Source: a virus | Taxonomy: Duplodnaviria; Caudoviricetes | Direction: 5' to 3' (one strand) | Virus record (IMG/VR): IMGVR_UViG_3300044297_000138 | Coordinates: 32,001-96,000 of that record | DNA: 64,000 nt | In this document: positions 1 to 64,000 of the stretch, in pieces | Layout of the letters: every line of letters begins with the position of its first letter | How positions within the stretch are numbered: position 1 is the stretch's first letter | Notes under the pieces: generated by a model | What the model was told of the DNA's origin: nothing | Database searches by the model: none | What the model saw: only the letters and a program-made list of their open reading frames with translations | Program-made: the position numbers and the translations under genes

Positions 1-966
1 GGAGAACCAACAGCCAACACAATTAATCCTGCAAGCGATAACTTCCGTGTTGCAACACTTAATGCAAATCTTAAATCACAATTTGCAAACGTTGCCACAT
101 TAAATGTTGGAACAATCAATGTAAGTAATGCAAACCTATCCAGCTTGTTGCTTGGTTCCGCACTAACAGTCCCTAACGGTGGTACAGGTGCAACATCATT
201 CAGTAACGGTGGTATCGTAGTTGGTTCCGGCACAGGTGCATTAACAACACTTGCAAATTCAACCTTCAGTACAACAGGTTCATCTGGTGGTAACAAAACA
301 ATCATCGGTGTTACAGTTGATGATTATGGTCGTTTAACAAATGTAAACTATGATTACATTGGTAGTTTGACTGTTAACCAAGGCGGTACAGGCCAAACAT
401 CATTCACCGCAGGTAGAATTTTAGTTGGTGATGGCACAAATGGAATCAAACAAATTGCCAACGTATCAGCAGTTTCTGCAACAGTTACATCGGCCAATAC
501 AGTTGATTCGTTTGTAACAGATGACTATGGTCGTGTTACAACATTTACACAGAAGAAGATTTCTGGATTACAAGTTGACCAAGGTGGTACCGGACAATCA
601 AGTTTCACATCCGGCCAATTGATTGTTGGTAATGGTTCAGGCGCACTACAATCAATTGCAAATAGTTCATTTACCGCAACAGGTTCTGCTGCAGCCAATA
701 AGACAATTACTTCAGTAACTGTAGATGCATATGGTAGATTGACTGCTGCCACATTTGCTGATATTTCTGGTTTGACTGTAACACAAGGCGGTACAGGTGC
801 ATCTTCATTCACTACAAGCGGTATCGTTTATGGTAATGGAACTGGTGCATTGCAAGTAACTTCTGCTGCTGGTACATCAGATCAAACATGGTCCAATCAG
901 ATATTGACAACAACAAATGCTGGTGTTCCAGTTTGGACAACCACATTGGATGGAGGCCAATTCTAA
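1..966 (+). CDS. tail fibre-like protein, 3' part (starts before the window)
   Basis: Frame is open from base 1; repeated V.QGGTG.TSF..G.I.VG.G.GAL and VTVD.YGRLT fibre motifs; ends LDGGQF. Confidence 0.7.
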   Translation, partial: GEPTANTINPASDNFRVATLNANLKSQFANVATLNVGTINVSNANLSSLLLGSALTVPNGGTGATSFSNGGIVVGSGTGALTTLANSTFSTTGSSGGNKTIIGVTVDDYGRLTNVNYDYIGSLTVNQGGTGQTSFTAGRILVGDGTNGIKQIANVSAVSATVTSANTVDSFVTDDYGRVTTFTQKKISGLQVDQGGTGQSSFTSGQLIVGNGSGALQSIANSSFTATGSAAANKTITSVTVDAYGRLTAATFADISGLTVTQGGTGASSFTTSGIVYGNGTGALQVTSAAGTSDQTWSNQILTTTNAGVPVWTTTLDGGQF

Positions 967-1006
967 TTGAATATATAATGTATGTTTCTTTGTGAAGGAG
1001 ATTGAA

Positions 1007-1666
1007 ATGGGAAATGAAAAATATTTAAATTATTATATTGAGGTTTTAACAAGCACAATGAATGATTGTGTAATTCGTAATGTTTCAATGCAAGCCAATG
1101 CTAAGATTTCTGAAGATGTTATTGAAGAACAGGCCGACAGAATAGAAAAACTTTCTGGTACCGTAAAGGAACTTGAAGAAGTAAACAGAAAGTTAAGAGA
1201 AGGTCAAGTTGCAAGTGAAAATAATACTATAACTGATCTGAAAAATAAATTGGTTGAAAAAGATAGAGAGTTGTCCTCAGCGTCAAATCAAATTTCTGAA
1301 TTGAATAATAAATTCAGGGATTATGATAGTGTTAAAAGCCAAGTAACACATATGGACACTTTTAAATCTGAGTTGATTAAAGCTCGTGAAGAACTTACAC
1401 GAATTCGTGGTGAAAATGACAGACAAATTGACATTTTGAATAAAAAACATGAGAAAGAAAAGGTGAATTTGGAAAAACAAATCACCGAACTCAACGCCAA
1501 AATTGATTATTTGCAATTATCTCCTGCCAAAAGAAAGAAAATTGATGAGCTAAATAAAGGAGCATCAACAGTTTCTGTTATTGATAATACAATAGAAAAT
1601 TCTACTGTAACAATAGAAGAGGCAATAGTTGATGATGGTGCAATCAAAGATGGCGGAACGTTTTAA
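1007..1666 (+). CDS. coiled-coil hypothetical protein
   Basis: AAGGAG RBS before ATG 1007; long E/K/L-rich heptads. Confidence 0.7.
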   Translation: MGNEKYLNYYIEVLTSTMNDCVIRNVSMQANAKISEDVIEEQADRIEKLSGTVKELEEVNRKLREGQVASENNTITDLKNKLVEKDRELSSASNQISELNNKFRDYDSVKSQVTHMDTFKSELIKAREELTRIRGENDRQIDILNKKHEKEKVNLEKQITELNAKIDYLQLSPAKRKKIDELNKGASTVSVIDNTIENSTVTIEEAIVDDGAIKDGGTF

Positions 1667-1670
1667 GTAA

Positions 1671-4600
1671 ATGTCAAATACATCAATACAGTTAAAAAAA
1701 TCCGGACAGACAGGTAACACTCCACCAAGCTTGGCTTATGGTGAGGTTGCTCTTAACTATGCTGACGGCAGACTGTATTACAAAACAGCCAGCAATGTAA
1801 TTTCTTATATTACCAACCAATATTCATTTTCAACAATCAATGTTGGTGGTAATCTAATTCTGGCCACGACCGGTTCTGATACATTAACACTACAGGCCGG
1901 CAACAACATCGGTTTCATAACTGATAGTTTAAATAACAAAATAACAATTACAGGAACAGCAGTATCTCTGGATCAATTTGCTAGAGATTGGGCCAACTCG
2001 GCCGGTTCTTATGCTAACTCGGCATTTACTCAAGCCAATACAGCCGTAACAAATGCGGCCACAGCCGACTCTAAAGCTGTTTCAGCTGGTTCATATGCCA
2101 ATTCAGCTTTTACCGTAGCAAACACCGATGTTACAAACGTTAGTATTACTGCTGGACAATATGGTAATACAACCACCATTCCAGTAATCACTATTGCTGC
2201 TAATGGTCGTATTACAGCAATTAGCAATGCTACCGTAAGTGGCGGTGGATCATCCTCATACATTTACAATGGAACCAGTAACGTTTATTTCTCAGGTACC
2301 AATGGTAATATTCTTGCCAATGTTGCTGGTAATACAATTGTAACCATTACTGCAAATGGCATCACAACAACCGGTGTAAGCAGCGACATTACTGGTGCAA
2401 ATAACGTTATAGCTAATTCGTTTGTTACAACCGGTTCTAGTGGTACAATTTCTGGCGCTAATAACATCTATGCGAATACATTCATTGGTGCTAATGGTGC
2501 GGTAATCGCTGGAATAAATGTTGTACCTTATTTACAATCAGCATACACACAAGCAAATACACCAAGTTATGTTGCCAATTCAGCCGCAATATATGCCAAT
2601 GGTGCCTTTACTCAAGCCAATACAGCCGTAACAAATGCCGCTACAGCAGATTCTAAAGCAGTAACATCTGGTTCATATGCCAACTCAGCTTTCACCGTAG
2701 CAAATACAGCCAACTCATCTGCAACATCCGCTGGATCTTATGCTAACTCGGCATTTACCGCAGCAAATACAGCTAGTTCAACAGCAACCTCAGCTGGTTC
2801 TTATGCAAATGCAGCCTTTATACAGGCTAATGCCGCATATGCAAAGGCAAATACTGGCGGCGGTGCAGCTTCTTATATTGCTAACGGAACAAGCAATGTA
2901 TATTTTGCTTCAGCTAATGGTAATATTATAGCCAACGTTGCTGGTAATACAATTGTAACTATTACCGCAAACGGTATCACAACAACTGGTGTGAGTAGTG
3001 ACATTACTGGTGCGAATAACGTTATAGCCAACTCATTTGTTACAACTGGTTCAAGTGGTACAATTTCAGGTGCCAATAATATCTATGCAAATACATTTAT
3101 TGGTGCAAATGCAGCTTTGATTGCTGGAATAAATGTTGTACCATATTTACAATCAGCATTTACACAGGCTAATTCTGCATACAATCAAGCCAATAATTCT
3201 TTACCTTTGGCTGGTGGAACAATTACTGGTGATTTAAGTGTATCTGGCAATTTAACTATTCTTGGTACACAAACAACTATCAATACAACATCAATTGTAT
3301 TAAATGATCCGTTGTTGTATTTGGCAAATAATAATTATTCATCCGATTTATTAGACATTGGTATTATAGGTCACTATAATTCAACAGCAAATGCACACAC
3401 TGGTGTGTTTAGAGATCCAAATAGAAAAGAATGGATTTTCTTTGAAGGTTATACTCCTGAAGTTGGTTCAAACAATTTAATTAATATTGCTGATCCAAGT
3501 TTTGCATATGCTAACGTTTATGCAAACACCTTTAAAGGTAATTTGATTGCAAATAACATATATGTAAGTGGTTATAATGTATTTACATATATCACAAATG
3601 CATATAGTCAAGCCAACTCTGCGGCAACCTACGCCAATGGTGCATTTGTTCAGGCTAATGCTGCGTTCTTACAGGCTAATACACCAGATTATGTTGCCAA
3701 CTCGGCAGCGTTATACGCTAATGGTGCCTTTGCACAAGCAAACGCTGCGTTCAATGCTGCTAATACTGGCTCAGCATACTATATTAGAAATGGTACCAGT
3801 AACGTCTATTTCTCTGGAAGTAATGGTAACATTCTGGCCAACGTTGCGGGAAATACAGTTGTAACCGTTACCGCTTCAGGAATAATAACATCCGGATCAG
3901 GAACCGGTGATATTTCTGGTGCGAATAACATTTATTCCAATAATTTTATTGGTGCTAATGGTATAGTAGTTGCTGGAATAAATGTTGTAACATATCTACA
4001 ATCAGCATTTGGTCAAGCAAACTCAGCAGCAACTTATGCTAATGCGGCCTTTACACAGGCAAATACTGATGTTACAAATATTAGTGTAACCGCCGGACAA
4101 TATGGTAACACCACTACAATTCCTGTCATTACGATTGCGGCCAATGGTCGTATTACTGCAATCAGTAATGCTGCGGTAAGTGGTGGCGGTGGTGCTTCTG
4201 GTTCTTATATCTATAATGGAACCAGTAATGTTTATTTCTCCGGAAGTAACGGCAATATTATTGCTAACGTTGCTGGTAATACAATTGTTACTGTTACTGC
4301 TAATGGTCTTGTTACGAGTGGTGTTAGTGGTGATATTTCTGGCGCCAATAATATTTCGGCAAACTCATTCATTACAACCGGATCTGGTGGTAATATAACC
4401 GGCGCCAACAATATATACGCCAACTCGTTCATTGGTGCCAACGGTGCGGTAATTGCTGGTATCAATGTTGTACCATATTTGCAGTCTGCATTTGGTCAAG
4501 CAAATTCCGCAGCAACATATGCTAACGGAGCTTTTACACAGGCTAATGCGGCATACAATCAATCAAACACTTATATATGGCCAGCAGCCAATTCAGCTGG

Positions 4601-6950
4601 TTCATATGCCAATGCGGCCTTTACACAGGCAAATACTGATGTAACAAATATCAGTATAACGTCCGGTACATATGGTAATTCAACTTATATTCCTATCATT
4701 ACAGTTTCGGCTAACGGTAGAATTAATACAATTAGTACCGTTGCAGCTTCTGGTGGAGGAGGCGGTTCTGGTTCTTACATCTATAATGGAACAAGTAACG
4801 TATACTTCACAACAACAAATGGTAACATTGTTGCAAACGTTGCTGGTAATACGATTGTAACTATTACATCAGCAGGTTTGACAACATCTGGTGCCGGTTC
4901 AGGTGATATTTCTGGTGCAAATAACGTCTACGCCAACAATCTCATTGGTGCCAACGGTGCGGTAATTGCTGGTATCAATGTTGTACCATATTTGCAGTCT
5001 GCATTTGGACAAGCGAATGCTGCATTTAATGCTGCTAATACAGGCGGCTCAGCATACTATATTAGAAATGGTACCAGTAACGTCTATTTCTCTGGAAGTA
5101 ATGGTAACATTCTGGCCAATGTTGCTGGTAATACAATTGTTACTGTTACTGCCAATGGTCTTGTTACGAGTGGTGTTAGTGGAGATATTAGTGGTGCCAA
5201 CAACATCTCTGCAAATTCGTTTATAACAACTGGTTCAGGCGGCAATATAACCGGCGCCAATAGTATTTATGCCAACTCATTCATTGGTGCCAACGGTGCG
5301 GTGATTGCTGGCGTTAATGTTGTACCATTTTTAACTGCTGCGTTTTTACAAGCAAATACTCCAAGTTATACGGCCAATTCCGCTGCAACATATGCCAATG
5401 GTGCTTTTATACAAGCAAATACAGCAACAACCAATGCGGCAACAGCCGACTCTAAGGCAGTATCGGCAGGTTCATATGCGAACTCCGCCTTTGGTGTGGC
5501 CAATTCAGCAGCAACATATGCCAATGGTGCTTTTGCACAAGCGAATGCTGCTTTCAATGCTGCCAATACAGGTGGTTCAGCTTACTATATTAGAAATGGC
5601 ACCAGTAACGTTTATTTCTCTGGTGCCAATGGTAATATTCTTGCCAATGTTGCTGGTAATACCGTATTGACCATCTCATCATCCGGAATGATAACCTCAG
5701 GTTCTATTCCTGGTGATATTTCTGGTGCAAATAACATCTATTCTAATACAATAATTGCCTATAGTAGTGCAACAGTTGCTGGTGTTAACGTTGTTCCATA
5801 TATTCAATCTATATTCACACAAGCCAATTCTGCTTATGGTTCACAGAACACAACTGGAACATATGCTAACGCTGCGTTCACCGTAGCAAATACTGCAAAC
5901 ACAACTGCAACATCAGCTGGTTCATATGCCAATGCGGCCTTCATACAGGCAAATACCGATGTAACAAACATTAGTATTACATCTGGTACATATGGCAATG
6001 CAACTTATATTCCTATTGTTACAGTTTCTGCAAATGGTAGAATTAATTCCATCAGTACCATTGCATCCGCTGGTGGCGGTGGCGGCGCAGGTACAGACCA
6101 ATATGCAAGAGATACTGCAAACGCAGCCTTCATAAAAGCCAACTCAGCCTATGCACAGGCAAATACTGGAGGAGGTGGAGGTGGTGCAGGTTCATCCGTT
6201 ATTGCAGTTGATACCTATACAGCTAACGGCGCACAAACGACCTTTGCATTATCATATTCAACATCATCAAACAATGTGATTGTTAATATTGATGGTGTAT
6301 TACAATTAAAGTCTGCATATTCCGTTTCAGGAAACACAATCACATTTACTGGAACTCCAGCAAATACTGCGGTTGTTGAAATAACAACACTAACTGGAAC
6401 AAATCTAAGTTATTATAACAGAACTTATACTGGTGATAATACATCAACAACATTTACCACGACAACTGGTGTTTCTAATGCAAGCATTATTGTTACAGAA
6501 AACGGTGTTGTTCAAGAACCTGGTGTTGATTACTATATAAGTGGTGCGAATGTAATCTTTACAACTGCACCATCAACTGGTGTGAAAATTGGAATCCGTG
6601 AATTAGCATCTACTGCTCTTGTTAGTGCAAATATTCAATTTGCTTACGATCAAGCTAATGCAGCATTCTTGAAAGCAAATACACCGGATTATGTTGCCAA
6701 CTCGGCTGCATTATATGCTAACGGTGCTTTTGCACAAGCCAATGCTGCATACAATCAGGCAAATACCGACTACACAACAATTACAGTTACTGGCGGTGTA
6801 TACGGAAATTCAAATACAATTCCAGTAATTACTGTTGCAGCTAACGGCCGTATTACTGCTATAAGTAATGTGGCGAGCTCTGGTGGTTCAGGTGGCGGCG
6901 GCGGTGTAAATCAAACCACAACAATAATATTAGCGAAAATATTCAGTTAA
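1671..6950 (+). CDS. long repeat-rich tail fibre/structural protein (1759 aa)
   Basis: N-terminal IQLKKS...PSLAYGEVALNYADGRLYYK fibre motif; multiple internal A/N/G/T-rich repeats. Confidence 0.8.
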   Translation: MSNTSIQLKKSGQTGNTPPSLAYGEVALNYADGRLYYKTASNVISYITNQYSFSTINVGGNLILATTGSDTLTLQAGNNIGFITDSLNNKITITGTAVSLDQFARDWANSAGSYANSAFTQANTAVTNAATADSKAVSAGSYANSAFTVANTDVTNVSITAGQYGNTTTIPVITIAANGRITAISNATVSGGGSSSYIYNGTSNVYFSGTNGNILANVAGNTIVTITANGITTTGVSSDITGANNVIANSFVTTGSSGTISGANNIYANTFIGANGAVIAGINVVPYLQSAYTQANTPSYVANSAAIYANGAFTQANTAVTNAATADSKAVTSGSYANSAFTVANTANSSATSAGSYANSAFTAANTASSTATSAGSYANAAFIQANAAYAKANTGGGAASYIANGTSNVYFASANGNIIANVAGNTIVTITANGITTTGVSSDITGANNVIANSFVTTGSSGTISGANNIYANTFIGANAALIAGINVVPYLQSAFTQANSAYNQANNSLPLAGGTITGDLSVSGNLTILGTQTTINTTSIVLNDPLLYLANNNYSSDLLDIGIIGHYNSTANAHTGVFRDPNRKEWIFFEGYTPEVGSNNLINIADPSFAYANVYANTFKGNLIANNIYVSGYNVFTYITNAYSQANSAATYANGAFVQANAAFLQANTPDYVANSAALYANGAFAQANAAFNAANTGSAYYIRNGTSNVYFSGSNGNILANVAGNTVVTVTASGIITSGSGTGDISGANNIYSNNFIGANGIVVAGINVVTYLQSAFGQANSAATYANAAFTQANTDVTNISVTAGQYGNTTTIPVITIAANGRITAISNAAVSGGGGASGSYIYNGTSNVYFSGSNGNIIANVAGNTIVTVTANGLVTSGVSGDISGANNISANSFITTGSGGNITGANNIYANSFIGANGAVIAGINVVPYLQSAFGQANSAATYANGAFTQANAAYNQSNTYIWPAANSAGSYANAAFTQANTDVTNISITSGTYGNSTYIPIITVSANGRINTISTVAASGGGGGSGSYIYNGTSNVYFTTTNGNIVANVAGNTIVTITSAGLTTSGAGSGDISGANNVYANNLIGANGAVIAGINVVPYLQSAFGQANAAFNAANTGGSAYYIRNGTSNVYFSGSNGNILANVAGNTIVTVTANGLVTSGVSGDISGANNISANSFITTGSGGNITGANSIYANSFIGANGAVIAGVNVVPFLTAAFLQANTPSYTANSAATYANGAFIQANTATTNAATADSKAVSAGSYANSAFGVANSAATYANGAFAQANAAFNAANTGGSAYYIRNGTSNVYFSGANGNILANVAGNTVLTISSSGMITSGSIPGDISGANNIYSNTIIAYSSATVAGVNVVPYIQSIFTQANSAYGSQNTTGTYANAAFTVANTANTTATSAGSYANAAFIQANTDVTNISITSGTYGNATYIPIVTVSANGRINSISTIASAGGGGGAGTDQYARDTANAAFIKANSAYAQANTGGGGGGAGSSVIAVDTYTANGAQTTFALSYSTSSNNVIVNIDGVLQLKSAYSVSGNTITFTGTPANTAVVEITTLTGTNLSYYNRTYTGDNTSTTFTTTTGVSNASIIVTENGVVQEPGVDYYISGANVIFTTAPSTGVKIGIRELASTALVSANIQFAYDQANAAFLKANTPDYVANSAALYANGAFAQANAAYNQANTDYTTITVTGGVYGNSNTIPVITVAANGRITAISNVASSGGSGGGGGVNQTTTIILAKIFS
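2030..6870 (+). repeat. intragenic repeat modules of the 1759-aa fibre
   Basis: 7x YIxNGTSNVYF...NGNIxANVAGNT; 5x TDxTxIxxTxGxYGNxxxIPxxTxxANGRI; many SAxxYANxAFxQAN units; several near-identical at DNA level. Confidence 0.85.
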
Positions 6951-6960
6951 GGAATAAAAA

Positions 6961-7317
6961 ATGGCAAACCCTAATTTAGGAACAGTGACTTCAATAATTG
7001 GTGACACCATTACTGCGGCGTTAACTACGACCACCACAACAACCTTGTTGGCTGGAGTTACAAATAAATCAATTAAAGTGAATAGTATAATTGTTTCAAA
7101 CATAAATGGAACAAACTCAGCCAGTTGTACTTTTAGTTTTTATGATGGAACAAACGATAGATATTTTTCTTATCTAATAACCATACCAGCAGGAAGTTCG
7201 GTTGTATTGATTGATAAGAACAACGGTTTCTACATCAAAGAAGGTTGTGAAATTCGTGGTGGTGCAAGTTTGAACTCCTATTTAAATGCTTTGATTAGCT
7301 ATGAGACCATGAGTTAA
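6961..7317 (+). CDS. hypothetical virion-associated protein
   Basis: ORF with AAGGA RBS in the fibre cluster. Confidence 0.65.
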   Translation: MANPNLGTVTSIIGDTITAALTTTTTTTLLAGVTNKSIKVNSIIVSNINGTNSASCTFSFYDGTNDRYFSYLITIPAGSSVVLIDKNNGFYIKEGCEIRGGASLNSYLNALISYETMS

Positions 7318-7326
7318 GGAATAAAA

Positions 7327-8478
7327 ATGCCTAGAATAAACGGAAATGGTGGAGTTACAGGTAGTATCAATAAGCCCTTATTTTATGCAACTACAGGTAT
7401 TTGGAGTTTATTGGATGTTGAAGCAAATAAAAGAAGTGGTCAATGGCCGTCTGCTATTGGCACAGTTAGTGTTATAGTTCCATGTGCTGGAGGTAATAAC
7501 GTAGCTGCTTATCCATTTACTCCAGGAACTGGATTTGGCACTAGATATGCAGCTCCAGCTACCATACCAGCCGGCAGCGGAAGATCATCAGTATTTCATC
7601 CTTCAGGTACAGACATAATAATTGGAAGTCAATCAAACAGTCCTTGGATCCAAGCGTATCCTTGGTCCTCAAATGGATTTGGTACCAAATATAGTGATCC
7701 AACCACTACGCCTGGTTACGATGTGACTTCATTAACAATGCATACTACCGGCCAAGCAATTGTGGGAACTCTAACCGGTGGTAATAATATGATAGGATAC
7801 AGATATGCTGTTGGAGTTGGAATAGGTAATACCTATAGCAATCCAGCCACATTACCTCAGGGAACCGGAGGTTATACCGCAGCATTCAGTCCAAGTGGCG
7901 CAGATGTTTACGTTAGTTCAAATGCATCTCCATATCATCAGGCTTATCCTTTTAATGTAACAAGTGGATTTGGCACCAAATATGTCACCCCATCTGGTGG
8001 TCCAACATCAACCACTACGGGAGTGACGTTCAATACGACTGGAAGTGATGCGATTTATGGATACATAGGAGGATCATCTCCATATTATGGTATATTTCCA
8101 TTCACTTCAGGTTCAGGTTTTGGTACGAAAATCACCCCAACTGCGGCAAATTCAGCCGTTTGGTCTCTTGGATTTAATCCGACCGGATCACATCTAGCTG
8201 CGGGTCAGAACTCAACCGTCCGAGTAGATTTTTTCCCGTACACTAATGGAAGCGGAACAGGTACAAGATTCGCTACTGTGATTCCTAATACATTATCACG
8301 CACGACTTTCCAGGTGTCATGGAGTCCAACCGGTAACGACTTTTTCTTTGCCGAAGGAGGAACTCCAAATATTGAAGCTTGGACATGGTCAAATGGAATT
8401 GGTACAAAATATAATAATCCAGGTAGTTTACCTGAGGGCAACGGTCAAGGAGTGTCAGTTGCTGCAGTTGCAGCTTAA
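7327..8478 (+). CDS. beta-propeller repeat protein (putative receptor-binding)
   Basis: About 7 repeats of AYPxxxxxGFGTKY...F.PSG. Confidence 0.65.
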   Translation: MPRINGNGGVTGSINKPLFYATTGIWSLLDVEANKRSGQWPSAIGTVSVIVPCAGGNNVAAYPFTPGTGFGTRYAAPATIPAGSGRSSVFHPSGTDIIIGSQSNSPWIQAYPWSSNGFGTKYSDPTTTPGYDVTSLTMHTTGQAIVGTLTGGNNMIGYRYAVGVGIGNTYSNPATLPQGTGGYTAAFSPSGADVYVSSNASPYHQAYPFNVTSGFGTKYVTPSGGPTSTTTGVTFNTTGSDAIYGYIGGSSPYYGIFPFTSGSGFGTKITPTAANSAVWSLGFNPTGSHLAAGQNSTVRVDFFPYTNGSGTGTRFATVIPNTLSRTTFQVSWSPTGNDFFFAEGGTPNIEAWTWSNGIGTKYNNPGSLPEGNGQGVSVAAVAA

Positions 8479-8498
8479 TTTTATTAAAGGAAATAATT

Positions 8499-8876
8499 AT
8501 GGACTTTTACACAATCAATCAACAAAAACATTACGAAATCGTGGCTTCAGCCATTGTTGGACGTGAACTAGAAATTTATCATTATGATTTAAATATTACA
8601 AATTATCAAGCAATGTTAACAACATTGCCTCAAGGAGATTGGCCAGAAAATTTGGTACAATATCAAAAAATGTCTGCTGAAGAAATTCCTCATGATGTTC
8701 ATGATGAAGTTATTAATTATCAATATCGTGATAGACTATCGTTACTATTGAAAACCGAAAAAGCAGAAAGAAATAAAACTTATTTGGTTTATCAAGCTTT
8801 GTTGTCTCAGCTTCCAGAAGATCAAAAAGAAGCATTAATTGCTGCTGCACACGAAAAAATCCAAGCACTACAATAA
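8499..8876 (+). CDS. hypothetical protein (possible fibre chaperone)
   Basis: ORF with AAAGGA RBS; helical composition; chaperone role inferred from position only. Confidence 0.6.
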   Translation: MDFYTINQQKHYEIVASAIVGRELEIYHYDLNITNYQAMLTTLPQGDWPENLVQYQKMSAEEIPHDVHDEVINYQYRDRLSLLLKTEKAERNKTYLVYQALLSQLPEDQKEALIAAAHEKIQALQ

Positions 8877-8927
8877 AATAACAATCTAAAATCACAATAA
8901 ATATTTGTAGTGTTTTAAGAGAAAATA

Positions 8928-11900
8928 ATGACAACAAAAATTTCCGTTTACAATTTGGGTCCATCAGTCACAACAGCAATTGGTTCTGGTGGTGGTCCAA
9001 AAATACAAACAATCGTTTATCCAGGAAATGACACCGCAGTTAATACGGCTGGCGGTGATGTTGTTATTTTAACTGGTAGTGGTTTTGTTACTGGATGTAC
9101 TATCGTTATCAATGGTTCACTAGCAGGTTCAGTAACATTCAACAGTTCATCAAATGTCCAGTTCACCGCACCTGCACAATCTTCTGGTGGTTATCCAATT
9201 TATTTGGTGAATCCAGATGGTGGTACAGCGATTGCTGTTCCTGGTCTCCAATATAGTGGTGTTCCAAATTGGTCAACAGCGGCAGGTACTTTAGGTTCTG
9301 TATATGAAACAACTGGATTTGCAAATACAGTAATTGCTTCTGGTGATGCACCAATCACATATAGTGTTTATAGTGGTTCATTGCCTACTGGCGCATCTTT
9401 GAATTCTTCAAACGGATACATCAGCGGCACAAGTTCTGCAACAGCCAGTTCAACCACATATAACTTTACCATCAGAGCAACAGACGCACAAAACCAAGAT
9501 ACAGACCGTGCGTTCTCCTTGACAGTTAACCCTGATGTGGTCACATGGAGCAGTCCTGCAAATAACGTAGTATATTCAGTTGGTCAAAACTCTGCAATTT
9601 CAAACGTGTCGTTGACAGCCACAAGTGCGGCAGGTTATGGTGTTCAGTATTCAGCGAACACATTGCCAACAGGATTAACTTTAAGTGGTAGTACAATCAG
9701 CGGAACACCTACTGTTCTTGGAAATACAAATTCATTGATTACTGCAACATCAAACACAACAAGCAGAACTGCACAACAGATTATTAATTGGGTTGTTACT
9801 GTTGGTGGAGATTTGTATATGCCATATGTGGCCACACTATTAAGTGCAAACACAAGTACGAGCACATACATCAGTGATGCAAGCACAAACAATTTTGCAA
9901 TTACACCAGTTGGATCAGTAAAACCAAATAACTTTAATCCACTTCAAGGTGGTTATTATAGTAATTATTTTGATGGTAGCACAAGTGCACTAACATTCAG
10001 TAATCCCACGGCCTTAGGCAGTGGAAGTTTTACCATGGAATGTTGGGTTTATTTGTTAGGCACGCCAAGTGTAAACTATTGGATCTATGGTTATAGAAAC
10101 GGTGCTGATACAAGTCCATACTTATTCATTAATAGTTCAAGAGTGCCCATATTTGGTGGCGATATCAGTAACTTTGTCACCGGTACAGCCATACCTCTTA
10201 ATACTTGGACACATATAGCAGTGGTTAGAAATGGCACTGCAATGACCCTATATCAAAACGGTGTTAGCACCGCTACGGCCACAACCAGTCAAAATTTTAG
10301 TTATACTGGCTCCAACGGAATTGGAAAATCTATAACCTCCACTGCTTATTACCTAAACGGCTATATTTCTAATTTTAGAATCGTTTCGGGCACTGCGGTT
10401 TATACTAGTGCCTTTACTCCGCCTACTGCACCTCTCACAGCCATTTCTGGTACAAATTTATTGACCTGTCAAAGTTACAACTTCTTAGATAATAGTACAA
10501 ATGCTATAGCAATTACCAACACTGGATCACAAATATCAAGTTACATACCATTTGTACCCGGCAGCAGTTATGCAACATATGGTTCAACATATTTTAATGG
10601 TAGTACGGATTATTCAACCGTTGCTGATAACGCATCACTACAGATGGGATCATCAGATTTTACATATGAGGCCTGGATTTATCCAACTTCGGCACCAAAT
10701 GCTTATAACTCAATTTTTTACAAACGTGCCAGTAGTGCAAATTACTCAGGTGTTGGAATAGCTATTAAAAGCACAGGAGTTTTTTCTGTATTGGTAGCTA
10801 GTAATTCTTCAACATGGGGAATTGCAGATGAAAGTTCGGCTACCTTTCAATTAAATGTATGGCAACATATTGCTGTTGTTAGAAGCGGAAGTAATTTTTA
10901 TTTTTATGTAAATGGTGTCCGAAAAATAAGCACCACTATTGCTTTTAGTGTGTATGATAGTGGTGCAGCACAAGCAATTGGATGCGGAGCAGCGGATGGA
11001 TCCCAACCATTTACTGGTTATATTAATGGTGTCAGAATTGTAAAAGGAACAGCTATTTACACAGCGGCATCTTTTACGCCACCGGCCGCACCACTAACCG
11101 CAGTTGCAAATACAAGTTTGTTGACCTACCAAAACAACACGCCTGTAACAAGCAGCGTTTTTGTTGACAACAGCACTAACAACTTTCCAATCACACGCAA
11201 CGGTGACACAAACGCAGGAACATTTAGTCCTTATGGTGCAGGTTGGAGTAATTATTTTAATGGTAGTGGAGATTATTTGTCGTTTCCGTATAACAGCACT
11301 AATTTTCAATTTGCTGGAGATTTTACTGTTGAGTGTTGGGTAAATTTAACCGCTCGACTTGTATCTTATCCAACGATATTTTCAAATTATAGTACGTTCG
11401 CAGCCAACGGACTTCTTGCTCTTTTTGCTGGGCATGCCGCCTCTACAACCAAGTATTCTGTTTCAATTAACGGGACTGATGGTGTTTTGGTGAGTTCTTC
11501 CACAATTTCATATGGGACATGGACACATCTTGCAATTTCCCGTAGTGGTAGCACAGTTAAACTTTTTGTAAACGGAGCGGTTGAGGCAACTGCAACGAAC
11601 TCAACAACTATTACAGGAACTTCTAACTCATGGTGGATTTCTGCTGCCGGTGATGCGCCTACAACAACAAATATACAGGGGTATATCAGCAACTTCCGCA
11701 TAGTAAAAGGCACCGCACTCTATACCGCAGCATTTACACCAGGCACCTCGCCATTGCAAGCGATTGCAAATACAAGTGTGTTGACATGCCAAAGTCCAAA
11801 TTTTGTAGATAATAGTGGTAACAACTTTGCGTTAACAGTAAACGGATCACCCAAGGTATACAAATATAATCCATTCGGAATCACAACATTATCTACACCA

Positions 11901-13778
11901 TACTATGGTGCGTATTTTAATGGTAGTTCGGATTATTTGACTCTTCCAGCAAACTCCGCATTTAGTTTAGGAACAGGAGATTTTACATTTGAAGCCTGGG
12001 TGTTTCCTACAGGAACAAATGCATCAGCTATGCCTATCATTGAAATAAGAACATCTGGAGCCAATGCAACTGGAATAGCATTTTTAAGAACAGGTAATGC
12101 ATCAACATTAAATGTTTATACAAACGGAGCTTTTGTTGGAGCGTCATCATCTTCATTAACATTAAATGCATGGAATCATGTTGCGTTAGTTAGAAGTGGA
12201 AGTGGAAGTAACAACTGCACATATTATATAAATGGAACAGCAGCTGGCACATTTACAAATACAGCAAACCTTACTGACGGATCAACCACTGGACCTAAGA
12301 TTGGTGGATCCACATCAGCAGGTGAAGTCTGGATAGGGAGCATGTCTAATGTTCGTATAACTAAAGGACAGGCACTGTACACTGGAACATTTACTCCTAG
12401 TACCTCACCGTTGACTACAACAAGCCAAGGTGCAACAGCAAGTAATGTGAGTGCATTGATTTTGCAAAATTCCACATTCATTGATAATTCACCAAATAAC
12501 TTTGCAGTTACAGCAGCCACAACCACAGTTAAACCAACAAGATTTAGTCCATTCACATTAAGTTATTCTACACAACAACAATACAGTTCAACTGTGTTGG
12601 ATGGCAGTGCATATTTTGATGGTACTGGAGACAATTTGACTATACCTACAAATGCTGCCTTTGAAATTGGTAGTGGAACTTTTACCATAGAACTATGGAT
12701 AAATCCATCGTCGCTTAAAGGTTATCAAGGTATCTTGGGCAAAACTGGTGCGGCTGATTTAAACGGGTGGATTTTATATTTTGAAACAAATAATTCCATA
12801 AACTTTAACACAGGTAATGGTAGCTGGACCGTGTCTTTGAATGGCGGTGCGGTTGTACCACTTAACCAATGGACTCATGTTGCTGTAACCAAAGATTCTA
12901 GCAATGTTTATAGATTGTTCGTTAACGGCAATCAAGTGGCCACCACTACAAATGCACTTACAACCAACACTACCTCTGGTTTATTTTACATAGGTAAATG
13001 GCCTTACTTTCCTAGCTATGCATCCACCATGGACTTTGGTGGATATATGAGCAACATTCGTATAATTAAAGGTACAGCACTCTATACCAGCGCCTTTGTG
13101 CCACCTACATCACCCGTAACACCAGTACAAAATACAACATTGTTAGTGAGTGCTGCAAATGGTGGTATCATTGACAGCAGTATGCAAACAAACTTTGAAA
13201 CATTTGGAGATGCAAGAATTTCAACCGCTGTTACAAAATTTACCGGTGGTTCTAGCATATATTTTGATGGTACTGGGGATTATTTAACTACATCATTGAA
13301 TCAAAATTTACAATTTGGAACTGGAGATTTCACCGTAGAATGTTGGTCATATCTTCTAAGCAAAGTTACAAATTATCCATGTATTTTTGGTAATTACAAC
13401 AGTTATACAACCGGCGCTTTGTCTTTATTTGCAGGACACAATTCCGGCACCAACACACTATATCAAGTTGCTGTTAACGGAGCTACTTTCCCAGTTATTC
13501 AAAGCACCACAGCAATATCATATAACAACTGGGTACATCTAGCAGTAGTTAGAAGTAGTGGTGTCATCACTTTATATGTTAATGGTGTGGCCAACGGAAC
13601 ATATTCATTCTCCGGTGCGTTGAACGGAGTTGGTTCAAATTTCTGTATTGGTACTGCTTTTGATAACATTACGAACGGTTACATCAATGGTTACCTAAGT
13701 GATTTCCGTGTGACAAAAGGTTATGCTCGTTATACCGCAAACTTCACACCATCAACAGTTCCATTTAGTCCTCGTTGA
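8928..13778 (+). CDS. IPT/Ig-domain plus 6x LamG (concanavalin A-like) virion protein
   Basis: N-terminal IPT/TIG-like and putative Ig repeats (LPTGLTLS); six FTxExW...WxHxAxxR...SNxRI modules. Confidence 0.85.
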   Translation: MTTKISVYNLGPSVTTAIGSGGGPKIQTIVYPGNDTAVNTAGGDVVILTGSGFVTGCTIVINGSLAGSVTFNSSSNVQFTAPAQSSGGYPIYLVNPDGGTAIAVPGLQYSGVPNWSTAAGTLGSVYETTGFANTVIASGDAPITYSVYSGSLPTGASLNSSNGYISGTSSATASSTTYNFTIRATDAQNQDTDRAFSLTVNPDVVTWSSPANNVVYSVGQNSAISNVSLTATSAAGYGVQYSANTLPTGLTLSGSTISGTPTVLGNTNSLITATSNTTSRTAQQIINWVVTVGGDLYMPYVATLLSANTSTSTYISDASTNNFAITPVGSVKPNNFNPLQGGYYSNYFDGSTSALTFSNPTALGSGSFTMECWVYLLGTPSVNYWIYGYRNGADTSPYLFINSSRVPIFGGDISNFVTGTAIPLNTWTHIAVVRNGTAMTLYQNGVSTATATTSQNFSYTGSNGIGKSITSTAYYLNGYISNFRIVSGTAVYTSAFTPPTAPLTAISGTNLLTCQSYNFLDNSTNAIAITNTGSQISSYIPFVPGSSYATYGSTYFNGSTDYSTVADNASLQMGSSDFTYEAWIYPTSAPNAYNSIFYKRASSANYSGVGIAIKSTGVFSVLVASNSSTWGIADESSATFQLNVWQHIAVVRSGSNFYFYVNGVRKISTTIAFSVYDSGAAQAIGCGAADGSQPFTGYINGVRIVKGTAIYTAASFTPPAAPLTAVANTSLLTYQNNTPVTSSVFVDNSTNNFPITRNGDTNAGTFSPYGAGWSNYFNGSGDYLSFPYNSTNFQFAGDFTVECWVNLTARLVSYPTIFSNYSTFAANGLLALFAGHAASTTKYSVSINGTDGVLVSSSTISYGTWTHLAISRSGSTVKLFVNGAVEATATNSTTITGTSNSWWISAAGDAPTTTNIQGYISNFRIVKGTALYTAAFTPGTSPLQAIANTSVLTCQSPNFVDNSGNNFALTVNGSPKVYKYNPFGITTLSTPYYGAYFNGSSDYLTLPANSAFSLGTGDFTFEAWVFPTGTNASAMPIIEIRTSGANATGIAFLRTGNASTLNVYTNGAFVGASSSSLTLNAWNHVALVRSGSGSNNCTYYINGTAAGTFTNTANLTDGSTTGPKIGGSTSAGEVWIGSMSNVRITKGQALYTGTFTPSTSPLTTTSQGATASNVSALILQNSTFIDNSPNNFAVTAATTTVKPTRFSPFTLSYSTQQQYSSTVLDGSAYFDGTGDNLTIPTNAAFEIGSGTFTIELWINPSSLKGYQGILGKTGAADLNGWILYFETNNSINFNTGNGSWTVSLNGGAVVPLNQWTHVAVTKDSSNVYRLFVNGNQVATTTNALTTNTTSGLFYIGKWPYFPSYASTMDFGGYMSNIRIIKGTALYTSAFVPPTSPVTPVQNTTLLVSAANGGIIDSSMQTNFETFGDARISTAVTKFTGGSSIYFDGTGDYLTTSLNQNLQFGTGDFTVECWSYLLSKVTNYPCIFGNYNSYTTGALSLFAGHNSGTNTLYQVAVNGATFPVIQSTTAISYNNWVHLAVVRSSGVITLYVNGVANGTYSFSGALNGVGSNFCIGTAFDNITNGYINGYLSDFRVTKGYARYTANFTPSTVPFSPR

Positions 13779-13808
13779 TAAATATTATATAATTTAATTT
13801 AACAAAAC

Positions 13809-14354
13809 ATGGCATTAACATTTATTAAATCAACAGGAATAGCAAACAGCCAAGCGTATGTCTTTGGCTCAGCCAACGTTACGGGAAACGTAGTCGCTGG
13901 CTCCGTCCTAACAAATAGTTTGTTATATGCCAATGGTTCTCCTTATGTTACTGCTAGTGGCGGCGGTAGTAGCGGCAGCACAATTTACAGCCGTTCAAGC
14001 CAAACTGCAACGGCAAACCAAAATACGTTTACAGTTGCATATACAACAGGTGCACCATTAGAAGTATTCTTAAACGGCGTATTATTAAATAGTGCAGACT
14101 ATAGTGCAACAAACGGAACAACAATTGTATTGACTGATGTTGCAGTAGCAAACGATTTAATTGAATTTGTTACATATAGCAACACTTCAATATCCAGCCT
14201 TACAATGGCTAACGTAGCAACAATAAATAGTACGAACTTAACATCCAACTTAACAATTTCCGCAGGTTATAGTGCAATGAGTGTGGGTCCATTAAGCATT
14301 GCAAACAACGTAGTCATCAGCATAGCTAGCGGACAGAAATGGGTGATATTGTAA
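13809..14354 (+). CDS. tail fibre-associated protein
   Basis: TATANQNTF...VFLNGVLL...DY motif; C-terminal AMSVGPLSIA...WVIL. Confidence 0.65.
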   Translation: MALTFIKSTGIANSQAYVFGSANVTGNVVAGSVLTNSLLYANGSPYVTASGGGSSGSTIYSRSSQTATANQNTFTVAYTTGAPLEVFLNGVLLNSADYSATNGTTIVLTDVAVANDLIEFVTYSNTSISSLTMANVATINSTNLTSNLTISAGYSAMSVGPLSIANNVVISIASGQKWVIL

Positions 14355-14355
14355 A

Positions 14356-15366
14356 ATGGCAACCAAAGCAAGACAATTAGGATCTATAGTCGCCACGGGC
14401 GGCAGTGTTATTACCGAAATTGGTACTACTGCTCAGCGATCATCATCACCATCAAATGGTGCTATGCGTATTAATACTTCAACAGGATATCTAGAAATTT
14501 ATTATAATGGTATTTGGTCAACAATTAAAAACCTAGCCCCTCCTGTTTTCAGTTCAGGAGGAAATGGTATACTTTCTTCTAGCGGTCTTTATAATTATTA
14601 CACATTTAGCACAACAGGCAACACATCCATTACATTGTCCACAGGAGGACAAGTTGATATTTTTGCAGTAGGTGGTGGCGGTGGTGGCGGCGGAACTGAT
14701 GCATCAATTTATGGTGCTGGTGGCGGCGGTGGAGCCGCAGTTATTGGCACTTTCACACTCGCTGCCGGAACTTATACCGTATCTGTTGGTGGTGGAGGCG
14801 GTGCAGGATCATCCAACGTCACAGGTACAGGAGGTGGTGCGGCCGGAGCAAATGGAGGCGGCGCAGGCGGAAATGCCGGTGGCAGCGGTGCTTCTGGTGG
14901 AGGCGGAGGTGGTGGAGGTTGGTCTGGAATCCGAGATAGCAACGGAAATTTTTTACTTGTGGCCGGCGGCGGTGCAGGTGGCGGCGGCTCAAACGAAGGT
15001 GTTGCAAATGATGTGGCAACCGCTGGCGGCGGCGTTCAAAATAACGGCGCCAATGGCACCAATAGTACCGGCGCTAACGGATCCGCATATAGCGGCGATG
15101 GCGGTGGCTGGGGTGGTGGTGGCGGTGGATATTATGGCGGTGCAGGACAAAACACTACAAGTGGCGCAAGCAGTGGAGGTGGAAATTATAATACAGGAAC
15201 AAATACATCATCAGCAAATGGAAATTCCGGTAGCGTAGGAAGCAGTTCGCCTGTTTCCGGTGGTGGTGTACCTAATACACAGTTCACAACTTGGAGTGGA
15301 ACTGGTGGAGCAGGCGGAAGTTCTGCTTCCAATGGCAGTAATGGTCTAGTAATAATAAGATGGTAA
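14356..15366 (+). CDS. glycine-rich adhesin-like protein
   Basis: Poly-Gly motifs; ends GLVIIRW. Confidence 0.75.
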   Translation: MATKARQLGSIVATGGSVITEIGTTAQRSSSPSNGAMRINTSTGYLEIYYNGIWSTIKNLAPPVFSSGGNGILSSSGLYNYYTFSTTGNTSITLSTGGQVDIFAVGGGGGGGGTDASIYGAGGGGGAAVIGTFTLAAGTYTVSVGGGGGAGSSNVTGTGGGAAGANGGGAGGNAGGSGASGGGGGGGGWSGIRDSNGNFLLVAGGGAGGGGSNEGVANDVATAGGGVQNNGANGTNSTGANGSAYSGDGGGWGGGGGGYYGGAGQNTTSGASSGGGNYNTGTNTSSANGNSGSVGSSSPVSGGGVPNTQFTTWSGTGGAGGSSASNGSNGLVIIRW

Positions 15367-15401
15367 ATTCTATTAATTTGATAACATATACAGCATAAAT
15401 C

Positions 15402-16055
15402 ATGGCAAGCATAATCAACGCATCAACAACATCCACATCAGGCCTAGTATATTCGGCTGATGCCAGCGGAGTATTGCAGTTACAAAGTAATGGTACAACT
15501 GGTTTGACAGTAGATACCGCAGCCAACGTTTCAACCGCAAACTTATCAGTAACAGGCACTTTAACTGTGGCTGGTAATGTAATAGCAAAAAGTTTTTCAA
15601 CTGTTCAAACTACTACTTCAGGAACAAGTAAAGATTTCACCGGCATACCAAGTTGGGCTAAAAAAGTTACATTCATGTATTATAATTGCCAGACCAACGG
15701 AACTTCCAATCCAATCATTCAATTAGGCACCAGCGGAGGCGTTGTCACTAGTGGTTATATAAGCTCAGGAGCAGCTACCAACGGTGGAGCAGGTTCGTCA
15801 GCACAATATACGAATGGATTTGGTCTAGGTGGTGGCGTCGCAGCAACGAGTATATGGTCGGGAATAATGACTATTATGAATATTTCAGGCAACACTTGGG
15901 TGGCTTCAACAAGCGGCGCATATAACGATGCATCTTATGTTAGTGCGGGTGGAGGATACGTAACTCTAAGTGGTCCGTTAACTAGTATTAGATACACTAC
16001 AGTTGGTGGAACCAGTACATTGACTGCTGGAAACACCAACATCATGTATGAATAA
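15402..16055 (+). CDS. tail fibre-associated protein
   Basis: S/T/G-rich ORF in the fibre cluster. Confidence 0.65.
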   Translation: MASIINASTTSTSGLVYSADASGVLQLQSNGTTGLTVDTAANVSTANLSVTGTLTVAGNVIAKSFSTVQTTTSGTSKDFTGIPSWAKKVTFMYYNCQTNGTSNPIIQLGTSGGVVTSGYISSGAATNGGAGSSAQYTNGFGLGGGVAATSIWSGIMTIMNISGNTWVASTSGAYNDASYVSAGGGYVTLSGPLTSIRYTTVGGTSTLTAGNTNIMYE

Positions 16056-16064
16056 GGATTAATC

Positions 16065-17081
16065 ATGCCATACGGAACATTAGCAACAGACGCAATATCA
16101 ACATCAGGTAATTTGGCAGTTACAGGTAATGTAACAATATCCGGATCTTTAACTTTAGGAACATGGACTACTGCTGGACGTCCGAGTAGTCCAAGTAATG
16201 GTCAAATGGGATTAAACACCACTTTGGGATATATTGAGTGGTATAGTTCAACATTTTCATCGTGGTTTCCAATTTATCAAGCCGCAACATACACCGCAAA
16301 TTATTTGATAGTAGCTGGCGGAGGCGGTGGCGGTAGATATTACGGTGGTGCTGGCGGTGCCGGCGGCCTTTTGAGTGGCATAACAAATTTATCGTTAGGA
16401 ACAACATATAGTTTTATTGTTGGTGGTGGTGGAGCAGGTAACAATGGCCAAACAGCTACTACTAATATGATTGGTACTCAAGGCACTTCATCTACAGGAT
16501 TAGGTTTAACTGCTATCGGTGGTGGTGCCGGTAACGGAAGTAATAGTGGAGGATACACCGGTGGATCCGGTGGTTCTGGTGGTGGATCCGGCGGCACAGG
16601 TAGTACTGCAACAGGTGGTTCTGGAACAAGCGGACAAGGAAATGCTGGTGGTACTGCAAGCGGCAGTGGTGGCGGCGGCGGAGGAGGTGCTGGTGGTGCT
16701 GGCGCAAACGGCGCAACCAACACAGGCGGTGCAGGCGGTGTTGGCCTTGCTTCCACAATTACAGGATCTTCTGTGTATTATGCCGGCGGCGGCGGTGGTT
16801 CATCCGCTACTATTGGTACAGGTGGTTCTGGTGGAGGTGGAAACGGCGCAAACGATTCACAAGCAGGTACTGCCGGATCAACAAACACTGGTGGTGGAGG
16901 CGGCGGTGGTTCTTTTGCTAGCGCATCAAATTTTCCAGGTTCAGCTGGTGGTTCAGGAGTTATAATTCTTTCGGTACCTACTGTTTATTATACTGGAAAC
17001 ACAACAGGTTCACCTACAGTTACAACAAGTGGTTCAAATACTATTTTAAAATTTACTTCTTCAGGATCATACACGGCATAA
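16065..17081 (+). CDS. glycine-rich adhesin-like protein (family A)
   Basis: YLIVAGGGGGG...YYAGGGGG...GSGVII...FTSSGSYTA. Confidence 0.8.
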   Translation: MPYGTLATDAISTSGNLAVTGNVTISGSLTLGTWTTAGRPSSPSNGQMGLNTTLGYIEWYSSTFSSWFPIYQAATYTANYLIVAGGGGGGRYYGGAGGAGGLLSGITNLSLGTTYSFIVGGGGAGNNGQTATTNMIGTQGTSSTGLGLTAIGGGAGNGSNSGGYTGGSGGSGGGSGGTGSTATGGSGTSGQGNAGGTASGSGGGGGGGAGGAGANGATNTGGAGGVGLASTITGSSVYYAGGGGGSSATIGTGGSGGGGNGANDSQAGTAGSTNTGGGGGGGSFASASNFPGSAGGSGVIILSVPTVYYTGNTTGSPTVTTSGSNTILKFTSSGSYTA

Positions 17082-17084
17082 ATC

Positions 17085-18065
17085 ATGGCACTAATACTAG
17101 ACGGCACAAATGGAATAACATTACCAACATGGACTACTGCTGGACGTCCGAGTAATCCTAGTAATGCTCAAATAGGTTTTAATACTACATTAGGATATCC
17201 TGAATGGTATAGTTCATCATATTCTAGTTGGTTTCCGGTGTTTCAAGGCCCTCAGTACAGCATTGATTATTTGATAGTCGCTGGTGGCGGTGGTGGTGGC
17301 CAAACAATTGGTGGTGGAGGAGGTGCCGGAGGATATTTAACATCATCAGGCATTGTCAATGTTACTCCTCTGACAGCATATACTATAACTATTGGTGCTG
17401 GCGGTGCAGGAGCAGCAGGTAGTGGCACTTACAGTAGTGGAGGTGGTACTGTTGGATCAAACTCATCCGTGATAATCTCTAGCACCGTTACAGCAATTGG
17501 CGGCGGCGGCGGAGGTAACTATAGCGATGCTAGCAATGGATCTACTTCTGGCGGCTCAGGTGGTGGCGCCGGTGCAGGTCCATACGGTGCAGGTTCGTCT
17601 GGAACGGCAGGACAAGGTAATGCAGGTGGACCTGCAAATAATAATACAAATGATGGTGGCGGTGGAGGTGGCGCAGGCGCAGTTGGCGGCACCGCTACTA
17701 ACGGTACCGCTGGTGCTGGTGGCGCTGGCTTAAATTGGCAAAGTTTAGGTACTTATTACGCAGGCGGCGGTGGAGGTGGTGCAAGAAACCCAGGCGGTAA
17801 TGCTGGCGGTGCCGGTGGTAACGGAGGTGGTGGAGCAGGTGGATACGCAGCCACAGGCACCGCCGGAACTGTTAATACTGGCGGTGGTGGTGGAGGTGGT
17901 GGATATAACAACTCTGGAGCTGCTCAATACGGAGGTGGTGCAGGTGGTTCTGGTGTTGTTATTATTCGTTACGCCGGAACACAAAAAGGCACAGGAGGCA
18001 CAATCACTTCTTCAGGTGGATATACATATCATACCTTCACCAGTTCAGGAACATATACGGCATAA
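17085..18065 (+). CDS. glycine-rich adhesin-like protein (family A)
   Basis: Same motif set; shares WTTAGRPS N-terminal module with the upstream gene. Confidence 0.8.
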   Translation: MALILDGTNGITLPTWTTAGRPSNPSNAQIGFNTTLGYPEWYSSSYSSWFPVFQGPQYSIDYLIVAGGGGGGQTIGGGGGAGGYLTSSGIVNVTPLTAYTITIGAGGAGAAGSGTYSSGGGTVGSNSSVIISSTVTAIGGGGGGNYSDASNGSTSGGSGGGAGAGPYGAGSSGTAGQGNAGGPANNNTNDGGGGGGAGAVGGTATNGTAGAGGAGLNWQSLGTYYAGGGGGGARNPGGNAGGAGGNGGGGAGGYAATGTAGTVNTGGGGGGGGYNNSGAAQYGGGAGGSGVVIIRYAGTQKGTGGTITSSGGYTYHTFTSSGTYTA

Positions 18066-18111
18066 GATAAATAATTGTTTAACACTTAAACTTTTTTTAA
18101 CGAGGAAAAAC

Positions 18112-18477
18112 ATGGCACATTTTGCACAATTGGATGATAATAACATTGTAACACAAGTAATTGTTGTTGGTAATGGTGAACTGCTAGATGAGAATGGTGT
18201 GGAACAAGAGAGCAAAGGCATTGCTTTCTGCCAATCACTTCTCGGTGGAAACTGGAAACAAACAAGTTACAATGCAAACATTAGAAAGAACTATGCAGGT
18301 ATTGGTTACACATACGATGCCGATAGAGATGCTTTCATTCCATCTAAGCCTTTCAACAGTTGGATTCTAAACGAAGATACTTGCCAATGGGAAGCACCTG
18401 TTGCAAGACCGGATGACGGAAAGTTTTATGTTTGGAATGAAGAAACAACTTCTTGGGATGTAGTTGTAATAGAATAA
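18112..18477 (+). CDS. small acidic fibre-associated protein (MAHFAQLD... type)
   Basis: GAGGA RBS before ATG 18112; WKQTSYN...RKNYAGIGY.YD...DAFI motif. Confidence 0.75.
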   Translation: MAHFAQLDDNNIVTQVIVVGNGELLDENGVEQESKGIAFCQSLLGGNWKQTSYNANIRKNYAGIGYTYDADRDAFIPSKPFNSWILNEDTCQWEAPVARPDDGKFYVWNEETTSWDVVVIE

Positions 18478-18478
18478 A

Positions 18479-19363
18479 ATGCCAATTACAATTGGATCAG
18501 GTATCACACTTGGTGCCTTCAATTTAACTCTGCTGCCTAATGGTTGGAGCGCAACACCACCAACAGTAGAGTACTTGGTTGTTGCTGGCGGTGGACCTGG
18601 CGGTGGCCACTATGGTGGTGGCGGCGGTGCAGGCGGATATCTAACTGGAACTTTATCAGTTAACCCAAGTACACCCTACACAATTACTATTGGTGGCGGT
18701 GGAACATCAGTTAGTGGTGGTGGCACAAAAGGTACCAACGGTTCAAACTCAGTTTTTGCAACAGTTACAACTATAGGTGGCGGTGCCGGCGGTTCAAGAG
18801 ACGGTAATTTCGCTGGAAACAGCGGAGGATCAGGTGGAGGTGGTGGCGGTGATGATACTGATCCTGCTGGTGGTTCTGGCACAGTTAGCCAAGGCAATAA
18901 TGGAGGTCAAGGTAATGGTACCGGAACAACAGCATCAATCGGCGGCGGCGGAGGTGGTGCCGGAGCAGTTGGTAGTCCTGGTGTTGGCATAAGTTCAGGT
19001 ACTTCAGCTGGCGGTGTCGGTTTACAATCAAGTATTAGTGGCAGTGCTACATACTATGCAGGCGGCGGTGGCGGTGGTTCACAAGCTACTACAGCCGGTG
19101 CCGGTGGCAATGGTGGCGGCGGAACCGGTGGGTTTAATGCCGGCAATGGTACAGCAGGAACAACAAATACTGGCGGTGGCGGCGGCGGTGCTGGTCAGTC
19201 TGGTTCTGGATCAGCGTCTGGTGCAGGTGGATCTGGTGTTGTTATCATTCGTTATGCAGATTCTTATCCGGCCGCAACAAGTACCACAGGTACGCCAACA
19301 ATTACAGTTGCTGGTGGTTACAGAGTATACAAATTTACCGGATCAGGTTCAATTACGTTCTGA
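18479..19363 (+). CDS. glycine-rich adhesin-like protein (family A)
   Basis: Ends GVVIIRYADSYPAAT...YKFTGSGSITF. Confidence 0.8.
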   Translation: MPITIGSGITLGAFNLTLLPNGWSATPPTVEYLVVAGGGPGGGHYGGGGGAGGYLTGTLSVNPSTPYTITIGGGGTSVSGGGTKGTNGSNSVFATVTTIGGGAGGSRDGNFAGNSGGSGGGGGGDDTDPAGGSGTVSQGNNGGQGNGTGTTASIGGGGGGAGAVGSPGVGISSGTSAGGVGLQSSISGSATYYAGGGGGGSQATTAGAGGNGGGGTGGFNAGNGTAGTTNTGGGGGGAGQSGSGSASGAGGSGVVIIRYADSYPAATSTTGTPTITVAGGYRVYKFTGSGSITF

Positions 19364-19380
19364 TGAATTAGGAAATAAAG

Positions 19381-20181
19381 ATGGCTTTTAATATTGGACC
19401 AGGAATATCATTCGGCAATTTAAATATTACTGTATTGCCTAATGGGTATTCAAGTACAGTTTCAATTAACTATTTGATTGTAGCTGGTGGTGGCAGTTCA
19501 AGTTGGGGTGGGGGTGCTGGCGGCGGCCTAGTATATTCATCAACAGCAACAACATTAAACACAGGAACAACCTATAATATAGTTGTTGGTGCTGGCGGCA
19601 CTTCTGGTACCGATGGTAGCGACTCAACTTTTTTAGGTTGTACCGCAACAGGTGGCGGCCGAGGAGGCGCCAGCACCGGGTTTAGTGGAGGTTCTGGTGG
19701 AGGAGGAGGTGTAAATTCTCCTCGTACAGGCGGATCATCAACACAAACCACAAGTTATCCATCAGTTAATGGCGTTGGATTAGGTAATATTGGTGGTAAC
19801 GGTGCCGCTGGCGTGCTACTTGGAGGCGGCGGTGGTGGTGCTGGTGCAGCTGGAGGTGACGCCTCAGATCCCGTTTCTGGATCTGGCGGAAATGGTTATC
19901 AATCGTCAATTACCGGAACCGCCCTGTATTATGCAGGCGGCGGTGCAGGAGGATATAGTGGCAGTGGAAAAAGTGGTGGTGGTGGAGGATTAGGATCCGT
20001 ATCCAACTTACATAACGCCGGAGGTGGTGCTAATGGATCATCAGGTAATGGCGGTGCTGGAGTTGTTATTATATCGGCACCGTCTAGTGCTGTTGCTGTT
20101 ACTACTGGTTCACCAACAATAACCACATCTGGCGCAAATAAAATATATAAATTCACCGGTTCAGGTTCAATTACATTCTAA
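19381..20181 (+). CDS. glycine-rich adhesin-like protein (family A)
   Basis: Ends YKFTGSGSITF. Confidence 0.8.
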   Translation: MAFNIGPGISFGNLNITVLPNGYSSTVSINYLIVAGGGSSSWGGGAGGGLVYSSTATTLNTGTTYNIVVGAGGTSGTDGSDSTFLGCTATGGGRGGASTGFSGGSGGGGGVNSPRTGGSSTQTTSYPSVNGVGLGNIGGNGAAGVLLGGGGGGAGAAGGDASDPVSGSGGNGYQSSITGTALYYAGGGAGGYSGSGKSGGGGGLGSVSNLHNAGGGANGSSGNGGAGVVIISAPSSAVAVTTGSPTITTSGANKIYKFTGSGSITF

Positions 20182-20199
20182 TGATTTAAGGAAAATATA

Positions 20200-21051
20200 A
20201 TGTCAATAGTAATAGGACCAGGAATCGCATGGAGTTCAGGCGTTCAAATACTAGCAGAAATAACAGCACCATTATTAATAGATTATTTGGTGGTTGCTGG
20301 TGGCGGAGGTGGAGGCAGCGGAGCTTCAGCAGCTGACAACGGTGGCGGAGGTGGTGCTGGAGGTTATCTTTCAGCCACCTCATATTCTGCCAATCAAGGT
20401 TCAAGTTTTACTGTAACTGTTGGCGCAGGCGGCGCAGCAAACGCAGCCGGTTCAAATAGTGTCTTTGGAATATTTACCGCAATAGGTGGAGGCCTTGGCG
20501 GCGGCCAAGCCAATCATAATGGTGGCAACGGTGGTTCAGGTGGTGGTGGCGGTCCAAATGCTGCAGGTAGAGCTGCTGGTTTGGGTACAGCAGGACAAGG
20601 AAATAATGGTGCAGCTGGTAATCCAAACAATCCGTTTCAAGGCGGCGGTGGAGGTGGCGCTGGCCAAGCAGGGAACACCAATGGTACAGGTTATGGTGGT
20701 AACGGACTACAAACGTCAATAAGCGGAACTGCAACTTATTATGCCGGCGGTGGTGGCGGCGGCGCTGATGCATCTCCAGGATCAGGCGGATTAGGTGGTG
20801 GCGGATCAGGTGTTGTTTACAGTAGCGGTGTTGGCGGAGGTGCTGGCACAGTTAACACTGGCGGTGGAGGAGGCGGCGGTGCATCACAAGGTAGTTCTAT
20901 TCCTGGTGGAGCTGGCGGATCAGGAATTGTAATTGTTCGTTATGCAGACAGCTATCCAGCAGCAACTTCTACAACAGGTTCACCTACTGTAACCGTTTCT
21001 GGCGGGTACAGAATATATAAATTCACCAGCTCAGGTTCAATTACTTTTTGA
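20200..21051 (+). CDS. glycine-rich adhesin-like protein (family A)
   Basis: Ends RYADSYPAAT...YKFTSSGSITF. Confidence 0.8.
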   Translation: MSIVIGPGIAWSSGVQILAEITAPLLIDYLVVAGGGGGGSGASAADNGGGGGAGGYLSATSYSANQGSSFTVTVGAGGAANAAGSNSVFGIFTAIGGGLGGGQANHNGGNGGSGGGGGPNAAGRAAGLGTAGQGNNGAAGNPNNPFQGGGGGGAGQAGNTNGTGYGGNGLQTSISGTATYYAGGGGGGADASPGSGGLGGGGSGVVYSSGVGGGAGTVNTGGGGGGGASQGSSIPGGAGGSGIVIVRYADSYPAATSTTGSPTVTVSGGYRIYKFTSSGSITF

Positions 21052-21066
21052 TAATTAGGAAAAATA

Positions 21067-21951
21067 ATGGCATTAGTAATAACAGGCGGAGTTTCTTGGA
21101 GTACAGGTATTAATATAATATCTGAAACATCTCCAGCTTCAGCACCACCAACAGTAGAATATCTTGTTGTTGCTGGTGGAGGCGGTGGCGGATGGTATTG
21201 GGGGGGTGGAGGCGGAGCCGGTGGATATAGAACTGCTGCTGGTTATTCTGTTTCTGGTGGCACAACTTATACTGTTACAGTTGGTGCAGGCGGCGCAAAA
21301 CGAGCTGCAGGAGCGAATTCGGTATTTGATACAATAACATCAACTGGTGGAGGACCAGGCCAAAACGGCGGCAGCGATTTAGGTGCTGCCAGACCAGCTC
21401 CAGGTGGTTCAGGCGGCGGCGCATCATTTTACAACGGTAGAGGTGGTTTGGGAAATACACCTTCAACTTCACCATCTCAGGGTTATAACGGTGGAGATAC
21501 GAATAATCCAGGTTACGGTACTGGCGCTGGTGGCGGTGGGGCAGGCGCCGTTGGAGGAAGCGTAACTGGTGCTGGGCCAGCAGGAAACGGTGGTATAGGT
21601 GTACAATCAAGCATATCAGGAACTGCAACATATTATGCAGGAGGCGGTGGCGGTGGAATAGAATCTGGTAGTAACAGTGCTGGAACAGGCGGATCAGGTA
21701 TCGGCGGTAATGGCGGCAAAGATGGCGGATCTAATGCCACCGCTGGAGCGACAAACACAGGTAGTGGAGGCGGAGGTGCCGGTAGTGGCGGAGCCGCAAC
21801 AGAAACGGGTTTAGGTGGTTCCGGTGTTGTGATCGTTCGTTATGCAGATAGCTATCCAGCAGCAACTTCTACAACAGGTTCACCTACTATAACAGTTGCT
21901 GGTGGTTATAGAGTATATAAATTCACCAGCTCAGGTTCAATTACATTCTAA
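21067..21951 (+). CDS. glycine-rich adhesin-like protein (family A)
   Basis: Ends RYADSYPAAT...YKFTSSGSITF. Confidence 0.8.
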   Translation: MALVITGGVSWSTGINIISETSPASAPPTVEYLVVAGGGGGGWYWGGGGGAGGYRTAAGYSVSGGTTYTVTVGAGGAKRAAGANSVFDTITSTGGGPGQNGGSDLGAARPAPGGSGGGASFYNGRGGLGNTPSTSPSQGYNGGDTNNPGYGTGAGGGGAGAVGGSVTGAGPAGNGGIGVQSSISGTATYYAGGGGGGIESGSNSAGTGGSGIGGNGGKDGGSNATAGATNTGSGGGGAGSGGAATETGLGGSGVVIVRYADSYPAATSTTGSPTITVAGGYRVYKFTSSGSITF

Positions 21952-21960
21952 AGGTTTGAA

Positions 21961-22833
21961 ATGGGTATTACGATAGGGCCAAATATTACAATAGGACCAA
22001 GAATTCTGATTGATGAAGTGCCAACAGGTCAAGCAGAATACACGACAGCCGGAACTTATACATGGACTGCACCAACGGGTGTAAAAAGTGTTTGTGTGGT
22101 CTGCGTTGGTGGAGGCGGTGGCGGTGGATGGAATACAGGTGCAAGTTATAGTGGCGGCGGTGGTGCTGGCGGCGGCCTTGGATGGAAAAATAATATAGCA
22201 GTAATCCCTGGACAAAGTTATACTGTTGTAGTAGGTGCCGCTGGCAGCGGCAAGAATGGCTCAAGTCCAGGAGGATTTGGAAGTCAAAAAGACGGTGATC
22301 CTGGCGGTAATAGTTACTTTATAAATTCCTCAACAGTTGCAGGCCTTGGCGGCGCCGGCGGCATGGGTCGGCACGATTCTACAACTGTTTCAGGTGGCAC
22401 TTATGTAGGTGATGGAGGAGGCAACGGTGGAGATACTCTTCCTGCTGCAAATCTAAACGGAAGCGCTGGAGCTGGTGGTTATTCTGGTAATGGTGGTGCC
22501 GGCTGTACTTCCGGAACCAGTGGTAACGGCAGTGGTGGAGGTGGAGGTGGTTCTCGGGATAAAGCCGGCGGGGGTGTAGGAATATATGGTCAAGGGACAA
22601 GTGGAAGTGTGGCTACCACTATAGGTGGTGGCGGCGGTTCTGGTGGCAGTGATGGTGGAACGGGAACTGGTAGTCTTGCTGGTTTCGGTGGAAGTTATGG
22701 TGGTGGCGGGGGAGGATTGAACACCAGCGATAGCACACCAAGTTATAAATCAGGCGATGGCGGCGGTGGAGCAGTACGTATTATTTGGGGCACAGGCCGA
22801 GCATTCCCATCTACACTCACAACAAATCAATAA
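21961..22833 (+). CDS. glycine-rich adhesin-like protein (family B)
   Basis: GTYTWTAP.GV.SVCVVCVG...GLGWKNNI...AVRIIWG.GRAFPST. Confidence 0.8.
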   Translation: MGITIGPNITIGPRILIDEVPTGQAEYTTAGTYTWTAPTGVKSVCVVCVGGGGGGGWNTGASYSGGGGAGGGLGWKNNIAVIPGQSYTVVVGAAGSGKNGSSPGGFGSQKDGDPGGNSYFINSSTVAGLGGAGGMGRHDSTTVSGGTYVGDGGGNGGDTLPAANLNGSAGAGGYSGNGGAGCTSGTSGNGSGGGGGGSRDKAGGGVGIYGQGTSGSVATTIGGGGGSGGSDGGTGTGSLAGFGGSYGGGGGGLNTSDSTPSYKSGDGGGGAVRIIWGTGRAFPSTLTTNQ

Positions 22834-22857
22834 CATAATTTATAATAGAAAAACAAT

Positions 22858-23691
22858 ATGCCTCTGACAATAGGTTCATCCATAACAATTGGTTCAAATA
22901 TAATTTTTGGAACTTTAAACGGACAAGCTGCATATACAACACCAGGAACTTATTCATGGACTGCACCAGCCGGAATTACCAGTGTTTGTGCGGTCTGTGT
23001 TGGTGCTGGTGGCGGAGGAGCAGGTAGTAACGGCGGAGGAGGTAGCTGGTCCGGTGGAGGCGGTGGCGGCCTTGGTTGGAAAAATAACATCTCTGTAACA
23101 CCCGGTCAATCTTATACTGTAGTGGTAGGCGCCGGTGGTACAGGAGGAAGCAATAGCGGTCAAGCTGGTAATGCTGGAGGAAATAGTTACTTTATTGACA
23201 CAAGTACTGTCGTTGGATTTGGTGGCACAGGCGGACCTAGAGGCGGAAGTGCTAGTGGCGGTTCTTATGTAGGTGATGGTGGCGGTGCTGGCGGTTCATC
23301 AAATGGTGGTCCTGCTGGCGGAGCAGGTGGATATTCTGGCGCAGGTGGAAATGCAACATCCAATGCTGCTTCAGGTTCTGGCGGCGGTGGCGGCGGTGGA
23401 TATAATGCAGTTGGTAGCGGTGGCGGCGGCGGCGGTGTAGGAATTTATGGCAAAGGATCAGACGGCACCGGTGCCGGTAATAGCGGCACCGCTATTATTC
23501 CCGGAGGCGGAGGAGGTTCGGGTGGCACAAACGGCGGAAGTGGTAGTTCTGTTACTAGTGATGGCGGTGTCTATGGCGCCGGAGGTGGCGGTTCCGGTTA
23601 TGCCTCGGGCGGCGTAGGTGGTGGTGGAGCCGTTCGTATCATTTGGGGTGCAGGCAGAGCTTTCCCATCCACACTTACAACAGATCAGTAA
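22858..23691 (+). CDS. glycine-rich adhesin-like protein (family B)
   Basis: Same family B motifs. Confidence 0.8.
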   Translation: MPLTIGSSITIGSNIIFGTLNGQAAYTTPGTYSWTAPAGITSVCAVCVGAGGGGAGSNGGGGSWSGGGGGGLGWKNNISVTPGQSYTVVVGAGGTGGSNSGQAGNAGGNSYFIDTSTVVGFGGTGGPRGGSASGGSYVGDGGGAGGSSNGGPAGGAGGYSGAGGNATSNAASGSGGGGGGGYNAVGSGGGGGGVGIYGKGSDGTGAGNSGTAIIPGGGGGSGGTNGGSGSSVTSDGGVYGAGGGGSGYASGGVGGGGAVRIIWGAGRAFPSTLTTDQ

Positions 23692-23715
23692 TATAAATTA
23701 TAATAAAAAACTAAT

Positions 23716-24681
23716 ATGGCTTTATCTTTTGGACCAGGAATTTCTATTGGACAATTAAATGTCAATATAACCTATGATCTTTCACCAATAGGTCAGGTTG
23801 CATACACGACACCAGGAACCTATTCATGGACAGCACCAGCAGGTGTTACAAGTGTTTGTGTAGTCTGTGTTGGTGGCGGCGGTAGTGGAGCATGGCAAAC
23901 CAATGCAATATCACCTCAAGGTGGATCAGGTGGAGGACTTGGTTGGAAAAATAATATTGCAGTTACTCCTGGACAAAGTTATACAGTAGTTGTTGGTGCT
24001 GGTGGAGCCGCAGTAAACAACACTAACGTTATTAGCCCTCCGTACAGCGGTTCATCAAGTGCCAGATATGGATTTAATGGAGGAGATAGTTATTTCATTG
24101 ATACTTCTACAGTTGCTGGATTTGCTGGTACAGGAGGACAAAGAGATTCAGGTACTAATATAACAGCATATGGTGGTGGTTATGTTGGTGATGGCGGCGG
24201 CAATGGTGGAAATTGTGCGCCTAATTCTGGATCTGGAGGTGGCAGCGGCGCAGGAGGATATGCTGGAAATGGAGGTAATGCTGGTTATACTCAAAGTTCT
24301 GCATCAAGTTATCTTAATTCTAGAGGATTAGCAGGAACAGGTGGTGCCGGTGGTGGCGGAGCTGTTGGTATTGTTGGTAATGGTGGCCAAGGTGGTGGTG
24401 GAGGCGGCGTAGGAATATACGGTCAAGGAAATTCAGGTGCTGCATCAAACTATGATTCAGTAAGTGGTTATGGAGGAAATGGTGGTAGTGGTGGTGGTAA
24501 TGGAACCACAGGAGCAACATCAAAAGGTGGTGATGGTGGTGGTTATGGAGCTGGTGGCGGCGCAATGAGAACTGGCAGCGGCACTCCACAATACTTATCT
24601 GGCGCTGGTGGTGGCGGAGCAGTACGAATTATTTGGGGACCAGGTAGAGCATTCCCATCTACACTCACAACAGACCAATAA
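23716..24681 (+). CDS. glycine-rich adhesin-like protein (family B)
   Basis: Same family B motifs. Confidence 0.8.
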   Translation: MALSFGPGISIGQLNVNITYDLSPIGQVAYTTPGTYSWTAPAGVTSVCVVCVGGGGSGAWQTNAISPQGGSGGGLGWKNNIAVTPGQSYTVVVGAGGAAVNNTNVISPPYSGSSSARYGFNGGDSYFIDTSTVAGFAGTGGQRDSGTNITAYGGGYVGDGGGNGGNCAPNSGSGGGSGAGGYAGNGGNAGYTQSSASSYLNSRGLAGTGGAGGGGAVGIVGNGGQGGGGGGVGIYGQGNSGAASNYDSVSGYGGNGGSGGGNGTTGATSKGGDGGGYGAGGGAMRTGSGTPQYLSGAGGGGAVRIIWGPGRAFPSTLTTDQ

Positions 24682-24740
24682 TAAAAACCATATTTGGATT
24701 TAAACCTAAATAGTTTAATACATTTGGGGATAATCAAAAC

Positions 24741-25514
24741 ATGTCTACAATTACAACAAGAACACAATTTAAAGATTATTGTTTACGCCGTCTTGGATTT
24801 CCAGTAATTGATATCAACGTAGATGATGACCAGGTGGATGATCGTATTGATGATGCCATTCAATATTGGCAAGATTACCATTTTGATGGTATGCAAAAAG
24901 TATATTACATTCACACCGTAACACAAGAAGATATTGACAACAAATATCTTGATATGTCTAACATCACAGACACATCAAATAACGCAACAACAGTTCTTGG
25001 TGTAACAAGAATGTTTCCAATTCAAGATTCTCAAGCAACAATCAACATGTTTGATTTGAGATACCAGTTACGTTTGAATGAATTGTACGACTTCACATCG
25101 GCTTCATACATCAACTACACACTCACACAACAACATCTGCGTTCATTGGAAATTATGTTTACTGGTGAAACACCAATTCGTTTCCAAAGACACATGCAAA
25201 GATTGTTTATTGATTGGGCTTGGGGTTCATCACAGGCACCAGTCGGAACAGTTTCAGTATTAGAGTGTTATACAACATTAAATCCGGATTTTTATGGCCA
25301 AGTATACAATGATCGTTGGCTAAAAGAATATGCAACAGAATTGATTCGTAAACAATGGGGTTCCAATCTTAAAAAGTTTGGTGGAATTCAACTGCCTGGT
25401 GGTGTGGTACTGAATGGCGATAAAATTTATGAAGATGCTGAAACAGAAATTCGCCGTTTAGAACAAGAGATGGAAAACAATTACGGCGGTGTATTGGAAT
25501 TCTTCCTGAACTAA
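24741..25514 (+). CDS. gp13: neck protein gp13
   Basis: KDYCLRRLGFPVIDINVDDDQ...QWGSNLKKFGGIQLPGGV.LNG; synteny. Confidence 0.93.
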   Translation: MSTITTRTQFKDYCLRRLGFPVIDINVDDDQVDDRIDDAIQYWQDYHFDGMQKVYYIHTVTQEDIDNKYLDMSNITDTSNNATTVLGVTRMFPIQDSQATINMFDLRYQLRLNELYDFTSASYINYTLTQQHLRSLEIMFTGETPIRFQRHMQRLFIDWAWGSSQAPVGTVSVLECYTTLNPDFYGQVYNDRWLKEYATELIRKQWGSNLKKFGGIQLPGGVVLNGDKIYEDAETEIRRLEQEMENNYGGVLEFFLN

Positions 25515-25515
25515 T

Positions 25516-26406
25516 ATGGCAACATCAGTATATTTTAATAACTACAACTCCGCAAAAGAACAACATGTTGTGGAGGACTTGATTGTTGAATCAATCAAGA
25601 TTATGGGTTTTGACGCCTATTACATTCCTATTTTCAACGAAGAAGATAGAGACATTCTTTATGGTGAAGATCCGGTTAAGAAATTTAAATCGGCTTTCCC
25701 TGTTGAAATGTATTTGTCAAGTGCATTAGAATACGGTGGCGAAAGAGAATTCTTCTCCAAGTTTGGTTTAGAAATTAAAAATAATATAACTGTTATTCTT
25801 TCTAAACGTTCTTTTTCACAAAGAGTACCACAAGAACACTTCACAAGACCAAGAGAAGGTGATTTGATTTATGTTCCTTTCTTGTATGGTACTGGTGAAA
25901 TGTTTGAAATTAAATTTGCCGACCACACGAAAGACTTCTTTACATTAGGTCGCAAAATTCCATATTTCTATGAATTGCAACTAGAGAAGTTCAAGTATTC
26001 ACAAGAAGTTGTGGATACTGGTGTTGATGTTATTGATGATATAGTTACTCAATCTAGTTACACGATTGAACTGAATGTTGTTGATGGTGCAAATAATTAT
26101 ACACAAAGAGAAATTGTTTATCAGGCACCAGATTTAACACATGCAAACGCTACTGTTGTTGCTATCGTACAAAGTTGGAAGAATTATGCAAACGGCCAAG
26201 GCTTATTGAGTGTTACAAATATCTCAGGTGAATTTGTTGACGGTCTACCAATTGTTGGTGCAGATAGCCAAACAAATTGGATTTTAGATAATTATGACCA
26301 TCTAAAAGACAGTACCAGAAACGAAACATACGACAACATGTATATGGATAATCAGGCAAACAATATCATTGATTTTACGGAAATTAATCCATTTGGAAAA
26401 ATTTAA
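25516..26406 (+). CDS. gp14: neck protein gp14
   Basis: EDLIVESIKIMG...FSKFGLEI...RPREGDLIY; ends INPFG. Confidence 0.92.
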   Translation: MATSVYFNNYNSAKEQHVVEDLIVESIKIMGFDAYYIPIFNEEDRDILYGEDPVKKFKSAFPVEMYLSSALEYGGEREFFSKFGLEIKNNITVILSKRSFSQRVPQEHFTRPREGDLIYVPFLYGTGEMFEIKFADHTKDFFTLGRKIPYFYELQLEKFKYSQEVVDTGVDVIDDIVTQSSYTIELNVVDGANNYTQREIVYQAPDLTHANATVVAIVQSWKNYANGQGLLSVTNISGEFVDGLPIVGADSQTNWILDNYDHLKDSTRNETYDNMYMDNQANNIIDFTEINPFGKI

Positions 26407-27437
26407 TGGCAGCAATACAATATAACCGAATCATTCGTAAATTGGTTGTAGGTTTTGGCAACCTATTCAACGATATAAAATTGGTCAGATATAATCCAGA
26501 TTTGACTGAAGCGGAACGTTTTCTAATTCCTATTGCATATGCAACCAAGGAAAGATATGTCATGCGTTTGGAAGATGACTTGAATTTAGATAAAAAGGTT
26601 CAAGTGGCATTACCAAGAATGTCTTTTGAAATGACAGGTATGAATTATGATACATCAAGAAAACAAAACACAAATATAAGAAATTATACACAAACAGCAA
26701 ATGGTGCTGTTGGCCAATATAATCCTGTACCATATGATTTTGATTTTAGTTTGTATCTATATGTCAGAAACATAGAAGATGCAACACAAGTATTGGAACA
26801 TGTTTTGCCATTCTTCACACCAGATTATACGATGAAGTTAAATTTGATTCCTGAAATGGGTGTGGTGAAAGAAGTGCCTGTTATATTCAAAGATGCAGAC
26901 CATGAAATCATTTATGAAGGTGATCGTAATCAAGAAACCAGAATGATTATTTGGACACTTAGATTTACCGTCAAGGGTTTCATATATGGAAAAACATCAA
27001 GTGCAAACATTATAACACATTCAATCACCAACATATACAATAAAATATCACCAGACGATGTAATATCATTTACTGTTGATCCAAATTCAGGTGCTGGAAA
27101 TTATCAAGCCGGTGAAATAGTATATCAAGGTTACTCTTATCAAACAAGTACAGCATCAGCAAGAGTTGTTTCTTGGAATAATAATACACTAAGATTGACA
27201 GATATAAATGGAAACTTTGTTTCTGATTCTCCTATATACGGCATAAACAATTTGGCAAACTATATGTTTGTTTCATACACACCAGAAACATTTGAATATG
27301 CAAGAATTGATGCATATGCAAATCAACCACCGGTTGTTAAGATTGATGATACAGAATATACGATGGATAATTCCAATACACATATAACAATGGATAAGAT
27401 TAACACACCATCCGTAACGATAACAGAGAGCAATTAA
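26406..27437 (+). CDS. gp15: tail sheath stabiliser/terminator gp15
   Basis: FGNLFNDI...IPIAYA.KE...LPRMSFE...PVPY...QVLEHVLPFFTP. Confidence 0.92.
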   Translation: MAAIQYNRIIRKLVVGFGNLFNDIKLVRYNPDLTEAERFLIPIAYATKERYVMRLEDDLNLDKKVQVALPRMSFEMTGMNYDTSRKQNTNIRNYTQTANGAVGQYNPVPYDFDFSLYLYVRNIEDATQVLEHVLPFFTPDYTMKLNLIPEMGVVKEVPVIFKDADHEIIYEGDRNQETRMIIWTLRFTVKGFIYGKTSSANIITHSITNIYNKISPDDVISFTVDPNSGAGNYQAGEIVYQGYSYQTSTASARVVSWNNNTLRLTDINGNFVSDSPIYGINNLANYMFVSYTPETFEYARIDAYANQPPVVKIDDTEYTMDNSNTHITMDKINTPSVTITESN

Positions 27438-27438
27438 A

Positions 27439-27999
27439 ATGGCAAAACAAACAATCAATGTCGGATCAGCCGCTAATGATGGGACAGGAGATACACTTAG
27501 AGCTGCTGCACAAAAAGTCAATTCAAACTTTACCGAAGTTTATGCAACTTCACAAGCATCTTTTGAGAAAGCAAATACAGCAAGTGATGCAGTAAACAAT
27601 TTATCACCAAAAGTTCAGCTTGCATGGAATACCGCAAATGCAGCTTTTGAAACAGCAAATACAAATTCATCATATAAAAATATTTTGATCGTAACAGACC
27701 CAGGAACAACAACACTAAATGAACAAGACCAAATTGTTTTTTGTGATGTAAATGCGGCTGGTGATAATATCAGTATATCTTTACCAACATCACCAATCGT
27801 TGGCCAGGAAATAACAATTAAAAATATTAATACTGATGGTAATGTGGCTTATGTTCAATGTAATATTAGTCAAAGTATTGAGTTATTGAATCATAGTATT
27901 GTTTCTGGTGGTTATGAAACGCTTCCACAAACAGGACATGCAGCAACTTGGATTTGGGATGGTTCTACATGGAGAATTATTAATTATTTTACTGGTTAA
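27439..27999 (+). CDS. structural protein with gp9/gp10-like N-terminus
   Basis: MAKQTINVG..ANDGTGDTLR...KVN.NF.E motif. Confidence 0.7.
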   Translation: MAKQTINVGSAANDGTGDTLRAAAQKVNSNFTEVYATSQASFEKANTASDAVNNLSPKVQLAWNTANAAFETANTNSSYKNILIVTDPGTTTLNEQDQIVFCDVNAAGDNISISLPTSPIVGQEITIKNINTDGNVAYVQCNISQSIELLNHSIVSGGYETLPQTGHAATWIWDGSTWRIINYFTG

Positions 28000-28002
28000 T
28001 AT

Positions 28003-28416
28003 ATGAATACATTTGATAAAAATATGGAAAAGATTTTTGATGTGGCACCAGTTGAACAAAAAGAACAACCTTTGGTGCCAATATCAAAATCTGCGGTAAA
28101 TGAATCTGATTTAAAACAAGATTTAAAAGACGCATACGATCAAACAAAATCAAACCTACAAGATTTGATTGACAACGGTAAAGATGCAATGGAAGAATTG
28201 CGTCAGATTGCCAGTTCTGGCCAACATCCAAGAGCATTTGAAGTATATGCAACACTACTAAAGAATGTGGTAGATGCAAACAAAGAACTATTAAATGTTC
28301 AAAAACAAATGCGTGATATGGATGGCAAGAAAAAAGATGGCGATACCAGAATTGACAAGGCCATTTTTATTGGTTCTACCGCAGAGTTAAGTAAACTCGT
28401 TAAAGGTAAAGAATGA
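28003..28416 (+). CDS. gp16: terminase small subunit gp16
   Basis: HPRAFEVYATL...IFIGSTAEL; directly upstream of gp17. Confidence 0.9.
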   Translation: MNTFDKNMEKIFDVAPVEQKEQPLVPISKSAVNESDLKQDLKDAYDQTKSNLQDLIDNGKDAMEELRQIASSGQHPRAFEVYATLLKNVVDANKELLNVQKQMRDMDGKKKDGDTRIDKAIFIGSTAELSKLVKGKE

Positions 28417-30125
28417 GTGTTGATATTGAGATTGAAGATTTTGAGATAGATTCTAAAGAAACCTATCGTGACAATCCTTTGCTTAAGAAAGCGGGAGTTA
28501 AACTTGAATACACACAAGAACAAGTTGATGAGTATATCAAGTGTGCAAAAGATCCAATTTACTTTGCCGAAAATTATGTAACGATTGTTAACGTTGACGT
28601 TGGCTTAATGAAGTTCAAAATGTGGGACTTCCAAAAAGAAATGATTAAGGTTTACCATGAAAATCGTTTCTCAATCACCAAATGTCCTCGTCAGGTCGGT
28701 AAAACTACCACATCGGTTGCATATCTTCTTTGGCTAACACTCTTTACAGACACACAAAACGTTGCAGTTTTGGCCAACAAAGGTTCTTTAGCTAGAGATA
28801 TTCTAGGTAAATACCAACTTGCATATGAAAATTTACCTATGTTCTTGCAACAAGGTGTTGTGGTATGGAATAAAGGTAACGTAGAACTAGAAAACGGTTC
28901 AAAGATTATTGCAGCCTCTACATCATCAAGTGCAATCCGAGGTGGTTCTTTTAACCTGGTATTCTTGGACGAATTTGCGTTCGTTCCAAATAACATTGCT
29001 GAAGAATTCTTTAACTCAGTTTACCCTGTAATTTCATCAGGTAAAACGTCAAAGATTATTATTGTGTCTACACCAAACGGTATGAATCTGTTCTACAAGT
29101 TGTGGATGGATGCAATCAATAAGAAAAATAATTATAAGACCTTTGAGATTCATTGGTCTATGGTACCTGGTCGTGATGAGGCCTGGAAAGAAGAAACCAT
29201 TCGCAATACATCCGAACGACAATTCAGACAGGAATTTGAGACCGAGTTCTTAGGTTCATCCAACACATTGATTTCTGGTTATAAACTTCAGACCATGGTA
29301 TACCGTGATCCAGTTGTGATACATGATAGTCTAAGAATCTATGAACAACCAATCAAAGAAGGCGTCAATGAATCTAAATCCGACCATCTATATTGTATCT
29401 GTGTAGATGTATCGGAAGGTAAAAACTTGGACTGTTCTGCATTTCAGGTGATTGATATTTCACAAACACCTTACCGACAGGTGGCATCATATAATTCATC
29501 ATCAATAACACCAATTCTTTTCCCAACAGTCATTTATAATACCGCAAGATTGTACAATGATGCATATGTTTTGGTAGAAATCAATAACAATCCACAGGTT
29601 GCAGATTCTTTACATGCAGATTTTGAATATGAGAACTTATGGAAAGTTTATACCGGTAACAAAAAACCACAACAGTTGAGTGCCGGCTTTGCCCGTGGTA
29701 TTCAAATGGGTTTAAAAATGTCGCCGCAGGTCAAAGCCATTGGTTGTTCAAACCTTAAAACTTTGATAGAAGGCGACAAACTTTCGGTATGTGACTTTGA
29801 TACCTATTCAGAACTAACAACATTTGAACAACAAAAGAATTCTTTTAAGGCAGCCGATGGTGCCCATGATGATTTGGTTATGAGTCTTGTTATTTTTGCA
29901 TGGGTTTCAACGCAACAATACTTCAAAGAAATTGTTAATCACGATATTCGTAAACAAATCCAGTTGGAACAAATGAACCAAATGGATGAAAACATACTTC
30001 CTGCACCAATTATTGATGATGGATTAGAAACTCCATTTGAAATTATGGGTGGTGATATATGGGAAGTGGCCAATGGCGGCGATACCTATGCAAGTTTTAT
30101 AAGAGAACGACTGAATAATTTGTAA
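28413..30125 (+). CDS. gp17: terminase large subunit gp17
   Basis: RQVGKTT Walker A; FLDEFAF; STPNG; HDDLVM. Confidence 0.97.
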   Translation: MSVDIEIEDFEIDSKETYRDNPLLKKAGVKLEYTQEQVDEYIKCAKDPIYFAENYVTIVNVDVGLMKFKMWDFQKEMIKVYHENRFSITKCPRQVGKTTTSVAYLLWLTLFTDTQNVAVLANKGSLARDILGKYQLAYENLPMFLQQGVVVWNKGNVELENGSKIIAASTSSSAIRGGSFNLVFLDEFAFVPNNIAEEFFNSVYPVISSGKTSKIIIVSTPNGMNLFYKLWMDAINKKNNYKTFEIHWSMVPGRDEAWKEETIRNTSERQFRQEFETEFLGSSNTLISGYKLQTMVYRDPVVIHDSLRIYEQPIKEGVNESKSDHLYCICVDVSEGKNLDCSAFQVIDISQTPYRQVASYNSSSITPILFPTVIYNTARLYNDAYVLVEINNNPQVADSLHADFEYENLWKVYTGNKKPQQLSAGFARGIQMGLKMSPQVKAIGCSNLKTLIEGDKLSVCDFDTYSELTTFEQQKNSFKAADGAHDDLVMSLVIFAWVSTQQYFKEIVNHDIRKQIQLEQMNQMDENILPAPIIDDGLETPFEIMGGDIWEVANGGDTYASFIRERLNNL

Positions 30126-30195
30126 ATTCAGCCTTTCATAAATATTCTTTATGGTATTCTACTGCCAAGAAACATAATAAATCAAGGAGAATAAA

Positions 30196-31881
30196 ATGGC
30201 ATTTCAAATCTCTCCAGGCGTAAACGTATCAGAAGTTGATCTAACAACCGTTGTTCCTTCTGTGCTTACTACCGCTGGCGCATTAGCTGGAAAATTTAAT
30301 TGGGGTCCAGCCAATCAAGTAAAATTGATTGATAGTGAAATTACTTTAATAAAAACTTTTGGTCAACCAACCACAACTAGTGCAACATCTTTCTTTACAG
30401 CTTCAAACTTCCTTTCTTATGGTAATAATTTGAGTGTTGTAAGAGCAATCAACGCATCATCAAAAAATGCTGATGCGATTGGATCATCAAATGTTCAAGT
30501 TGCAAATGATGACGTTTTCCAATATACATATTTGAATTCAAACAATTCAAATGCTCACGGCGCTTTCATGGCACGTTGTGCTGGTGCTTTAGGTAATGGA
30601 TTGTTTATTTCCGTTTGTGACAATTCAACAGATTTTGCCACATGGACATACAAAAGTTATTTCCAAAGTGCTCCAGGAACATCAACTCAAGTTTCTGCGG
30701 CTGGCGGTTCAAACGATGAAATGCACATTGTTGTTGTTGACGGTTCTGGAAATTTTGGTACCAAAAATGCTGTCTTAGAAACATTTGCTTTTGTTTCTAA
30801 GGCTTCAGATGCATCAAATAATGGAACTTCAAACTACTACAAACAAGTGGTATTTGAACAATCTAAGTATGTTTTTGCCGCTGATCCAGCAGATTATACC
30901 AATACAAATAGTACCTGGGGTGGAAATTCAACAACTAGTTTTGCACAGTTGAATGGTGTTAAAACTTTCACTCTTGCTGGCGGTACAGATGTTACTGTAA
31001 CAAATGGTGATTTGGAATCAGCTTATGATCTATTTGCAAATAAAGATACAACCGATATTTCTTTAATTCTAACCGCTGATGCAGCAACCGCTGTTCAAAA
31101 CTATGTTATTTCTAATATCAGTTCTGTTCGTGGAGATTGCGTAACATTCATTTCTCCTCCACAATCAGCTGTCATCAATAACGGCGGAAGCGAAACATCC
31201 GCTATTTCAACATGGTTAACAAGCCTAGGAACAACTTCTTCTTTTGCGGTTGCAGATTCTGGTTGGAAATACCAATACGACAAATACAATAATGTATATC
31301 GTTGGATTCCATTGAACGGTGATATCGCAGGTCTATGTGTTTACACAGATACAACCCGTGATCCATGGTTCTCTCCTGCTGGTTTCAATCGTGGCCAAGT
31401 CAAGAATTGCATCAAACTATCATGGAATCCTTCTAAAACACAAAGAGATGTATTGTATGGTGCAGGTGTAAACCCAGTTGTTTCATTCCCAGGACAAGGT
31501 ACAGTTCTATTTGGTGACAAGACATTGTTGAACAAACCAAATGCATTTGATCGTATCAATGTTCGTAGATTGTTTATCGTTCTAGAAAAAGCAATCGCTC
31601 GTGCAGCACAATCTTCATTGTTTGAAATCAATGACGAATTCACAAGAGCACAGTTTATTTCTTTGATTACACCATTCTTGCGTGACGTACAAGGTCGCCG
31701 TGGTATCACAGACTTTAAGGTTGTTTGCGATACAACAAACAACACACCACAAGTTATTGATTCTAACCAGTTTGTTGGTGATATTTACATTAAGCCCGCT
31801 CGTTCAATTAATTTCATTCAGTTGAACTTTGTTGCTGTTGGTACTGGTGTTGATTTTGCCACAATCGTTGGTGCAGTCTAA
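30196..31881 (+). CDS. gp18: tail sheath protein gp18
   Basis: SPGVNVSEVD; PWFSPAGFNRG; FDRINVRRLF. Confidence 0.97.
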   Translation: MAFQISPGVNVSEVDLTTVVPSVLTTAGALAGKFNWGPANQVKLIDSEITLIKTFGQPTTTSATSFFTASNFLSYGNNLSVVRAINASSKNADAIGSSNVQVANDDVFQYTYLNSNNSNAHGAFMARCAGALGNGLFISVCDNSTDFATWTYKSYFQSAPGTSTQVSAAGGSNDEMHIVVVDGSGNFGTKNAVLETFAFVSKASDASNNGTSNYYKQVVFEQSKYVFAADPADYTNTNSTWGGNSTTSFAQLNGVKTFTLAGGTDVTVTNGDLESAYDLFANKDTTDISLILTADAATAVQNYVISNISSVRGDCVTFISPPQSAVINNGGSETSAISTWLTSLGTTSSFAVADSGWKYQYDKYNNVYRWIPLNGDIAGLCVYTDTTRDPWFSPAGFNRGQVKNCIKLSWNPSKTQRDVLYGAGVNPVVSFPGQGTVLFGDKTLLNKPNAFDRINVRRLFIVLEKAIARAAQSSLFEINDEFTRAQFISLITPFLRDVQGRRGITDFKVVCDTTNNTPQVIDSNQFVGDIYIKPARSINFIQLNFVAVGTGVDFATIVGAV

Positions 31882-31906
31882 TAAATAAACCAAATAGGAG
31901 AATACA

Positions 31907-32452
31907 ATGGCATTCAACGTAGCAGAATTTAGAAGTCAGATGGCAGGTGACGGCGCTCGTCCTAATCTGTTCTCTGTTTCTTTGACATTCCCACAGTTTG
32001 TTACTGGTGGTGTCGATGCAAGCAGAAAAGTGACTTTCATGGCCAAAGCCGCACAATTACCAGGTTCATCAATGGGACAAGTTCCGGTCTATTACTTTGG
32101 CCGTGAAATGAAGTTTGTTGGTAACAGAAGTTTCGCTGATTGGACAATCACCATCATCAACGATGAAGATTTTACCATTCGTAACACAGTAGAAAAATGG
32201 ATGAATAGTTTGAACAGTCATGCAGGTAACGTTCGTGACCAAAATGCAAAACTACCAAGCAATTATTCCGTTGACGCTGAAGTTATTCAATACGGCAAAA
32301 CCGGTAGTGAACTAAAGAAATACAACTTTGTGGGATTGTTCCCTGTTGATTTAACACCAATCGCTCTTGATTGGGGTTCAAATGATACCATTGAAGAATT
32401 TGATGTGACATTTGCTTATCAATATTGGACAACAGCAGATACCACAAGCTGA
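31907..32452 (+). CDS. gp19: tail tube protein gp19
   Basis: GARPNLF...G.R.FADWTITIINDEDF...IEEFDVTF. Confidence 0.95.
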   Translation: MAFNVAEFRSQMAGDGARPNLFSVSLTFPQFVTGGVDASRKVTFMAKAAQLPGSSMGQVPVYYFGREMKFVGNRSFADWTITIINDEDFTIRNTVEKWMNSLNSHAGNVRDQNAKLPSNYSVDAEVIQYGKTGSELKKYNFVGLFPVDLTPIALDWGSNDTIEEFDVTFAYQYWTTADTTS

Positions 32453-32460
32453 TAAATTAT

Positions 32461-32490
32461 GGAGGGCTTCGGCCCTCCTTTATGTTTTTT
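32461..32490 (+). terminator. intrinsic terminator after gp19
   Basis: GGAGGGC-TTCG-GCCCTCC followed by a T-rich tail. Confidence 0.85.
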
Positions 32491-32517
32491 TGACTTTGTA
32501 ATTAGATAAAAGAAAAT

Positions 32518-34230
32518 ATGGCAACACCTAATAAATTTTCACTCTTTGGATTCACGATTTCCCGTGAAGAAAAAGAAGTTCAGGATGTTACACAACAATC
32601 CTTTACGCCACCTTCCCAGGAAGACGGCGCATTAACTATTACATCTGCTGCCTATTATGGCACATATGTTGACTTGGATGGTACCGCAAAGAATGAAGTA
32701 GAACTCATTTCTCGTTACCGTGAAATGGCTATGCAGCCAGAAATTGAATCAGCAATAGATGACATAGTTAATGAAGCCATTTGTCAAGATGATGACGGCA
32801 AAACTATTGATATTGTTTTGGACAATTTAAAACAACCAGAAAAAATCAAGAACGCCATCAAAACGGAATTTCAAAATATTGTTAGATTATTAAATTATAA
32901 CAATATGTCACAAGACATTTTCCGTAGATTCTATGTTGATGGTCGTTTGTATTATCACGTTATTATTGATCGTGAATCTCCACAAGAGGGCATCAAAGAA
33001 CTCCGTTATGTGGATCCACGAAAAATTCGTAAAGTCCGTGAAATGAGGAAACAAAAAGATGAAAGAACTGGCGCAGAAATCGTTCAAACAGTCAACGAAT
33101 ATTACATCTACAATGATAAGGTTGTCACTGGTAGTAGTTCTAACTACGGTCCTGTTGGCGTTCGCATCACAACTGATTCTGTTCTTTCTATCGTCTCCGG
33201 TCTTATGGATAGTCGCCGTGCTGTGGTACTTTCTTATCTACACAAGGCAATCAAACCATTAAACCAGTTGCGTATGATTGAAGATGCGACAGTTATCTAT
33301 CGTATCAGCCGTGCGCCAGAACGCCGTATATTCTATATTGATGTTGGTAATTTACCAAAATTAAAGGCCGAACAATATCTACGTGATATTATGGTCAAGT
33401 ATAAAAATAAATTAGTTTACGATGCAAACACAGGTGAGGTCCGTGATGATCGTAAATTTCTTTCCATGATGGAAGATTTCTGGTTACCTCGCCGTGAAGG
33501 CGGTAAAGGCACAGAAATCACCACACTACCAGGTGGACAAAACCTAGGTGAGTTGGAAGATGTTAAGTATTTTGAAAAGAAACTATACAAGTCTTTAAAT
33601 GTTCCTATCTCCAGACTTGAACCTAACCAAGGATTCTCTATTGGCCGTGTGGCAGAAGTTACAAGAGATGAATTGAAGTTCTCAAAGTTTGTTGATAGAC
33701 TAAGAGCCAAGTTCTCAGAAATTTTTGACCAGGCTCTTCGTGTTCAATGTGTATTGAAAGGTATTTGCACAGAAGAAGAATGGAACGAATTTAAAGAATA
33801 TATCTATTTTGATTTCATCAAAGACAATAACTTTACAGAACTCAAAGATGCTGAGTTGATGAAAGAAAGATTAGGTCTTTTGGGTGCAATTGATCCTTAT
33901 ACAGGAAGTTATTTCTCCAAAAAATGGATTCAACGTAATGTGTTACGTTTGACTGATGACCAAATTGATGAAATGAATACCGAAATTGACGATGAGAAAG
34001 AACAAGGCATGGGATTGCCAACAGAGGTAACTAATCAAGTGGCACAACAACAAATGGTTGGCCAAGTTGATGCAGAAAACCAAATTGCAATGCAAGATGC
34101 TATGGGACAAGACCAAGGCGGTTCTAAATCTTCAAGTTCTTCTAAACCAAAATCACAATCCAAACCACAACCAAAGGGTGATTTAAGTTTAGAGAACACA
34201 ACCTTTACCAAATTGAAGCGAATACTATAA
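32518..34230 (+). CDS. gp20: portal protein gp20
   Basis: YRISRAPERRIFYIDVGNLPK; EDFWLPRREGGKGTEITTLPGG. Confidence 0.97.
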   Translation: MATPNKFSLFGFTISREEKEVQDVTQQSFTPPSQEDGALTITSAAYYGTYVDLDGTAKNEVELISRYREMAMQPEIESAIDDIVNEAICQDDDGKTIDIVLDNLKQPEKIKNAIKTEFQNIVRLLNYNNMSQDIFRRFYVDGRLYYHVIIDRESPQEGIKELRYVDPRKIRKVREMRKQKDERTGAEIVQTVNEYYIYNDKVVTGSSSNYGPVGVRITTDSVLSIVSGLMDSRRAVVLSYLHKAIKPLNQLRMIEDATVIYRISRAPERRIFYIDVGNLPKLKAEQYLRDIMVKYKNKLVYDANTGEVRDDRKFLSMMEDFWLPRREGGKGTEITTLPGGQNLGELEDVKYFEKKLYKSLNVPISRLEPNQGFSIGRVAEVTRDELKFSKFVDRLRAKFSEIFDQALRVQCVLKGICTEEEWNEFKEYIYFDFIKDNNFTELKDAELMKERLGLLGAIDPYTGSYFSKKWIQRNVLRLTDDQIDEMNTEIDDEKEQGMGLPTEVTNQVAQQQMVGQVDAENQIAMQDAMGQDQGGSKSSSSSKPKSQSKPQPKGDLSLENTTFTKLKRIL

Positions 34231-34233
34231 ATA
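34226..34233 (+). promoter_or_regulatory. T4-type late promoter TATAAATA
   Basis: Exact consensus upstream of prohead core genes. Confidence 0.75.
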
Positions 34234-34251
34234 TTTCATTAGGAGAAAATT

Positions 34252-34446
34252 ATGGACCCAAGACAAATCGTAGATTTTGCAGACGAAGATAATGCCAAAG
34301 AAATGCGTGATGCATTTTATGCTACTTTGCAAGACAAAGTAATGGCACATATTGAAGCCAAAAAAATGGAAGTTGCGAAATCTATGTTTAATACTCAGCC
34401 AGATCCAATGGCAACGGCTGTGGATGAACCAGTTACACCACAATAA
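34252..34446 (+). CDS. prohead core protein (gp67-like position)
   Basis: AGGAG RBS; small acidic ORF after the portal gene. Confidence 0.6.
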   Translation: MDPRQIVDFADEDNAKEMRDAFYATLQDKVMAHIEAKKMEVAKSMFNTQPDPMATAVDEPVTPQ

Positions 34447-34458
34447 CAGGAATAAAAA

Positions 34459-34986
34459 ATGGCAAATGCATTTACCTATCAAGTCATCAAAGATACCACA
34501 GAACATGCAATTATTAAATTGACAGCTTCTTTTGATGGTACAGGACAAGAATCTAACAATTCTAGAATCGCCGCAAACACTCTCTACGGTGCGTTGGCTA
34601 CCAACGGATATTTGGTGGCAAACAATCAAGGTGGTGCAGCAAATACAGCCTTATCATATTATGGTTTAACATTACATAGACTATGGTATGATTGTGCTGC
34701 TGGCGGAGATGTTCAACTATATTGGCAAGCAACATCACCACTACCATTAATTATTATGAATGGTAACGGTGAATATGATGGTGCTGGCAACTGGACTACA
34801 ATACCAAATAATGCAAAGGGCAACGCAGGTTGCAATGGAAACATTGGTATTGTAACCCGTGGTATGGCTGCAAATGATAGTTATACAATTGTTATGGAAT
34901 TAAGAAAAGAAAATGAGTATTACCAGCGTGGTCAATTTAATGATCCTGCTGCATTTAATTATACTCCATACAATATTCGTCCATAA
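34459..34986 (+). CDS. hypothetical head-cluster protein
   Basis: ORF with AGGA RBS between portal and protease genes. Confidence 0.65.
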   Translation: MANAFTYQVIKDTTEHAIIKLTASFDGTGQESNNSRIAANTLYGALATNGYLVANNQGGAANTALSYYGLTLHRLWYDCAAGGDVQLYWQATSPLPLIIMNGNGEYDGAGNWTTIPNNAKGNAGCNGNIGIVTRGMAANDSYTIVMELRKENEYYQRGQFNDPAAFNYTPYNIRP

Positions 34987-34995
34987 GGAATTAAA

Positions 34996-35640
34996 ATGAA
35001 ACTCATTAAAGAAGTAGTAGAGGATGTAAAATATCTTACCGAAGAAAAAGACGGTAAGAAATCTCTTTTCATTGAGGGTCCTTTCCTTGTTGCCGAAACA
35101 GTAAACAGAAATGGCCGTAAATATCTACGTGAAACTATGCAAAAAGAAGTTTCACGTTACACAGACGAATACATTAATAAAAACCGTGCCTTTGGTGAAC
35201 TGGGACATCCAGACACACCATCCATCAACCTTGACCGTGTCTCTCACTTGAACGTGGGTTTGCGTCAAGAAGGTGATGTTTGGATAGGCAAAGCAAAAAT
35301 TCTTGACACACCTATGGGTAACATTGCAAGAAACCTTATTGAAGGTGGTGGCCAGCTTGGCGTATCATCTAGAGGTATGGGTTCTCTTAAAAGTGTGAAT
35401 GGTATTAACATTGTGCAAGACGACTTTCATCTGGCCACAGCGGCAGATATAGTAGCTGATCCTTCCGCACCTGGTGCTTTCGTACAAGGTATTATGGAAG
35501 GTAAAGAATGGATGCTAGTAGATGGTATTTGGACCGAAGTTCAATATGAAGCAGCTAAGAAACAAATCAAAGAAGCTTCACGTAAAGATATTGAAAGAGT
35601 CAGTTTACAAATATTTGAAAACTTCATCAAAAAACTTTAA
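34996..35640 (+). CDS. gp21: prohead protease gp21
   Basis: GELGHP; GVSSRGMGSL; DIVADPSAP.A. Confidence 0.96.
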   Translation: MKLIKEVVEDVKYLTEEKDGKKSLFIEGPFLVAETVNRNGRKYLRETMQKEVSRYTDEYINKNRAFGELGHPDTPSINLDRVSHLNVGLRQEGDVWIGKAKILDTPMGNIARNLIEGGGQLGVSSRGMGSLKSVNGINIVQDDFHLATAADIVADPSAPGAFVQGIMEGKEWMLVDGIWTEVQYEAAKKQIKEASRKDIERVSLQIFENFIKKL

Positions 35641-35641
35641 T

Positions 35642-35649
35642 TATAAATA
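35642..35649 (+). promoter_or_regulatory. T4-type late promoter TATAAATA
   Basis: Exact consensus upstream of gp22. Confidence 0.75.
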
Positions 35650-35679
35650 TCCAATATAAAAATCAAGGAGATTCTCAAC

Positions 35680-36951
35680 ATGGGAAAGAAAAATCTAGCT
35701 GATGCCGCTAAAGCAGTTCTAATGAACGAAGGTTCAAAAGAAATTTTTGACGCTTCCGTTGCTCGTGGCCACAAAGAAGCCGGTTCAAAGTTACCTACAT
35801 CTGTTGCTTATGGCATGAAAGATGCTGGTGAAGTTGCTGGTGTAGTTGATAAAAAAGATGACCAAGCTGGTGATTATACAAAAGGTGTTCCAACAGCAAC
35901 ACCTCCTGGTGCAACACCACCTGTTGGTTCAGAACCAGCTCACAAGTTGGAAAATCAACCACAAGAAACACAAGGTGCTGAACACGCCGTTGCTCAAGAA
36001 GATCCAACTTCTTATGAAAACATCCGTGATCGCATCAAAGCCAAGTTGGCAAAACAAACAATGCAATCTAATCCTGGCGCTACATTCCAATCCTATGGTG
36101 AAGAAGTAGAAGTTAAGGAAGAAGAAGTTGTTGCCGAAGAAAAAGGCGAAGGACATGAAGATGAGGCTGAAGATAAAGCCCTTATCAAGAAAATGATGAA
36201 GAAAGACAAAATGAAAGAAGATATGGACGCTGACGTTGATGCTCTTCTTTCCGGTGAAAATCTTTCTGAAGAATTCAAAACAAAAGCCACAACCATTTTT
36301 GAATCTGCCGTTGTTGCTCGCACACAAGCTTTAGTAGAAGAAATTGAAGAAGCTATGGTAGAAGAATTTGAATTGGCTGTTGAAGAAGTCAAAAACGAAT
36401 TGGCACAGAAACTAGACGATTACATCAATTACATGGCTGAAGAATGGGTTAAAGATAACCAATTGGCCATTGAAAAAGGTCTACGTGCTGAAATCGTTGA
36501 AGATTTCATTGGCGGTTTGAAAGACTTGTTCATTGAACATTACATTGACATTCCAGAAGAAAAAGTTGACGTTGTTGAAGAATTGACAACCAAAGTAGAA
36601 GAATTGGAATCTGAATTGAATGAACAAATCCAATCATCCGTTGAACTACGCAAAGAATTAAACGAACATAAAAAAATTGAGGCTATACATGCAGTATGTG
36701 AAGGCCTAACGCAGACTCAAGTGGAAAAAATGAAAACACTCGCAGAGGGTGTAGAGTTTACCACAGACGAAGAATACGCAGAAAAACTAGTTACTCTAAG
36801 AACTTCATACTTCACAGAGTCAGTTAAGCCTGCTTCTAGTTCTGCTTTAAACGAAGAAGTTGTTGTTGAAGATGAAAAGAAACCTGTTGTTTCTTCTGAC
36901 CCAACAATCGCTGCTATCGCTTCCGCAATCTCAAAAACTTCGGTAAAATAA
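35680..36951 (+). CDS. gp22: prohead scaffold gp22
   Basis: Acidic coiled coil; LSEEFK.KA.TIFE; synteny. Confidence 0.92.
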   Translation: MGKKNLADAAKAVLMNEGSKEIFDASVARGHKEAGSKLPTSVAYGMKDAGEVAGVVDKKDDQAGDYTKGVPTATPPGATPPVGSEPAHKLENQPQETQGAEHAVAQEDPTSYENIRDRIKAKLAKQTMQSNPGATFQSYGEEVEVKEEEVVAEEKGEGHEDEAEDKALIKKMMKKDKMKEDMDADVDALLSGENLSEEFKTKATTIFESAVVARTQALVEEIEEAMVEEFELAVEEVKNELAQKLDDYINYMAEEWVKDNQLAIEKGLRAEIVEDFIGGLKDLFIEHYIDIPEEKVDVVEELTTKVEELESELNEQIQSSVELRKELNEHKKIEAIHAVCEGLTQTQVEKMKTLAEGVEFTTDEEYAEKLVTLRTSYFTESVKPASSSALNEEVVVEDEKKPVVSSDPTIAAIASAISKTSVK

Positions 36952-36993
36952 ATAAAACTTACCGAAACTAGAAACTAATAAGGAGAATTTTAA

Positions 36994-38349
36994 ATGTTTC
37001 TATCTGAAGAACTACAAAATAAATGGCAACCAGTTTTGGAACATCCAGAACTAGAAGCCATTAAGGATCCATACAAGAAGGCCGTCACTGCTGTTATCCT
37101 AGAAAACCAACAGCGTGAAATGACAGCTGCTGCTCAGCAGTTGAACGAAACAACCTACTCTGCTGCTCCTACCAACGTTACAGGTGCTGGTGTTCAAAAC
37201 TTTGACCCTATCCTTATCTCTTTGGTTCGCCGTGCATTGCCTAACCTTATCGCTTATGACGTTGCTGGCGTTCAGCCAATGACAGGCCCAACCGGCTTGA
37301 TCTTCGCAATGCGTGCTAAGTATAATGCACAAGGTACAGCTGGTTCAGGTGATTCTAACGAAGCTTTCTTCAACGAAGCTAACACAATCTTCTCAGGTTT
37401 GGGTTCAGGTACAGGCGCATCATTTGGTTTCGCTGGTAACAACACAACCGACACAGCAACAAGCGCAGTTCGTGACTTGACAGCTAACACCTTCACAACT
37501 GGTGTTGGTATGGCCACAGCTACTGCTGAAGGTTTGGGTGCAGATACCTCTACAGGTATGTTCAACCAAATGGCTTTCTCTATTGAGAAAGTTACTGTTA
37601 CTGCTAAGAGCCGTGCATTGAAGGCTGAATACTCTCTAGAACTTGCTCAAGACTTGAAAGCAATCCATGGTTTGGATGCTGAAACAGAGTTGAGCAACAT
37701 TCTTTCTACAGAGATTCTTGCTGAAATCAACCGTGAAGTTATCCGTACAATCTATACAGTTGCCGTTCCAGGTGCTCAGTATGGTACAACAACAGCTGGC
37801 GTGTTTGACTTAGACACCGACTCTAACGGTCGTTGGTCTGTTGAACGTTTCAAAGGTTTGATTTTCCAAATTGAACGTGATGCAAACGTCATCGCTAAGC
37901 AGACTCGTCGTGGTAAGGGTAACGTTCTGATCGTTTCTTCAGACGTTGCTTCTGCTATGGCTATGGCTGGTGTTCTTCAGTATACACCTGCTCTAAGCGC
38001 TGACTTGCAAGTTGACGATACAGGCAATACATTTGCTGGTATGTTACATGGCCGCATCAAGGTTTACATTGACCCATATTTCGGTGGTTACACTTCTAAC
38101 CAAGAATTGGTAACTATCGGTTATAAGGGTTCTTCACCTTATGATGCCGGTTTGTTCTACTGCCCATACGTTCCTCTACAAATGGTTCGTGCAGTTGACC
38201 AGTACACATTCCAACCAAAAATTGGTTTCAAGACCCGTTATGGTATGGTTGCAAACCCATTTGCAGAAGGTACTGATGTTGGCCAAGGTCGCTTGAGCGC
38301 TCGTGCTAACAAATACTATCGTCTATTCCAAGTTAAGAACTTGATGTAA
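36994..38349 (+). CDS. gp23: major capsid protein gp23
   Basis: GVQPMTGPTGLIFAMR; ELAQDLKAIHGLDAE; FQPKIGFKTRYG. Confidence 0.98.
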   Translation: MFLSEELQNKWQPVLEHPELEAIKDPYKKAVTAVILENQQREMTAAAQQLNETTYSAAPTNVTGAGVQNFDPILISLVRRALPNLIAYDVAGVQPMTGPTGLIFAMRAKYNAQGTAGSGDSNEAFFNEANTIFSGLGSGTGASFGFAGNNTTDTATSAVRDLTANTFTTGVGMATATAEGLGADTSTGMFNQMAFSIEKVTVTAKSRALKAEYSLELAQDLKAIHGLDAETELSNILSTEILAEINREVIRTIYTVAVPGAQYGTTTAGVFDLDTDSNGRWSVERFKGLIFQIERDANVIAKQTRRGKGNVLIVSSDVASAMAMAGVLQYTPALSADLQVDDTGNTFAGMLHGRIKVYIDPYFGGYTSNQELVTIGYKGSSPYDAGLFYCPYVPLQMVRAVDQYTFQPKIGFKTRYGMVANPFAEGTDVGQGRLSARANKYYRLFQVKNLM

Positions 38350-38380
38350 TTGACGAAACCACCGAAAGAGTGGTATTACA

Positions 38381-38407
38381 GAGGGTGCTTCGGCACCCTC
38401 TTTTTTT
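38381..38407 (+). terminator. intrinsic terminator after gp23
   Basis: GAGGGTGC-TTCG-GCACCCTC followed by T7. Confidence 0.92.
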
Positions 38408-38436
38408 GCCTCCTAAATACCTATTAAGGAGATATT

Positions 38437-38949
38437 ATGACTGCTTTCAATAGAACACCACAAAGTACCAGTCCTTTACAACCCACAAAATTCTTGTTGA
38501 CTTTTGCAAGAATACCAAATACACAATTTTTTTGCCAAGAAGTAAATATTCCTGGCGTTTCTTTGGGTGAAGTTGACCGAGTAACTCCATTTTTGGATAT
38601 GTTCTCACCAGGTACAAAACTTACATACCAACCATTGGACGTTTCATTCATAGTTGATGAAGAAATGCAATCATGGAAAGACATGTATAACTGGTTCATT
38701 TCAATTGCAGATCCAGATGGTTACGAAAAGCGTGACCACAACAGAGAGTTACAAAAGAACAGACATTTTTCTGATGCCGTTTTAACTGTATTAAATGGCT
38801 TGAATAATCCAGTTGTTCGTATTCAATATACCAATGTTTTCCCTTTGACAATGAGTGATATTCAATTTGATACCAAACTATCAGCTGATTCTATTATTAC
38901 CTGTTCGGCCACATTCAGATATCAATCGTACATATACTTGCCTGCATAA
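38437..38949 (+). CDS. gp3: tail tube terminator gp3
   Basis: FFCQ.VNIPG..LG; FIVDE.M..W. Confidence 0.85.
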   Translation: MTAFNRTPQSTSPLQPTKFLLTFARIPNTQFFCQEVNIPGVSLGEVDRVTPFLDMFSPGTKLTYQPLDVSFIVDEEMQSWKDMYNWFISIADPDGYEKRDHNRELQKNRHFSDAVLTVLNGLNNPVVRIQYTNVFPLTMSDIQFDTKLSADSIITCSATFRYQSYIYLPA

Positions 38950-38966
38950 TACTTTTGTGATATAAT
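38938..38966 (+). promoter_or_regulatory. sigma70-type promoter for uvsY/uvsW
   Basis: TTGCCT-17 bp-TATAAT with TGTGA extension. Confidence 0.7.
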
Positions 38967-38993
38967 ATACATTATTTGTTTTTTGAATATAAA

Positions 38994-39428
38994 ATGGAAA
39001 CACTAGAAAATATATTAAGACTTTGGGAGACTGATGCGGTCATGGACCAAACAGAACCATCCAAAGAATTACTTAAAATTCCCACACTACACAGTAAATA
39101 TCTGAACATTCTTACCAAACATAAAATTGCAAGTAAGAAAACTCATTTTGATTATCTCAAGATGAAAAAGACCAAGACAGAATATTTTGGTGGGAAATTA
39201 TCACAAGAAGAATTACAGGAGTATGGTTGGGAACCATTTCAATTTGTATTGAAATCCGACTTGTCTACATACTTAGAAGCAGATAAGGACCTTATTAAAC
39301 TATTGGAGAAAAAGGTCTACCATGATGAATGTATCTCAGTTATTGAATCTATTATGCAAGAATTGAAACAAAGAACATGGCAACTACGTGACTTTATATC
39401 ATGGGAGAAGTTCGTTGCAGGCCAGTGA
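38994..39428 (+). CDS. uvsY: recombination mediator UvsY
   Basis: IPTLHSKYL...YLEADKDL...RTWQLRDFI.W.KF.AG; synteny. Confidence 0.88.
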   Translation: METLENILRLWETDAVMDQTEPSKELLKIPTLHSKYLNILTKHKIASKKTHFDYLKMKKTKTEYFGGKLSQEELQEYGWEPFQFVLKSDLSTYLEADKDLIKLLEKKVYHDECISVIESIMQELKQRTWQLRDFISWEKFVAGQ

Positions 39429-40923
39429 TTTAGTTGTTACAAAGAAAAATGAAGTATACGCCAAGGTGCAATGTGAAAGACACCTGGCAATGGAACTCTC
39501 CGAATACTTTACATTCTATGTACCAGGTTACCAATTCGTTCCAGCGTTTCGGAATCGCATCTGGGATGGTAAAATAAGACTGTTTAATCTGAACACCAGT
39601 CAAATCTATTTGGGACTGTTGGAGTATCTTAAATCGTTCTGTGATGAACGAGGATACAAATATGAAATAGAAGAACTGGAAGATGAGTTTAGTGTATATC
39701 ACGCAGATAAATTTTTTGCAACTTTAAATCTACATTCACAAGGTAAAGAAATTACGGTGATGGATCACCAGCGTAATGCATTTATACATGCAATGCAAAA
39801 ACGCAGAACCTTATTATTGTCACCAACATCTTCTGGTAAATCACTTATCATTTATCTTTTGTTTCGTCAACTGTATGAATATCAAAATCTAAAAGGTTTG
39901 ATTATTGTACCGACCACATCGTTGGTGGAACAGTTATACTCGGATTTTGCCGATTATGCGAATAACGACACTTTCAATGTACCAGAAAATGTACATCGTA
40001 TTTACCAAGGCAAAGAAAGATATACAAATAAACCATTGACCATATCAACATGGCAATCTCTTTATAAAATGCCGTCAGAATATTTTGAACAGTTTGATTA
40101 TGTGATTGGTGATGAGGCACACAACTTCAAGGCACAATCTTTAACCACTATTATGACTTCCTGTGTCAATTCAAAATATAGAATTGGCTTAACTGGCACT
40201 TTAGACGGAACAAAAACACATAAACTGGTATTAGAAGGACTTTTTGGTACAGTTAAAACAGTCACAACAACCAAAGAACTGATTGATAACAATCAAATAT
40301 CACCATTAAATATTAAATGTTTGGTACTGAAACATCCAGAAGATATTGCAGAACAGGCCAAAGATTGGTCATATCAAGAAGAAATACAATATTTAATTGG
40401 TTGTCAAGATAGAAATCGTTTTATAAGAAACTTAACCATCAGTTTGAACAAAAACACATTGGTGCTATATCAATTGGTTGACAAACATGGTAAATTATTA
40501 TACGACATGATTAAAGAAAAATCAAACGGTCGGCAAGTATTCTTTGTCCATGGTGGCGTTGAAACGGAAGACCGTGAAGAAATACGTTCAATTATGGAGA
40601 AAGAAAATGACGCAATTGTGGTGGCTTCTTACGGGACTTTTAGCACTGGGATTAATATTCGCAATCTTCACAATATTATTTTTGCAAGCCCGTCTAAAAG
40701 CCGTATCAGGAATTTACAAAGTATTGGACGGGGTTTGCGCCAATTTAGCGGCAAAGAACAAGCAACTCTCTACGACATTGCAGATGACCTTAGACACAAA
40801 AAAAGAATGAACTTTACTCTACAACACTTTGTGGAACGAGCTAAGATATATAATGAGGAGAAGTTCCCTTTTAAAATTTACAATATAGGGTTAAAAAATG
40901 GCAGTTCAAATAGTAAGATTTAA
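39415..40923 (+). CDS. uvsW: UvsW helicase (start probably TTG 39415)
   Basis: SPTSSGKS; DEAH; GLTGT; LQSIGRGLR. Confidence 0.95.
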   Translation: MQASDLVVTKKNEVYAKVQCERHLAMELSEYFTFYVPGYQFVPAFRNRIWDGKIRLFNLNTSQIYLGLLEYLKSFCDERGYKYEIEELEDEFSVYHADKFFATLNLHSQGKEITVMDHQRNAFIHAMQKRRTLLLSPTSSGKSLIIYLLFRQLYEYQNLKGLIIVPTTSLVEQLYSDFADYANNDTFNVPENVHRIYQGKERYTNKPLTISTWQSLYKMPSEYFEQFDYVIGDEAHNFKAQSLTTIMTSCVNSKYRIGLTGTLDGTKTHKLVLEGLFGTVKTVTTTKELIDNNQISPLNIKCLVLKHPEDIAEQAKDWSYQEEIQYLIGCQDRNRFIRNLTISLNKNTLVLYQLVDKHGKLLYDMIKEKSNGRQVFFVHGGVETEDREEIRSIMEKENDAIVVASYGTFSTGINIRNLHNIIFASPSKSRIRNLQSIGRGLRQFSGKEQATLYDIADDLRHKKRMNFTLQHFVERAKIYNEEKFPFKIYNIGLKNGSSNSKI

Positions 40924-41260
40924 AGACGGATTGGATATCATAACTGACGTAAGTTCTGTTGAATCCAATGAAATGGAATTGTCAACACCTATGATGTTCG
41001 AAATAAGGAATCATAACTTGTTGTTGCAACAATGGATTCCATTGGCTTTAATTAAAGAAGATAATGTAAGAATTAATAAGAGTGAGATTCTTTGTGTCAT
41101 GGAACCAAATGATGACTTCAAAGAATATTATGTTAATGCAATCAGTGATTTGAAAAAGGAAATGAAAAACATGAAGAATAAAAAGAACTCTGAGGATAAT
41201 ACCGATGTTATGGAAGCAATAGCTGAATTATCCGTAAATAAAAATATTAATATCCATTAA
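40898..41260 (+). CDS. hypothetical protein of the T4-like uvsW-gp55 interval
   Basis: ORF; IVRFKDG.DII motif; synteny. Confidence 0.65.
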   Translation: MAVQIVRFKDGLDIITDVSSVESNEMELSTPMMFEIRNHNLLLQQWIPLALIKEDNVRINKSEILCVMEPNDDFKEYYVNAISDLKKEMKNMKNKKNSEDNTDVMEAIAELSVNKNINIH

Positions 41261-41285
41261 TAATATCATCGGGGCTACACCGTGA

Positions 41286-41314
41286 ACTATATCACATGTC
41301 AAGCCCCCTGTCAA
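41286..41314 (-). promoter_or_regulatory. antisense sigma70-type promoter upstream of gp55
   Basis: Minus strand TTGACA-17 bp-TATAGT with TGTGA extension. Confidence 0.6.
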
Positions 41315-41337
41315 TAACTTTTTATGGTACACTTGAA

Positions 41338-41877
41338 ATGACAAAACAAAAACACTACATCAACAACGCAGATTTCCTCAAAGCTCTGGTAGATTACAAA
41401 GAAGAATGTAAAACTGCCGAGAAAACAGGCAAACCAGATCCAAAGATTCCCAATTACATTGGTGAATGTTTTATGAAGATTGCCGAAGGTCTATCCCACA
41501 AACCTAACTTCATCAATTATACCTATCGTGATGAAATGATTGCAGATGGTATTGAAAACTGTTTGATGTATTTCAATAACTTTGATCCTACCAAATCAAA
41601 TAATCCATTTGCATATTTTACACAGATCATCTATTATGCGTTCTTACGCAGGATACAAAAAGAAAAGAAGCAGTTGTATGTGAAATACAAAGCCACAGAA
41701 CAAGCTGGTATTTTGGATGAGTTTGAAATGTTTGAATCTGAAAGTGGTGTGATGAAACAATTTGAATTGTATGATAACATTGCTGAGTTCATTGAAACAT
41801 ATGAAGATGCCAAACAAGCCAAAAAAGAGTCCAAGGCGGTAAAGAAGCCAAAGGGTATTGAAAAATTTATGGAGTAA
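41338..41877 (+). CDS. gp55: late transcription sigma factor gp55
   Basis: HYINN..FL; IGECFMKIAEGLS.KPNF..Y; NPFAYFTQI.YYAFLRRI.KEK. Confidence 0.95.
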   Translation: MTKQKHYINNADFLKALVDYKEECKTAEKTGKPDPKIPNYIGECFMKIAEGLSHKPNFINYTYRDEMIADGIENCLMYFNNFDPTKSNNPFAYFTQIIYYAFLRRIQKEKKQLYVKYKATEQAGILDEFEMFESESGVMKQFELYDNIAEFIETYEDAKQAKKESKAVKKPKGIEKFME

Positions 41878-41884
41878 TGTTATA

Positions 41885-42346
41885 ATGAAAATTGGTTTTA
41901 ATTGTTCCACTTTTGATTTGTTCCATGCCGGTCATGTAACAATGTTGAGAGAAGAAAAAAGATTTTGTGATTATTTGATTGTGGCAATACAAGTTGATCC
42001 AACAACTGATAGGCCAAACACAAAAAATAAACCTGTAATGAGCATGTATGAAAGGTATATGTGTGTGTCAGCTTGTAAATATGTTGATGAGATAATTGTT
42101 TACCATACTGAAGAAGAATTGTTAAACATACTTAAAACAATACATATTGATATTCGTTTTCTTGGTGATGAATATAAAAGAAAAGATTTTACTGGCAAAC
42201 AATGGTGTTTAGATCGTGGAATTGAATTACATTATCACGAAAGAGAACATCCTTATAGTAGTTCTTCATTGAGAAAGCGTGTTTGGGAAGCTGAAGAAAA
42301 AAGGCTTGATGCCTTAAAACAAGATTATGATGAATGTAAAAAATGA
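41885..42346 (+). CDS. cytidylyltransferase (TagD/RfaE-like)
   Basis: FDLFHAGH (HxGH motif); CKYVDE; YSSSSLR. Confidence 0.88.
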   Translation: MKIGFNCSTFDLFHAGHVTMLREEKRFCDYLIVAIQVDPTTDRPNTKNKPVMSMYERYMCVSACKYVDEIIVYHTEEELLNILKTIHIDIRFLGDEYKRKDFTGKQWCLDRGIELHYHEREHPYSSSSLRKRVWEAEEKRLDALKQDYDECKK

Positions 42347-43407
42347 AAATAGCGTTAATAACTGACCAACATTTTGGTGTTCGCAACGATGCATTACATG
42401 TTTTGGATTTTTACGAAAAATTTTATAAAGACGTATTCTTTCCAAGAATCAAAGAAGAAAAAGTCGATGCAGTATTGATGTTAGGTGATACATTTGACCG
42501 TAGAAAATATCTCAACTTCAATACACTTAAACGTGCCAAAGAAATGTTCTTTGATCCTTTGGCTTATATGGGTATTGATGTGCATATTTTGGCTGGTAAC
42601 CATGACACATATTTTAAAAATACCAACGAAGTGAATTCGGTAGATTTATTACTGAAAGAATACAGCAGTTCATTTAATGTGATTGATCATCCAACTGAAA
42701 TCTATGTTGGACCACATAAGATATGCATGATGCCATGGATTTGTGCCGAAAACTATGATGATTCAATGCAAACATTGAAAGAGACTGATGCAACCATTTG
42801 TTGTGGCCATTTTGAAATCGCAGGTTTTGCCATGTATCGTGGTATGCCATCTGAGGAAGGACTAGATCGTGGAATGTTTCGTAAATTCAATTATACTTTT
42901 AGTGGGCACTACCATCATAAGTCTAGTGACGGCGGTATACATTATTTGGGCAATCCATACGAACTTACGTGGCAAGATTACAATGATAGTCGTGGCTTTC
43001 ATATACTTGATTTGGACACCGATAGCCTTGAGTTCGTTGAAAATCCTCACAAGATGTTCTTTAAATTGATTTATGATGACAAGAATGATTCCATAACCGA
43101 TATTACAAATATAGATATGGGACCATATAAAGATACCTATGTCAAAGTGGTTGTAATGAACAAAACCAATCCATATTTGTTTGACAAGTTTATGAATAAT
43201 CTGTATAATGTCAACCCATCAGACATTACGATTGTTGAGGACTTCACCGACATAAACGAAGGTGTTGATGAGGTTGTGGATCAGGCCGAAGATACCTTGA
43301 CAATATTAAACAAGTATGTTGATTCCGTTCAAGAAGAAAACATAGATAATATTAGATTGAAAAATTTGTTGAAACAACTTTATGTGGAAGCAATTAATAT
43401 AGAATGA
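42343..43407 (+). CDS. gp47: recombination endonuclease gp47 (Mre11-like)
   Basis: TDQHFG; GDTFD; GNHD; SGHYH. Confidence 0.95.
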   Translation: MKIALITDQHFGVRNDALHVLDFYEKFYKDVFFPRIKEEKVDAVLMLGDTFDRRKYLNFNTLKRAKEMFFDPLAYMGIDVHILAGNHDTYFKNTNEVNSVDLLLKEYSSSFNVIDHPTEIYVGPHKICMMPWICAENYDDSMQTLKETDATICCGHFEIAGFAMYRGMPSEEGLDRGMFRKFNYTFSGHYHHKSSDGGIHYLGNPYELTWQDYNDSRGFHILDLDTDSLEFVENPHKMFFKLIYDDKNDSITDITNIDMGPYKDTYVKVVVMNKTNPYLFDKFMNNLYNVNPSDITIVEDFTDINEGVDEVVDQAEDTLTILNKYVDSVQEENIDNIRLKNLLKQLYVEAINIE

Positions 43408-45122
43408 TTTTATTCCAAAAAATTCGCTGGAAAAATTTCTTATCAACTGGCGCACACTTCACAGAACTAAACTTCACGAAGTCTCCTAATACTTTGATTG
43501 TAGGCCAAAATGGTGCCGGTAAATCTACTGTATTGGATGCTTTGTGTTTTGGATTATTTGGTAAGCCCTTTCGGAAGATAAATAAACCACAACTGTTAAA
43601 TTCTATCAATGCTCGTGATGCACTTGTTGAGATTGAATTTGAAATTGGTAAAAAGAAATACAAAGTTATTCGTGGTATCAAACCAAATGTGTTTGAAATC
43701 TATTTGAATGGCGTATTGCTGAACCAGGATGCAGCTGCGAAAGATTACCAAGACGTACTAGAGAATCAAATTCTCAAATTAAATTTTAAGTCTTTTACGC
43801 AGGTTGTTATCCTTGGTTCAGCATCTTTTGTTCCTTTCATGCAACTGTCGGCCGCAGACAGAAGAACCATCATTGAAGATTTGTTAGATATTCAAATCTT
43901 TTCCACAATGCATGGTGTTTCCAAAGACATGCTTTCAATTAACAAAGAAAACTTGACCACAACCAAGTATGATATTTCTTTGCTTGAAGAAAAAATTAAG
44001 ATGCAAAAGGAAACAATTGAAGAAAATAAGAAACACAATGATGAAGAAATCACCAAGAAAAATACCGAGATTGGTAATTCACAGAATCAATACAATAAAT
44101 TACAAGAAGATAATAAATTAATACAAAAACATTGTGACCAAATCACACTCAAAATTGGTGATAGAAAACAAAAATTGGAAAAGAAATCAAAAGGTTTGTT
44201 TCAGGTACAAGGCAAAATTCAAACAAATATAAACAGACATACAAAAGATATTGAATTTTATGAAAACAACCATGACTGTCCGACATGTAAACAATCCATT
44301 ACAGAAGAATGGAAACAATCACAACTTGATACAAAAAACACCAAGATTGGTGAACAGAAAAAGAATCTTGAAGAAGTTGAGGATGCAATCAAGGACGTTA
44401 CGAATGAACTTACAGAAGTTTCAAACCTAGTCAATCATGTCAACGGACATACTAGTGAGATTACAAAAAATATGGCTACGATGGCCGCTATATTGGATTA
44501 TATTAGTAAATTACAGGCAGATGTAACCGAACTTTCTAAAAAAGTTGGTAATACAGAGGAAGATAATGTAAAGCTAACAGAACTAAAAACAGAGTTAGCG
44601 AATAAAGAACAATCTTATCAAACATTGATAGTAGATAAACAGTATTTGGAATATGCCGGTACATTGTTAAAAGATGGTGGTATTAAAACCAGAATTATTA
44701 AACAGTATTTGCCGATTATGAACAAATTAATAAACAAGTATTTATCGGCAATGGACTTTTTTGTCAATTTTAATATTGATGAAAACTTTAATGAAACAAT
44801 TAAGAGCCGCTTTCGTGATGAGTTTTCTTATGCAAACTTTTCTGAAGGTGAAAAGATGCGTATTGATTTGGCTTTGTTGTTCACCTGGCGACAAATTGCC
44901 AAAATTAAAAACAGTACCAATACTAATCTATTGATATTAGATGAGGTGTTTGATTCAAGTTTGGATATCGTAGGCACAGAAGAATTTTTAAAATTGATTC
45001 AAGAAATGGGCAAAGACACAAACATCTTTGTTATCAGCCATAAAGGAGATCAACTGTTTGATAAATTCCGTTCTGTAATTAAGTTTGAGAAAAAAGGAAA
45101 CTTTTCAAGGATTGCAAAATGA
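43404..45122 (+). CDS. gp46: recombination ATPase gp46 (Rad50-like)
   Basis: GQNGAGKS; CPTC hook; FSEGEK; ILDEVFD. Confidence 0.96.
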   Translation: MILFQKIRWKNFLSTGAHFTELNFTKSPNTLIVGQNGAGKSTVLDALCFGLFGKPFRKINKPQLLNSINARDALVEIEFEIGKKKYKVIRGIKPNVFEIYLNGVLLNQDAAAKDYQDVLENQILKLNFKSFTQVVILGSASFVPFMQLSAADRRTIIEDLLDIQIFSTMHGVSKDMLSINKENLTTTKYDISLLEEKIKMQKETIEENKKHNDEEITKKNTEIGNSQNQYNKLQEDNKLIQKHCDQITLKIGDRKQKLEKKSKGLFQVQGKIQTNINRHTKDIEFYENNHDCPTCKQSITEEWKQSQLDTKNTKIGEQKKNLEEVEDAIKDVTNELTEVSNLVNHVNGHTSEITKNMATMAAILDYISKLQADVTELSKKVGNTEEDNVKLTELKTELANKEQSYQTLIVDKQYLEYAGTLLKDGGIKTRIIKQYLPIMNKLINKYLSAMDFFVNFNIDENFNETIKSRFRDEFSYANFSEGEKMRIDLALLFTWRQIAKIKNSTNTNLLILDEVFDSSLDIVGTEEFLKLIQEMGKDTNIFVISHKGDQLFDKFRSVIKFEKKGNFSRIAK

Positions 45123-45727
45123 GTAATGAAAATGATATTGTTTTATACGACACAGGCGAAGCGAGTAAATTAACAAAGGTTGAAAAACAACCATTAAAAA
45201 CATTTGATTTGGTTCCACCAGATTGGCCTACATTACACAGACCAACAATAGAATTTGATTTTGAAAAACCTCCTGTTGATCCTAATGAGTTCGCATCTTC
45301 ACTTGTGGAAACATGTAAGAAGAATAATGGTCTAGGTCTTTCTGCCAATCAATGTGGTTATCCTTACCAAGTGTTTGTAATGGGTAGTGGTGATAATTAT
45401 ATTTCCTGTTTCAATCCAAAATTGATTTCTGCCGAAGGTGAAACACATATGGCTGAAGGGTGTCTTTCTTTTCCATTATTACAACTCAGAATTACAAGAC
45501 CAAAGAAAATAAATGTGGAATACCAGGACTGGAATGGCGAGAAACATACCACAACTTTTGATGGTATAACCGCCAGAGTCTTTCTACATGAGCTTGACCA
45601 CATGAACGGAATAGTGTATACTAGCCGTGTAAAACCTCTTGCATTACAATCTGGTATTAAAAAACTGGAAAAAATTAAGCGCAAGTATTTTAATCCTAAT
45701 ATGATGAAAAAAATTGTGAATGGCTAA
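45119..45727 (+). CDS. def: peptide deformylase
   Basis: GLGLSANQ; EGCLS; HELDH. Confidence 0.93.
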   Translation: MSNENDIVLYDTGEASKLTKVEKQPLKTFDLVPPDWPTLHRPTIEFDFEKPPVDPNEFASSLVETCKKNNGLGLSANQCGYPYQVFVMGSGDNYISCFNPKLISAEGETHMAEGCLSFPLLQLRITRPKKINVEYQDWNGEKHTTTFDGITARVFLHELDHMNGIVYTSRVKPLALQSGIKKLEKIKRKYFNPNMMKKIVNG

Positions 45728-47051
45728 AAAATTACAAATAATTAATACTGTTTTTGGTGAAGAAGAACAGGTTGTAAATTCCAAAGAAGTTCCAAGTATT
45801 GATGAACAATGGAAAATTTATCAAAGTTCTAAAGACTTTGCTAACATTGAACATATTGACACCGAACAATTAAAACATGATTTGATTACCGATTTAACAA
45901 TTAAATCGCAAATGGATGTTCGTGAGTATACTTTGTACCAAAAATGGTGTGAAGTTAAAGAGAAGTTTCCAACCAATAAAAATACTTTGGTTGGTGTGCC
46001 AACTTTGATAAACACAAAACACGAAGAACTCATTTCTAAATTTAAATCAAATATTTGGGTGCCTAACGATCCGGATGATTTTGCAAAATTGAAACCAAAA
46101 ATGAAGTTATGTAATGATTCTTCATCAAAAGATTATAATGCAGAAAATTGGAATATTTTGCGTACCTTTTCTTCCACAATGAAGAACAATTCAAACATTG
46201 GCCGCAATCTATATTACATCGTGATTGATGAAGTAACAGAAAAAAATCTAGGTGTTATTTGTATTTCATCCGACTTTTTGGATTTAACACCAAGAGATAA
46301 GTATATTGGTTGGCCTAAAGATATTAAGACCACCGGTAATATGATTAATCATACTGCCATTGGTTCAACGATTGTGCCACTACAACCTCTTGGTTTTAAT
46401 TACATGGGTGGCAAATTATTGGCATTGTTATGCCTTTCAGATACAGTTCAAAACGATTGGAGAAATCAGTATGGAGATGTTCTTGTTGGCGTTACTACTA
46501 CTTCTTTATATGGTAATACAAAGTCCAATGGGTTATCTCAGTATGACGGATTGGAACACTGGAACAAAATGGGATTTAGTTCGGGTTCAGTTGCTTTTGA
46601 TCCTGATAGAACTATACTTAATCGTATCTATAATTGGGTAAAAGAAAATCACACCAAACATTATTTTGAATGGTGGGAAGCCAAGAAGCCCAATGGTCTA
46701 CCTTACAAACGTGACCATAAAAACCGAACATTGCATTTTGCATATAGCAAGATGAAGATACCAAAAGATTTGGTAAAATGTGCCCACCAACGTGGCATTT
46801 ATTTTTCGCCTCTGTATAACAATACATGCGAATTTTTACGCAAAGAGATTACGGCAGATCAACTGGTAAAGTCTTTCGATACCAGTGAAGAAACTTTGGC
46901 AAATATTTGGAAAACAAAGTATGCCAAAGGCCGTATTTCCATGTTGAAGAAAAAGAACAATGTATCGTATGAATCACTATTCTACGATGATCTTATCTTC
47001 ATGTCATGGGAAGAAACTAAAGCAAAATACCTACCACAAGTTGGTCGGTAA
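45720..47051 (+). CDS. DUF4338/Druantia DruA-like protein
   Basis: GRNLYY...LGVI...RDKYIGW...P.G..Y.GGKLLALL...TTTSLYG...SQY motifs, recognised from memory. Confidence 0.65.
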   Translation: MAKKLQIINTVFGEEEQVVNSKEVPSIDEQWKIYQSSKDFANIEHIDTEQLKHDLITDLTIKSQMDVREYTLYQKWCEVKEKFPTNKNTLVGVPTLINTKHEELISKFKSNIWVPNDPDDFAKLKPKMKLCNDSSSKDYNAENWNILRTFSSTMKNNSNIGRNLYYIVIDEVTEKNLGVICISSDFLDLTPRDKYIGWPKDIKTTGNMINHTAIGSTIVPLQPLGFNYMGGKLLALLCLSDTVQNDWRNQYGDVLVGVTTTSLYGNTKSNGLSQYDGLEHWNKMGFSSGSVAFDPDRTILNRIYNWVKENHTKHYFEWWEAKKPNGLPYKRDHKNRTLHFAYSKMKIPKDLVKCAHQRGIYFSPLYNNTCEFLRKEITADQLVKSFDTSEETLANIWKTKYAKGRISMLKKKNNVSYESLFYDDLIFMSWEETKAKYLPQVGR

Positions 47052-47055
47052 TTGC

Positions 47056-47084
47056 TTGACACATATACTATATAATAGTATAAT
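47056..47084 (+). promoter_or_regulatory. consensus sigma70 promoter
   Basis: TTGACA-17 bp-TATAAT. Confidence 0.85.
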
Positions 47085-47138
47085 GCACCTACTTGCAAAA
47101 GCAGGTTTACTTTATTAACTTATCATTAGGAGTTTGAT

Positions 47139-47405
47139 ATGAAATTGTCAGCTAAACAACGTATCCTTAATTTCTTGAGCAAGAAACAAGGTTACAACAC
47201 TTTGTCCGTTGCACAGGCTCGTGCTCGTTTCGGCGTTCAAAACGTCAGCGCTCGCATTGAGGAACTTCGCCAAGAAGGTCATTGCATCTACACAAACACC
47301 AAGCGCCGTGCTGACGGCAGCAAGGTTAGTGTTTATCGCCTAGGCACACCTACCAGATCCATGGTTCGTGCTGCTATCAAAGGTGGTTTCAGCTTTAATG
47401 CCTAA
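47139..47405 (+). CDS. small basic winged-helix DNA-binding protein
   Basis: ARARFGVQNVSARIEELRQEG...YRLG; AGGAG RBS. Confidence 0.7.
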   Translation: MKLSAKQRILNFLSKKQGYNTLSVAQARARFGVQNVSARIEELRQEGHCIYTNTKRRADGSKVSVYRLGTPTRSMVRAAIKGGFSFNA

Positions 47406-47419
47406 TCATTAGGCCTTCA

Positions 47420-47451
47420 GGGAGACGCCGTAATTGGCTCTCCCTTTTTTT
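47420..47451 (+). terminator. intrinsic terminator
   Basis: GGGAGA...TCTCCC followed by T7. Confidence 0.8.
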
Positions 47452-47466
47452 GTTTTTGGAGAGAAA

Positions 47467-48285
47467 ATGGAAATTAAAATTTCAAAAGAAGAATTATCCA
47501 AAAAAAGTATTTTTGTGGCCACACCCATGTATGGCGGCATGAATCACGGATTATATGCTAAAGCTTGTTTAGACCTACAGGCTCTCTGTGTCCACTATGG
47601 CGTACAAGTTAAATTTTCATTTCTTTTCAATGAATCTTTAATTACCCGTGCCAGAAACTATCTTGTTGATGAATTTTTGAATCGTTCAGACTGCACACAT
47701 ATGTTGTTTATTGATTCAGACATTCACTTTGATCCTAAAGATGTAATCGCACTTTTGGCTTTGGACAGAGATGTGATAGGTGGTCCCTATCCAAAGAAAG
47801 CAATCAAGTGGCGTTCTGTTAGAAAAGCCATGGAAAAGAATCCAGACATTGATGTTGGTGTTTTGGAAAAAGTAACTGGTGATTATGTTTTTAATCCAGT
47901 TAAGGGCACCGCACAATTTTCCGTTACTGAACCTTTGGAAGTTTTGGAAATTGGAACAGGTTACATGATGATTAAGAGAGAAGTTTTCCCTGTAATGGAG
48001 AAGGCATATCCTCAACTTCGTTATCGTCCTGACCACGTTGGCCAAGCACACTTCGATGGTTCTCGTTACATTCATGCGTTCTTTGATACTATCATTGACA
48101 CAGCAGATTCAGCTACTGGTGGTGGTTCTGATCGTTATTTGAGTGAAGATTATATGTTCTGCCAGTTGTGGAGAAAAGCTGGTGGTAAAATCTGGCTATG
48201 TCCTTGGATGAAAACACAACACATTGGTACATATCATTTTACTGGTGATATGCCTGCTGTTGCCAATTTCGTTGGAGAGATGTAA
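47467..48285 (+). CDS. GT-A fold glycosyltransferase-like protein
   Basis: VATPMYGG; ESLITRARN; FIDSDI (DxD); LSEDY.FC. Confidence 0.75.
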   Translation: MEIKISKEELSKKSIFVATPMYGGMNHGLYAKACLDLQALCVHYGVQVKFSFLFNESLITRARNYLVDEFLNRSDCTHMLFIDSDIHFDPKDVIALLALDRDVIGGPYPKKAIKWRSVRKAMEKNPDIDVGVLEKVTGDYVFNPVKGTAQFSVTEPLEVLEIGTGYMMIKREVFPVMEKAYPQLRYRPDHVGQAHFDGSRYIHAFFDTIIDTADSATGGGSDRYLSEDYMFCQLWRKAGGKIWLCPWMKTQHIGTYHFTGDMPAVANFVGEM

Positions 48286-48286
48286 A

Positions 48287-48676
48287 ATGGCCATGTATGA
48301 AGAATATGATACTATTCAATTACCTAAAAATATTGAAGATCAAATAGAGAAAACAAAGTTATCTCTTATATCAGAACCTCTTGGTCGTAAATTTGATGGC
48401 GGCAAACTAGAATATGGTTTGCTTCCACCATATGCACTACAAGAAACTGTTAAAGTTTTAACTTTTGGTGCTCAGAAATATGAACGTAACAATTGGATTC
48501 ATGTAGACGATGGTATTCGCCGATACTTTGATGCACTACAACGACATGTATGGGCATGGAAAATGGGTGAAAACATTGATCCAGAATCAGGTCTACATCA
48601 TTTGGCACACGCCATGTGTTGTTTGATGTTCTTGTATGAAAGAGAAGTAATTTATAATGAAAAGGATGTGAAATGA
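48287..48676 (+). CDS. dATP/dGTP diphosphohydrolase-like (DUF5664/MazG-type)
   Basis: KFDGGK...LTFGAQKY..NNW...DPESGLHHLAHA. Confidence 0.8.
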   Translation: MAMYEEYDTIQLPKNIEDQIEKTKLSLISEPLGRKFDGGKLEYGLLPPYALQETVKVLTFGAQKYERNNWIHVDDGIRRYFDALQRHVWAWKMGENIDPESGLHHLAHAMCCLMFLYEREVIYNEKDVK

Positions 48677-49347
48677 AACTATCAAATGAAACGCTAAACG
48701 TATTGAAAAACTTTGCTGGTATTAATTCCGGTATTGAATTCAAACAAGGAAATAAAATTTCCACAATCTCATCTACTAAAACTGTGTTGGCAAAAGCCAC
48801 ACTCAAAGATGAATTCCCACAAGACTTTTGTATCTATGACTTGAATCAGTTTTTATCTGTTCATTCATTGAGTAAAGATACTGAGTTGGACTTTGATTCT
48901 CAAAATGTTATTTTTAAAGCAGGCCGTTCAAAGACCAAATATCGCATGACGGCAAAAAACATGATTGTTTCTCCTCCGGACAAAGAGTTGAAACTACCAT
49001 CTATTGACGCTGAGTTCAAGTTGACACAAGATGATTTATCACAAGCATTGAAGAACGCTTCTGTTTTACAATCACCTAACCTTGCATTTGAATCTGATGG
49101 CGAAACAGTTTCTGTTACCGTATTTAATGCAAAGGATGATTCTGCACACACCAACACAACCATTATTCATAGTGATGGTCAGTATAGGAAATTTAAAGCA
49201 GTATTCTTGGTTGAAAACTTTAAGATGATTCCCGACACTTATAATGTTGAAGTTTCGTCTGCTGGACTTTCATCGTTTAAGAATGAAGCCGGAGATATGC
49301 AATATTTTATTGCCATTGAATCTAAAGATTCCAAGTTCGGAGAATAA
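48673..49347 (+). CDS. gp45: sliding clamp gp45
   Basis: MKLS.ETL.VLKNFA.IN; F.IYDLNQFL. Confidence 0.93.
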   Translation: MKLSNETLNVLKNFAGINSGIEFKQGNKISTISSTKTVLAKATLKDEFPQDFCIYDLNQFLSVHSLSKDTELDFDSQNVIFKAGRSKTKYRMTAKNMIVSPPDKELKLPSIDAEFKLTQDDLSQALKNASVLQSPNLAFESDGETVSVTVFNAKDDSAHTNTTIIHSDGQYRKFKAVFLVENFKMIPDTYNVEVSSAGLSSFKNEAGDMQYFIAIESKDSKFGE

Positions 49348-49348
49348 T

Positions 49349-49543
49349 ATGTTGTTATATTTTACTGATGCCATCAATAACAAAAGTGTGGCCGTAAATC
49401 CTGACCATATTATTGCCGTATTTGTTGGACCTGAAAACACCGAACTTGCAGGTAAAACAATCATCAATATTCCATCAGGCACTTTGGCTGTTGTTGAAGA
49501 ATTTATGGGTGTTGTTGGTAGAATCAACGGAGAATTGAAATGA
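49349..49543 (+). CDS. small hypothetical protein
   Basis: GGAG RBS; VAVNPDHI motif. Confidence 0.6.
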   Translation: MLLYFTDAINNKSVAVNPDHIIAVFVGPENTELAGKTIINIPSGTLAVVEEFMGVVGRINGELK

Positions 49544-49815
49544 CTAAAGTGAATACATTGTTTGGTTCATTTGATGATGAACAGTTGAAAAAACTTAAAG
49601 GTTATATTGATGAAGTTGTTTTGCACATGAATAGAAACAAAGCCAACAATGAAGCCATTAAAGATATCATTGATGCCGCAACTGACGAATTGAAAGTTCC
49701 TAAGAAAATCGTCAAACGCATGGCAAAAACACAATTCAACAATTCTTTCCAAACAGAAGTTGCTGAATCAAAAGAGTTTGAGGCCTTATTTGAATCCATG
49801 CAGGATATCAAATGA
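49540..49815 (+). CDS. DsbA-like dsDNA-binding protein
   Basis: IKDII..A.DEL.VP.K...MAK...; helical 91 aa. Confidence 0.65.
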   Translation: MTKVNTLFGSFDDEQLKKLKGYIDEVVLHMNRNKANNEAIKDIIDAATDELKVPKKIVKRMAKTQFNNSFQTEVAESKEFEALFESMQDIK

Positions 49816-50165
49816 ATGACCTGGTAGGACGTAGAACCTTCGCCAAGACCCTAGGCCTTGCTGGCTTAGTGGTTGCAGGCGTATCTGCATACAGGGAAGT
49901 CAAGGAACGGATCGTCTACAAACAAGATGAACTTCCAACCAAGGAATTGGAACAACAACTTGAAAATAAACCTGTGTTGCAACTACAAGCGACATACGGA
50001 GAAGAAGTTCCACCATCAAGAATTTATGGCACAAATGCCATGTATATTATTAATACTGGTCCAATTTATAAACCAGGAACAGAAAAACGTGTTCAGGTAA
50101 ACATTGTACCAGGTCCTGATGGTAAACTTTACGTCAAAGAGAATGACACTTGGCGTAAAATCTGA
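49812..50165 (+). CDS. protein with twin-arginine-like signal/anchor
   Basis: GRRTFAK followed by a hydrophobic stretch. Confidence 0.6.
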   Translation: MNDLVGRRTFAKTLGLAGLVVAGVSAYREVKERIVYKQDELPTKELEQQLENKPVLQLQATYGEEVPPSRIYGTNAMYIINTGPIYKPGTEKRVQVNIVPGPDGKLYVKENDTWRKI

Positions 50166-50197
50166 TATAATTATGTTTTTTATTATGGAGTTTTTGA

Positions 50198-51130
50198 ATG
50201 AGCGAACACATCTTGTGGGTGGAGAAGTATCGTCCACATAAAATTGAAGATTGTATTCTTCCTGATGCACTAAAAAATACCTTTCAGGAATATGTAAATC
50301 GTAAAGAAATCCCTAACCTATTGTTTGCAGGCTCTGCTGGTGTCGGTAAGACAACCGTGGCTCGAGCTCTTTGTGAAGAAGTTGGTTGTGATTACATTGT
50401 TATCAACGGTTCAGAAGAAAACGGCGTTGATACCATTCGTATCAAGATTCGTAACTATGCTTCATCTATGTCGCTTATGGGTGGACGCAAAGTTGTTATT
50501 CTAGACGAAGCAGATTATCTAACACCTAACGCACAAGCTATCCTACGTGCAGGTATTGAAGAATTCTCCAACAATTGTTCTTTCATATTCACCTGTAACT
50601 TTAAAAACAGGATAATTGATCCTATTCATTCTCGGTGTACAGTTATTGACTTTAAGCCCAATGGTTCTAAAGCCAAAATGGCTACACAATTCTTCAAACG
50701 AGTTGAAAACATTCTTGCAGAAGAAAATATTGAGTATGACAAAGAAGTTGTGGCAGCTGTTATCACCAAACACTTCCCAGACAATCGTAGAATTCTAAAT
50801 GAGTTGCAACGTTATGGTGTGAGTGGTAAGATTGACCGTGGTATTTTGGCTGCGGTTTCTGACATTAAGATGACTGAGTTAATTTCCTCACTCAAGGATA
50901 AAGACTTTGCATCTTGCCGTAAATGGGTTACAAATAACCTAGATAACGACCAGACAAGAATCTTCCGCAACATCTATGATGGTCTCTATGAACAACTAAA
51001 AGCCAATTCTGTTCCACAGTTGGTTCTTATTCTTGCCAAGTATCAATATCAGGCCGCCTTTGTGGCAGACCATGAAATCAATTTGATTGCCTGCTTGACA
51101 GAAATTATGATTGAATGTGAATTCAAATGA
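50198..51130 (+). CDS. gp44: clamp loader subunit gp44
   Basis: WVEKYRP; GSAGVGKT; LDEAD; SRC. Confidence 0.95.
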   Translation: MSEHILWVEKYRPHKIEDCILPDALKNTFQEYVNRKEIPNLLFAGSAGVGKTTVARALCEEVGCDYIVINGSEENGVDTIRIKIRNYASSMSLMGGRKVVILDEADYLTPNAQAILRAGIEEFSNNCSFIFTCNFKNRIIDPIHSRCTVIDFKPNGSKAKMATQFFKRVENILAEENIEYDKEVVAAVITKHFPDNRRILNELQRYGVSGKIDRGILAAVSDIKMTELISSLKDKDFASCRKWVTNNLDNDQTRIFRNIYDGLYEQLKANSVPQLVLILAKYQYQAAFVADHEINLIACLTEIMIECEFK

Positions 51131-51501
51131 GTCCGTTTGATTATGTAGACCTGGTTCTCCATAAAAAGAAACAAGATGGAGACCTTGATTTTGTAGATTA
51201 CGCACCATTTATTGTCAATCGGTCACTTTCATATCATTTGGATTGTGTATTATATGCACAAGAAATGAATCTTTGGCCTGCATTGGACAAAGATATGCAA
51301 TACCAGTATCTTCTAAATAGTATCAGGCCTATGAAACGGAAGTTTGCTCCGTGGCAAAAGTCTAAAGTGGAAGAGAATATTGATTGTATCAAAACATATT
51401 TTGGTTATTCAAATCAAAAAGCCAAAGAGGCTTTGCATATTCTTTCTGATGAACAAATCGCTGAAATAAAAAGAAAAACAGATAAAGGCGGAGTGAAATG
51501 A
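51127..51501 (+). CDS. gp62: clamp loader subunit gp62
   Basis: Y.PFIVNRSLS...AQEMN...YFGYS..KA; synteny. Confidence 0.9.
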   Translation: MSPFDYVDLVLHKKKQDGDLDFVDYAPFIVNRSLSYHLDCVLYAQEMNLWPALDKDMQYQYLLNSIRPMKRKFAPWQKSKVEENIDCIKTYFGYSNQKAKEALHILSDEQIAEIKRKTDKGGVK

Positions 51502-51905
51502 TTGACATTAAAGATTTGGTAGAAGTGACATTGAAAGAACAAGATGATTTCTTAAAAGTTCGTGAAACATTAACACGTATTGGTGTCGCTTCCAAAAAAG
51601 ATAAAACACTATACCAATCTTGCCACATTCTCCACAAACGTGGACAATACTATGTGGTACACTTTAAAGAACTATTTGCACTAGACGGAAAGCCAACGGA
51701 CATTACTGATAATGACTTGGCTCGTAGAAATGCAATCGTTAATTTATTAGAAGATTGGGGTCTGTTAAAAGTGGTAAACAAAGAACAGACACAGAAACCA
51801 GAACCAATCTTTCTTTCTCAGGTGAAGATACTTTCACACAAAGAAAAACATGAATGGCAATTGGTACCAAAATATAATATTGGTAAAAAACCACAAAATA
51901 CTTAA
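51498..51905 (+). CDS. regA: translational repressor RegA
   Basis: FLKVRETLTRIG; LYQSCHILHK.G.YY.VHFKE. Confidence 0.95.
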   Translation: MIDIKDLVEVTLKEQDDFLKVRETLTRIGVASKKDKTLYQSCHILHKRGQYYVVHFKELFALDGKPTDITDNDLARRNAIVNLLEDWGLLKVVNKEQTQKPEPIFLSQVKILSHKEKHEWQLVPKYNIGKKPQNT

Positions 51906-51924
51906 TTTATTGACTAAATAAGTA

Positions 51925-52038
51925 TGTCCCATCGGGATGGGAACCAGCAGTCCGAGGTAAGGCTGGTTATAAATTCCTCGGGTCAACGCCTTTTAGGGTT
52001 GGCAAATTTTAATTAACTCGCTTTTTAAGGAGAAACAA
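51925..52038 (+). promoter_or_regulatory. structured 5' UTR of hsp20 (pseudoknot plus ROSE-like SD-occluding hairpin)
   Basis: Stems 51927-51942, 51942-51968, 51982-52003; CCGAGG/CCTCGG pseudoknot; CTCGCT pairs with the AGGAG SD. Confidence 0.6.
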
Positions 52039-52491
52039 ATGACTTATCTTACCCCTATGCTCGACTTCCGTAAATTGGATCCATTTGCTGTCGGCTTTGA
52101 TGAAATGTTCAAAGACCTACAAGAAATGACACAAAATACTGCGAAGCAATTTACTGCATATCCTCCATACAACATCCGTCAAGTCAAAGACAACAAGTAT
52201 GTCATTGAAATGGCCGTTGCTGGTTTTGCAAAATCTGACATTGAAGTTACATTAGAAGGTAACACTTTAGTAATTAAAGGTTCTGCAAAAGAATTAGATG
52301 GAGAAGAAGGCACATTCTTACACAAAGGAATTGCCAACCGTAACTTTAGCCGTGAATTCAAATTGGCCGACAAGATTGAAATCAAAGACGCCGAATTGGT
52401 AAATGGTATGTTAAAGGTTTGGTTGGAAAATATGGTCAAAGCCCAAGACCTAATCAAGAAGATTGCTGTCAAGGAAAAGAAAGATGAATAA
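52039..52491 (+). CDS. small heat shock protein Hsp20 (IbpA-like)
   Basis: YPPYNI; IEMAVAGF; FLHKGIA.R.F.R.F.L; NGML. Confidence 0.93.
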   Translation: MTYLTPMLDFRKLDPFAVGFDEMFKDLQEMTQNTAKQFTAYPPYNIRQVKDNKYVIEMAVAGFAKSDIEVTLEGNTLVIKGSAKELDGEEGTFLHKGIANRNFSREFKLADKIEIKDAELVNGMLKVWLENMVKAQDLIKKIAVKEKKDE

Positions 52492-52552
52492 TTGGTGGCC
52501 CGTATCCGATGAGGAATGGGAACGCTTAAATCATCCAGAAAAATTCCGTTAA
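52484..52552 (+). CDS. 22-aa mini-ORF MNNWWPVSDEEWERLNHPEKFR
   Basis: AAGGA upstream; overlaps the hsp20 stop and ends just before the terminator. Confidence 0.4.
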   Translation: MNNWWPVSDEEWERLNHPEKFR

Positions 52553-52554
52553 TC

Positions 52555-52593
52555 AAAGGGGCTCTTGACAGAGCCCTTTCTTTTTGATATAAT
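52555..52593 (+). terminator. terminator overlapping a consensus sigma70 promoter
   Basis: GGGCTCT-TGAC-AGAGCCC plus T-tract; TTGACA (52565)-17 bp-TATAAT (52588). Confidence 0.8.
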
Positions 52594-52599
52594 TCCATT

Positions 52600-52788
52600 A
52601 TGAAAACCGAAAAACCAATTAAAGTTCGTGTGATATCTTCCAAGGAAGAATTTTACACCTTTAAAAGTTGGCCTACAAAAACAATTGAAGGCATTACTTT
52701 TATTGGTGTGAATAAGTTCGTACCTACGCAAGACAAAACACAAGTCATGTATTGGTTGCGTAAGGATTCTTTAGAATATCTGAATTAA
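52600..52788 (+). CDS. hypothetical protein (likely leaderless)
   Basis: ATG 6 nt after the -10 box. Confidence 0.6.
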   Translation: MKTEKPIKVRVISSKEEFYTFKSWPTKTIEGITFIGVNKFVPTQDKTQVMYWLRKDSLEYLN

Positions 52789-52791
52789 TTT

Positions 52792-52868
52792 GCGCCTGTA
52801 GCTCAGTTGGTCAGAGCAGGGGACTCATAATCCCTTGGTCCTAGGTTCAAGTCCTAGTGGGCGCACCA
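52792..52868 (+). tRNA. tRNA-Ile2 (CAT, lysidine type)
   Basis: Cloverleaf; GGGGA-CT-CAT-AA-TCCCT arm; C4/C5; CCA end. Confidence 0.85.
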
Positions 52869-52955
52869 TCTATCAACGACATAGAAAAAATCAATTAGAT
52901 TTTAAATTAAAATAGTGATATACTATCATACATAATTTTATTTAAGGAGAAATCT

Positions 52956-53093
52956 ATGAAGCAATATATGTGTGAAGTTTGTGGTCATATTCACGATGAA
53001 GAAACTATGGGTAAGTTGGAAAATTTGCCAAAGTATGCTAATTGTCCTGAATGTGGTGTTGATGTGAGAGAAGCATATAAAGAAGTTCAATGA
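52956..53093 (+). CDS. rubredoxin-like protein (45 aa)
   Basis: MKQYMCEVCGHIHDEE...LP...CPECG; AAGGAG RBS; too short for the ORF track. Confidence 0.85.
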   Translation: MKQYMCEVCGHIHDEETMGKLENLPKYANCPECGVDVREAYKEVQ

Positions 53094-53521
53094 AAGAAAA
53101 ATTTCGTAATGCATATATGAAAACGGCCGAGACATTCGCAGAATTGTCCTCGGCTCGTAGACTTCATGTCGGTGCGATTATTGTAAAAGATGACCGCATT
53201 ATAAGTATTGGTTATAATGGTATGCCTTCTGGTTGGGACAACAATTGTGAAAACGATTTTGGATTGGATTTTAATGGTAACCGGACTCTAGTAACAAAAC
53301 CCGAGGTGTTACATGCTGAAACTAATGCAATCGCTAAGTTGGCAAGATCAAACGAATCTGGCCTTGGTTCTACTATGTTTATCACTCATGCTCCTTGTCT
53401 GGACTGTGCAAAACTGGTATATCAGTCTGGTATCAATACCGTTTACTATCGGAACAGTTATCGTGATGAAAATGGCATACAATTCTTGGAAAAAGCGGGA
53501 GTAACAATAGAAAAGATTTGA
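53090..53521 (+). CDS. cd: dCMP deaminase
   Basis: GYNG; HAETNAI; PCLDC. Confidence 0.93.
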   Translation: MKEKFRNAYMKTAETFAELSSARRLHVGAIIVKDDRIISIGYNGMPSGWDNNCENDFGLDFNGNRTLVTKPEVLHAETNAIAKLARSNESGLGSTMFITHAPCLDCAKLVYQSGINTVYYRNSYRDENGIQFLEKAGVTIEKI

Positions 53522-53549
53522 CCGCTAAATAGGTCCAGGAGGGTGATCT

Positions 53550-54059
53550 ATGAATTTGAAGGTAATCAACTGTCCAGACAAGAACTTTAAACCTTACATA
53601 GAAAAGGCCGCTCTCTTTTACGCCAAGGAGTTGATTCCCAATACCAAAATTAGGAATAATTGCTTCACCACCATAAGATTTGATGGTAATTTGGAAGAAT
53701 ACGGATACGCATCCGTTGAAGATTACAACACCAGAAAACAAGCCAGAGAGTTCTTGATAGAAATACACCCTGGAATTGGTGCCAGAAAGATCCTGGAGAC
53801 TTTGGCACACGAAATGGTGCATGTCAAACAATATATACACAACGAAACCAACGATGACCTATCGGTCTGGCATGGTAAAAAATATAACTCCGATAAAATG
53901 GACTACTGGAGTCACCCATGGGAAATAGATGCCCATGGCCGTGAAACTGGCCTCTTAACTAAGTTTGCTATAAGTGAATGTTTATGGGAAGTTTTTGAAG
54001 AATTTAGGAATCCGAATCTACCAATAGTTTCTATTCCTATTAAGTGGAAGAAAATATGA
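53550..54059 (+). CDS. HExxH zinc metallopeptidase-like protein
   Basis: TLAHEMVHVKQ...PWEIDA. Confidence 0.75.
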   Translation: MNLKVINCPDKNFKPYIEKAALFYAKELIPNTKIRNNCFTTIRFDGNLEEYGYASVEDYNTRKQAREFLIEIHPGIGARKILETLAHEMVHVKQYIHNETNDDLSVWHGKKYNSDKMDYWSHPWEIDAHGRETGLLTKFAISECLWEVFEEFRNPNLPIVSIPIKWKKI

Positions 54060-54562
54060 GCCATGTTCATTGGGAACATAAAACATACGGTGCAGAAAAA
54101 ATTGAAGTTTTCCAGTGGGGTGAAGGTGCTACCTGTAAAATAGGAAAATATTGTTCTATTGCAGACAAAGTAAAAGTTTTTTTAGGTGGTGACCATAAAA
54201 TAAATTGGACTAGCACTTTTCCACATAGAGAACAAACAGGAACAAAAGGCGACATTATTATTGGCAACGATGTTTGGTTGAGTCACGGTGTTACCATCAT
54301 GTCCGGTGTTACAATAGGTGATGGTGCGATTGTTGCAGCCAATTCACATGTGGTTAAAAATGTTGAACCTTACACCATCGTTGGTGGAAATCCCGCAAAG
54401 TATATAAGACATAGATTTAGTGGCAACATAATAGATTTACTATTGCAATTAAAATGGTGGGATTTACCGGACGATGCGGTAAAAAGAATAGAAGATGTTT
54501 TATGTTCTGAACCGAACCAAGAAAAATTACTTGAGTTGGTAAAAGAACACAGAAGTATTTAA
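54056..54562 (+). CDS. CatB/Vat-like hexapeptide O-acetyltransferase
   Basis: IGKYCSIA; IGNDVWL; GVTIGDGAIVAA; VGGNPAK; WWD. Confidence 0.9.
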   Translation: MSHVHWEHKTYGAEKIEVFQWGEGATCKIGKYCSIADKVKVFLGGDHKINWTSTFPHREQTGTKGDIIIGNDVWLSHGVTIMSGVTIGDGAIVAANSHVVKNVEPYTIVGGNPAKYIRHRFSGNIIDLLLQLKWWDLPDDAVKRIEDVLCSEPNQEKLLELVKEHRSI

Positions 54563-54582
54563 AAATATTTTTACGAAATCGC

Positions 54583-54611
54583 TTGCCAACGGCAGCAAAT
54601 GCCTATATAAT
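54583..54611 (+). promoter_or_regulatory. sigma70 promoter of the leader/attenuator
   Basis: TTGCCA-17 bp-TATAAT. Confidence 0.8.
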
Positions 54612-54643
54612 ACAAACATATTGAAATTTTTACGAAAGAAAAA

Positions 54644-54748
54644 ATGTTATCCATACATAGATCGACACTAAAGGCCTGTGAGTATCGCACACCATTTATT
54701 GGTAGCGATAATCAGTCATGGCTAAAGGGGTCTTGTATAGGAGCTTAA
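54644..54748 (+). CDS. putative attenuator leader peptide MLSIHRSTLKACEYRTPFIGSDNQSWLKGSCIGA
   Basis: 34-codon ORF between a promoter and a terminator; its 3' codons are complementary to the terminator 5' side; only a weak A-rich RBS. Confidence 0.6.
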   Translation: MLSIHRSTLKACEYRTPFIGSDNQSWLKGSCIGA

Positions 54749-54781
54749 TACAAAAGTAGTAAAAGAAACTTCAAACACAAG

Positions 54782-54814
54782 ACCCAGACCCTCAAAAGTC
54801 TGGGTTTTTTGTTT
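54782..54814 (+). terminator. intrinsic terminator (attenuator) before the tRNA array
   Basis: ACCCAGAC-8 nt-GTCTGGGT-TTTTTGTTT. Confidence 0.85.
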
Positions 54815-54837
54815 GGTGTGTCATAAAAACAACACCA

Positions 54838-54886
54838 TTGACAAAGCAATCTGGCTTTGTTATAATAGAAAATCGTTCTTTAAAAA
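54838..54886 (+). promoter_or_regulatory. consensus sigma70 promoter plus rrn boxA-like element
   Basis: TTGACA-17 bp-TATAAT, then CGTTCTTTAAAAA at 54874-54886. Confidence 0.75.
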
Positions 54887-54903
54887 TTTGTAGAGTCATT
54901 TGT

Positions 54904-54979
54904 ACCCTCTTAGCCAAGCTGGTAAGGCATCGGATTTTGATTCCGACATGCGGTGGTTCAAGTCCATCAGGGGGTGCCA
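54904..54979 (+). tRNA. tRNA-Gln (TTG)
   Basis: Cloverleaf, CCA. Confidence 0.9.
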
Positions 54980-55064
54980 TACAAAAACACATCAGTATCG
55001 AAAAGGTACGTGCGACTGAAAAGCCGGGGTTTGTGAGCTTGGTGTGTTTCTATATGGTTTTAAT

Positions 55065-55156
55065 GGAAGTGTGGCAGAGTCCGGTTTATTGCACCTGTCT
55101 TGAAAACAGACGATCTGTAAAAGGGTCCGTGAGTTCGAATCTCACCGCTTCCGCCA
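55065..55156 (+). tRNA. tRNA-Ser (TGA)
   Basis: Cloverleaf, long variable arm, CCA. Confidence 0.9.
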
Positions 55157-55264
55157 ATATGTTGAGCTGGGAATTTGGCCTTCGATGTATCTAATAAGAA
55201 ACTAGCAAAACTATTAGAGTTGGCATCCTTCCTTGCTAGTTAATCAGCTCAACAAAATATTTAT

Positions 55265-55354
55265 GGAGAGTGGGCAGGATGGTAATGCAGCGGATTGCTA
55301 ATCCGTAGACTTACGAAAGTAGGTCACAGGGTTCGACTCCCTGACTCTCCGCCA
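55265..55354 (+). tRNA. tRNA-Ser (GCT)
   Basis: Cloverleaf, long variable arm, CCA. Confidence 0.9.
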
Positions 55355-55422
55355 AGTTGTGTTGCAACTGATTTGAGGAACTCCCGTACACCTCAAAGAG
55401 AATGACAAAAAAACGGGGCCAT

Positions 55423-55514
55423 GCCAGCGAGACTTGGTAGTCAGAGAGGTCTTATAAGCCTTTTAGCGCCAGATTAGCGTTCTTGAGTGAGTTCGATTCT
55501 CACCGCTGGTACCA
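55423..55514 (+). tRNA. atypical tRNA with TAT anticodon (nominal Ile), long variable arm
   Basis: GCCAGCG/CGCTGGT acceptor; GAGGT-CT-TAT-AA-GCCTT; GTGAG-TTCGATT-CTCAC; CCA. Confidence 0.75.
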
Positions 55515-55519
55515 ATCAT

Positions 55520-55595
55520 GTAGGTGTGACCCGAAAGGCTAGGGAACGGATTGCAAATCCGTTTTATGCAGGTTCGATTCCTGTCACCTACTCCA
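55520..55595 (+). tRNA. tRNA-Cys (GCA)
   Basis: Cloverleaf, U73, CCA. Confidence 0.9.
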
Positions 55596-55690
55596 TAATA
55601 CTTGATTGATTTTATGGAGAACTAAAGTGTTACTTGCCAAAATTATTAATTGTGATACAATAGAGTTTCTTTCATTGAATGAGGTATCAA

Positions 55691-55912
55691 ATGATTACTG
55701 AAAAGCAAATCAAAAAATTGAAAAAATTTGGTTATAAAGTTTTTGGAGTTGTTGGTCATAAAGAAGGAACACATTGCTTTGATTATTATGGGTATGAAGT
55801 ACCTAAAATTCGGAGCATTTGTCCCGCTTATGTTGCACACAAAGGAGAAATGAAAGCGTGGGAAGCAGTTTTGAAATTTCATCAAGAAGAAGTTGAAGGT
55901 GTTTTAATTTAA
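55691..55912 (+). CDS. hypothetical protein within the tRNA array
   Basis: GAGG RBS; upstream TTGCCA...TACAAT promoter-like sequence. Confidence 0.6.
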   Translation: MITEKQIKKLKKFGYKVFGVVGHKEGTHCFDYYGYEVPKIRSICPAYVAHKGEMKAWEAVLKFHQEEVEGVLI

Positions 55913-55922
55913 AAATTTGTGT

Positions 55923-55997
55923 GCTCGGTTCGTCTATCGGTTAGGACGCTGGCCTTTCACGCCGGAAAGACGAGTTCGATTCTCGTACCGAGTACCA
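55923..55997 (+). tRNA. tRNA-Glu (TTC)
   Basis: Cloverleaf, CCA. Confidence 0.9.
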
Positions 55998-56211
55998 TAT
56001 TAAATTGCATTGGGTTACCAATTCCAATAGGTGACTGTCAGGGATAGATTCAGCAGCCGTGCTGACCTTGACACAATCACATGAAGCCTGACGATGGTGT
56101 TGGAAGTAATTGGTTCGTAATGTGGACATAACCTTATCGGCGGACGAAGCCGTGAGAAGTCTCCTGGAGTGGAGAAACGGTTGTGACACCCCAATGTAAT
56201 TTAGTATGGTA
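55993..56211 (+). ncRNA. structured RNA closed by a 22-bp stem
   Basis: 55993-56014 pairs with 56190-56211; several inner helices. Confidence 0.6.
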
Positions 56212-56337
56212 TTATTTGTTTTGCTGATGTAAGCTCAGAGGTACGATCAAACGTTATGTAACTATGTAAATAAACGGTAATTCTTGCAAGTAAGTCCGTT
56301 GAGCATAGCATATAGTGCGTCAGCAAAACAAATGGTA
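56210..56337 (+). ncRNA. structured RNA closed by a 22-bp stem
   Basis: 56210-56231 pairs with 56316-56337. Confidence 0.55.
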
Positions 56338-56341
56338 TTAT

Positions 56342-56416
56342 GCAGGTGTAACTCAGAGGCAGAGTATCTGGCTTTTAACCAGAGAGTCGAGATTTCAAAA
56401 TTCTCCACCTGTACCA
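56342..56416 (+). tRNA. tRNA-Lys (TTT)
   Basis: Cloverleaf with a slightly irregular T arm, CCA. Confidence 0.85.
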
Positions 56417-56425
56417 GTAGAATTT

Positions 56426-56510
56426 GGAGGTGCCGCCGTAATGGTATGGCAGGAGACTGTAAATCTTCCGGCTTGCGCCACAGTAGGTTCGATCCCTACC
56501 ACCTCCACCA
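56426..56510 (+). tRNA. tRNA-Tyr (GTA)
   Basis: Cloverleaf, variable arm, CCA. Confidence 0.9.
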
Positions 56511-56515
56511 AATTT

Positions 56516-56590
56516 GGTCCGTAAGTGTTCATGGACGCACGTAAGCTTGTCACGCTTAAAGAAGGGGCTCGATACCCCTACGGACCGCCA
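56516..56590 (+). tRNA. tRNA-Asp (GTC)
   Basis: Cloverleaf, CCA. Confidence 0.85.
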
Positions 56591-56603
56591 TATATAATTT
56601 TAT

Positions 56604-56678
56604 TCCCCGTTAGCTCAGCGGCAGAGCAGTTGACTGTTAATCAATTGGTCCCTGGTTCGATCCCAGGATGGGGAGCCA
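56604..56678 (+). tRNA. tRNA-Asn (GTT)
   Basis: Cloverleaf, CCA. Confidence 0.92.
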
Positions 56679-56684
56679 AATATT

Positions 56685-56761
56685 CGGAGTGTAGCACAGC
56701 CTGGTAGTGCGCTTGCTTTGGGAGCAAGAGGTCCAAGGTTCGAATCCTTGTACTCCGACCA
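56685..56761 (+). tRNA. tRNA-Pro (TGG)
   Basis: Cloverleaf, CCA. Confidence 0.92.
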
Positions 56762-56766
56762 TCTTT

Positions 56767-56842
56767 GGGCCAGTAGCTCATCTGGGAGAGCATCTGCTTT
56801 GCAAGCAGAGGGTAGCGGGTTCAAGTCCTGTCTGGTCCACCA
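56767..56842 (+). tRNA. tRNA-Ala (TGC)
   Basis: Cloverleaf, G3:U70, CCA. Confidence 0.92.
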
Positions 56843-56845
56843 AAA

Positions 56846-57110
56846 CGTGCCGTCTAGTCAACGGCTACTCCGACCCGGAGGACGAGAAGTGGTGTGATGG
56901 CCACGGGTGGTTCTGAGATTTGGAATATAAGTCTCACAGTAGAAATACTGCGGTCTAACCAAACCGGCGCTGGCAATGCGATAACGGCCCCTGTCGGGGA
57001 GCGGGTGGAAGGTGCGTGTGATGGTGGTGTGGTATGAGTGCCTAAAAGGCGTCCTCAGAGTCCATTAACTGCTTGATGCGCTATAATTACCGCCGAGGGG
57101 TGCCAGAGCA
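56846..57110 (+). ncRNA. GC-rich multi-helix ncRNA (about 265 nt)
   Basis: Hairpins GCCGT/ACGGC, CTCCG/CGGAG, TGAGATTT/AAGTCTCA, CAGTA-GAAA-TACTG; nested CTGGCA/TGCCAG, CCCCT/AGGGG, GTGCGT/ATGCGC. Confidence 0.65.
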
Positions 57111-57113
57111 TTT

Positions 57114-57188
57114 GGTGATATAGCATAGAAGGATATGCACGGGTTTCATACGCCTGCAAGGTTGGATCGTTACCAACTATCACCACCA
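57114..57188 (+). tRNA. tRNA-Met (CAT, probably elongator)
   Basis: Cloverleaf, atypical T-loop ATCGTTA, CCA. Confidence 0.8.
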
Positions 57189-57194
57189 AATTTT

Positions 57195-57270
57195 CGGTCC
57201 TTGGTGAAACTGGAGATCATCTGAGTCTACGAAATTCAAGTTGGGGGCTCGAATCCCTCAGGACCGGCCA
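57195..57270 (+). tRNA. tRNA-Arg (ACG)
   Basis: Cloverleaf, CCA. Confidence 0.85.
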
Positions 57271-57275
57271 AATTT

Positions 57276-57350
57276 ACCGAGTTAGCTCAGCGGTAGAGCA
57301 GCGTCTTGATAAGGCGTTGGCCAGTGGTTCAATCCCACTACTCGGTACCA
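57276..57350 (+). tRNA. tRNA-Ile (GAT)
   Basis: Cloverleaf, CCA. Confidence 0.9.
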
Positions 57351-57352
57351 TT

Positions 57353-57427
57353 ATCTCGCTGGTGTCAACGGCAGCATGACGGTCTCCAAAACCGTGGGAC
57401 GGGGTTCGAATCCCTGGCGGGATGCCA
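57353..57427 (+). tRNA. tRNA-Trp (CCA)
   Basis: Cloverleaf, CCA. Confidence 0.9.
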
Positions 57428-57448
57428 TTTTTTATAAAGGTGATTGAT

Positions 57449-57925
57449 ATGAAAAAATTCAATGTAGAAGAAGTCAAAACATTCCTTGCAACACAAGGAC
57501 CTGATACCCGTGTATACTTGGGTGCCGACTCCGAAAGAATTAGAGTTAACGGCGTATGGTATGCTGACTATGCATTGGCTGTTGTTGTTCATATTGATGG
57601 CCGCCACGGTTGTAAAATTTTCGGTTATGTTGACCGTGAATTGGATTACGACCATAAGAAAAGTAAACCTGCTATGCGTCTGATGACAGAAGTATATAAG
57701 GTTTCAGAATTGTTTCAAGAATTGCAACATTCACTAGAAGATTTCCATGTTGAAGTTCACTTGGACTTAAATAAGGATGAAGAATTCGGTTCTTCTTGTG
57801 TTGTGCAACAAGCGATTGGTTACATCAAAGGTACATGTAACATGACACCTATGGTTAAACCAGACGCACCTGCCGCTTCTTTCTGTGCAGACCGACTGAA
57901 ACGGATTTTAGCGGAACAAGAATGA
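57449..57925 (+). CDS. RNase H-like YkuK/DUF458 family protein
   Basis: YLGADS...AVVVH...G..IF...L.TEV...EVHLD...KP.A.AAS..ADR. Confidence 0.75.
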   Translation: MKKFNVEEVKTFLATQGPDTRVYLGADSERIRVNGVWYADYALAVVVHIDGRHGCKIFGYVDRELDYDHKKSKPAMRLMTEVYKVSELFQELQHSLEDFHVEVHLDLNKDEEFGSSCVVQQAIGYIKGTCNMTPMVKPDAPAASFCADRLKRILAEQE

Positions 57926-57926
57926 T

Positions 57927-58001
57927 GCAGGAATTAGTTTAGTGGCAAAACCACGGGTTGTGATTCCGTTATCAAGAGTTCGATTCTCTTATTCCTGCCC
58001 A
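57927..58001 (+). tRNA. tRNA-His (GTG)
   Basis: 8-bp acceptor with G-1:C73, CCA. Confidence 0.9.
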
Positions 58002-58003
58002 AT

Positions 58004-58079
58004 GCTTCGTTAACTCAGTTGGTAGAGTGCCTCCCTTACAAGGAGGATGTCGGCAGTTCGAACCTGTCACGAAGCACCA
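58004..58079 (+). tRNA. tRNA-Val (TAC)
   Basis: Cloverleaf, CCA. Confidence 0.92.
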
Positions 58080-58084
58080 ATATT

Positions 58085-58160
58085 GCAGCTCTAGCTGATG
58101 TGGTCATAGCGGCGGTCTGAAGAACCGTTGAACCAGGTTCGATTCCTGGGGGTTGCACCA
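58085..58160 (+). tRNA. tRNA-Phe (GAA)
   Basis: Cloverleaf, CCA. Confidence 0.9.
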
Positions 58161-58161
58161 A

Positions 58162-58235
58162 GCTCTCATAGTATAATGGTATTACACACCCTTGGTAAGG
58201 GTGAAACACAAGTTCAATTCTTGTTGAGAGCACCA
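58162..58235 (+). tRNA. tRNA-Thr (GGT)
   Basis: Cloverleaf, CCA. Confidence 0.9.
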
Positions 58236-58423
58236 GATTGTTTTAATCTAGTCATTTTCTTTTTAATGTAAGCTGTTCTGGCAACATCATGTTCACATAT
58301 TTCAGCCAACAAAGCAATAATATAACCTAAATCATAGGCTAGTTTTTGTCCAGAAGTTTTGTGCTGGTTGCCAGAATTCTGGAGTTGTTCTATAATATAG
58401 TCTGTAAGTTGTTTTTTATTCAT
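58214..58423 (-). CDS. hypothetical protein antisense within the tRNA array
   Basis: 69-aa ORF filling the spacer; ATAAATA late-promoter-like motif just upstream on the minus strand. Confidence 0.55.
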   Translation of the reverse strand: MNKKQLTDYIIEQLQNSGNQHKTSGQKLAYDLGYIIALLAEICEHDVARTAYIKKKMTRLKQSGALNKN

Positions 58424-58437
58424 AGAAATATTTATTT

Positions 58438-58514
58438 GCCCCGGTGACGGAATTGGTATACGTGTTGGTCTTAGAAGCCAAATTTTGAGAGTTCGAGTCT
58501 CTCCTGGGGCACCA
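58438..58514 (+). tRNA. tRNA-Leu (TAG), short variable loop
   Basis: Cloverleaf, CCA. Confidence 0.88.
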
Positions 58515-58519
58515 AATTA

Positions 58520-58594
58520 CTGGCCATAGTATAATGGATAATACAGCTGCCTTCTAAGCAGTCAATCGGGGTTCGATTCCCTGTGGCCGGACCA
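58520..58594 (+). tRNA. tRNA-Arg (TCT)
   Basis: Cloverleaf, CCA. Confidence 0.9.
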
Positions 58595-58597
58595 AAT

Positions 58598-58682
58598 GCG
58601 ACTATGGTGAAATAGGTAGACACAGGAGACTTAAAATCTCCCGACTTCGGTCGTGCTGGTTCGATTCCGGCTAGTCGCACCA
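58598..58682 (+). tRNA. tRNA-Leu (TAA)
   Basis: Cloverleaf, variable arm, CCA. Confidence 0.92.
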
Positions 58683-58690
58683 AAAAGTTA

Positions 58691-58719
58691 TTGACATTGA
58701 TAGAAAGATCATATATAAT
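58691..58719 (+). promoter_or_regulatory. consensus sigma70 promoter inside the array
   Basis: TTGACA-17 bp-TATAAT. Confidence 0.85.
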
Positions 58720-58729
58720 ATAAATGTAA

Positions 58730-58804
58730 GCGGGATTGGTGCTAGTGGTAACACGGGACCTTGCCAAGGTTCAGTTGCGAGTTCGATCCTCGCATCCCGC
58801 TCCA
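58730..58804 (+). tRNA. tRNA-Gly (GCC)
   Basis: Cloverleaf, CCA. Confidence 0.9.
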
Positions 58805-58809
58805 AATGA

Positions 58810-58884
58810 GCTCCGTTAGTTCTAGTGGTAAAACATCGGTTTTGTAATCCGAGGTCGGGTGTTCGATTCACCCCCGGAGCACCA
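58810..58884 (+). tRNA. tRNA-Thr (TGT)
   Basis: Cloverleaf, CCA. Confidence 0.88.
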
Positions 58885-58892
58885 GATAATGC

Positions 58893-58921
58893 TTGACTCT
58901 ACAATTTTTTTGTGATATAAT
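58893..58921 (+). promoter_or_regulatory. sigma70 promoter inside the array
   Basis: TTGACT-17 bp-TATAAT with TGTGA extension. Confidence 0.8.
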
Positions 58922-58941
58922 TTGTTTTATTAAATATTAAT

Positions 58942-59014
58942 GCGGGTATTCTCCTGGGAGAGAATTTAGCCTTCCAAGCTAACAGAATCGGTTCGAATCC
59001 GGTTACCCGCTCCA
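58942..59014 (+). tRNA. tRNA-Gly (TCC)
   Basis: Cloverleaf with a compact D arm, CCA. Confidence 0.85.
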
Positions 59015-59021
59015 GTTTTAT

Positions 59022-59088
59022 GCGGTATGGTATTAACTGTCTGAGGGTCCACCTTAGAAGTGTTGTGAGAATCAATAATACCGCTCCA
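59022..59088 (+). ncRNA. tRNA-like RNA / pseudo-tRNA
   Basis: GCGGTAT/ATACCGC acceptor plus T-CCA; central TCTGAGG/CCTTAGA stem; no canonical D or T arms. Confidence 0.6.
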
Positions 59089-59094
59089 TTCAAT

Positions 59095-59169
59095 CGCAGG
59101 GTGGAGAAGTAGTAACTCATCAGGCTCATACCCTGAAGATCGGCGGTGCGAATCCGTCCCCTGCAACCA
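59095..59169 (+). tRNA. initiator tRNA-fMet (CAT)
   Basis: C1:A72 mismatch, CAT anticodon, CCA. Confidence 0.85.
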
Positions 59170-59182
59170 ATTTGAGGTAATT

Positions 59183-59422
59183 ATGAGACCATTGCATAAT
59201 AAAGTTATTGTTGAAAGAATTCCTGGTGAAACTACCACATCATCAGGAATTGTCTTACAAAGATCCGATGAGGTAGACAAAGCAAAAGTTATTGCGATTG
59301 GTCCAGATGTTGAAGAGGTTTCTGTCGGTGATACTGTCCTATTAGATTGGAACAGAGCAGTCAAGGCAGGAGACAATTTTGTTATTACAGTAGACAATAT
59401 CGTTTTAATTTACGGAGAGTAA
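59183..59422 (+). CDS. groES: GroES-like co-chaperonin
   Basis: MRPLHNKVIVER...TTSSGIVL...VIAIGP...VGDTVL. Confidence 0.88.
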   Translation: MRPLHNKVIVERIPGETTTSSGIVLQRSDEVDKAKVIAIGPDVEEVSVGDTVLLDWNRAVKAGDNFVITVDNIVLIYGE

Positions 59423-59423
59423 T

Positions 59424-59600
59424 ATGTCTGATGGTGGAAAAGGTTCCAGTCCAAGACCATATAGTGTAGATCAAAAAACATATTCTGATAATTGGGACAG
59501 AATTTTTAAGAAAAAAACTCCACAAGAAATAGACGATGACCGAGCCGAGCAAGAGGCTTTTGAGTTTATAAAAAAATTTAATGAAACATCAAAAAAGTAG
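59424..59600 (+). CDS. small hypothetical protein MSDGGKGSSPRP...NWDRIF (58 aa)
   Basis: GGAG RBS; 59 codons; absent from the ORF track. Confidence 0.7.
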   Translation: MSDGGKGSSPRPYSVDQKTYSDNWDRIFKKKTPQEIDDDRAEQEAFEFIKKFNETSKK

Positions 59601-59633
59601 TTAAAAAAATCTAAAGATTGGATACATATTGCT

Positions 59634-60071
59634 ATGAAGAAACTTGTAAATATCCAATCTTTAGATCATCCACTTGCACAATATTTAAAGGATGATCCGG
59701 TTCGTCCTGACATTCCACATGATGTGAGAGTGGGGTCTAATTCAACCGTGTTTGCGTTACAAGATGATGATAAATTATCCGCAATGGTATGTGTAAAATA
59801 CCAAGATAATGTTCCATCAAATATAAGTGAATTGATGGATGAACCTAAAAGTCCAAAAGTGGCAGTATTTTATACCATTTGGAGTTATATGGCTGGCGCA
59901 GGCCGTGATATGATTATGGAAACAAGAAAATGGATTGAGGGCAACAATCCTGAAATAGAAGAATTTGTTACCTATAGTCCAAAAACGGAAATGGCCAAGA
60001 GGTTTCACCTGAAAAACGGTGCATCAGTTTACCGTGAAAATGAAGATTCGGTAAACTACAAGTATGATTAA
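59634..60071 (+). CDS. hypothetical protein, possible GNAT fold
   Basis: AVFYTIWSY..GAGR.MI...FVTYSP...A.RFHLKNG. Confidence 0.55.
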   Translation: MKKLVNIQSLDHPLAQYLKDDPVRPDIPHDVRVGSNSTVFALQDDDKLSAMVCVKYQDNVPSNISELMDEPKSPKVAVFYTIWSYMAGAGRDMIMETRKWIEGNNPEIEEFVTYSPKTEMAKRFHLKNGASVYRENEDSVNYKYD

Positions 60072-60550
60072 TGTTTGGTCAGCATATACATGCTTATGCC
60101 ATAAACAAAAGACATAAAAACGCAGAATACAATAAACACCAAAGCTTTGTCCAAAATTGCAACGTGACCTTGCGCTTTTGCTCTTTTTAGTGCTGCTTCT
60201 CTTTCTGTTCTTTCTTTAATCATTCTAATACGTTCACGTTGCATTTCATCCCAAACATCTTTATTACCACTCCAAATAAGCATATCTCTTAGTTCTTTTT
60301 CAGCCTCTCTCAAAGCTTTGCTTTGTAAGGCTATTTGTAGACTCAAGGATCTTATTTGTCCGTCTGTAAGTTCTGATATTCCGGCTTTAATTTTATTGTG
60401 TGCGATATGCACTTTATCGCCGTGTTCAAAAAAGTTCGCAAATTGGCCGTAAAGATTTTTAACATCTTTACCTAATGCAACTGCTTGTTTTATACCACTT
60501 ACAGCCTGTTGAGCAGCTGTAAACGCCAAACCAATTGTAATTGGATCCAT
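60068..60550 (-). CDS. hypothetical membrane protein
   Basis: MDPITI start, coiled coil, C-terminal TM helix. Confidence 0.7.
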   Translation of the reverse strand: MDPITIGLAFTAAQQAVSGIKQAVALGKDVKNLYGQFANFFEHGDKVHIAHNKIKAGISELTDGQIRSLSLQIALQSKALREAEKELRDMLIWSGNKDVWDEMQRERIRMIKERTEREAALKRAKAQGHVAILDKALVFIVFCVFMSFVYGISMYMLTKH

Positions 60551-60552
60551 TT

Positions 60553-60735
60553 TTAAGTTCCAGATTTACAAATGTACGGGTATAATCTATTTGAACAATC
60601 TTTAATTTTCCATTCCAGGCAAGTAACCTTTCTATTGTAAACATCACCCGACCAGACCCATCGGACACACTCAAGTATAACTGGTTCCTTTGGGTCTTGT
60701 GCGGTTAATATTGTGAACAATAGAATGTCCAACAT
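60553..60735 (-). CDS. small Cys-containing exported peptide
   Basis: Hydrophobic N-terminus; 4 Cys; coupled to neighbouring genes. Confidence 0.55.
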   Translation of the reverse strand: MLDILLFTILTAQDPKEPVILECVRWVWSGDVYNRKVTCLEWKIKDCSNRLYPYICKSGT

Positions 60736-61298
60736 TATTTTGCCAGAGGGTTGTCAATTGCCTTTTGAATTTTATTGTCAACATCACGATTCATTTTTTC
60801 TAGTTTAGATTCATTATCACGTTTCATCTTGTCCATTTCATCACGAATTTTATCCAATCTTTCAACTACATCCTTACGGATAGATTTCATATCTTGGTCT
60901 GTTTCACGATTGGCTTGCTTAACATAACGTTCAACACTTTCAGTTACACCCTCGTTTCTACGAATATCATTCTTTAGGTCTGTTTTGATATCACGGGTGT
61001 AATCTGCTGTCTTGGCACTATTCTGTTCAATAACAGCCAATCTCTTGTCAAACTCAGATAAATCCGGTGCAACATATTCGGCAATCTTTTTCTTCATGCC
61101 TTGATAGTCTTTGTAAACTTCAAATGCACCGTATAAACCGCCTAGTGTTGATGAGATAAGTGTAAATGCAACCATCAATTTGGCTGGTGTGAATTCATAA
61201 CCACCGATACTGATGACAGTATCTTTAGAAGCATACTTTTTAACAGCAGCTTCTGCTTCATCAATTTTTTTGTTTACGTCTTTAATTTCTTCTGACAT
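60735..61298 (-). CDS. membrane-anchored coiled-coil protein
   Basis: One TM segment followed by a long coiled coil. Confidence 0.7.
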   Translation of the reverse strand: MSEEIKDVNKKIDEAEAAVKKYASKDTVISIGGYEFTPAKLMVAFTLISSTLGGLYGAFEVYKDYQGMKKKIAEYVAPDLSEFDKRLAVIEQNSAKTADYTRDIKTDLKNDIRRNEGVTESVERYVKQANRETDQDMKSIRKDVVERLDKIRDEMDKMKRDNESKLEKMNRDVDNKIQKAIDNPLAK

Positions 61299-61299
61299 T

Positions 61300-63273
61300 T
61301 TAGTTTCCTATTTTGTATTGTGAATTTACCATATCTTGCCATTTTGTTTCATTCGCACCACTCAATCGGCGTTGAATTCTTTGATTGTCAACGACTGGTT
61401 TTTCATACTGTTTGGCCATAAGTATAGCATTGATATCAGGTACTATTGCATTTCTATATGCATCAAAACCTGGTACATAATTCATTGCGCCAACAACTAA
61501 ACCTTGTGTAGCAACTTGCGATTCAATTGTTTTGGCTCCTTGTGATTCTTTTGCAATTTCTTTTTGAACCTTTGCAACAGCGGCCTTCATATCAGATTTA
61601 CTACCACCTGATCCACCACCAGAACGACCACCTGATGGTTCCATTTTCTTTTCAACAGTATCAGCAACTTTTTGTTCAGTCTTAGTTTGTTCTTGTTTTT
61701 GTTCTTGTTGTGCAGCAACCTGCGTAGGAGGTGGTGCAGATTGGTTTGTTGCTTGTTGTGTAACAGTTTGTGTTGCCGCAGGTTGTGTATTAACAACAGA
61801 AACCGGAGAAGCAGGAGAAACAGATGTTGCGGATGTGGCTGAAGTTGTTGCTGGCGGAGTTATTGCGTTGTTTACGTTTGTATCTGCCACAAGCTGAACT
61901 GTTCCAGTGGAAGTAGTTGTCGGTGTGTTAGATGTTGTGGTTGAAGTTGTTGTAGTGTTTGTTGTTGATGATGGTGATGTTACCACACTTTGTTGTTGTA
62001 ATACTTGTTGTGTTGCATAAGCTGTAGAATAGTTTGGACATTGACGGTCATACAAACCACTTATTGAACATTGTTGATTAAAGTAAGCTTGTGCATAACC
62101 TGGACAACCTCTATCGTATAATGGATTTGCTGTGCATTGTTGATTATAATATGCCTGAGCATAACCAGGACAACCACTATCATACAAAGCATTTATACTA
62201 CATTGTTGATTGAAATAAGCTTGTGTATATCCCGTACATCCTCTATCATATAAAGGATTAATACTACATTGTTGGTCATAATATGCCTGAGCATAACCAG
62301 GACAATCTCTATTGTATAGTGGATTTATGGAACATTGTTGGTCAAAATATGCTTGAACGTATCCTACACAATCACTTGCATATAAAGGATTAACAGAACA
62401 TTGTTGGTCGTGATATGCTACTGCGTAACCAGGACAATCTGGTGCATATAAAGGATTAGCAGAACATTGTTGGTCGTGATAGGCCTGAGCATAACCAGGA
62501 CATGATGGTGAAGAAAGTGGATTTGATAAACACAAATCATATCCACCGGTTGTTCCCCAAGAAACTGGATTAGTTGTTGGAATATTAAATCCTTGTCCAT
62601 GATAATATTGGAAGTATTCACCATTGGCCAAATTGCCTGTCATACCAGCAGTAACTGTATGTCCTGCACTAACAAAAGCAGAACCATAACGAACATTCAT
62701 TCCACCATTAGAATTGATATTCACTTCAAAACTATTTGAATTATTTGTTCCATATTCTTTGGTACCATACCAACCATATGTTGCTGAGTTTGAATTTTTT
62801 AGAACCCAAGTTGATTGACCGGTAGTATCAATCAAATCCGTCCATAATGGTGCAATCATGTAATTATATCTAGTATCTCTTAGAGTTGACAGGTTCTGTC
62901 CACCACAACATCCTGCACCAGGAATGTTACCTGAAGTAAAACTTACGATACCATTAGAATACATCCAAGAATTGCTGAATGTTTGTCCCCAAAATGGAAA
63001 ATTAAATTCCAATGGAACGTTCGCTGAACTATCATCACCTAGATATAAGTGTTGAGCGCCAGTTGTGTTAGCAATATTTTGTAATGGTAACGCTGCTGAT
63101 CCTGTGGCCACATTAACAGTTAAACCAGTTTGTCCAATAGGAATAGCAACAATTCCTCCAGTTCCATTATTAACTGAAGTATATTGATAATTATTATTAA
63201 AGGTTACTTGTGCTTCAGAACTGGTTATACCAAAAGCCAGTATTGCTGACAGCAACACCGAAATAAGTTTCAT
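61300..63273 (-). CDS. secreted protein with nidogen/NIDO-like domain and Cys repeats
   Basis: Signal peptide; DD....VPL.FNFPFWG..F......SNG.VSF...IAPLWTDL; 8 Cys repeats; T/Q-rich linker. Confidence 0.75.
   Translation of the reverse strand: MKLISVLLSAILAFGITSSEAQVTFNNNYQYTSVNNGTGGIVAIPIGQTGLTVNVATGSAALPLQNIANTTGAQHLYLGDDSSANVPLEFNFPFWGQTFSNSWMYSNGIVSFTSGNIPGAGCCGGQNLSTLRDTRYNYMIAPLWTDLIDTTGQSTWVLKNSNSATYGWYGTKEYGTNNSNSFEVNINSNGGMNVRYGSAFVSAGHTVTAGMTGNLANGEYFQYYHGQGFNIPTTNPVSWGTTGGYDLCLSNPLSSPSCPGYAQAYHDQQCSANPLYAPDCPGYAVAYHDQQCSVNPLYASDCVGYVQAYFDQQCSINPLYNRDCPGYAQAYYDQQCSINPLYDRGCTGYTQAYFNQQCSINALYDSGCPGYAQAYYNQQCTANPLYDRGCPGYAQAYFNQQCSISGLYDRQCPNYSTAYATQQVLQQQSVVTSPSSTTNTTTTSTTTSNTPTTTSTGTVQLVADTNVNNAITPPATTSATSATSVSPASPVSVVNTQPAATQTVTQQATNQSAPPPTQVAAQQEQKQEQTKTEQKVADTVEKKMEPSGGRSGGGSGGSKSDMKAAVAKVQKEIAKESQGAKTIESQVATQGLVVGAMNYVPGFDAYRNAIVPDINAILMAKQYEKPVVDNQRIQRRLSGANETKWQDMVNSQYKIGN
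62010..62540 (-). repeat. 8x 66-bp tandem repeat (QQCSxNPLYxxxCPGYAQAYxx)
   Basis: Visible in both protein and DNA. Confidence 0.9.
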
Positions 63274-63749
63274 TTAGAATCTTCTTTAACTTTTGTTGGA
63301 ATTTTATCTGGGTTTTCTTCCCAATATGCCTTGGCATCTACACCAATTTTACCATCAACTGGACATGGTGTTCCTGCACTCATCATGGCATCAAACACTC
63401 TACGATCTTGGCATAATGTGGCCACAGCGGCAACTTTCATTCCCATATCGTATAGGTTTTTGGCAAGTTTAATACGTTCACAATTCATGTCTCTTGCGGT
63501 GGTACCGAAAGACATACCAAAAATTTGTGTTTGGACTGCACCAGACGCACCAACAACGCACAAATCGTTATTGATGGATGTAATTGCGGGTGCGATAGCA
63601 GAAGGTGGAGGAGTGTGTACGGTTGTTTCGGATTTTGTGTAACTGGTGCTATTACTGTTACTATTTGAAGTCGAATCAGTTACAATGGTCTGTGCCATTG
63701 ATGATGTAGCCATGACAAAAAGCACCATTCCGGTGATCTTTTTGAACAT
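63270..63749 (-). CDS. secreted Cys-containing protein
   Basis: Signal peptide; PPPSAIAP...DLC...NCERIK...LCQD...GTPCP. Confidence 0.75.
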   Translation of the reverse strand: MFKKITGMVLFVMATSSMAQTIVTDSTSNSNSNSTSYTKSETTVHTPPPSAIAPAITSINNDLCVVGASGAVQTQIFGMSFGTTARDMNCERIKLAKNLYDMGMKVAAVATLCQDRRVFDAMMSAGTPCPVDGKIGVDAKAYWEENPDKIPTKVKEDSK

Positions 63750-63767
63750 ATTTTTCCCTTTTAGGTA

Positions 63768-63796
63768 TTGACAAAGATTATCATTTACTGTATAAT
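63768..63796 (+). promoter_or_regulatory. consensus sigma70 promoter
   Basis: TTGACA-17 bp-TATAAT. Confidence 0.85.
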
Positions 63797-63806
63797 GTGA
63801 TATAAG

Positions 63807-63814
63807 TATTTATA
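63807..63814 (-). promoter_or_regulatory. T4-type late promoter for the minus-strand operon
   Basis: TATAAATA on the minus strand, about 57 nt upstream of ATG 63749. Confidence 0.75.
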
Positions 63815-63839
63815 CCTTGTAAAAAAGAAAGAGGATATT

Positions 63840-64000
63840 ATGGATGTAAAAATATTTAAACTGGTAACCGGTGAAGAAATCATGGGTGAGGTCATCGGTG
63901 ATGGTGGAAAATTTACCGTTAAAAACCCAGTTTTGGTTGCTGTAATGCGTGGAAAAGATGGAGTACCTAATGTGGGATTCGCACCTTTCCCAACATATTC
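63840..64000 (+). CDS. hypothetical protein, truncated by the window end
   Basis: GAGG RBS; MDVKIFKLVTGEEIMG... Confidence 0.65.
   Translation, partial: MDVKIFKLVTGEEIMGEVIGDGGKFTVKNPVLVAVMRGKDGVPNVGFAPFPTY

Follow-up and report, generated by a model that had tools for sequence, protein, structure and literature searches.

Here, we describe a compact unit that lies in front of a large tRNA gene array in an uncultured T4-like phage from a lake and that is probably a leader-peptide transcription attenuator, in which a short ORF sampling nearly every amino acid would gate transcripts from the promoter P1 into the array and let more of them pass when decoding is slow. The analysis is centered on a window of 64,000 nucleotides, which is part of a 174,535-bp IMG/VR virus record, and on loci related to it. 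About 40 IMG/VR loci share P1, an ORF of 25-43 codons, an antiterminator and a terminator followed by a tRNA array; based on BLAST and alignment, a second promoter (P2) and a boxA-like element are usually also present in these units. The sequences themselves establish these features, their conservation, the covariation of the pairings and the maintenance of both the ORF and its amino-acid completeness, whereas translation of the ORF, a kinetic mode of action of the switch and the nature of the physiological signal are inferred.

In the window, the unit measures about 230 nt from P1 through the terminator, and the terminated RNA would be ~190 nt long with a predicted start site at ~54618 (Table 1). 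The first-pass annotation of this DNA, which was made from the window alone, had listed P1, the ORF of 34 codons with a weak ribosome binding site, an intrinsic terminator, a further promoter at 54838 and 27 tRNA genes, and all of these are present; the terminator stem runs from 54779 to 54808, with the T run extending to 54810. Its reading of the first 26 codons as 25 different codons for 19 amino acids, with Val missing, is equally correct, and Val is absent from the entire peptide, which contains 19 of the 20 amino acids. The complementarity that it had noticed in front of the array also holds: the core of segment 2 is the exact reverse complement of the core of segment 3, and segment 3 and the 5' arm of the terminator share positions 54780-54785. 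The pairing scheme drawn at that stage was right about the antiterminator (segments 2:3) and the terminator (segments 3:4) but had overlooked segment 1, a second antiterminator helix formed in the window by the GGAG of segment 2 and the CTTC of segment 3, and a central hairpin (H1) inside the ORF. The GGAG is Shine-Dalgarno-like and lies in the last leader codons, and relatives have GGAG or GAGG; it might slow the ribosome near the stop codon.

Table 1. Coordinates of the leader unit and its surroundings in the window
Feature	Position	Strand	Remarks
169-aa gene upstream of leader unit	53550-54059		anchor for relatives
Promoter P1, sigma-70 type, TTGCCA-17-TATAAT	54583-54611	+	11/12 consensus matches
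Weak Shine-Dalgarno-like GAAAG	54634-54638	+	5 nt before ATG
Leader ORF, 34 codons	54644-54748	+	stop TAA 54746-54748
Segment 1 (anti-antiterminator strand), codons 3-7	54650-54663	+	pairs with segment 2; MFE folds
Central hairpin H1 inside ORF, codons 10-27	54673-54723	+	MFE folds, covariation
Segment 2, antiterminator 5' strand	54727-54743	+	core GGGTCTTGT (54728-54736) plus GGAG (54740-54743)
Segment 3, antiterminator 3' strand	54769-54785	+	CTTC (54769-54772) plus core ACAAGACCC (54777-54785)
Intrinsic terminator (segments 3:4)	~54779-54810	+	10-bp stem, 8-nt loop, -14.8 kcal/mol
T run of terminator	54805-54810	+	
Small hairpin between terminator T run and P2 -35 box	54814-54837	+	alignment
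Promoter P2, TTGACA-17-TATAAT, extended -10 TG	54838-54866	+	12/12 consensus
boxA-like element GTTCTTTAAAAAT between P2 and tRNA-Gln	54876-54888	+	
27 tRNA genes, all 20 amino acids	54904-59169	+	candidate regulated genes of the switch

The array has T4-like neighbors, which encode an SbcC-like gp46, a clamp loader, a dCMP deaminase and Hsp20. Between the 169-aa gene and P1, the window carries an inserted hexapeptide acetyltransferase gene (Vat / streptogramin-acetyltransferase-like; 54044-54562) that shares 44-51% identity with copies from phages and metagenomes; the insert is missing from L002 and L003, the closest relatives, and other relatives have a different insert at the same spot. Elsewhere in the window, a hairpin resembling a terminator (52556-52579) overlaps with a promoter of perfect consensus at 52565-52593 (sites 52556-52593 and 52792-52868), downstream of which lie an ORF of 62 aa and an isolated tRNA-Met(CAT), and a tRNA with the anticodon CAT is found in the same relative place in most relatives.

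The leader RNA of the window folds with -51.9 kcal/mol (z = -4.7), and none of 200 shuffles was as stable; the stretch 54665-54797, which leaves out segment 1 and the 3' arm of the terminator, forms H1 and the antiterminator (z = -3.9). The amino-acid count of the window leader is, on its own, mildly unusual (p about 0.01-0.04): among the 236 ORFs of 31-43 aa that the window contains, 5 attain 19 amino acids, 34-aa windows of real proteins reach at least 19 with P = 0.01, and P is 0.04 when the ORF is compared with dinucleotide shuffles that keep its frame open. These values are suggestive, and the decisive weight comes from the relatives. A chance arrangement, in which the promoter would be an unremarkable intergenic one, the ORF spurious and the terminator that of the operon upstream, is hardly credible: the modest amino-acid count and the 9-nt complement, no great rarity close to a terminator, would fit such a coincidence, but the z-scores of both folds do not, and the reading is contradicted by the comparative data, in which the ORF, the start signals and all pairings are conserved where the neighboring protein is only 50-79% identical.

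To collect relatives, we anchored on the 169-aa gene and fetched 80 IMG/VR loci with 39-79% protein identity. The next feature after this gene is a gap of ~250-350 nt followed by tRNA-Gln(TTG) in 33 of the 80 loci, and the gap extends to ~700-1,830 nt in some loci because an extra gene is inserted, as with the acetyltransferase gene in the window. A profile of the peptide locates the leader ORF in 37 loci, shorter or more divergent versions are found in L015, L018, L023, L025, L027, L034, L047 and L060, and when 1.8 billion representative proteins were searched with a profile, 21 matches were obtained, 15 of which are new leaders. P1 is aligned in nearly all relatives. The frame of the ORF is open in all 31 distinct copies (31-43 codons), whereas the other two frames of the same region contain 1.7 and 3.5 stops on average. 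Two start designs occur among the relatives. In the first, a GAAAG, GGAG or AGGA(AG) box is followed by ATG, GTG or TTG ~33 nt past the -10 box; in the second, ATG is located 6 nt past TATAAT, as would suit a leaderless mRNA. That a start has been retained in two different ways speaks for translation of the ORF.

The changes in the leader between relatives show no coding bias. The first, second and third codon positions have similar entropies (1.02, 1.04 and 1.11 bits), and synonymous changes make up 27.6% of the single-base codon differences. The substitutions look neutral at the amino-acid level, so that the peptide sequence as such seems not to be selected, and the conserved peptide motif follows from constraints on the RNA. 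These patterns bear on the alternative that the unit is a separate small gene, for a microprotein or for a ~190-nt terminated RNA that acts in trans as a small RNA, in which case the pairing to the terminator arm would stabilize the RNA or control its translation and would not act on the tRNA genes. P1 through the terminator does form a complete transcription unit, followed by P2, and both the peptide motif and H1 are conserved; moreover, two reports on Sinorhizobium describe attenuator-derived RNAs and peptides that can act in trans (PMC6614838, PMC7298713). We nevertheless consider a separate small gene distinctly unlikely: because the substitutions look neutral, a functional, folded peptide is improbable, the 2:3 pairing both excludes the terminator and covaries, and the unit is always located directly upstream of a tRNA array, in one subclade with no promoter in between.

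The MFE folds of all leaders follow a common plan, in which a hairpin of segment 1 (codons 2-9) with segment 2 encloses H1 and is followed by the terminator. The tip helix of H1 varies in sequence and length between clades and covaries among relatives, and a block of 48 nt in H1 (54674-54721) is 94% identical in L049, L054 and L055, in which the identity of the neighboring protein is far lower (52-53%). A 2:3 duplex is found in all 33 leaders examined, with energies of -12 to -25 kcal/mol, and the terminators have -12 to -18 kcal/mol. The strands of segments 2 and 3 pair better with their partner from the same genome (-18.7 kcal/mol) than with strands from other genomes (-15.5 kcal/mol; 0 of 5000 permutations), and compensatory changes together with matched indels are seen in L002, L011, L023, L052 and L067; in L023, as in L011, a G run and a C run have changed in concert (AGG with CCT). 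On the plain MAFFT alignment (A1), in which the helices are misaligned, RNAalifold recovered only three pairs, and per-sequence duplexes and an alignment of a 16-sequence subset (A3) were used instead. On A3, 84.8% of the cells of the antiterminator are paired, compared with 26-50% when the partners are slid; for the terminated-state structure, 82.6% are paired versus 34-50%, with a covariation score above those of all 500 shuffles. The stem sequences of the terminators differ among relatives with compensatory changes. For 1:2, segment 2 pairs with nt 4-30 of the ORF in 33/33 nascent folds (up to nt 53 in L011), and covariation is weak (157 of 5000 permutations, and 1031 of 5000 with wide windows). 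The proposal that a terminator/antiterminator switch governed by a leader peptide precedes the array is thus upheld by the related phages, in which the short ORF and its pairings are conserved and antiterminator and terminator covary.

According to our model, the attenuator would gate transcripts from P1 and from the upstream genes before they enter the tRNA array, and the leader RNA would adopt one of three alternatives, namely 1:2, 2:3 or 3:4. On a leader without a ribosome, 1:2 would form, and the terminator would halt transcription. A fast ribosome that has arrived at the stop codon would cover segment 2, which would again allow the terminator to form; across relatives, the stop codon begins 1-19 nt past the antiterminator core. 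A ribosome delayed in the ORF would separate segment 1 from segment 2, 2:3 would form, and the polymerase would read through P2 and the boxA-like element into the tRNA genes. The nascent folds predict termination on a leader without a ribosome, and in an equilibrium model of this state the probability of the terminator is 0.69-1.0. With a ribosome footprint of 28 nt over codons 1-12, the model gives the antiterminator in most leaders. If pairing across the ribosome is barred, the window leader is predicted to form the antiterminator with the A site at codons 1-25 and the terminator at codons 26-35, such that roughly the last 10 codons give the terminator. Stalling at any codon had been suggested to free the antiterminator; in the model, this extends to codons 1-25 provided that no pairs form across the ribosome, and otherwise to codons 1-12 only. 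In about a third of the relatives, the terminator is favored at equilibrium for every ribosome position, and the antiterminator would therefore have to act kinetically in these leaders, by forming first. An antiterminator that forms first is the usual case in known attenuators such as the trp leader.

P2 lies downstream of the attenuator and is kept in most relatives. Because this perfect-consensus promoter can supply transcripts of the array independently of the switch, the attenuator can be no more than an additional input in this phage, as the first-pass annotation had already cautioned. In the model, transcripts started at P2 would enter the array without meeting the switch, and the boxA-like element would be passed on either route. 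This element, which we take to resemble the rrn-type Nus boxA (GCTCTTTAACAA), is nearly invariant among relatives, some of which have the form CTCTTTAACAA, closer to the rrn boxA; the sequence likeness suggests that Nus factors may mediate antitermination of the untranslated tRNA array. The small hairpin between the T run and P2 is conserved and shows a compensatory change, with TGGTGT/ACACCA in the window and TGTTGT/ACAACA in most relatives. P2 is absent in one subclade (L015, L018, L023, L027 and L034), in which the leader lies ~170-220 nt after the 169-aa gene, is leaderless and has 30 codons for 16-18 amino acids. The terminator of these leaders directly adjoins tRNA-Trp or tRNA-Ser, so that read-through would be a direct route into the array. 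The arrays of this subclade comprise only 10-13 tRNAs, with 10-12 in L015, L027 and L034, whose arrays lie entirely within the locus.

The second property of the unit is the composition of the leader. All 20 amino acids are present in 19 of the 31 distinct leaders, 19 amino acids in 10 and 18 in 2; in the 15 further leaders from the protein database, 11 have 20 and 4 have 19. Windows of real proteins contain all 20 amino acids with probabilities of 7.5e-5 at 31 aa and 3e-3 at 39 aa, and complete sets occur in 7 of 2743 (0.26%) other small ORFs in the same DNA versus 18 of 29 (62%) leaders. Composition-matched dinucleotide shuffles have a mean of 16.6 distinct residues compared with the 19.55 observed, with per-sequence P values of about 0.00-0.16 (0.53 for L009). 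Because the leaders are related, independent events are fewer than sequences and family-level P values overstate independence, and shuffling within alignment columns is the key test. Among 13 representatives with less than 55% identity, column shuffles gave 17.8 +/- 0.3 amino acids versus 19.4 observed (0 of 3000), and with all sequences 0 of 5000 shuffles reached the observed value, with the caveat that alignment error would inflate this compensation signal. A null based on simulation along a tree was discarded because its calibration was circular. Residues relocate between clades, with His found in 10 different columns and Cys in 7. Judging from these alignments, completeness is kept by moving residues between positions and not by mere conservation.

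We considered whether this completeness could arise without selection for it. In such a case, the attenuator would sense only the general coupling of transcription and translation, or the overall translation capacity, and the rich composition would come about as a by-product of keeping the RNA balanced and structured with one frame open. The shuffles lend this idea some ground, as they already average more than 16 distinct residues; moreover, isoacceptor coverage is at chance, the subclade without P2 manages with its smaller set of amino acids, and the simplest model lets the switch flip only for a ribosome on codons 1-12. We regard a sensor of coupling alone as unlikely, however, given that the column shuffles show compensation that keeps the sets complete, that independent database leaders are complete as well, and that other small ORFs of the same DNA so rarely are.

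The excess diversity of the leader proposed at first thus stands as amino-acid coverage, a family property kept by compensation, and not at the level of codons or isoacceptor classes. The sampling of isoacceptor classes that had been claimed is no better than synonymous-codon chance: leader codons cover the tRNA species of the phage to the extent expected from synonymous codon choice (P = 0.27 in the window), this coverage is not conserved, and codons for tRNA-Leu(TAG) and tRNA-Arg(TCT) are often unsampled. In reduced arrays, leader residues gave no signal of a match to the array either; the L015 leader contains 11 of the 12 amino acids served by its array and 7 of the 8 that are not. The signal appears to lie at the amino-acid level, and 'pan-amino-acid' fits it better than 'pan-tRNA'. 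That the leader is a selected 'pangram' peptide, which would sense all aminoacyl-tRNAs and raise transcription of the tRNA set when any decoding slows, is a reading that we put forward tentatively and that has, in our judgment, a little less than an even chance of being right. With nearly every amino acid in the leader, the transit time of the ribosome would depend on every kind of charged tRNA, and slow decoding of any amino acid would add tRNA transcription.

The unit shares with the trpL, hisL, leuL and pheL attenuators a promoter-proximal short ORF, the 1:2, 2:3 and 3:4 alternatives, an intrinsic terminator, a stop codon placed such that the terminating ribosome masks segment 2, and predicted termination on an untranslated leader. 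In contrast to these systems, which rely on runs of one regulatory codon, the phage leaders have no such runs and contain 19-20 different amino acids, nearly all 20 once or twice. They are also longer (25-43 codons) and enclose a conserved hairpin, the genes that they would regulate are phage tRNA genes and not those for biosynthetic enzymes, and a second promoter follows the terminator. Leaders that respond to several amino acids with mixed regulatory codons are represented by thrL (Thr, Ile) and ilvGMEDA/ilvBN (Ile, Leu, Val); however, there 2-3 amino acids are clustered in segment 1, whereas in the phage leader 19-20 are distributed across the whole ORF. T-box riboswitches similarly make a terminator/antiterminator decision in answer to tRNA status, but a T-box binds one uncharged tRNA directly and without translation, while the phage unit maintains an ORF and has no Rfam match. 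Finally, at pyrBI/pyrE the distance between ribosome and RNA polymerase is read on a leader ORF without amino-acid-specific codon runs. In that case, the signal is UTP-dependent pausing and a close ribosome prevents the terminator; in the phage unit, a close ribosome is predicted to allow it.

Searches outside the metagenomic loci returned little. In GenBank, no phage DNA matched the leader region, and the cultured phages include no close relative. The proteins most similar to that of the 169-aa gene are those of Cr30, DLP_6 and Melnitz (31-35% identity), in which no tRNA array lies next to the gene. With the leader peptide as query, tblastn returned nothing above noise (E >= 2), and the exact 35-nt terminator pattern had 0 matches in IMG/VR. 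In arrays of Tevenvirinae (Serratia CHI14 and Enterobacter CW742), protein genes reach the first tRNA, and no comparable leader is found. A cmscan of 52000-60500 with E values up to 1 gave no match to an Rfam family in 54563-54903, be it the T-box or the His, Trp, Leu, Thr and Phe leaders, and in two public metatranscriptomes only tRNA-like parts were covered, largely from other organisms. Full-text searches of the literature turned up neither a comparable control of tRNA genes nor a leader with all amino acids.

Textbooks present leader-peptide attenuation as a means by which one or a few amino acids regulate amino-acid synthesis. More tRNA would be no help in true amino-acid starvation, and the selective logic of a switch in front of tRNA genes would therefore require that tRNA, and not the amino acid, is limiting. 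We speculate that slowed decoding could arise as host tRNAs decay or as anticodon nucleases cut them, in which case the 'pangram' reading would amount to a homeostatic feedback from translation to tRNA gene transcription. The sigma-70-like promoters and the size of ~230 nt make the unit directly testable in E. coli, and if the switch works, it could provide a compact natural sensor of translation stress. If the model is true, the unit would be the first described cis-acting link from overall decoding speed to the transcription of tRNA genes and would offer a new answer to the question of how phages regulate large tRNA sets.

Follow-up and report, generated by a model that had tools for sequence, protein, structure and literature searches.

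A phage tRNA-Ile(UAU) with a second anticodon-type arm, and its relatives, as putative TilS-independent decoders of AUA

Introduction

How AUA can be read while AUG is not misread is a long-standing question in translation, and the known answers to it are lysidine, agmatidine and an adapted IleRS. The accessible part of Taniguchi et al. 2013 (PMC3575796) describes a TilS-independent tRNA-Ile2(UAU) in Mycoplasma mobile, where IleRS itself is adapted (Arg865) and the tRNA is of normal class I type; the same text gives a 360-fold preference of E. coli IleRS for LAU over UAU in kcat/Km, and the single change W905R as relieving the preference against UAU. Allo-tRNAs, as far as the available text of Mukai et al. 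2017 (PMC5389517) goes, have an acceptor/T branch of 8/4 or 9/3 and include a UAU group. A tRNA-Ile(TAT) of Mycobacterium mucogenicum lies in an array by an HNH endonuclease and is expressed, with TilS present, according to the accessible text of Behra et al. 2019 (PMC6582537), which regards such arrays as horizontally transferred and speaks of 'two ways to decode AUA'.

The tRNA(UAU) gene considered here lies in a window of 64,000 nucleotides, bases 32001-96000 of the 174.5-kb record of an uncultured, T4-like phage. A first-pass annotation had noted a UAU-anticodon tRNA with a minimal D arm and a long variable arm, which was borne out by ARAGORN and by the predicted fold. It had also called the gene aberrant, whereas covariation places it in a large family under structural selection, and it had described neither the 7-bp anticodon stem nor the GAU in the variable loop. 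Like the M. mobile tRNA, the window tRNA would read AUA as Ile without lysidine and faces the same problem of an ordinary IleRS and U34 (PMC3575796, accessible part), whereas it differs in its extra GAU arm, its location on mobile DNA, its 4-nt D loop and its 7-bp anticodon stem. It resembles the allo-tRNA(UAU) group, which is Sec-like with a long variable arm, has predominantly UAU and occurs in Acidobacteria and phages (PMC5389517, available text), although its family has a 7/5 branch. With bacterial tRNA-Sec (RF01852) it shares a 4-nt UGGU-type D loop, a lengthened anticodon stem and a long variable arm; unlike tRNA-Sec it carries UAU rather than UCA, a 7/5 rather than 8/5 branch and A73 rather than G73, and its match to RF01852, the best in Rfam at relaxed thresholds, scored 34.8 bits, under the 47-bit threshold. 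The M. mucogenicum case parallels the window phage, with its CAU and UAU tRNAs, and the Pyrinomonadaceae arrays described below, with a variable arm going unmentioned in the available text (PMC6582537). A variable arm bearing GAU is nowhere described for a tRNA-Ile(UAU) in what full-text searches of openly accessible papers returned, nor in the accessible text of PMC5389517, PMC7609411, PMC5377504, PMC6115819 and PMC6582537.

The phage and its tRNA array

In its major capsid protein the phage shares ~64% identity with Methylophilales phage Melnitz, Pelagibacter phage Mosig and cyanomyophages. ARAGORN called 28 tRNA genes at 52792-59169, all on the + strand. Rfam at gathering thresholds recovered 26 of the 28, missing tRNA(UAU) and the tRNA-Asp at 56516. 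Two tRNA-Ser genes of 90-92 nt adjoin tRNA(UAU) in the ARAGORN calls, and a tRNA-Cys begins 5 nt past its CCA. Three Ile tRNAs are present, with the anticodons GAU (57276), CAU (52792) and UAU (55423). The CAU gene, which the first-pass annotation had taken for a lysidine-type tRNA, indeed shows 84.2% identity, across 96% of its length, with an E. coli gene with CAT annotated as tRNA-Ile by PGAP. The following features were assigned in the array:

52792..52868 (+): tRNA-Ile2(CAU) of lysidine type, a second AUA route; C4-G69, C5-G68 (ARAGORN, sequence)
54779-54808: terminator-like hairpin (consensus scan only)
54838..54866 (+): promoter-like site TTGACA-17-TATAAT, 12/12, directly upstream of the array block with tRNA(UAU) (consensus scan only)
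55423..55514 (+): whole tRNA(UAU) gene, with discriminator A73 at 55511 and encoded CCA at 55512-55514 (ARAGORN, fold)
57276..57350 (+): ordinary tRNA-Ile(GAU) (ARAGORN, Rfam, sequence)

A consensus sigma-70 promoter probably drives transcription of tRNA(UAU) together with the other genes of the array. Perfect 12/12 sigma-70 sites (TTGACA-17-TATAAT) precede array blocks at 52565-52593, 54838-54866 and 58691-58719, and two of the three adjoin or sit within terminator-like hairpins. A search for a boxA leader gave 0 matches within 1 mismatch of the consensus used. Among the contigs of four RNA-library runs, a single 151-nt metatranscriptome contig from a close variant covered tRNA(UAU) (55421-55528); it is possibly DNA carry-over, does not show the ends, and shows neither transcription nor processing.

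Neither a TilS nor an IleRS gene is encoded in the phage genome, and no partner enzyme was found with Pfam and PHROGs among the 20 ORFs next to the array, where the sole nuclease-like hit was an ORF with the RNaseH-like domain PF04308. This 167-aa ORF lies inside the array (57422-57925, +; PF04308 'RNaseH_like', E 1.8e-14; phrog_11311) and may be an RNA-processing or mobile nuclease. A megablast search of 54800-59300 against 50,697 phage records for named close relatives of the array returned single-tRNA matches only.

Structure of the tRNA(UAU) gene

ARAGORN called the gene as a 92-nt tRNA-Ile(tat) at 55423-55514 (+) with the anticodon at gene position 31, and its minimum free energy fold is a cloverleaf (-31.3 kcal/mol, z = -2.78, equalled by 1 of 200 shuffles). 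Its parts are:

55423..55429 (+): 5' strand of the 7-bp acceptor stem, pairing with 55504-55510; top pair G1.U72
55430 (+): linker before the D arm, a single A8 (sequence, fold)
55431..55442 (+): shrunken D arm, 4-bp stem GACU/AGUC and 4-nt loop UGGU (sequence, fold)
55444..55464 (+): decoding arm, 7-bp stem and loop CUUAUAA, with UAU at 55453-55455 and U33 and A37 present (ARAGORN, fold)
55465..55481 (+): variable ('GAU') arm, 5-bp stem AGCGC/GCGUU and 7-nt loop CAGAUUA (fold)
55482..55486 (+): unpaired CUUGA between variable arm and T arm, its 5 nt being the length of a class I variable loop
55487..55503 (+): T arm GUGAG-UUCGAUU-CUCAC (fold)

The gene thus has what is expected of a tRNA cloverleaf: a 7-bp acceptor stem, a 5-bp T arm with a UUCRANU loop, a 7-nt anticodon loop with U33 and a purine at 37, and a discriminator followed by CCA. 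The canonical core, a U8+N9 linker and a 7-11-nt D loop with G18 G19, is replaced by the lone A8 and the loop UGGU. In the fold the D stem consists of G9-C20, A10-U19, C11-G18 and U12-A17, with A21 next; the D arm ACT-TGGT-AGT, as it had first been drawn, is correct in the pairs that it contains and one pair short, since it leaves out G9-C20, which is kept in 45 of 45 short-D relatives. The combination of a UAU anticodon, A37 after U36 and A73 is that expected by sequence of a TilS-independent AUA reader. The gene did not reach the gathering threshold (29 bits) of RF00005 in Rfam; it scored 100.3 bits against family model R1, of whose seed its own sequence is part.

Two other ways of drawing the molecule were rejected. 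An 8/5 (Sec-like) reading through U55422-A55511 is ruled out because the nucleotide preceding G1 varies (T 41, A 14, C 8 and G 2 in the 65 distinct viral copies described below, among the matches listed) and CCA directly follows A73. The variable arm displays GAU (55472-55474) at loop positions 3-5, as an anticodon would be, and was considered as the true decoding arm; this is also ruled out, because A replaces U33 in its loop and, in family members whose D arm is normal, the canonical position is taken by the UAU arm.

A large family under structural selection

Viral sequences were scanned with a degenerate pattern of UGGU, CUUAUAA, a long gap and a T loop, which matched at least 118 contigs. 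On the matched loci and the window, ARAGORN made 91 'tat' calls, two of which were the window itself. Of the matches, 100 passed a stem-based parser that required 6 or more of the 7 acceptor pairs; they represent 67 distinct sequences among the matches listed, and two of these (L105 and L076; poor acceptor, or G73 without GAU) were dropped before alignment A1, leaving 65. Among the matches listed, both the GAU of the variable-arm loop and A73 are invariant in the 65 distinct viral copies, neither of them being part of the search pattern; in the same 65, A precedes GAU in at least 90%, the shrunken D arm is common to 45 and CCA is encoded in 45. Together with a scan of cellular genomes, the pattern scans give a tally of well over 100 viral and ~80 cellular copies. 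As the UGGU loop and the other pattern-fixed parts were imposed by the search patterns, their conservation is not evidence.

The first-pass annotation had named a sequence unconstrained in related phages as an outcome that would speak against a function. Instead, in the 45 short-D relatives the structure given above is paired in 98.1% of 1168 cells, compared with 66.5% in shuffles (0 of 500 reaching the observed value) and 37-48% with slid partners, and double-sided changes occur in 25 of 26 pairs. All 7 acceptor pairs covary, with G.U at 1-72 in 38 of 45; the acceptor pairing rate is partly selected, because the parser required at least 6 of 7 pairs, and the other four helices are unselected. 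The 4 pairs of the D stem are 100% paired with double changes, the anticodon stem is 93% paired with double changes in 7 of 7 pairs, and the 5 pairs of the T stem are 100% paired with double changes in 4. The outermost T pair (columns 68-84 of the short-D alignment) is CG in 17, GC in 17, AU in 7 and UA in 3, and this covariation sets the T stem at 5 bp and the acceptor at 7 bp. Among the 13 closest variants in the window's own clade, pairing is preserved through 28 double and 10 single changes and is lost at 1 pair; a further 22 changes affect unpaired positions, all of them in the D, anticodon and T loops. Mutual information on alignment A2, used to look for tertiary pairs, gave a signal that only mirrored three clades.

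A covariance model of the 45 was applied to two copies that its seed did not include, those of Synechococcus phage S-SRM01 (98.3 bits) and Sinorhizobium phage Phosso (82.7 bits). No Rfam family matched over the gene at Rfam thresholds in 20 short-D relatives, and BLAST of two members (L062 and L042) against 50,697 phage records gave no match. On these data the window gene truly belongs to a large family that is mostly unannotated and under structural selection. The adjoining tRNA-Ser genes of similar length and the score below the Rfam tRNA threshold would suit a decayed tRNA-Ser duplicate or a prediction artefact, to which we give next to no weight: there are hundreds of copies, every stem shows compensatory changes, non-seed copies score highly, and in our view covariation refutes it.

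Two anticodon-type arms

Each family member has two anticodon-type hairpins, one with the decoding loop (C/U)U-UAU-A-N and one with GAU at the variable position. We define this two-arm tRNA-Ile(UAU) family by sequence, as having a UAU decoding loop, a hairpin at the variable position whose loop displays GAU at positions 3-5, A73 and a linker of 5-6 nt to the T arm, all of which are found in the window gene. A further, arm-anchored scan used only the commonest variable-arm core and the T loop and left the anticodon free. It gave at least 119 viral loci, and N-U-UAU-A-N stood 15-25 nt upstream of the GAU arm in 69 of 69 distinct sequences among the matches listed; also among the matches listed, 69 of 70 had A73 and 37 of 70 were of the short-D type.

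Across the family the stem of the variable hairpin has 4-6 bp. A 7-nt loop with GAU at positions 3-5 is found in 44 of 65 viral copies (among the matches listed) and 57 of 78 distinct cellular copies, and most of the remaining loops are the same loop closed by one extra pair. The GAU loop departs from a true Ile anticodon loop at two positions: '33' is A, and '37' varies among U, C, G and A. The arm is joined by 0-1 nt on its 5' side and 5-6 nt on its 3' side, the latter in 60 of 65 viral (among the matches listed) and 69 of 78 distinct cellular copies. Such a 3' linker is unlike that of tRNA-Ser, tRNA-Leu and tRNA-Tyr and equals a class I variable loop. At two viral loci an ordinary 74-nt class I tRNA(tat) lies ~120 nt downstream of the two-arm tRNA(UAU) (L094 496-569 and L115 500-573).

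Meaning of AUA in the phage

The phage genome is 38% G+C, and AUA accounts for 719 of 3325 Ile codons (21.6%), or 13.95 per 1000. Despite two dedicated tRNAs, AUA still behaves as a slow codon. We compared codons of 37 conserved ORFs with syntenic stretches of ~35-41 kb in five related phages, excluding subject residues that were themselves encoded by ATA. At 87 AUA sites (285 aligned cells) the aligned residues were I 0.37, V 0.16, L 0.16 and M 0.06. Reference codons gave I 0.44 for AUU and 0.46 for AUC, L 0.56-0.61 for Leu codons and S 0.24-0.44 for Ser codons. The profile of AUA is thus like that of AUU and AUC and not like those of Leu or Ser codons, so AUA is an Ile codon in this phage, and since its sites align with Ile-type residues, proteome-wide recoding to Ser or Leu is excluded.

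This bears on the earlier suggestion that the product might be a class II tRNA which SerRS or LeuRS aminoacylates and which inserts Ser or Leu at AUA. Its long variable arm is of that kind, and in the accessible text of PMC9976931 A73 is the main Leu determinant as well; allo-tRNAs with non-Ser anticodons can insert Ser or Ala in E. coli according to the available text of PMC5389517. We nevertheless regard such charging as very improbable. Besides the Ile-like composition of the 87 sites, where I, V and L stand in the proportions seen at AUU and AUC, a tRNA-Ser is disfavoured by A73, which is invariant (65/65, among the matches listed), compared with the G73 of E. coli tRNA-Ser (PMC9976931, accessible part); a tRNA-Leu, which would have A73, is disfavoured by the low share of Leu at AUA sites (0.16, compared with 0.56-0.61 at Leu codons). 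The linker geometry is also unusual for a class II arm, and the conserved triplet of the variable loop, GAU, is the Ile anticodon. Of the three functions that the annotation had put forward, a TilS-independent AUA decoder fits best.

With respect to gene content, the major capsid gene (36994-38349, +) has 0 AUA in 451 codons, and large tail-fibre-like ORFs have 18-34 each.

Carriers among cultured phages and cells

Three cultured phages carry two-arm copies. Pectobacterium phage PhiM1 (JX290549 25840-25937) has the loop CUUAUAA and the variable loop CAGAUAA and is a family member; its tRNA-Ile is annotated but uncharacterised, its existence being all that the accessible text of PMC5377504 and PMC6115819 states, and it is the only tRNA of the phage (PMC6115819). 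ARAGORN called no tRNA in this copy (L348 241-338), despite the annotation in the record and its clear membership, so detection of the two-arm family depends on the tool. Phosso (PV764938) has an annotated tRNA-Ile(tat), the only annotated tRNA in the stretch seen, and S-SRM01 (MW015081) has a two-arm copy with nothing annotated at the site. All three share with the window gene a CUUAUA(A/C) loop, a GAU variable-arm loop and A73. Phosso and S-SRM01 also have its short D arm, whereas PhiM1 has a D arm of normal length and a longer variable region. Since Rfam misses the window gene and 20 relatives, S-SRM01 is unannotated and PhiM1 is missed by ARAGORN, counts of phage tRNAs and studies of codon adaptation undercount genes of this kind.

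In prokaryotes, with each species represented by one genome, a pattern scan matched 93 loci, of which 11 with fewer than 6 of 7 acceptor pairs were dropped, leaving 82 with a good acceptor (78 distinct). Forty-three cellular copies are near-identical, 91-93 nt long and with a normal D arm; going by the record titles, Pyrinomonadaceae account for most of them and other Acidobacteriota MAGs for the remainder, and they sit in tRNA arrays, usually beside tRNA-Ile(GAU). The idea that cellular carriers lack TilS was rejected, as 5 of 5 carrier Pyrinomonadaceae genomes have a TilS that passes the curated cut-off of TIGR02432, so that the two-arm tRNA is no replacement for lysidine there. Neighbours at seven other cellular loci include a CI-type repressor, a phage integrase, an AAA_24 ATPase, ParA and a Thoeris pair. 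Given these mobile-type neighbours and the tRNA arrays, the cellular copies look accessory or mobile.

Several of these loci have further features. In one Pyrinomonadaceae array (L135), the two-arm tRNA is flanked by a Ro60-vWA protein (648-2222, -) and an HNH endonuclease (4568-4993, -). Proteins related to Ro60 are partners of Y RNAs, which resemble tRNAs. In Sulfitobacter brevis, a class I Trp/Tyr-type aminoacyl-tRNA synthetase (L133 1303-2304, -) and ParA flank a two-arm tRNA with a very short D arm, and in Oxalicibacterium solurbis the two-arm tRNA adjoins a Thoeris ThsA/ThsB defence pair (L152 2868-4243, -).

Proposed function and mechanism

The likeliest job of tRNA(UAU) is AUA->Ile decoding for the phage. 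Judged by its sequence, it is very probably a working elongator that reads AUA as Ile through a UAU anticodon free of unmodified C and so has no need of TilS; the position of a family copy as the sole tRNA of PhiM1 was counted toward this reading. TilS independence would not be strictly needed in every carrier, since the phage has its tRNA-Ile2(CAU) and TilS is present in 5 of 5 Pyrinomonadaceae carriers.

The role of the GAU arm is a separate matter. We tentatively suggest, at a little under an even chance, that the arm and the invariant A73 form a recognisable handle for the IleRS of any host. Bacterial IleRS would read the anticodon and A73 and take U34 poorly, and the accessible text of PMC9976931 gives bacterial Ile identity as the anticodon and A73 plus t6A37 and minor stem and D-loop elements. 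A GAU arm combined with A73 could offer the host IleRS something that it recognises, while A33 would bar the arm from use on the ribosome; a phage, prophage or array could thereby carry an AUA decoder free both of host TilS and of a specially adapted IleRS. For a mobile tRNA, host TilS is unreliable and a bare UAU is a poor IleRS substrate, so that a GAU hairpin, inherited strictly together with UAU and A73, would be the simplest answer at the level of sequence. The GAU arm might even replace the UAU arm in stacking beneath the D stem, since the 5-6-nt linker after it has the length of a class I variable loop. That the triplets for the synthetase (GAU) and the ribosome (UAU) lie on different arms, perhaps swapping by restacking on the D stem and so bypassing both TilS and the dislike of U34, is conceivable though on balance doubtful; if this were true, the short-D subtype would represent additional streamlining around a Sec-like core. 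The full explanation, a portable TilS-free AUA->Ile decoder whose GAU arm and A73 aid acceptance by IleRS, has in our judgement an even chance of being right.

Several observations weaken the handle. Position '37' is not A in most members, and t6A37 is a strong determinant for bacterial IleRS in the accessible text of PMC9976931; in a normal L shape a short variable arm would miss the anticodon pocket of IleRS. The short-D subtype lacks G16, D20 and D21, which the same text reports as important for isoleucylation and editing, and this also counts against it. The plain 74-nt UAU tRNA beside the two-arm tRNA at L094 and L115 indicates that a GAU handle is not obligatory in phages.

It is somewhat unlikely, in our assessment, that the tRNA decodes AUA as Ile while its GAU hairpin is the site of a U34 modification enzyme, a structural brace or a nuclease shield rather than an IleRS handle. 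The evidence for a real tRNA (ARAGORN, the fold, covariation and AUA as Ile) suits this equally well, as do the departures of the GAU loop from a true Ile anticodon loop at 33 and 37, and the rewired core of the short-D subtype would fit a brace that replaces lost D-arm and core contacts. A UAU tRNA misreads AUG on E. coli ribosomes, according to the available text of PMC3575796, so that an extra control would be useful. A brace or shield, however, needs neither an invariant anticodon-like GAU (65/65) nor its exclusive link to UAU (69/69), both among the matches listed; the GAU loop is also found in members whose D arm is normal, so the arm is no substitute for a D arm; and no candidate gene for a modification enzyme was found with Pfam and PHROGs among the 20 ORFs beside the array.

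Less probable still is a non-decoding RNA, whether a tRNA-shaped decoy or regulator that binds IleRS or acts on a T-box-type sensor, or a sponge for host defences that target tRNAs; we consider it improbable. An Ile T-box reads a displayed GAU together with an uncharged NCCA end, and the same two elements occur here. The family also lies on mobile DNA, with a prophage-like repressor and integrase, a Thoeris island and tRNA arrays adjoining the cellular loci examined, and Mukai et al. raised regulatory roles for odd Acidobacteria tRNAs (PMC5389517, accessible part). The molecule has nevertheless kept the decoding features of the UAU loop (U33, A37 and the 7-nt loop; 69 of 69 distinct sequences among the matches listed), and its acceptor, T arm, A73 and CCA are of the type of a chargeable tRNA. 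It stands among ordinary tRNAs in a phage with 719 AUA codons, and a family copy is the sole tRNA of PhiM1 in the available text of PMC6115819.

If AUA->Ile decoding aided by the GAU arm is true, a widespread self-contained tRNA on phages, prophages and arrays would be a fourth route to AUA, and the arm would be the first natural identity element built as a second anticodon-like arm. Its function is directly testable, as there are cultured carriers (PhiM1, S-SRM01 and Phosso) and the kinetics of E. coli IleRS with UAU are published.

Other RNAs in the array and at related loci

The tRNA-Asp(gtc) called by ARAGORN at 56516-56590, which was missed at the Rfam gathering threshold, has the T loop GGCTCGATACCCC rather than the usual TTCRANT, and odd T loops are found elsewhere in the array in the tRNA-Lys at 56342 and the CAU tRNA at 57114 (ATCGTTA). 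Another CAU tRNA, at 59095-59169, has a C1xA72 mismatch, which is a hallmark of initiator tRNA. The CAU tRNAs of the phage thus seem to comprise an initiator (59095), an elongator-Met-like tRNA (57114) and the Ile2-type tRNA (52792). At two other viral loci, an alphaproteobacterial-type permuted tmRNA (114.4 bits; L020 1798-2143, -) lies beside a tRNA array and a two-arm tRNA, and a wcaG RNA motif (87.7 bits; L006 208-306, -) lies near a two-arm tRNA.

Follow-up and report, generated by a model that had tools for sequence, protein, structure and literature searches.

The question raised by this locus is what fills the spacer between the genes for tRNA-Ala and tRNA-Met in the tRNA array of a large T4-like phage. 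The window, that is, the whole 64,000-nt stretch of DNA analyzed here (positions 32,001 to 96,000 of IMG/VR record IMGVR_UViG_3300044297_000138), comes from a 174.5-kb virus record that is rated complete and carries genes for a clamp loader, a gp31-type co-chaperonin, and a dCMP deaminase as found in T4-like phages. Its array comprises 27 co-oriented tRNA genes (54904-59169, called by ARAGORN and Rfam), and the spacer in question is filled from end to end by a single element (Table 1). The CCA end of tRNA-Ala directly abuts position 56843, where the match to the family model described below (R1) begins, and the first conserved base, C at 56846, follows 3 nt further on. The spacer has a GC content of 0.54 to 0.56 compared to 0.32 to 0.40 in the flanking coding DNA, an enrichment that is common to the whole tRNA array including this element. 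No open reading frame of at least 50 aa lies within 56843-57113, and the sole overlapping one (56707-56916) enters from the tRNAs. A preliminary description made from the sequence had called the segment GC-rich and devoid of any credible ORF, and both statements hold.

The array has the outline of one transcription unit. A sigma-70-like promoter site precedes its first tRNA gene, with a terminator-like hairpin (54779-54808) just ahead of it, and a T-run (57428) marks a terminator-like end after tRNA-Trp. The element itself has no terminator-like site of its own, and the best promoter-like match nearby agrees at 10/12 positions and lies inside tRNA-Asp. With a promoter-like site upstream, a T-run downstream, and neither of them beside the element, the latter is thus predicted to be part of a polycistronic tRNA unit.

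Folding the window copy by itself gives no significant result on either strand (z of -0.91 on the plus strand, with 40 of 200 shuffles folding as well, and z of -1.0 on the minus strand). The lone sequence is therefore uninformative, and the case for an RNA rests on the comparison of relatives. We fetched 80 related loci via a neighboring RNase H-like gene, and blastn matched the spacer in about 40 of them, the matches forming three conserved blocks with variable parts in between. At these protein-fetched loci, the element occupies an inter-tRNA gap of 193 to 270 nt that is flanked by a different tRNA pair from locus to locus. When 24 distinct copies were aligned by MAFFT without fitting to any structure, RNAalifold predicted 43 pairs, and compensatory double changes were present in 25 of these. 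A 17-nt pattern from the core was then located on more than 119 IMG/VR contigs, and a covariance model built from relatives (R1, 206 positions) finds one full-length copy in nearly every locus. The window copy matches R1 from position 1 to 206 of 206 with 181 bits (E = 4e-55) and is the sole match in the window.

Among 100 distinct sequences of 176 to 283 nt, with pairwise identities of 51% to 99% (median 74%), a structure of 55 pairs is formed in 97% of cells, and 40 of the 55 pairs show compensatory changes. The large ncRNA that the preliminary description had placed between tRNA-Ala and tRNA-Met is borne out by these 40 pairs, and covariation among homologs, which it had named as a check, is present in the alignment of 24 copies (25/43 pairs) as well as in that of 100 sequences (40/55 pairs). 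The covariation score of 0.464 compares with 0.163 ± 0.004 for shuffles, none of 500 shuffles reaching 0.464, and sliding the partners by 1 to 3 columns leaves scores of 0.04 to 0.10 that are 5 to 10 times below the true register. A mutual-information scan recovers covarying tertiary contacts that are absent from the alignment model; the alignment was thus not fitted to the kissing pairs. The window copy keeps 71 of 71 invariant columns (conserved to at least 97%), forms every tertiary pair, and carries two peripheral, lineage-specific insertions, while variation across the family is confined to two peripheral sites. Positions 56843-57113 are an intact gene for a real structured RNA on the plus strand, and the proof of this is comparative and lies in the covariation.

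Table 1. Coordinates of the RNA gene, its structural elements, and the sites that flank it, counted from the first letter of the window
Feature	Position	Strand	Remarks
Promoter of the tRNA array, sigma-70-like, TTGACA-17-TATAAT	54838..54866	+	12/12 consensus match only
tRNA-Ala(UGC), upstream of the RNA	56767..56842	+	ARAGORN, Rfam
Whole RNA gene	56843..57113	+	271 nt; family core about 205 nt; match of model R1
P0 5' strand, GU	56847..56848	+	pairs with 57108-57109 (GC), joining the RNA ends
P1 hairpin, GCCGU/ACGGC, loop CUAGUCA	56849..56865	+	5/5 pairs compensatory
GUCA of the P1 loop, kissing the P3 loop UGAU (56895-56898)	56857..56860	+	covarying loop-loop pairs
P2 hairpin, CUCCG-ACC-CGGAG, ACC triloop 56873-56875	56868..56880	+	3/5 pairs compensatory; 99.8% of cells pair
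J2/3, GACGAGAAG, family consensus GAUGAGAAG	56881..56889	+	AGAAG nearly invariant
P3 hairpin	56890..56903	+	5/5 pairs compensatory
J3/4 strand, GGGUGGU	56905..56911	+	GGGU to P2 loop ACC(C); GGU to P4 loop ACC
Lineage-specific insertion, two hairpins	56912..56949	+	38 nt; single-sequence fold
P4 hairpin, loop CUAACCAA	56950..56967	+	4/5 pairs compensatory
P5 hairpin, CGC-UGGCAAU-GCG, T-loop-like 7-nt loop	56968..56980	+	C90-G98: CG 76, UA 24
P6 5' strand, GGCCCCU	56986..56992	+	pairs with 57096-57104; 7/7 pairs compensatory; 99.9% of cells pair
Core strand, GUCGGGGAGCGGGUGGAA	56993..57010	+	near-invariant in 100 sequences
P8, GGUGCG/UGCGCU, with variable tip	57011..57082	+	5/6 P8 pairs compensatory
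3' strands: J8/7 AUAAUUA, P7 CCGC, P6b CG, P6 AGGGGUGCC	57083..57104	+	
3' tail, AGAGCAUUU, including the P0 3' strand GC	57105..57113	+	GCAGAGCA conserved, then U-rich tail
tRNA-Met(CAU), downstream of the RNA	57114..57188	+	ARAGORN, Rfam
Terminator-like end of the unit, T-run after tRNA-Trp	57410..57436	+	consensus match only

The first 3 nt of the RNA vary among relatives, and its ends are joined by P0 (U5-G199 as UG 89, CG 7, GC 4 and G4-C200 as GC 87 in 100 sequences). Within the 5' half, a kissing contact joins the P1 and P3 loops by 3 to 4 strongly covarying pairs that are also formed in the window copy (GC 60, AU 25, GU 10; UA 80, CG 12; CG 61, UG 21, GC 10, UA 5). A single strand of seven bases, the GGGUGGU of J3/4, bridges two ACC hairpin loops: Its pairs with the P2 loop are both compensatory (CG 97, UA 3 and CG 96, AU 4), and its GGU is complementary to the ACC of the P4 loop (56958-56960) at positions that are 98% to 99% invariant, so that covariation is uninformative for this second contact and the pairing is proposed from complementarity. 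In the P5 loop, UGGCA (60% of sequences) and UAGCA (39%) are the two common forms, U91 and A95 are invariant, and U97 pairs with A104 outside the loop (UA 92, CG 8); the mutual-information scan adds the pair G106-C195. The insertion between J3/4 and P4 folds into hairpins at about 56914-56936 and about 56937-56950, the second with a GAAA loop; it is missing in most relatives, a few of which carry other inserts at that site. At least five hairpins, one of them with a GAAA loop, had been counted before, and P1, P2, P3, the two insert hairpins (GAAA at about 56937-56950), P4, and P5 agree with that count.

The nested 3' domain is composed of P6, P6b, P7, and P8; it also has bulges that are invariant and an internal loop of the 6-by-7 type. 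Its core strand GUCGGGGAGCGGGUGGAA holds P6b (CG, 56995-56996) and P7 (GCGG, 57001-57004) as well as the bulges of both. A set of 119 loci was fetched by this very motif, which biases that sample toward its invariance, but the strand is invariant also in the loci that were fetched by protein instead. P8 contains a k-turn-like sequence motif, UGU-GA (57017-57021) opposite GA (57075-57076), and the corresponding tandem G-A/A-G arrangement (NNN-GA opposite GA) is present in about 70% of sequences; the P8 tip ranges from 0 to about 90 nt, is enlarged in the window copy, and in relatives is frequently capped by a GNRA loop. A nested 3' domain had already been recognized from the window sequence, and it is real, with P6, P7, and P8 supported by covariation. 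Two of the four helices then drawn in it, CCCCT/AGGGG (P6) and GTGCG/TGCGC (P8), covary, whereas the other two do not stand: CTGGCA/TGCCAG is peculiar to the window copy, the family forming the hairpin CGC-UGGCAAU-GCG and the pair G106-C195, and GGTGG/TTACC was drawn in the wrong register, because the covariation of C122-G184 in P7 (CG 92, UA 8) fixes GCGG/CCGC.

The family is carried by many large freshwater phages, among them T4-like phages and jumbo-phage contigs of 212 to 524 kb, with one full-length copy on each of the at least 119 contigs and likewise a single copy in the 174.5-kb genome of the window. Every one of the 127 full-length copies points the same way as the tRNAs, and the conserved G131-U174 (100%) and U5-G199 (89%) pairs would be mismatches if the opposite strand were the RNA. 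A start within 5 nt after a tRNA 3' end is seen for 89 of the 127 copies, which between them have 33 different combinations of flanking tRNAs. At five loci there is no tRNA in the fetched stretch, and the RNA fits closely between the stop codon of one gene and the start of another, keeping equally sharp sequence boundaries between ORFs. In a complete genome of 171.7 kb, it is separated from the tRNA cluster by about 14 kb; on a 225-kb contig, about 94 kb lie between it and 33 tRNAs; and a 212-kb fragment has the RNA and zero tRNAs. In jumbo-phage relatives, permuted tmRNA genes share arrays with the RNA; this excludes a tmRNA identity and indicates that such phages collect translation RNAs. 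The permuted tmRNA is also a hint of alpha- or betaproteobacterial hosts.

Among 92 loci, the RNA has no constant protein-coding neighbor. The commonest neighbors are a metallophosphoesterase (37/92 loci) and the RNase H-like PF04308 (34/92, a count subject to bias from the fetching of the loci). Others include D-Ala-D-Ala carboxypeptidase, dCMP deaminase, and HNH genes. BLAST with the window copy, a typical copy, and a 74-nt core against 50,697 cultured-phage records, a set from which near-identical records may have been missing, returned a single 23-nt match by chance, and the RNA is not known from any cultured phage. The 17-mer of the core was also searched in 185,579 prokaryote genomes, and all 120 matches listed are limited to the 17-mer itself (nhmmer E of at least 0.002 over about 25 nt, mostly in high-GC genomes); they are thus chance matches, and there is no cellular homologue among the matches listed. 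The RNA or close relatives are represented on contigs assembled from metatranscriptome libraries of two studies (aquatic or riverine), some of these contigs bridging into tRNA-Met and others carrying the insert-free form that is typical of the family. Since these contigs lack ends and strand and may reflect DNA carry-over, they are a weak hint that the RNA is expressed, and gaps in their coverage carry no weight.

None of the families of Rfam 15 matches the RNA at E values up to 10, neither in the segment 54700-59400 of the window nor in three other members. The models of GOLLD, ROOL, RNase P, tmRNA, T-box, group I intron, and YrlA found no match on these four members, ARAGORN and the Rfam tRNA model call nothing in 56843-57113, and ARAGORN finds no tmRNA in the window. 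The Rfam check that had been suggested earlier for GOLLD, ROOL, RNase P, tmRNA, and group I introns thus comes out empty even at E up to 10, which argues for the proposal of a new class made at the time and against its sister proposal: The RNA is not GOLLD-like, with no GOLLD match in 54700-59400 or in the three other members. A further suggestion, that other parts of the RNA sit in the upstream spacers, does not fit either: The RNA is self-contained (176-283 nt), and since it occurs between 33 tRNA pairs or between protein genes without any tRNA, the upstream spacers of this window are not needed. The structures at 55995-56341 are separate clamp-stems that are described below.

Our preferred reading, to which we assign a probability of roughly 60%, is that the locus encodes, in intact form, a stable and compactly folded ncRNA of an uncatalogued and so far phage-only family that is released together with the tRNAs and acts in trans. 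In this scenario, the RNA would be transcribed together with the tRNAs, on their strand, and excised from the common precursor by host tRNA-processing nucleases, with RNase P cleavage at the 5' end of tRNA-Met setting its 3' end and the 3' maturation of tRNA-Ala setting its 5' end. The excised molecule would begin at GAACGU, end at GCAGAGCAUUU, fold into a globular particle, and work in trans instead of serving as a cis signal for the array. Because the RNA of some relatives lies 14 to 94 kb from the tRNAs or on a tRNA-free fragment, it probably acts in trans, as judged from these genomic positions. In tRNA-free contexts, the tRNA-processing enzymes cannot define its ends, so there it would follow another maturation route or none.

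The roughly 70 invariant positions, three covariation-supported tertiary contacts, one copy per genome, and a wide span of phages point to a specific, selected activity, and its occurrence alongside near-complete tRNA sets and tmRNA suggests that it takes part in the takeover or insulation of translation by large phages. Given this company and the motifs that resemble tRNA recognition, it is possible, by analogy, that the RNA specifically binds a host or phage component of the tRNA or translation apparatus as a cofactor or decoy, and we offer this as a tentative guess. We are more doubtful of a further reading, in which the family would have an activity of its own and form a functional class not seen before, be it a ribozyme or a tRNA-gripper, within a portable translation toolkit of large phages. 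If so, the RNA would be carried alongside near-complete tRNA sets and tmRNA as part of that toolkit, and a tRNA-gripping molecule would have its GGGUGGU strand release its internal partners, the two ACC loops, and pair with tRNA CCA ends in their place. To our knowledge, just a handful of large, intricately folded RNA classes of bacteria and phages without a function are left, and every such class that was solved (ribozymes, riboswitches, IscB/TnpB guide RNAs, and ROOL/GOLLD cages) brought new biology. A core of about 205 nt with two tolerated insertion sites makes the family tractable for cryo-EM, crystallography, and biochemistry.

The motifs of the 5' half could be read more specifically as those of a tRNA "caliper" that grips its target at two points in the manner of RNase P RNA and T-box leaders. 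A T-loop module (the UGGCA of P5, perhaps with the UGAGA of J2/3) would then stack on the tRNA elbow, and UGGU would pair with the ACCA-3' end of the tRNA, the internal ACC loops being built-in competitors. The 7-nt P5 loop U-G/A-G-C-A-A-U with its invariant U1 and A5 and the placement of the RNA among tRNAs would fit this, as would the GGGUGGU of J3/4, which we take to be identical to the core of the T-box sequence. We nevertheless regard it as unlikely. GGGUGGU is fully taken up by intramolecular pairs, two of them covarying, and the T-box and RNase P models of Rfam are without a match. Elbow-docking modules have a highly invariant AGNNA...UGNNA T-loop pair as their published signature (PMC3664808), and just one half of it is found in the 100 sequences: The UGNNA-type P5 loop occurs in 60%, base 2 of the loop being A in 39%, and there is no conserved AGNNA, as J2/3 varies among relatives (UGAGA, U-AGA, UAAGA, AGUGA, CGAGA).

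Catalytic RNAs typically have ornate, pseudoknotted cores like the one seen here, in which about 70 positions are invariant, and a ribozyme that cleaves itself, for example, at its own 5' edge could free the CCA end of the preceding tRNA and define the ends of the RNA where no tRNA flanks it. The 5' end abuts a tRNA CCA in 89 of 127 copies, and the boundaries between ORFs are just as sharp in tRNA-free contexts. However, the RNA is unlike any known ribozyme family (Rfam, E up to 10), its first 3 nt are variable, and tight packing is usual for all genes of these arrays, which together make self-cleavage a rather improbable reading.

We give still less credence to the RNA being the subunit of a homo-oligomer, a small analogue of the ROOL and GOLLD nanocages in which the P1-P3 kiss would connect different molecules. 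ROOL and GOLLD RNAs near tRNA islands do assemble into cages (PMC12286853), covariation is blind to whether kissing is intra- or intermolecular, and no protein partner was found among the neighbor genes. Against this, the RNA is 3 to 4 times smaller than ROOL and GOLLD without homology to them, and an intramolecular kiss is the simplest reading for P1 and P3, which are one hairpin apart.

A role purely in cis, in which the RNA would help to process or space the tRNA precursor (as an entry point for nucleases or an insulator of folding) and be functionless once excised, would agree with its embedding in arrays where it abuts tRNAs and with neighboring window spacers that are long perfect stems of the kind cut by RNase III, but is hard to believe given copies 14 to 94 kb from tRNAs, a tRNA-free 212-kb fragment, a single copy for at least 27 tRNAs, and about 70 invariant and mostly unpaired or tertiary positions that exceed the needs of a spacer. 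Equally implausible is a very divergent version of a known RNA (RNase P RNA, tmRNA, SRP, 6S, or Y RNA) or an rRNA mimic, e.g., of the L1 stalk, which is suggested by loose string likenesses, presumably of GAUGAGAAGU to GAGGAAAGU of RNase P and of GGUGG...UUACCGCC to the L1 stalk, but is contradicted by the lack of Rfam matches at E up to 10 in four members, by ARAGORN calling no tmRNA while true permuted tmRNAs co-occur separately, by the absence of Ro60 and L7Ae genes, by R1 staying blank on the E. coli rrn operon, and by the 120 prokaryote pattern matches listed all being due to chance. There is also no long-range helix of the P4 type: RNase P RNA has such a helix between its conserved regions CR-I and CR-V, whereas in the family the strand after J2/3 forms the local, covarying hairpin P3.

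Individual candidates were examined and rejected along the same lines. R1 finds nothing in the E. coli rrn operon, so mimicry of 16S, 23S, or 5S rRNA including the L1 stalk was dropped, and a complementarity of GCUGGCA/UUACCGC to the 530 loop of 16S rRNA has the wrong order, with both segments engaged in structure. A bacterial Y RNA of the YrlA type was set aside with no TROVE gene in the 174.5-kb genome and no YrlA match; in the genome of this phage, genes for Ro60 (TROVE), L7Ae, a CCA-adding enzyme, and psbA were searched for and none was found.

Returning to the preferred reading of a stable, trans-acting phage RNA, comparison with known systems shows partial likenesses on several sides. 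With T-box leaders and RNase P RNA, the family shares a T-loop-type loop, a GGU/UGGU string, a k-turn-like motif, pseudoknots, and an association with tRNA. T-box RNAs, however, have a specifier loop in their Stem I and an antiterminator with a free UGGN bulge, while the family is without both and pairs its UGGU internally. In placement, it is reminiscent of T4, where the stable non-tRNA RNAs rnaD (species 2, 119 nt) and rnaC (species 1, 139 nt) are encoded on the tRNA strand within the tRNA cluster and rnaD begins 1 nt past tRNA-Arg, as the family RNA begins directly past tRNA-Ala. This is a likeness of placement only: The T4 RNAs are shorter and lack the family motifs, and rnaC ends in a tRNA-like T arm. 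Homology to rnaC or rnaD was rejected, as R1 scores at most 3.6 bits over T4 positions 69000-74000 with filters off, the best hit being at neither of the two.

Within the window itself, the upstream spacer at about 55995-56341 (344 nt) is conserved in 56 loci and folds as two "clamp-stem" cassettes with closing stems of 20 and 22 bp, the first of which begins at the tRNA-Glu CCA end. In an alignment of five sequences only, compensatory changes are seen at 28 of 108 pairs. Like the family RNA, the clamp-stems are conserved and structured, and they occupy gaps between tRNAs in phages of the same lineages. Their long perfect stems of 20 to 22 bp around variable inserts differ from the constant globular core of the family RNA, which has no such stem. 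They are separate RNAs with covariation of their own and not parts of the RNA at 56843-57113.

Compared to Rfam 15, the family is uncatalogued and its fold is novel; motifs in the catalogue of structured RNAs from IMG/VR by Fremin et al. 2023, compared here by length, are 29 to 151 nt long (PMC10690425). Similar to the family in lifestyle are the cage-forming ROOL and GOLLD, which phages encode close to tRNA islands and which have no known protein partner (PMC12286853). At about 580 nt (ROOL) and about 800 nt (GOLLD), these are much larger than the family RNA with its 176 to 283 nt and core of about 205 nt. Like it, they are borne by phages, often lie beside tRNAs, and have elaborate, covariation-supported folds with pseudoknots (PMC12286853), and the genomic habit of the RNA described here resembles that of these other RNAs of phage tRNA islands.

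The gene of the conserved family RNA, the structured noncoding RNA of the T4-like window, or else its surroundings, seems to be a target of homing endonucleases. At the related locus L094, only 16 nt separate the end of an HNH endonuclease ORF from the family RNA gene (positions 729-933), and a different HNH family was found in 11 loci. In jumbo-phage relatives, the family RNA shares its tRNA arrays with permuted tmRNA genes that score 104-123 bits, and tmRNAs of this type are a hint that these phages infect alpha- or betaproteobacteria (or cyanobacteria). At 11 loci on jumbo-phage contigs, the family RNA is followed directly on its 3' side by another conserved element, about 120-240 nt long, that is not a tRNA.

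Features in the tRNA array of the window and at related IMG/VR loci
Feature	Location	Strand	Remarks
tRNA-Ile(UAU) call	window 55423-55514		ARAGORN; 92 nt, anticodon at position 31
Clamp-stem RNA cassette 1	window 55995-56211		tRNA-Glu/tRNA-Lys spacer
Clamp-stem RNA cassette 2	window 56212-56339		tRNA-Glu/tRNA-Lys spacer
Permuted (two-piece type) tmRNA genes	L176:6082-6501, L147:8268-8646, L092:2867-3397, L116:3106-3624		jumbo-phage relatives
Second element	L084, L086, L088, L092, L116, L126, L141, L147, L148, L162, L176		spacer just 3' of family RNA
HNH endonuclease ORF	L094:3-713	+	phrog_1314, E 2e-60
RNase H-like protein gene	window 57422-57925	+	167 aa; PF04308 / phrog_11311; directly 3' of tRNA-Trp, in tRNA array
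77-aa ORF	window 55679-55912	+	inside tRNA array
Shorter inter-tRNA spacers	window 54977-55064, 55153-55264, 55351-55422		possible CCA-end pairing, by eye

The array of the window also contains a protein gene and a short ORF. Relatives of the RNase H-like protein are encoded on 331 IMG/VR stretches, and this nuclease-fold protein, retained among the tRNA genes, may act on the RNAs of the array. The 77-aa ORF has a promoter-like site of its own (window 55634-55661) and found no match in Pfam or PHROG. Among the tRNAs, the putative tRNA-Ile is an atypical long-arm tRNA that reaches 34.8 bits against the tRNA-Sec model, below the threshold of that model.

The tRNA-Glu/tRNA-Lys spacer is filled by two clamp-stem RNAs, that is, spacer RNAs closed by a long stem. 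Each cassette has a structured insert inside an almost perfectly paired stem, 20 bp long in one and 22 bp in the other, and the stem of the first begins on the CCA end of tRNA-Glu. This spacer is conserved in 56 fetched loci, with compensatory changes at 28 of 108 pairs in the cassettes (n = 5 sequences). Judged by eye, the shorter spacers could likewise pair a 5' strand on the CCA end of the preceding tRNA with their own 3' end, for example CCAUACAAAAACACA with UGUGUUUCUAUAUGG; blastn found only 1-3 relatives of these spacers. The long stems of the clamp-stem cassettes look like substrates of RNase III.
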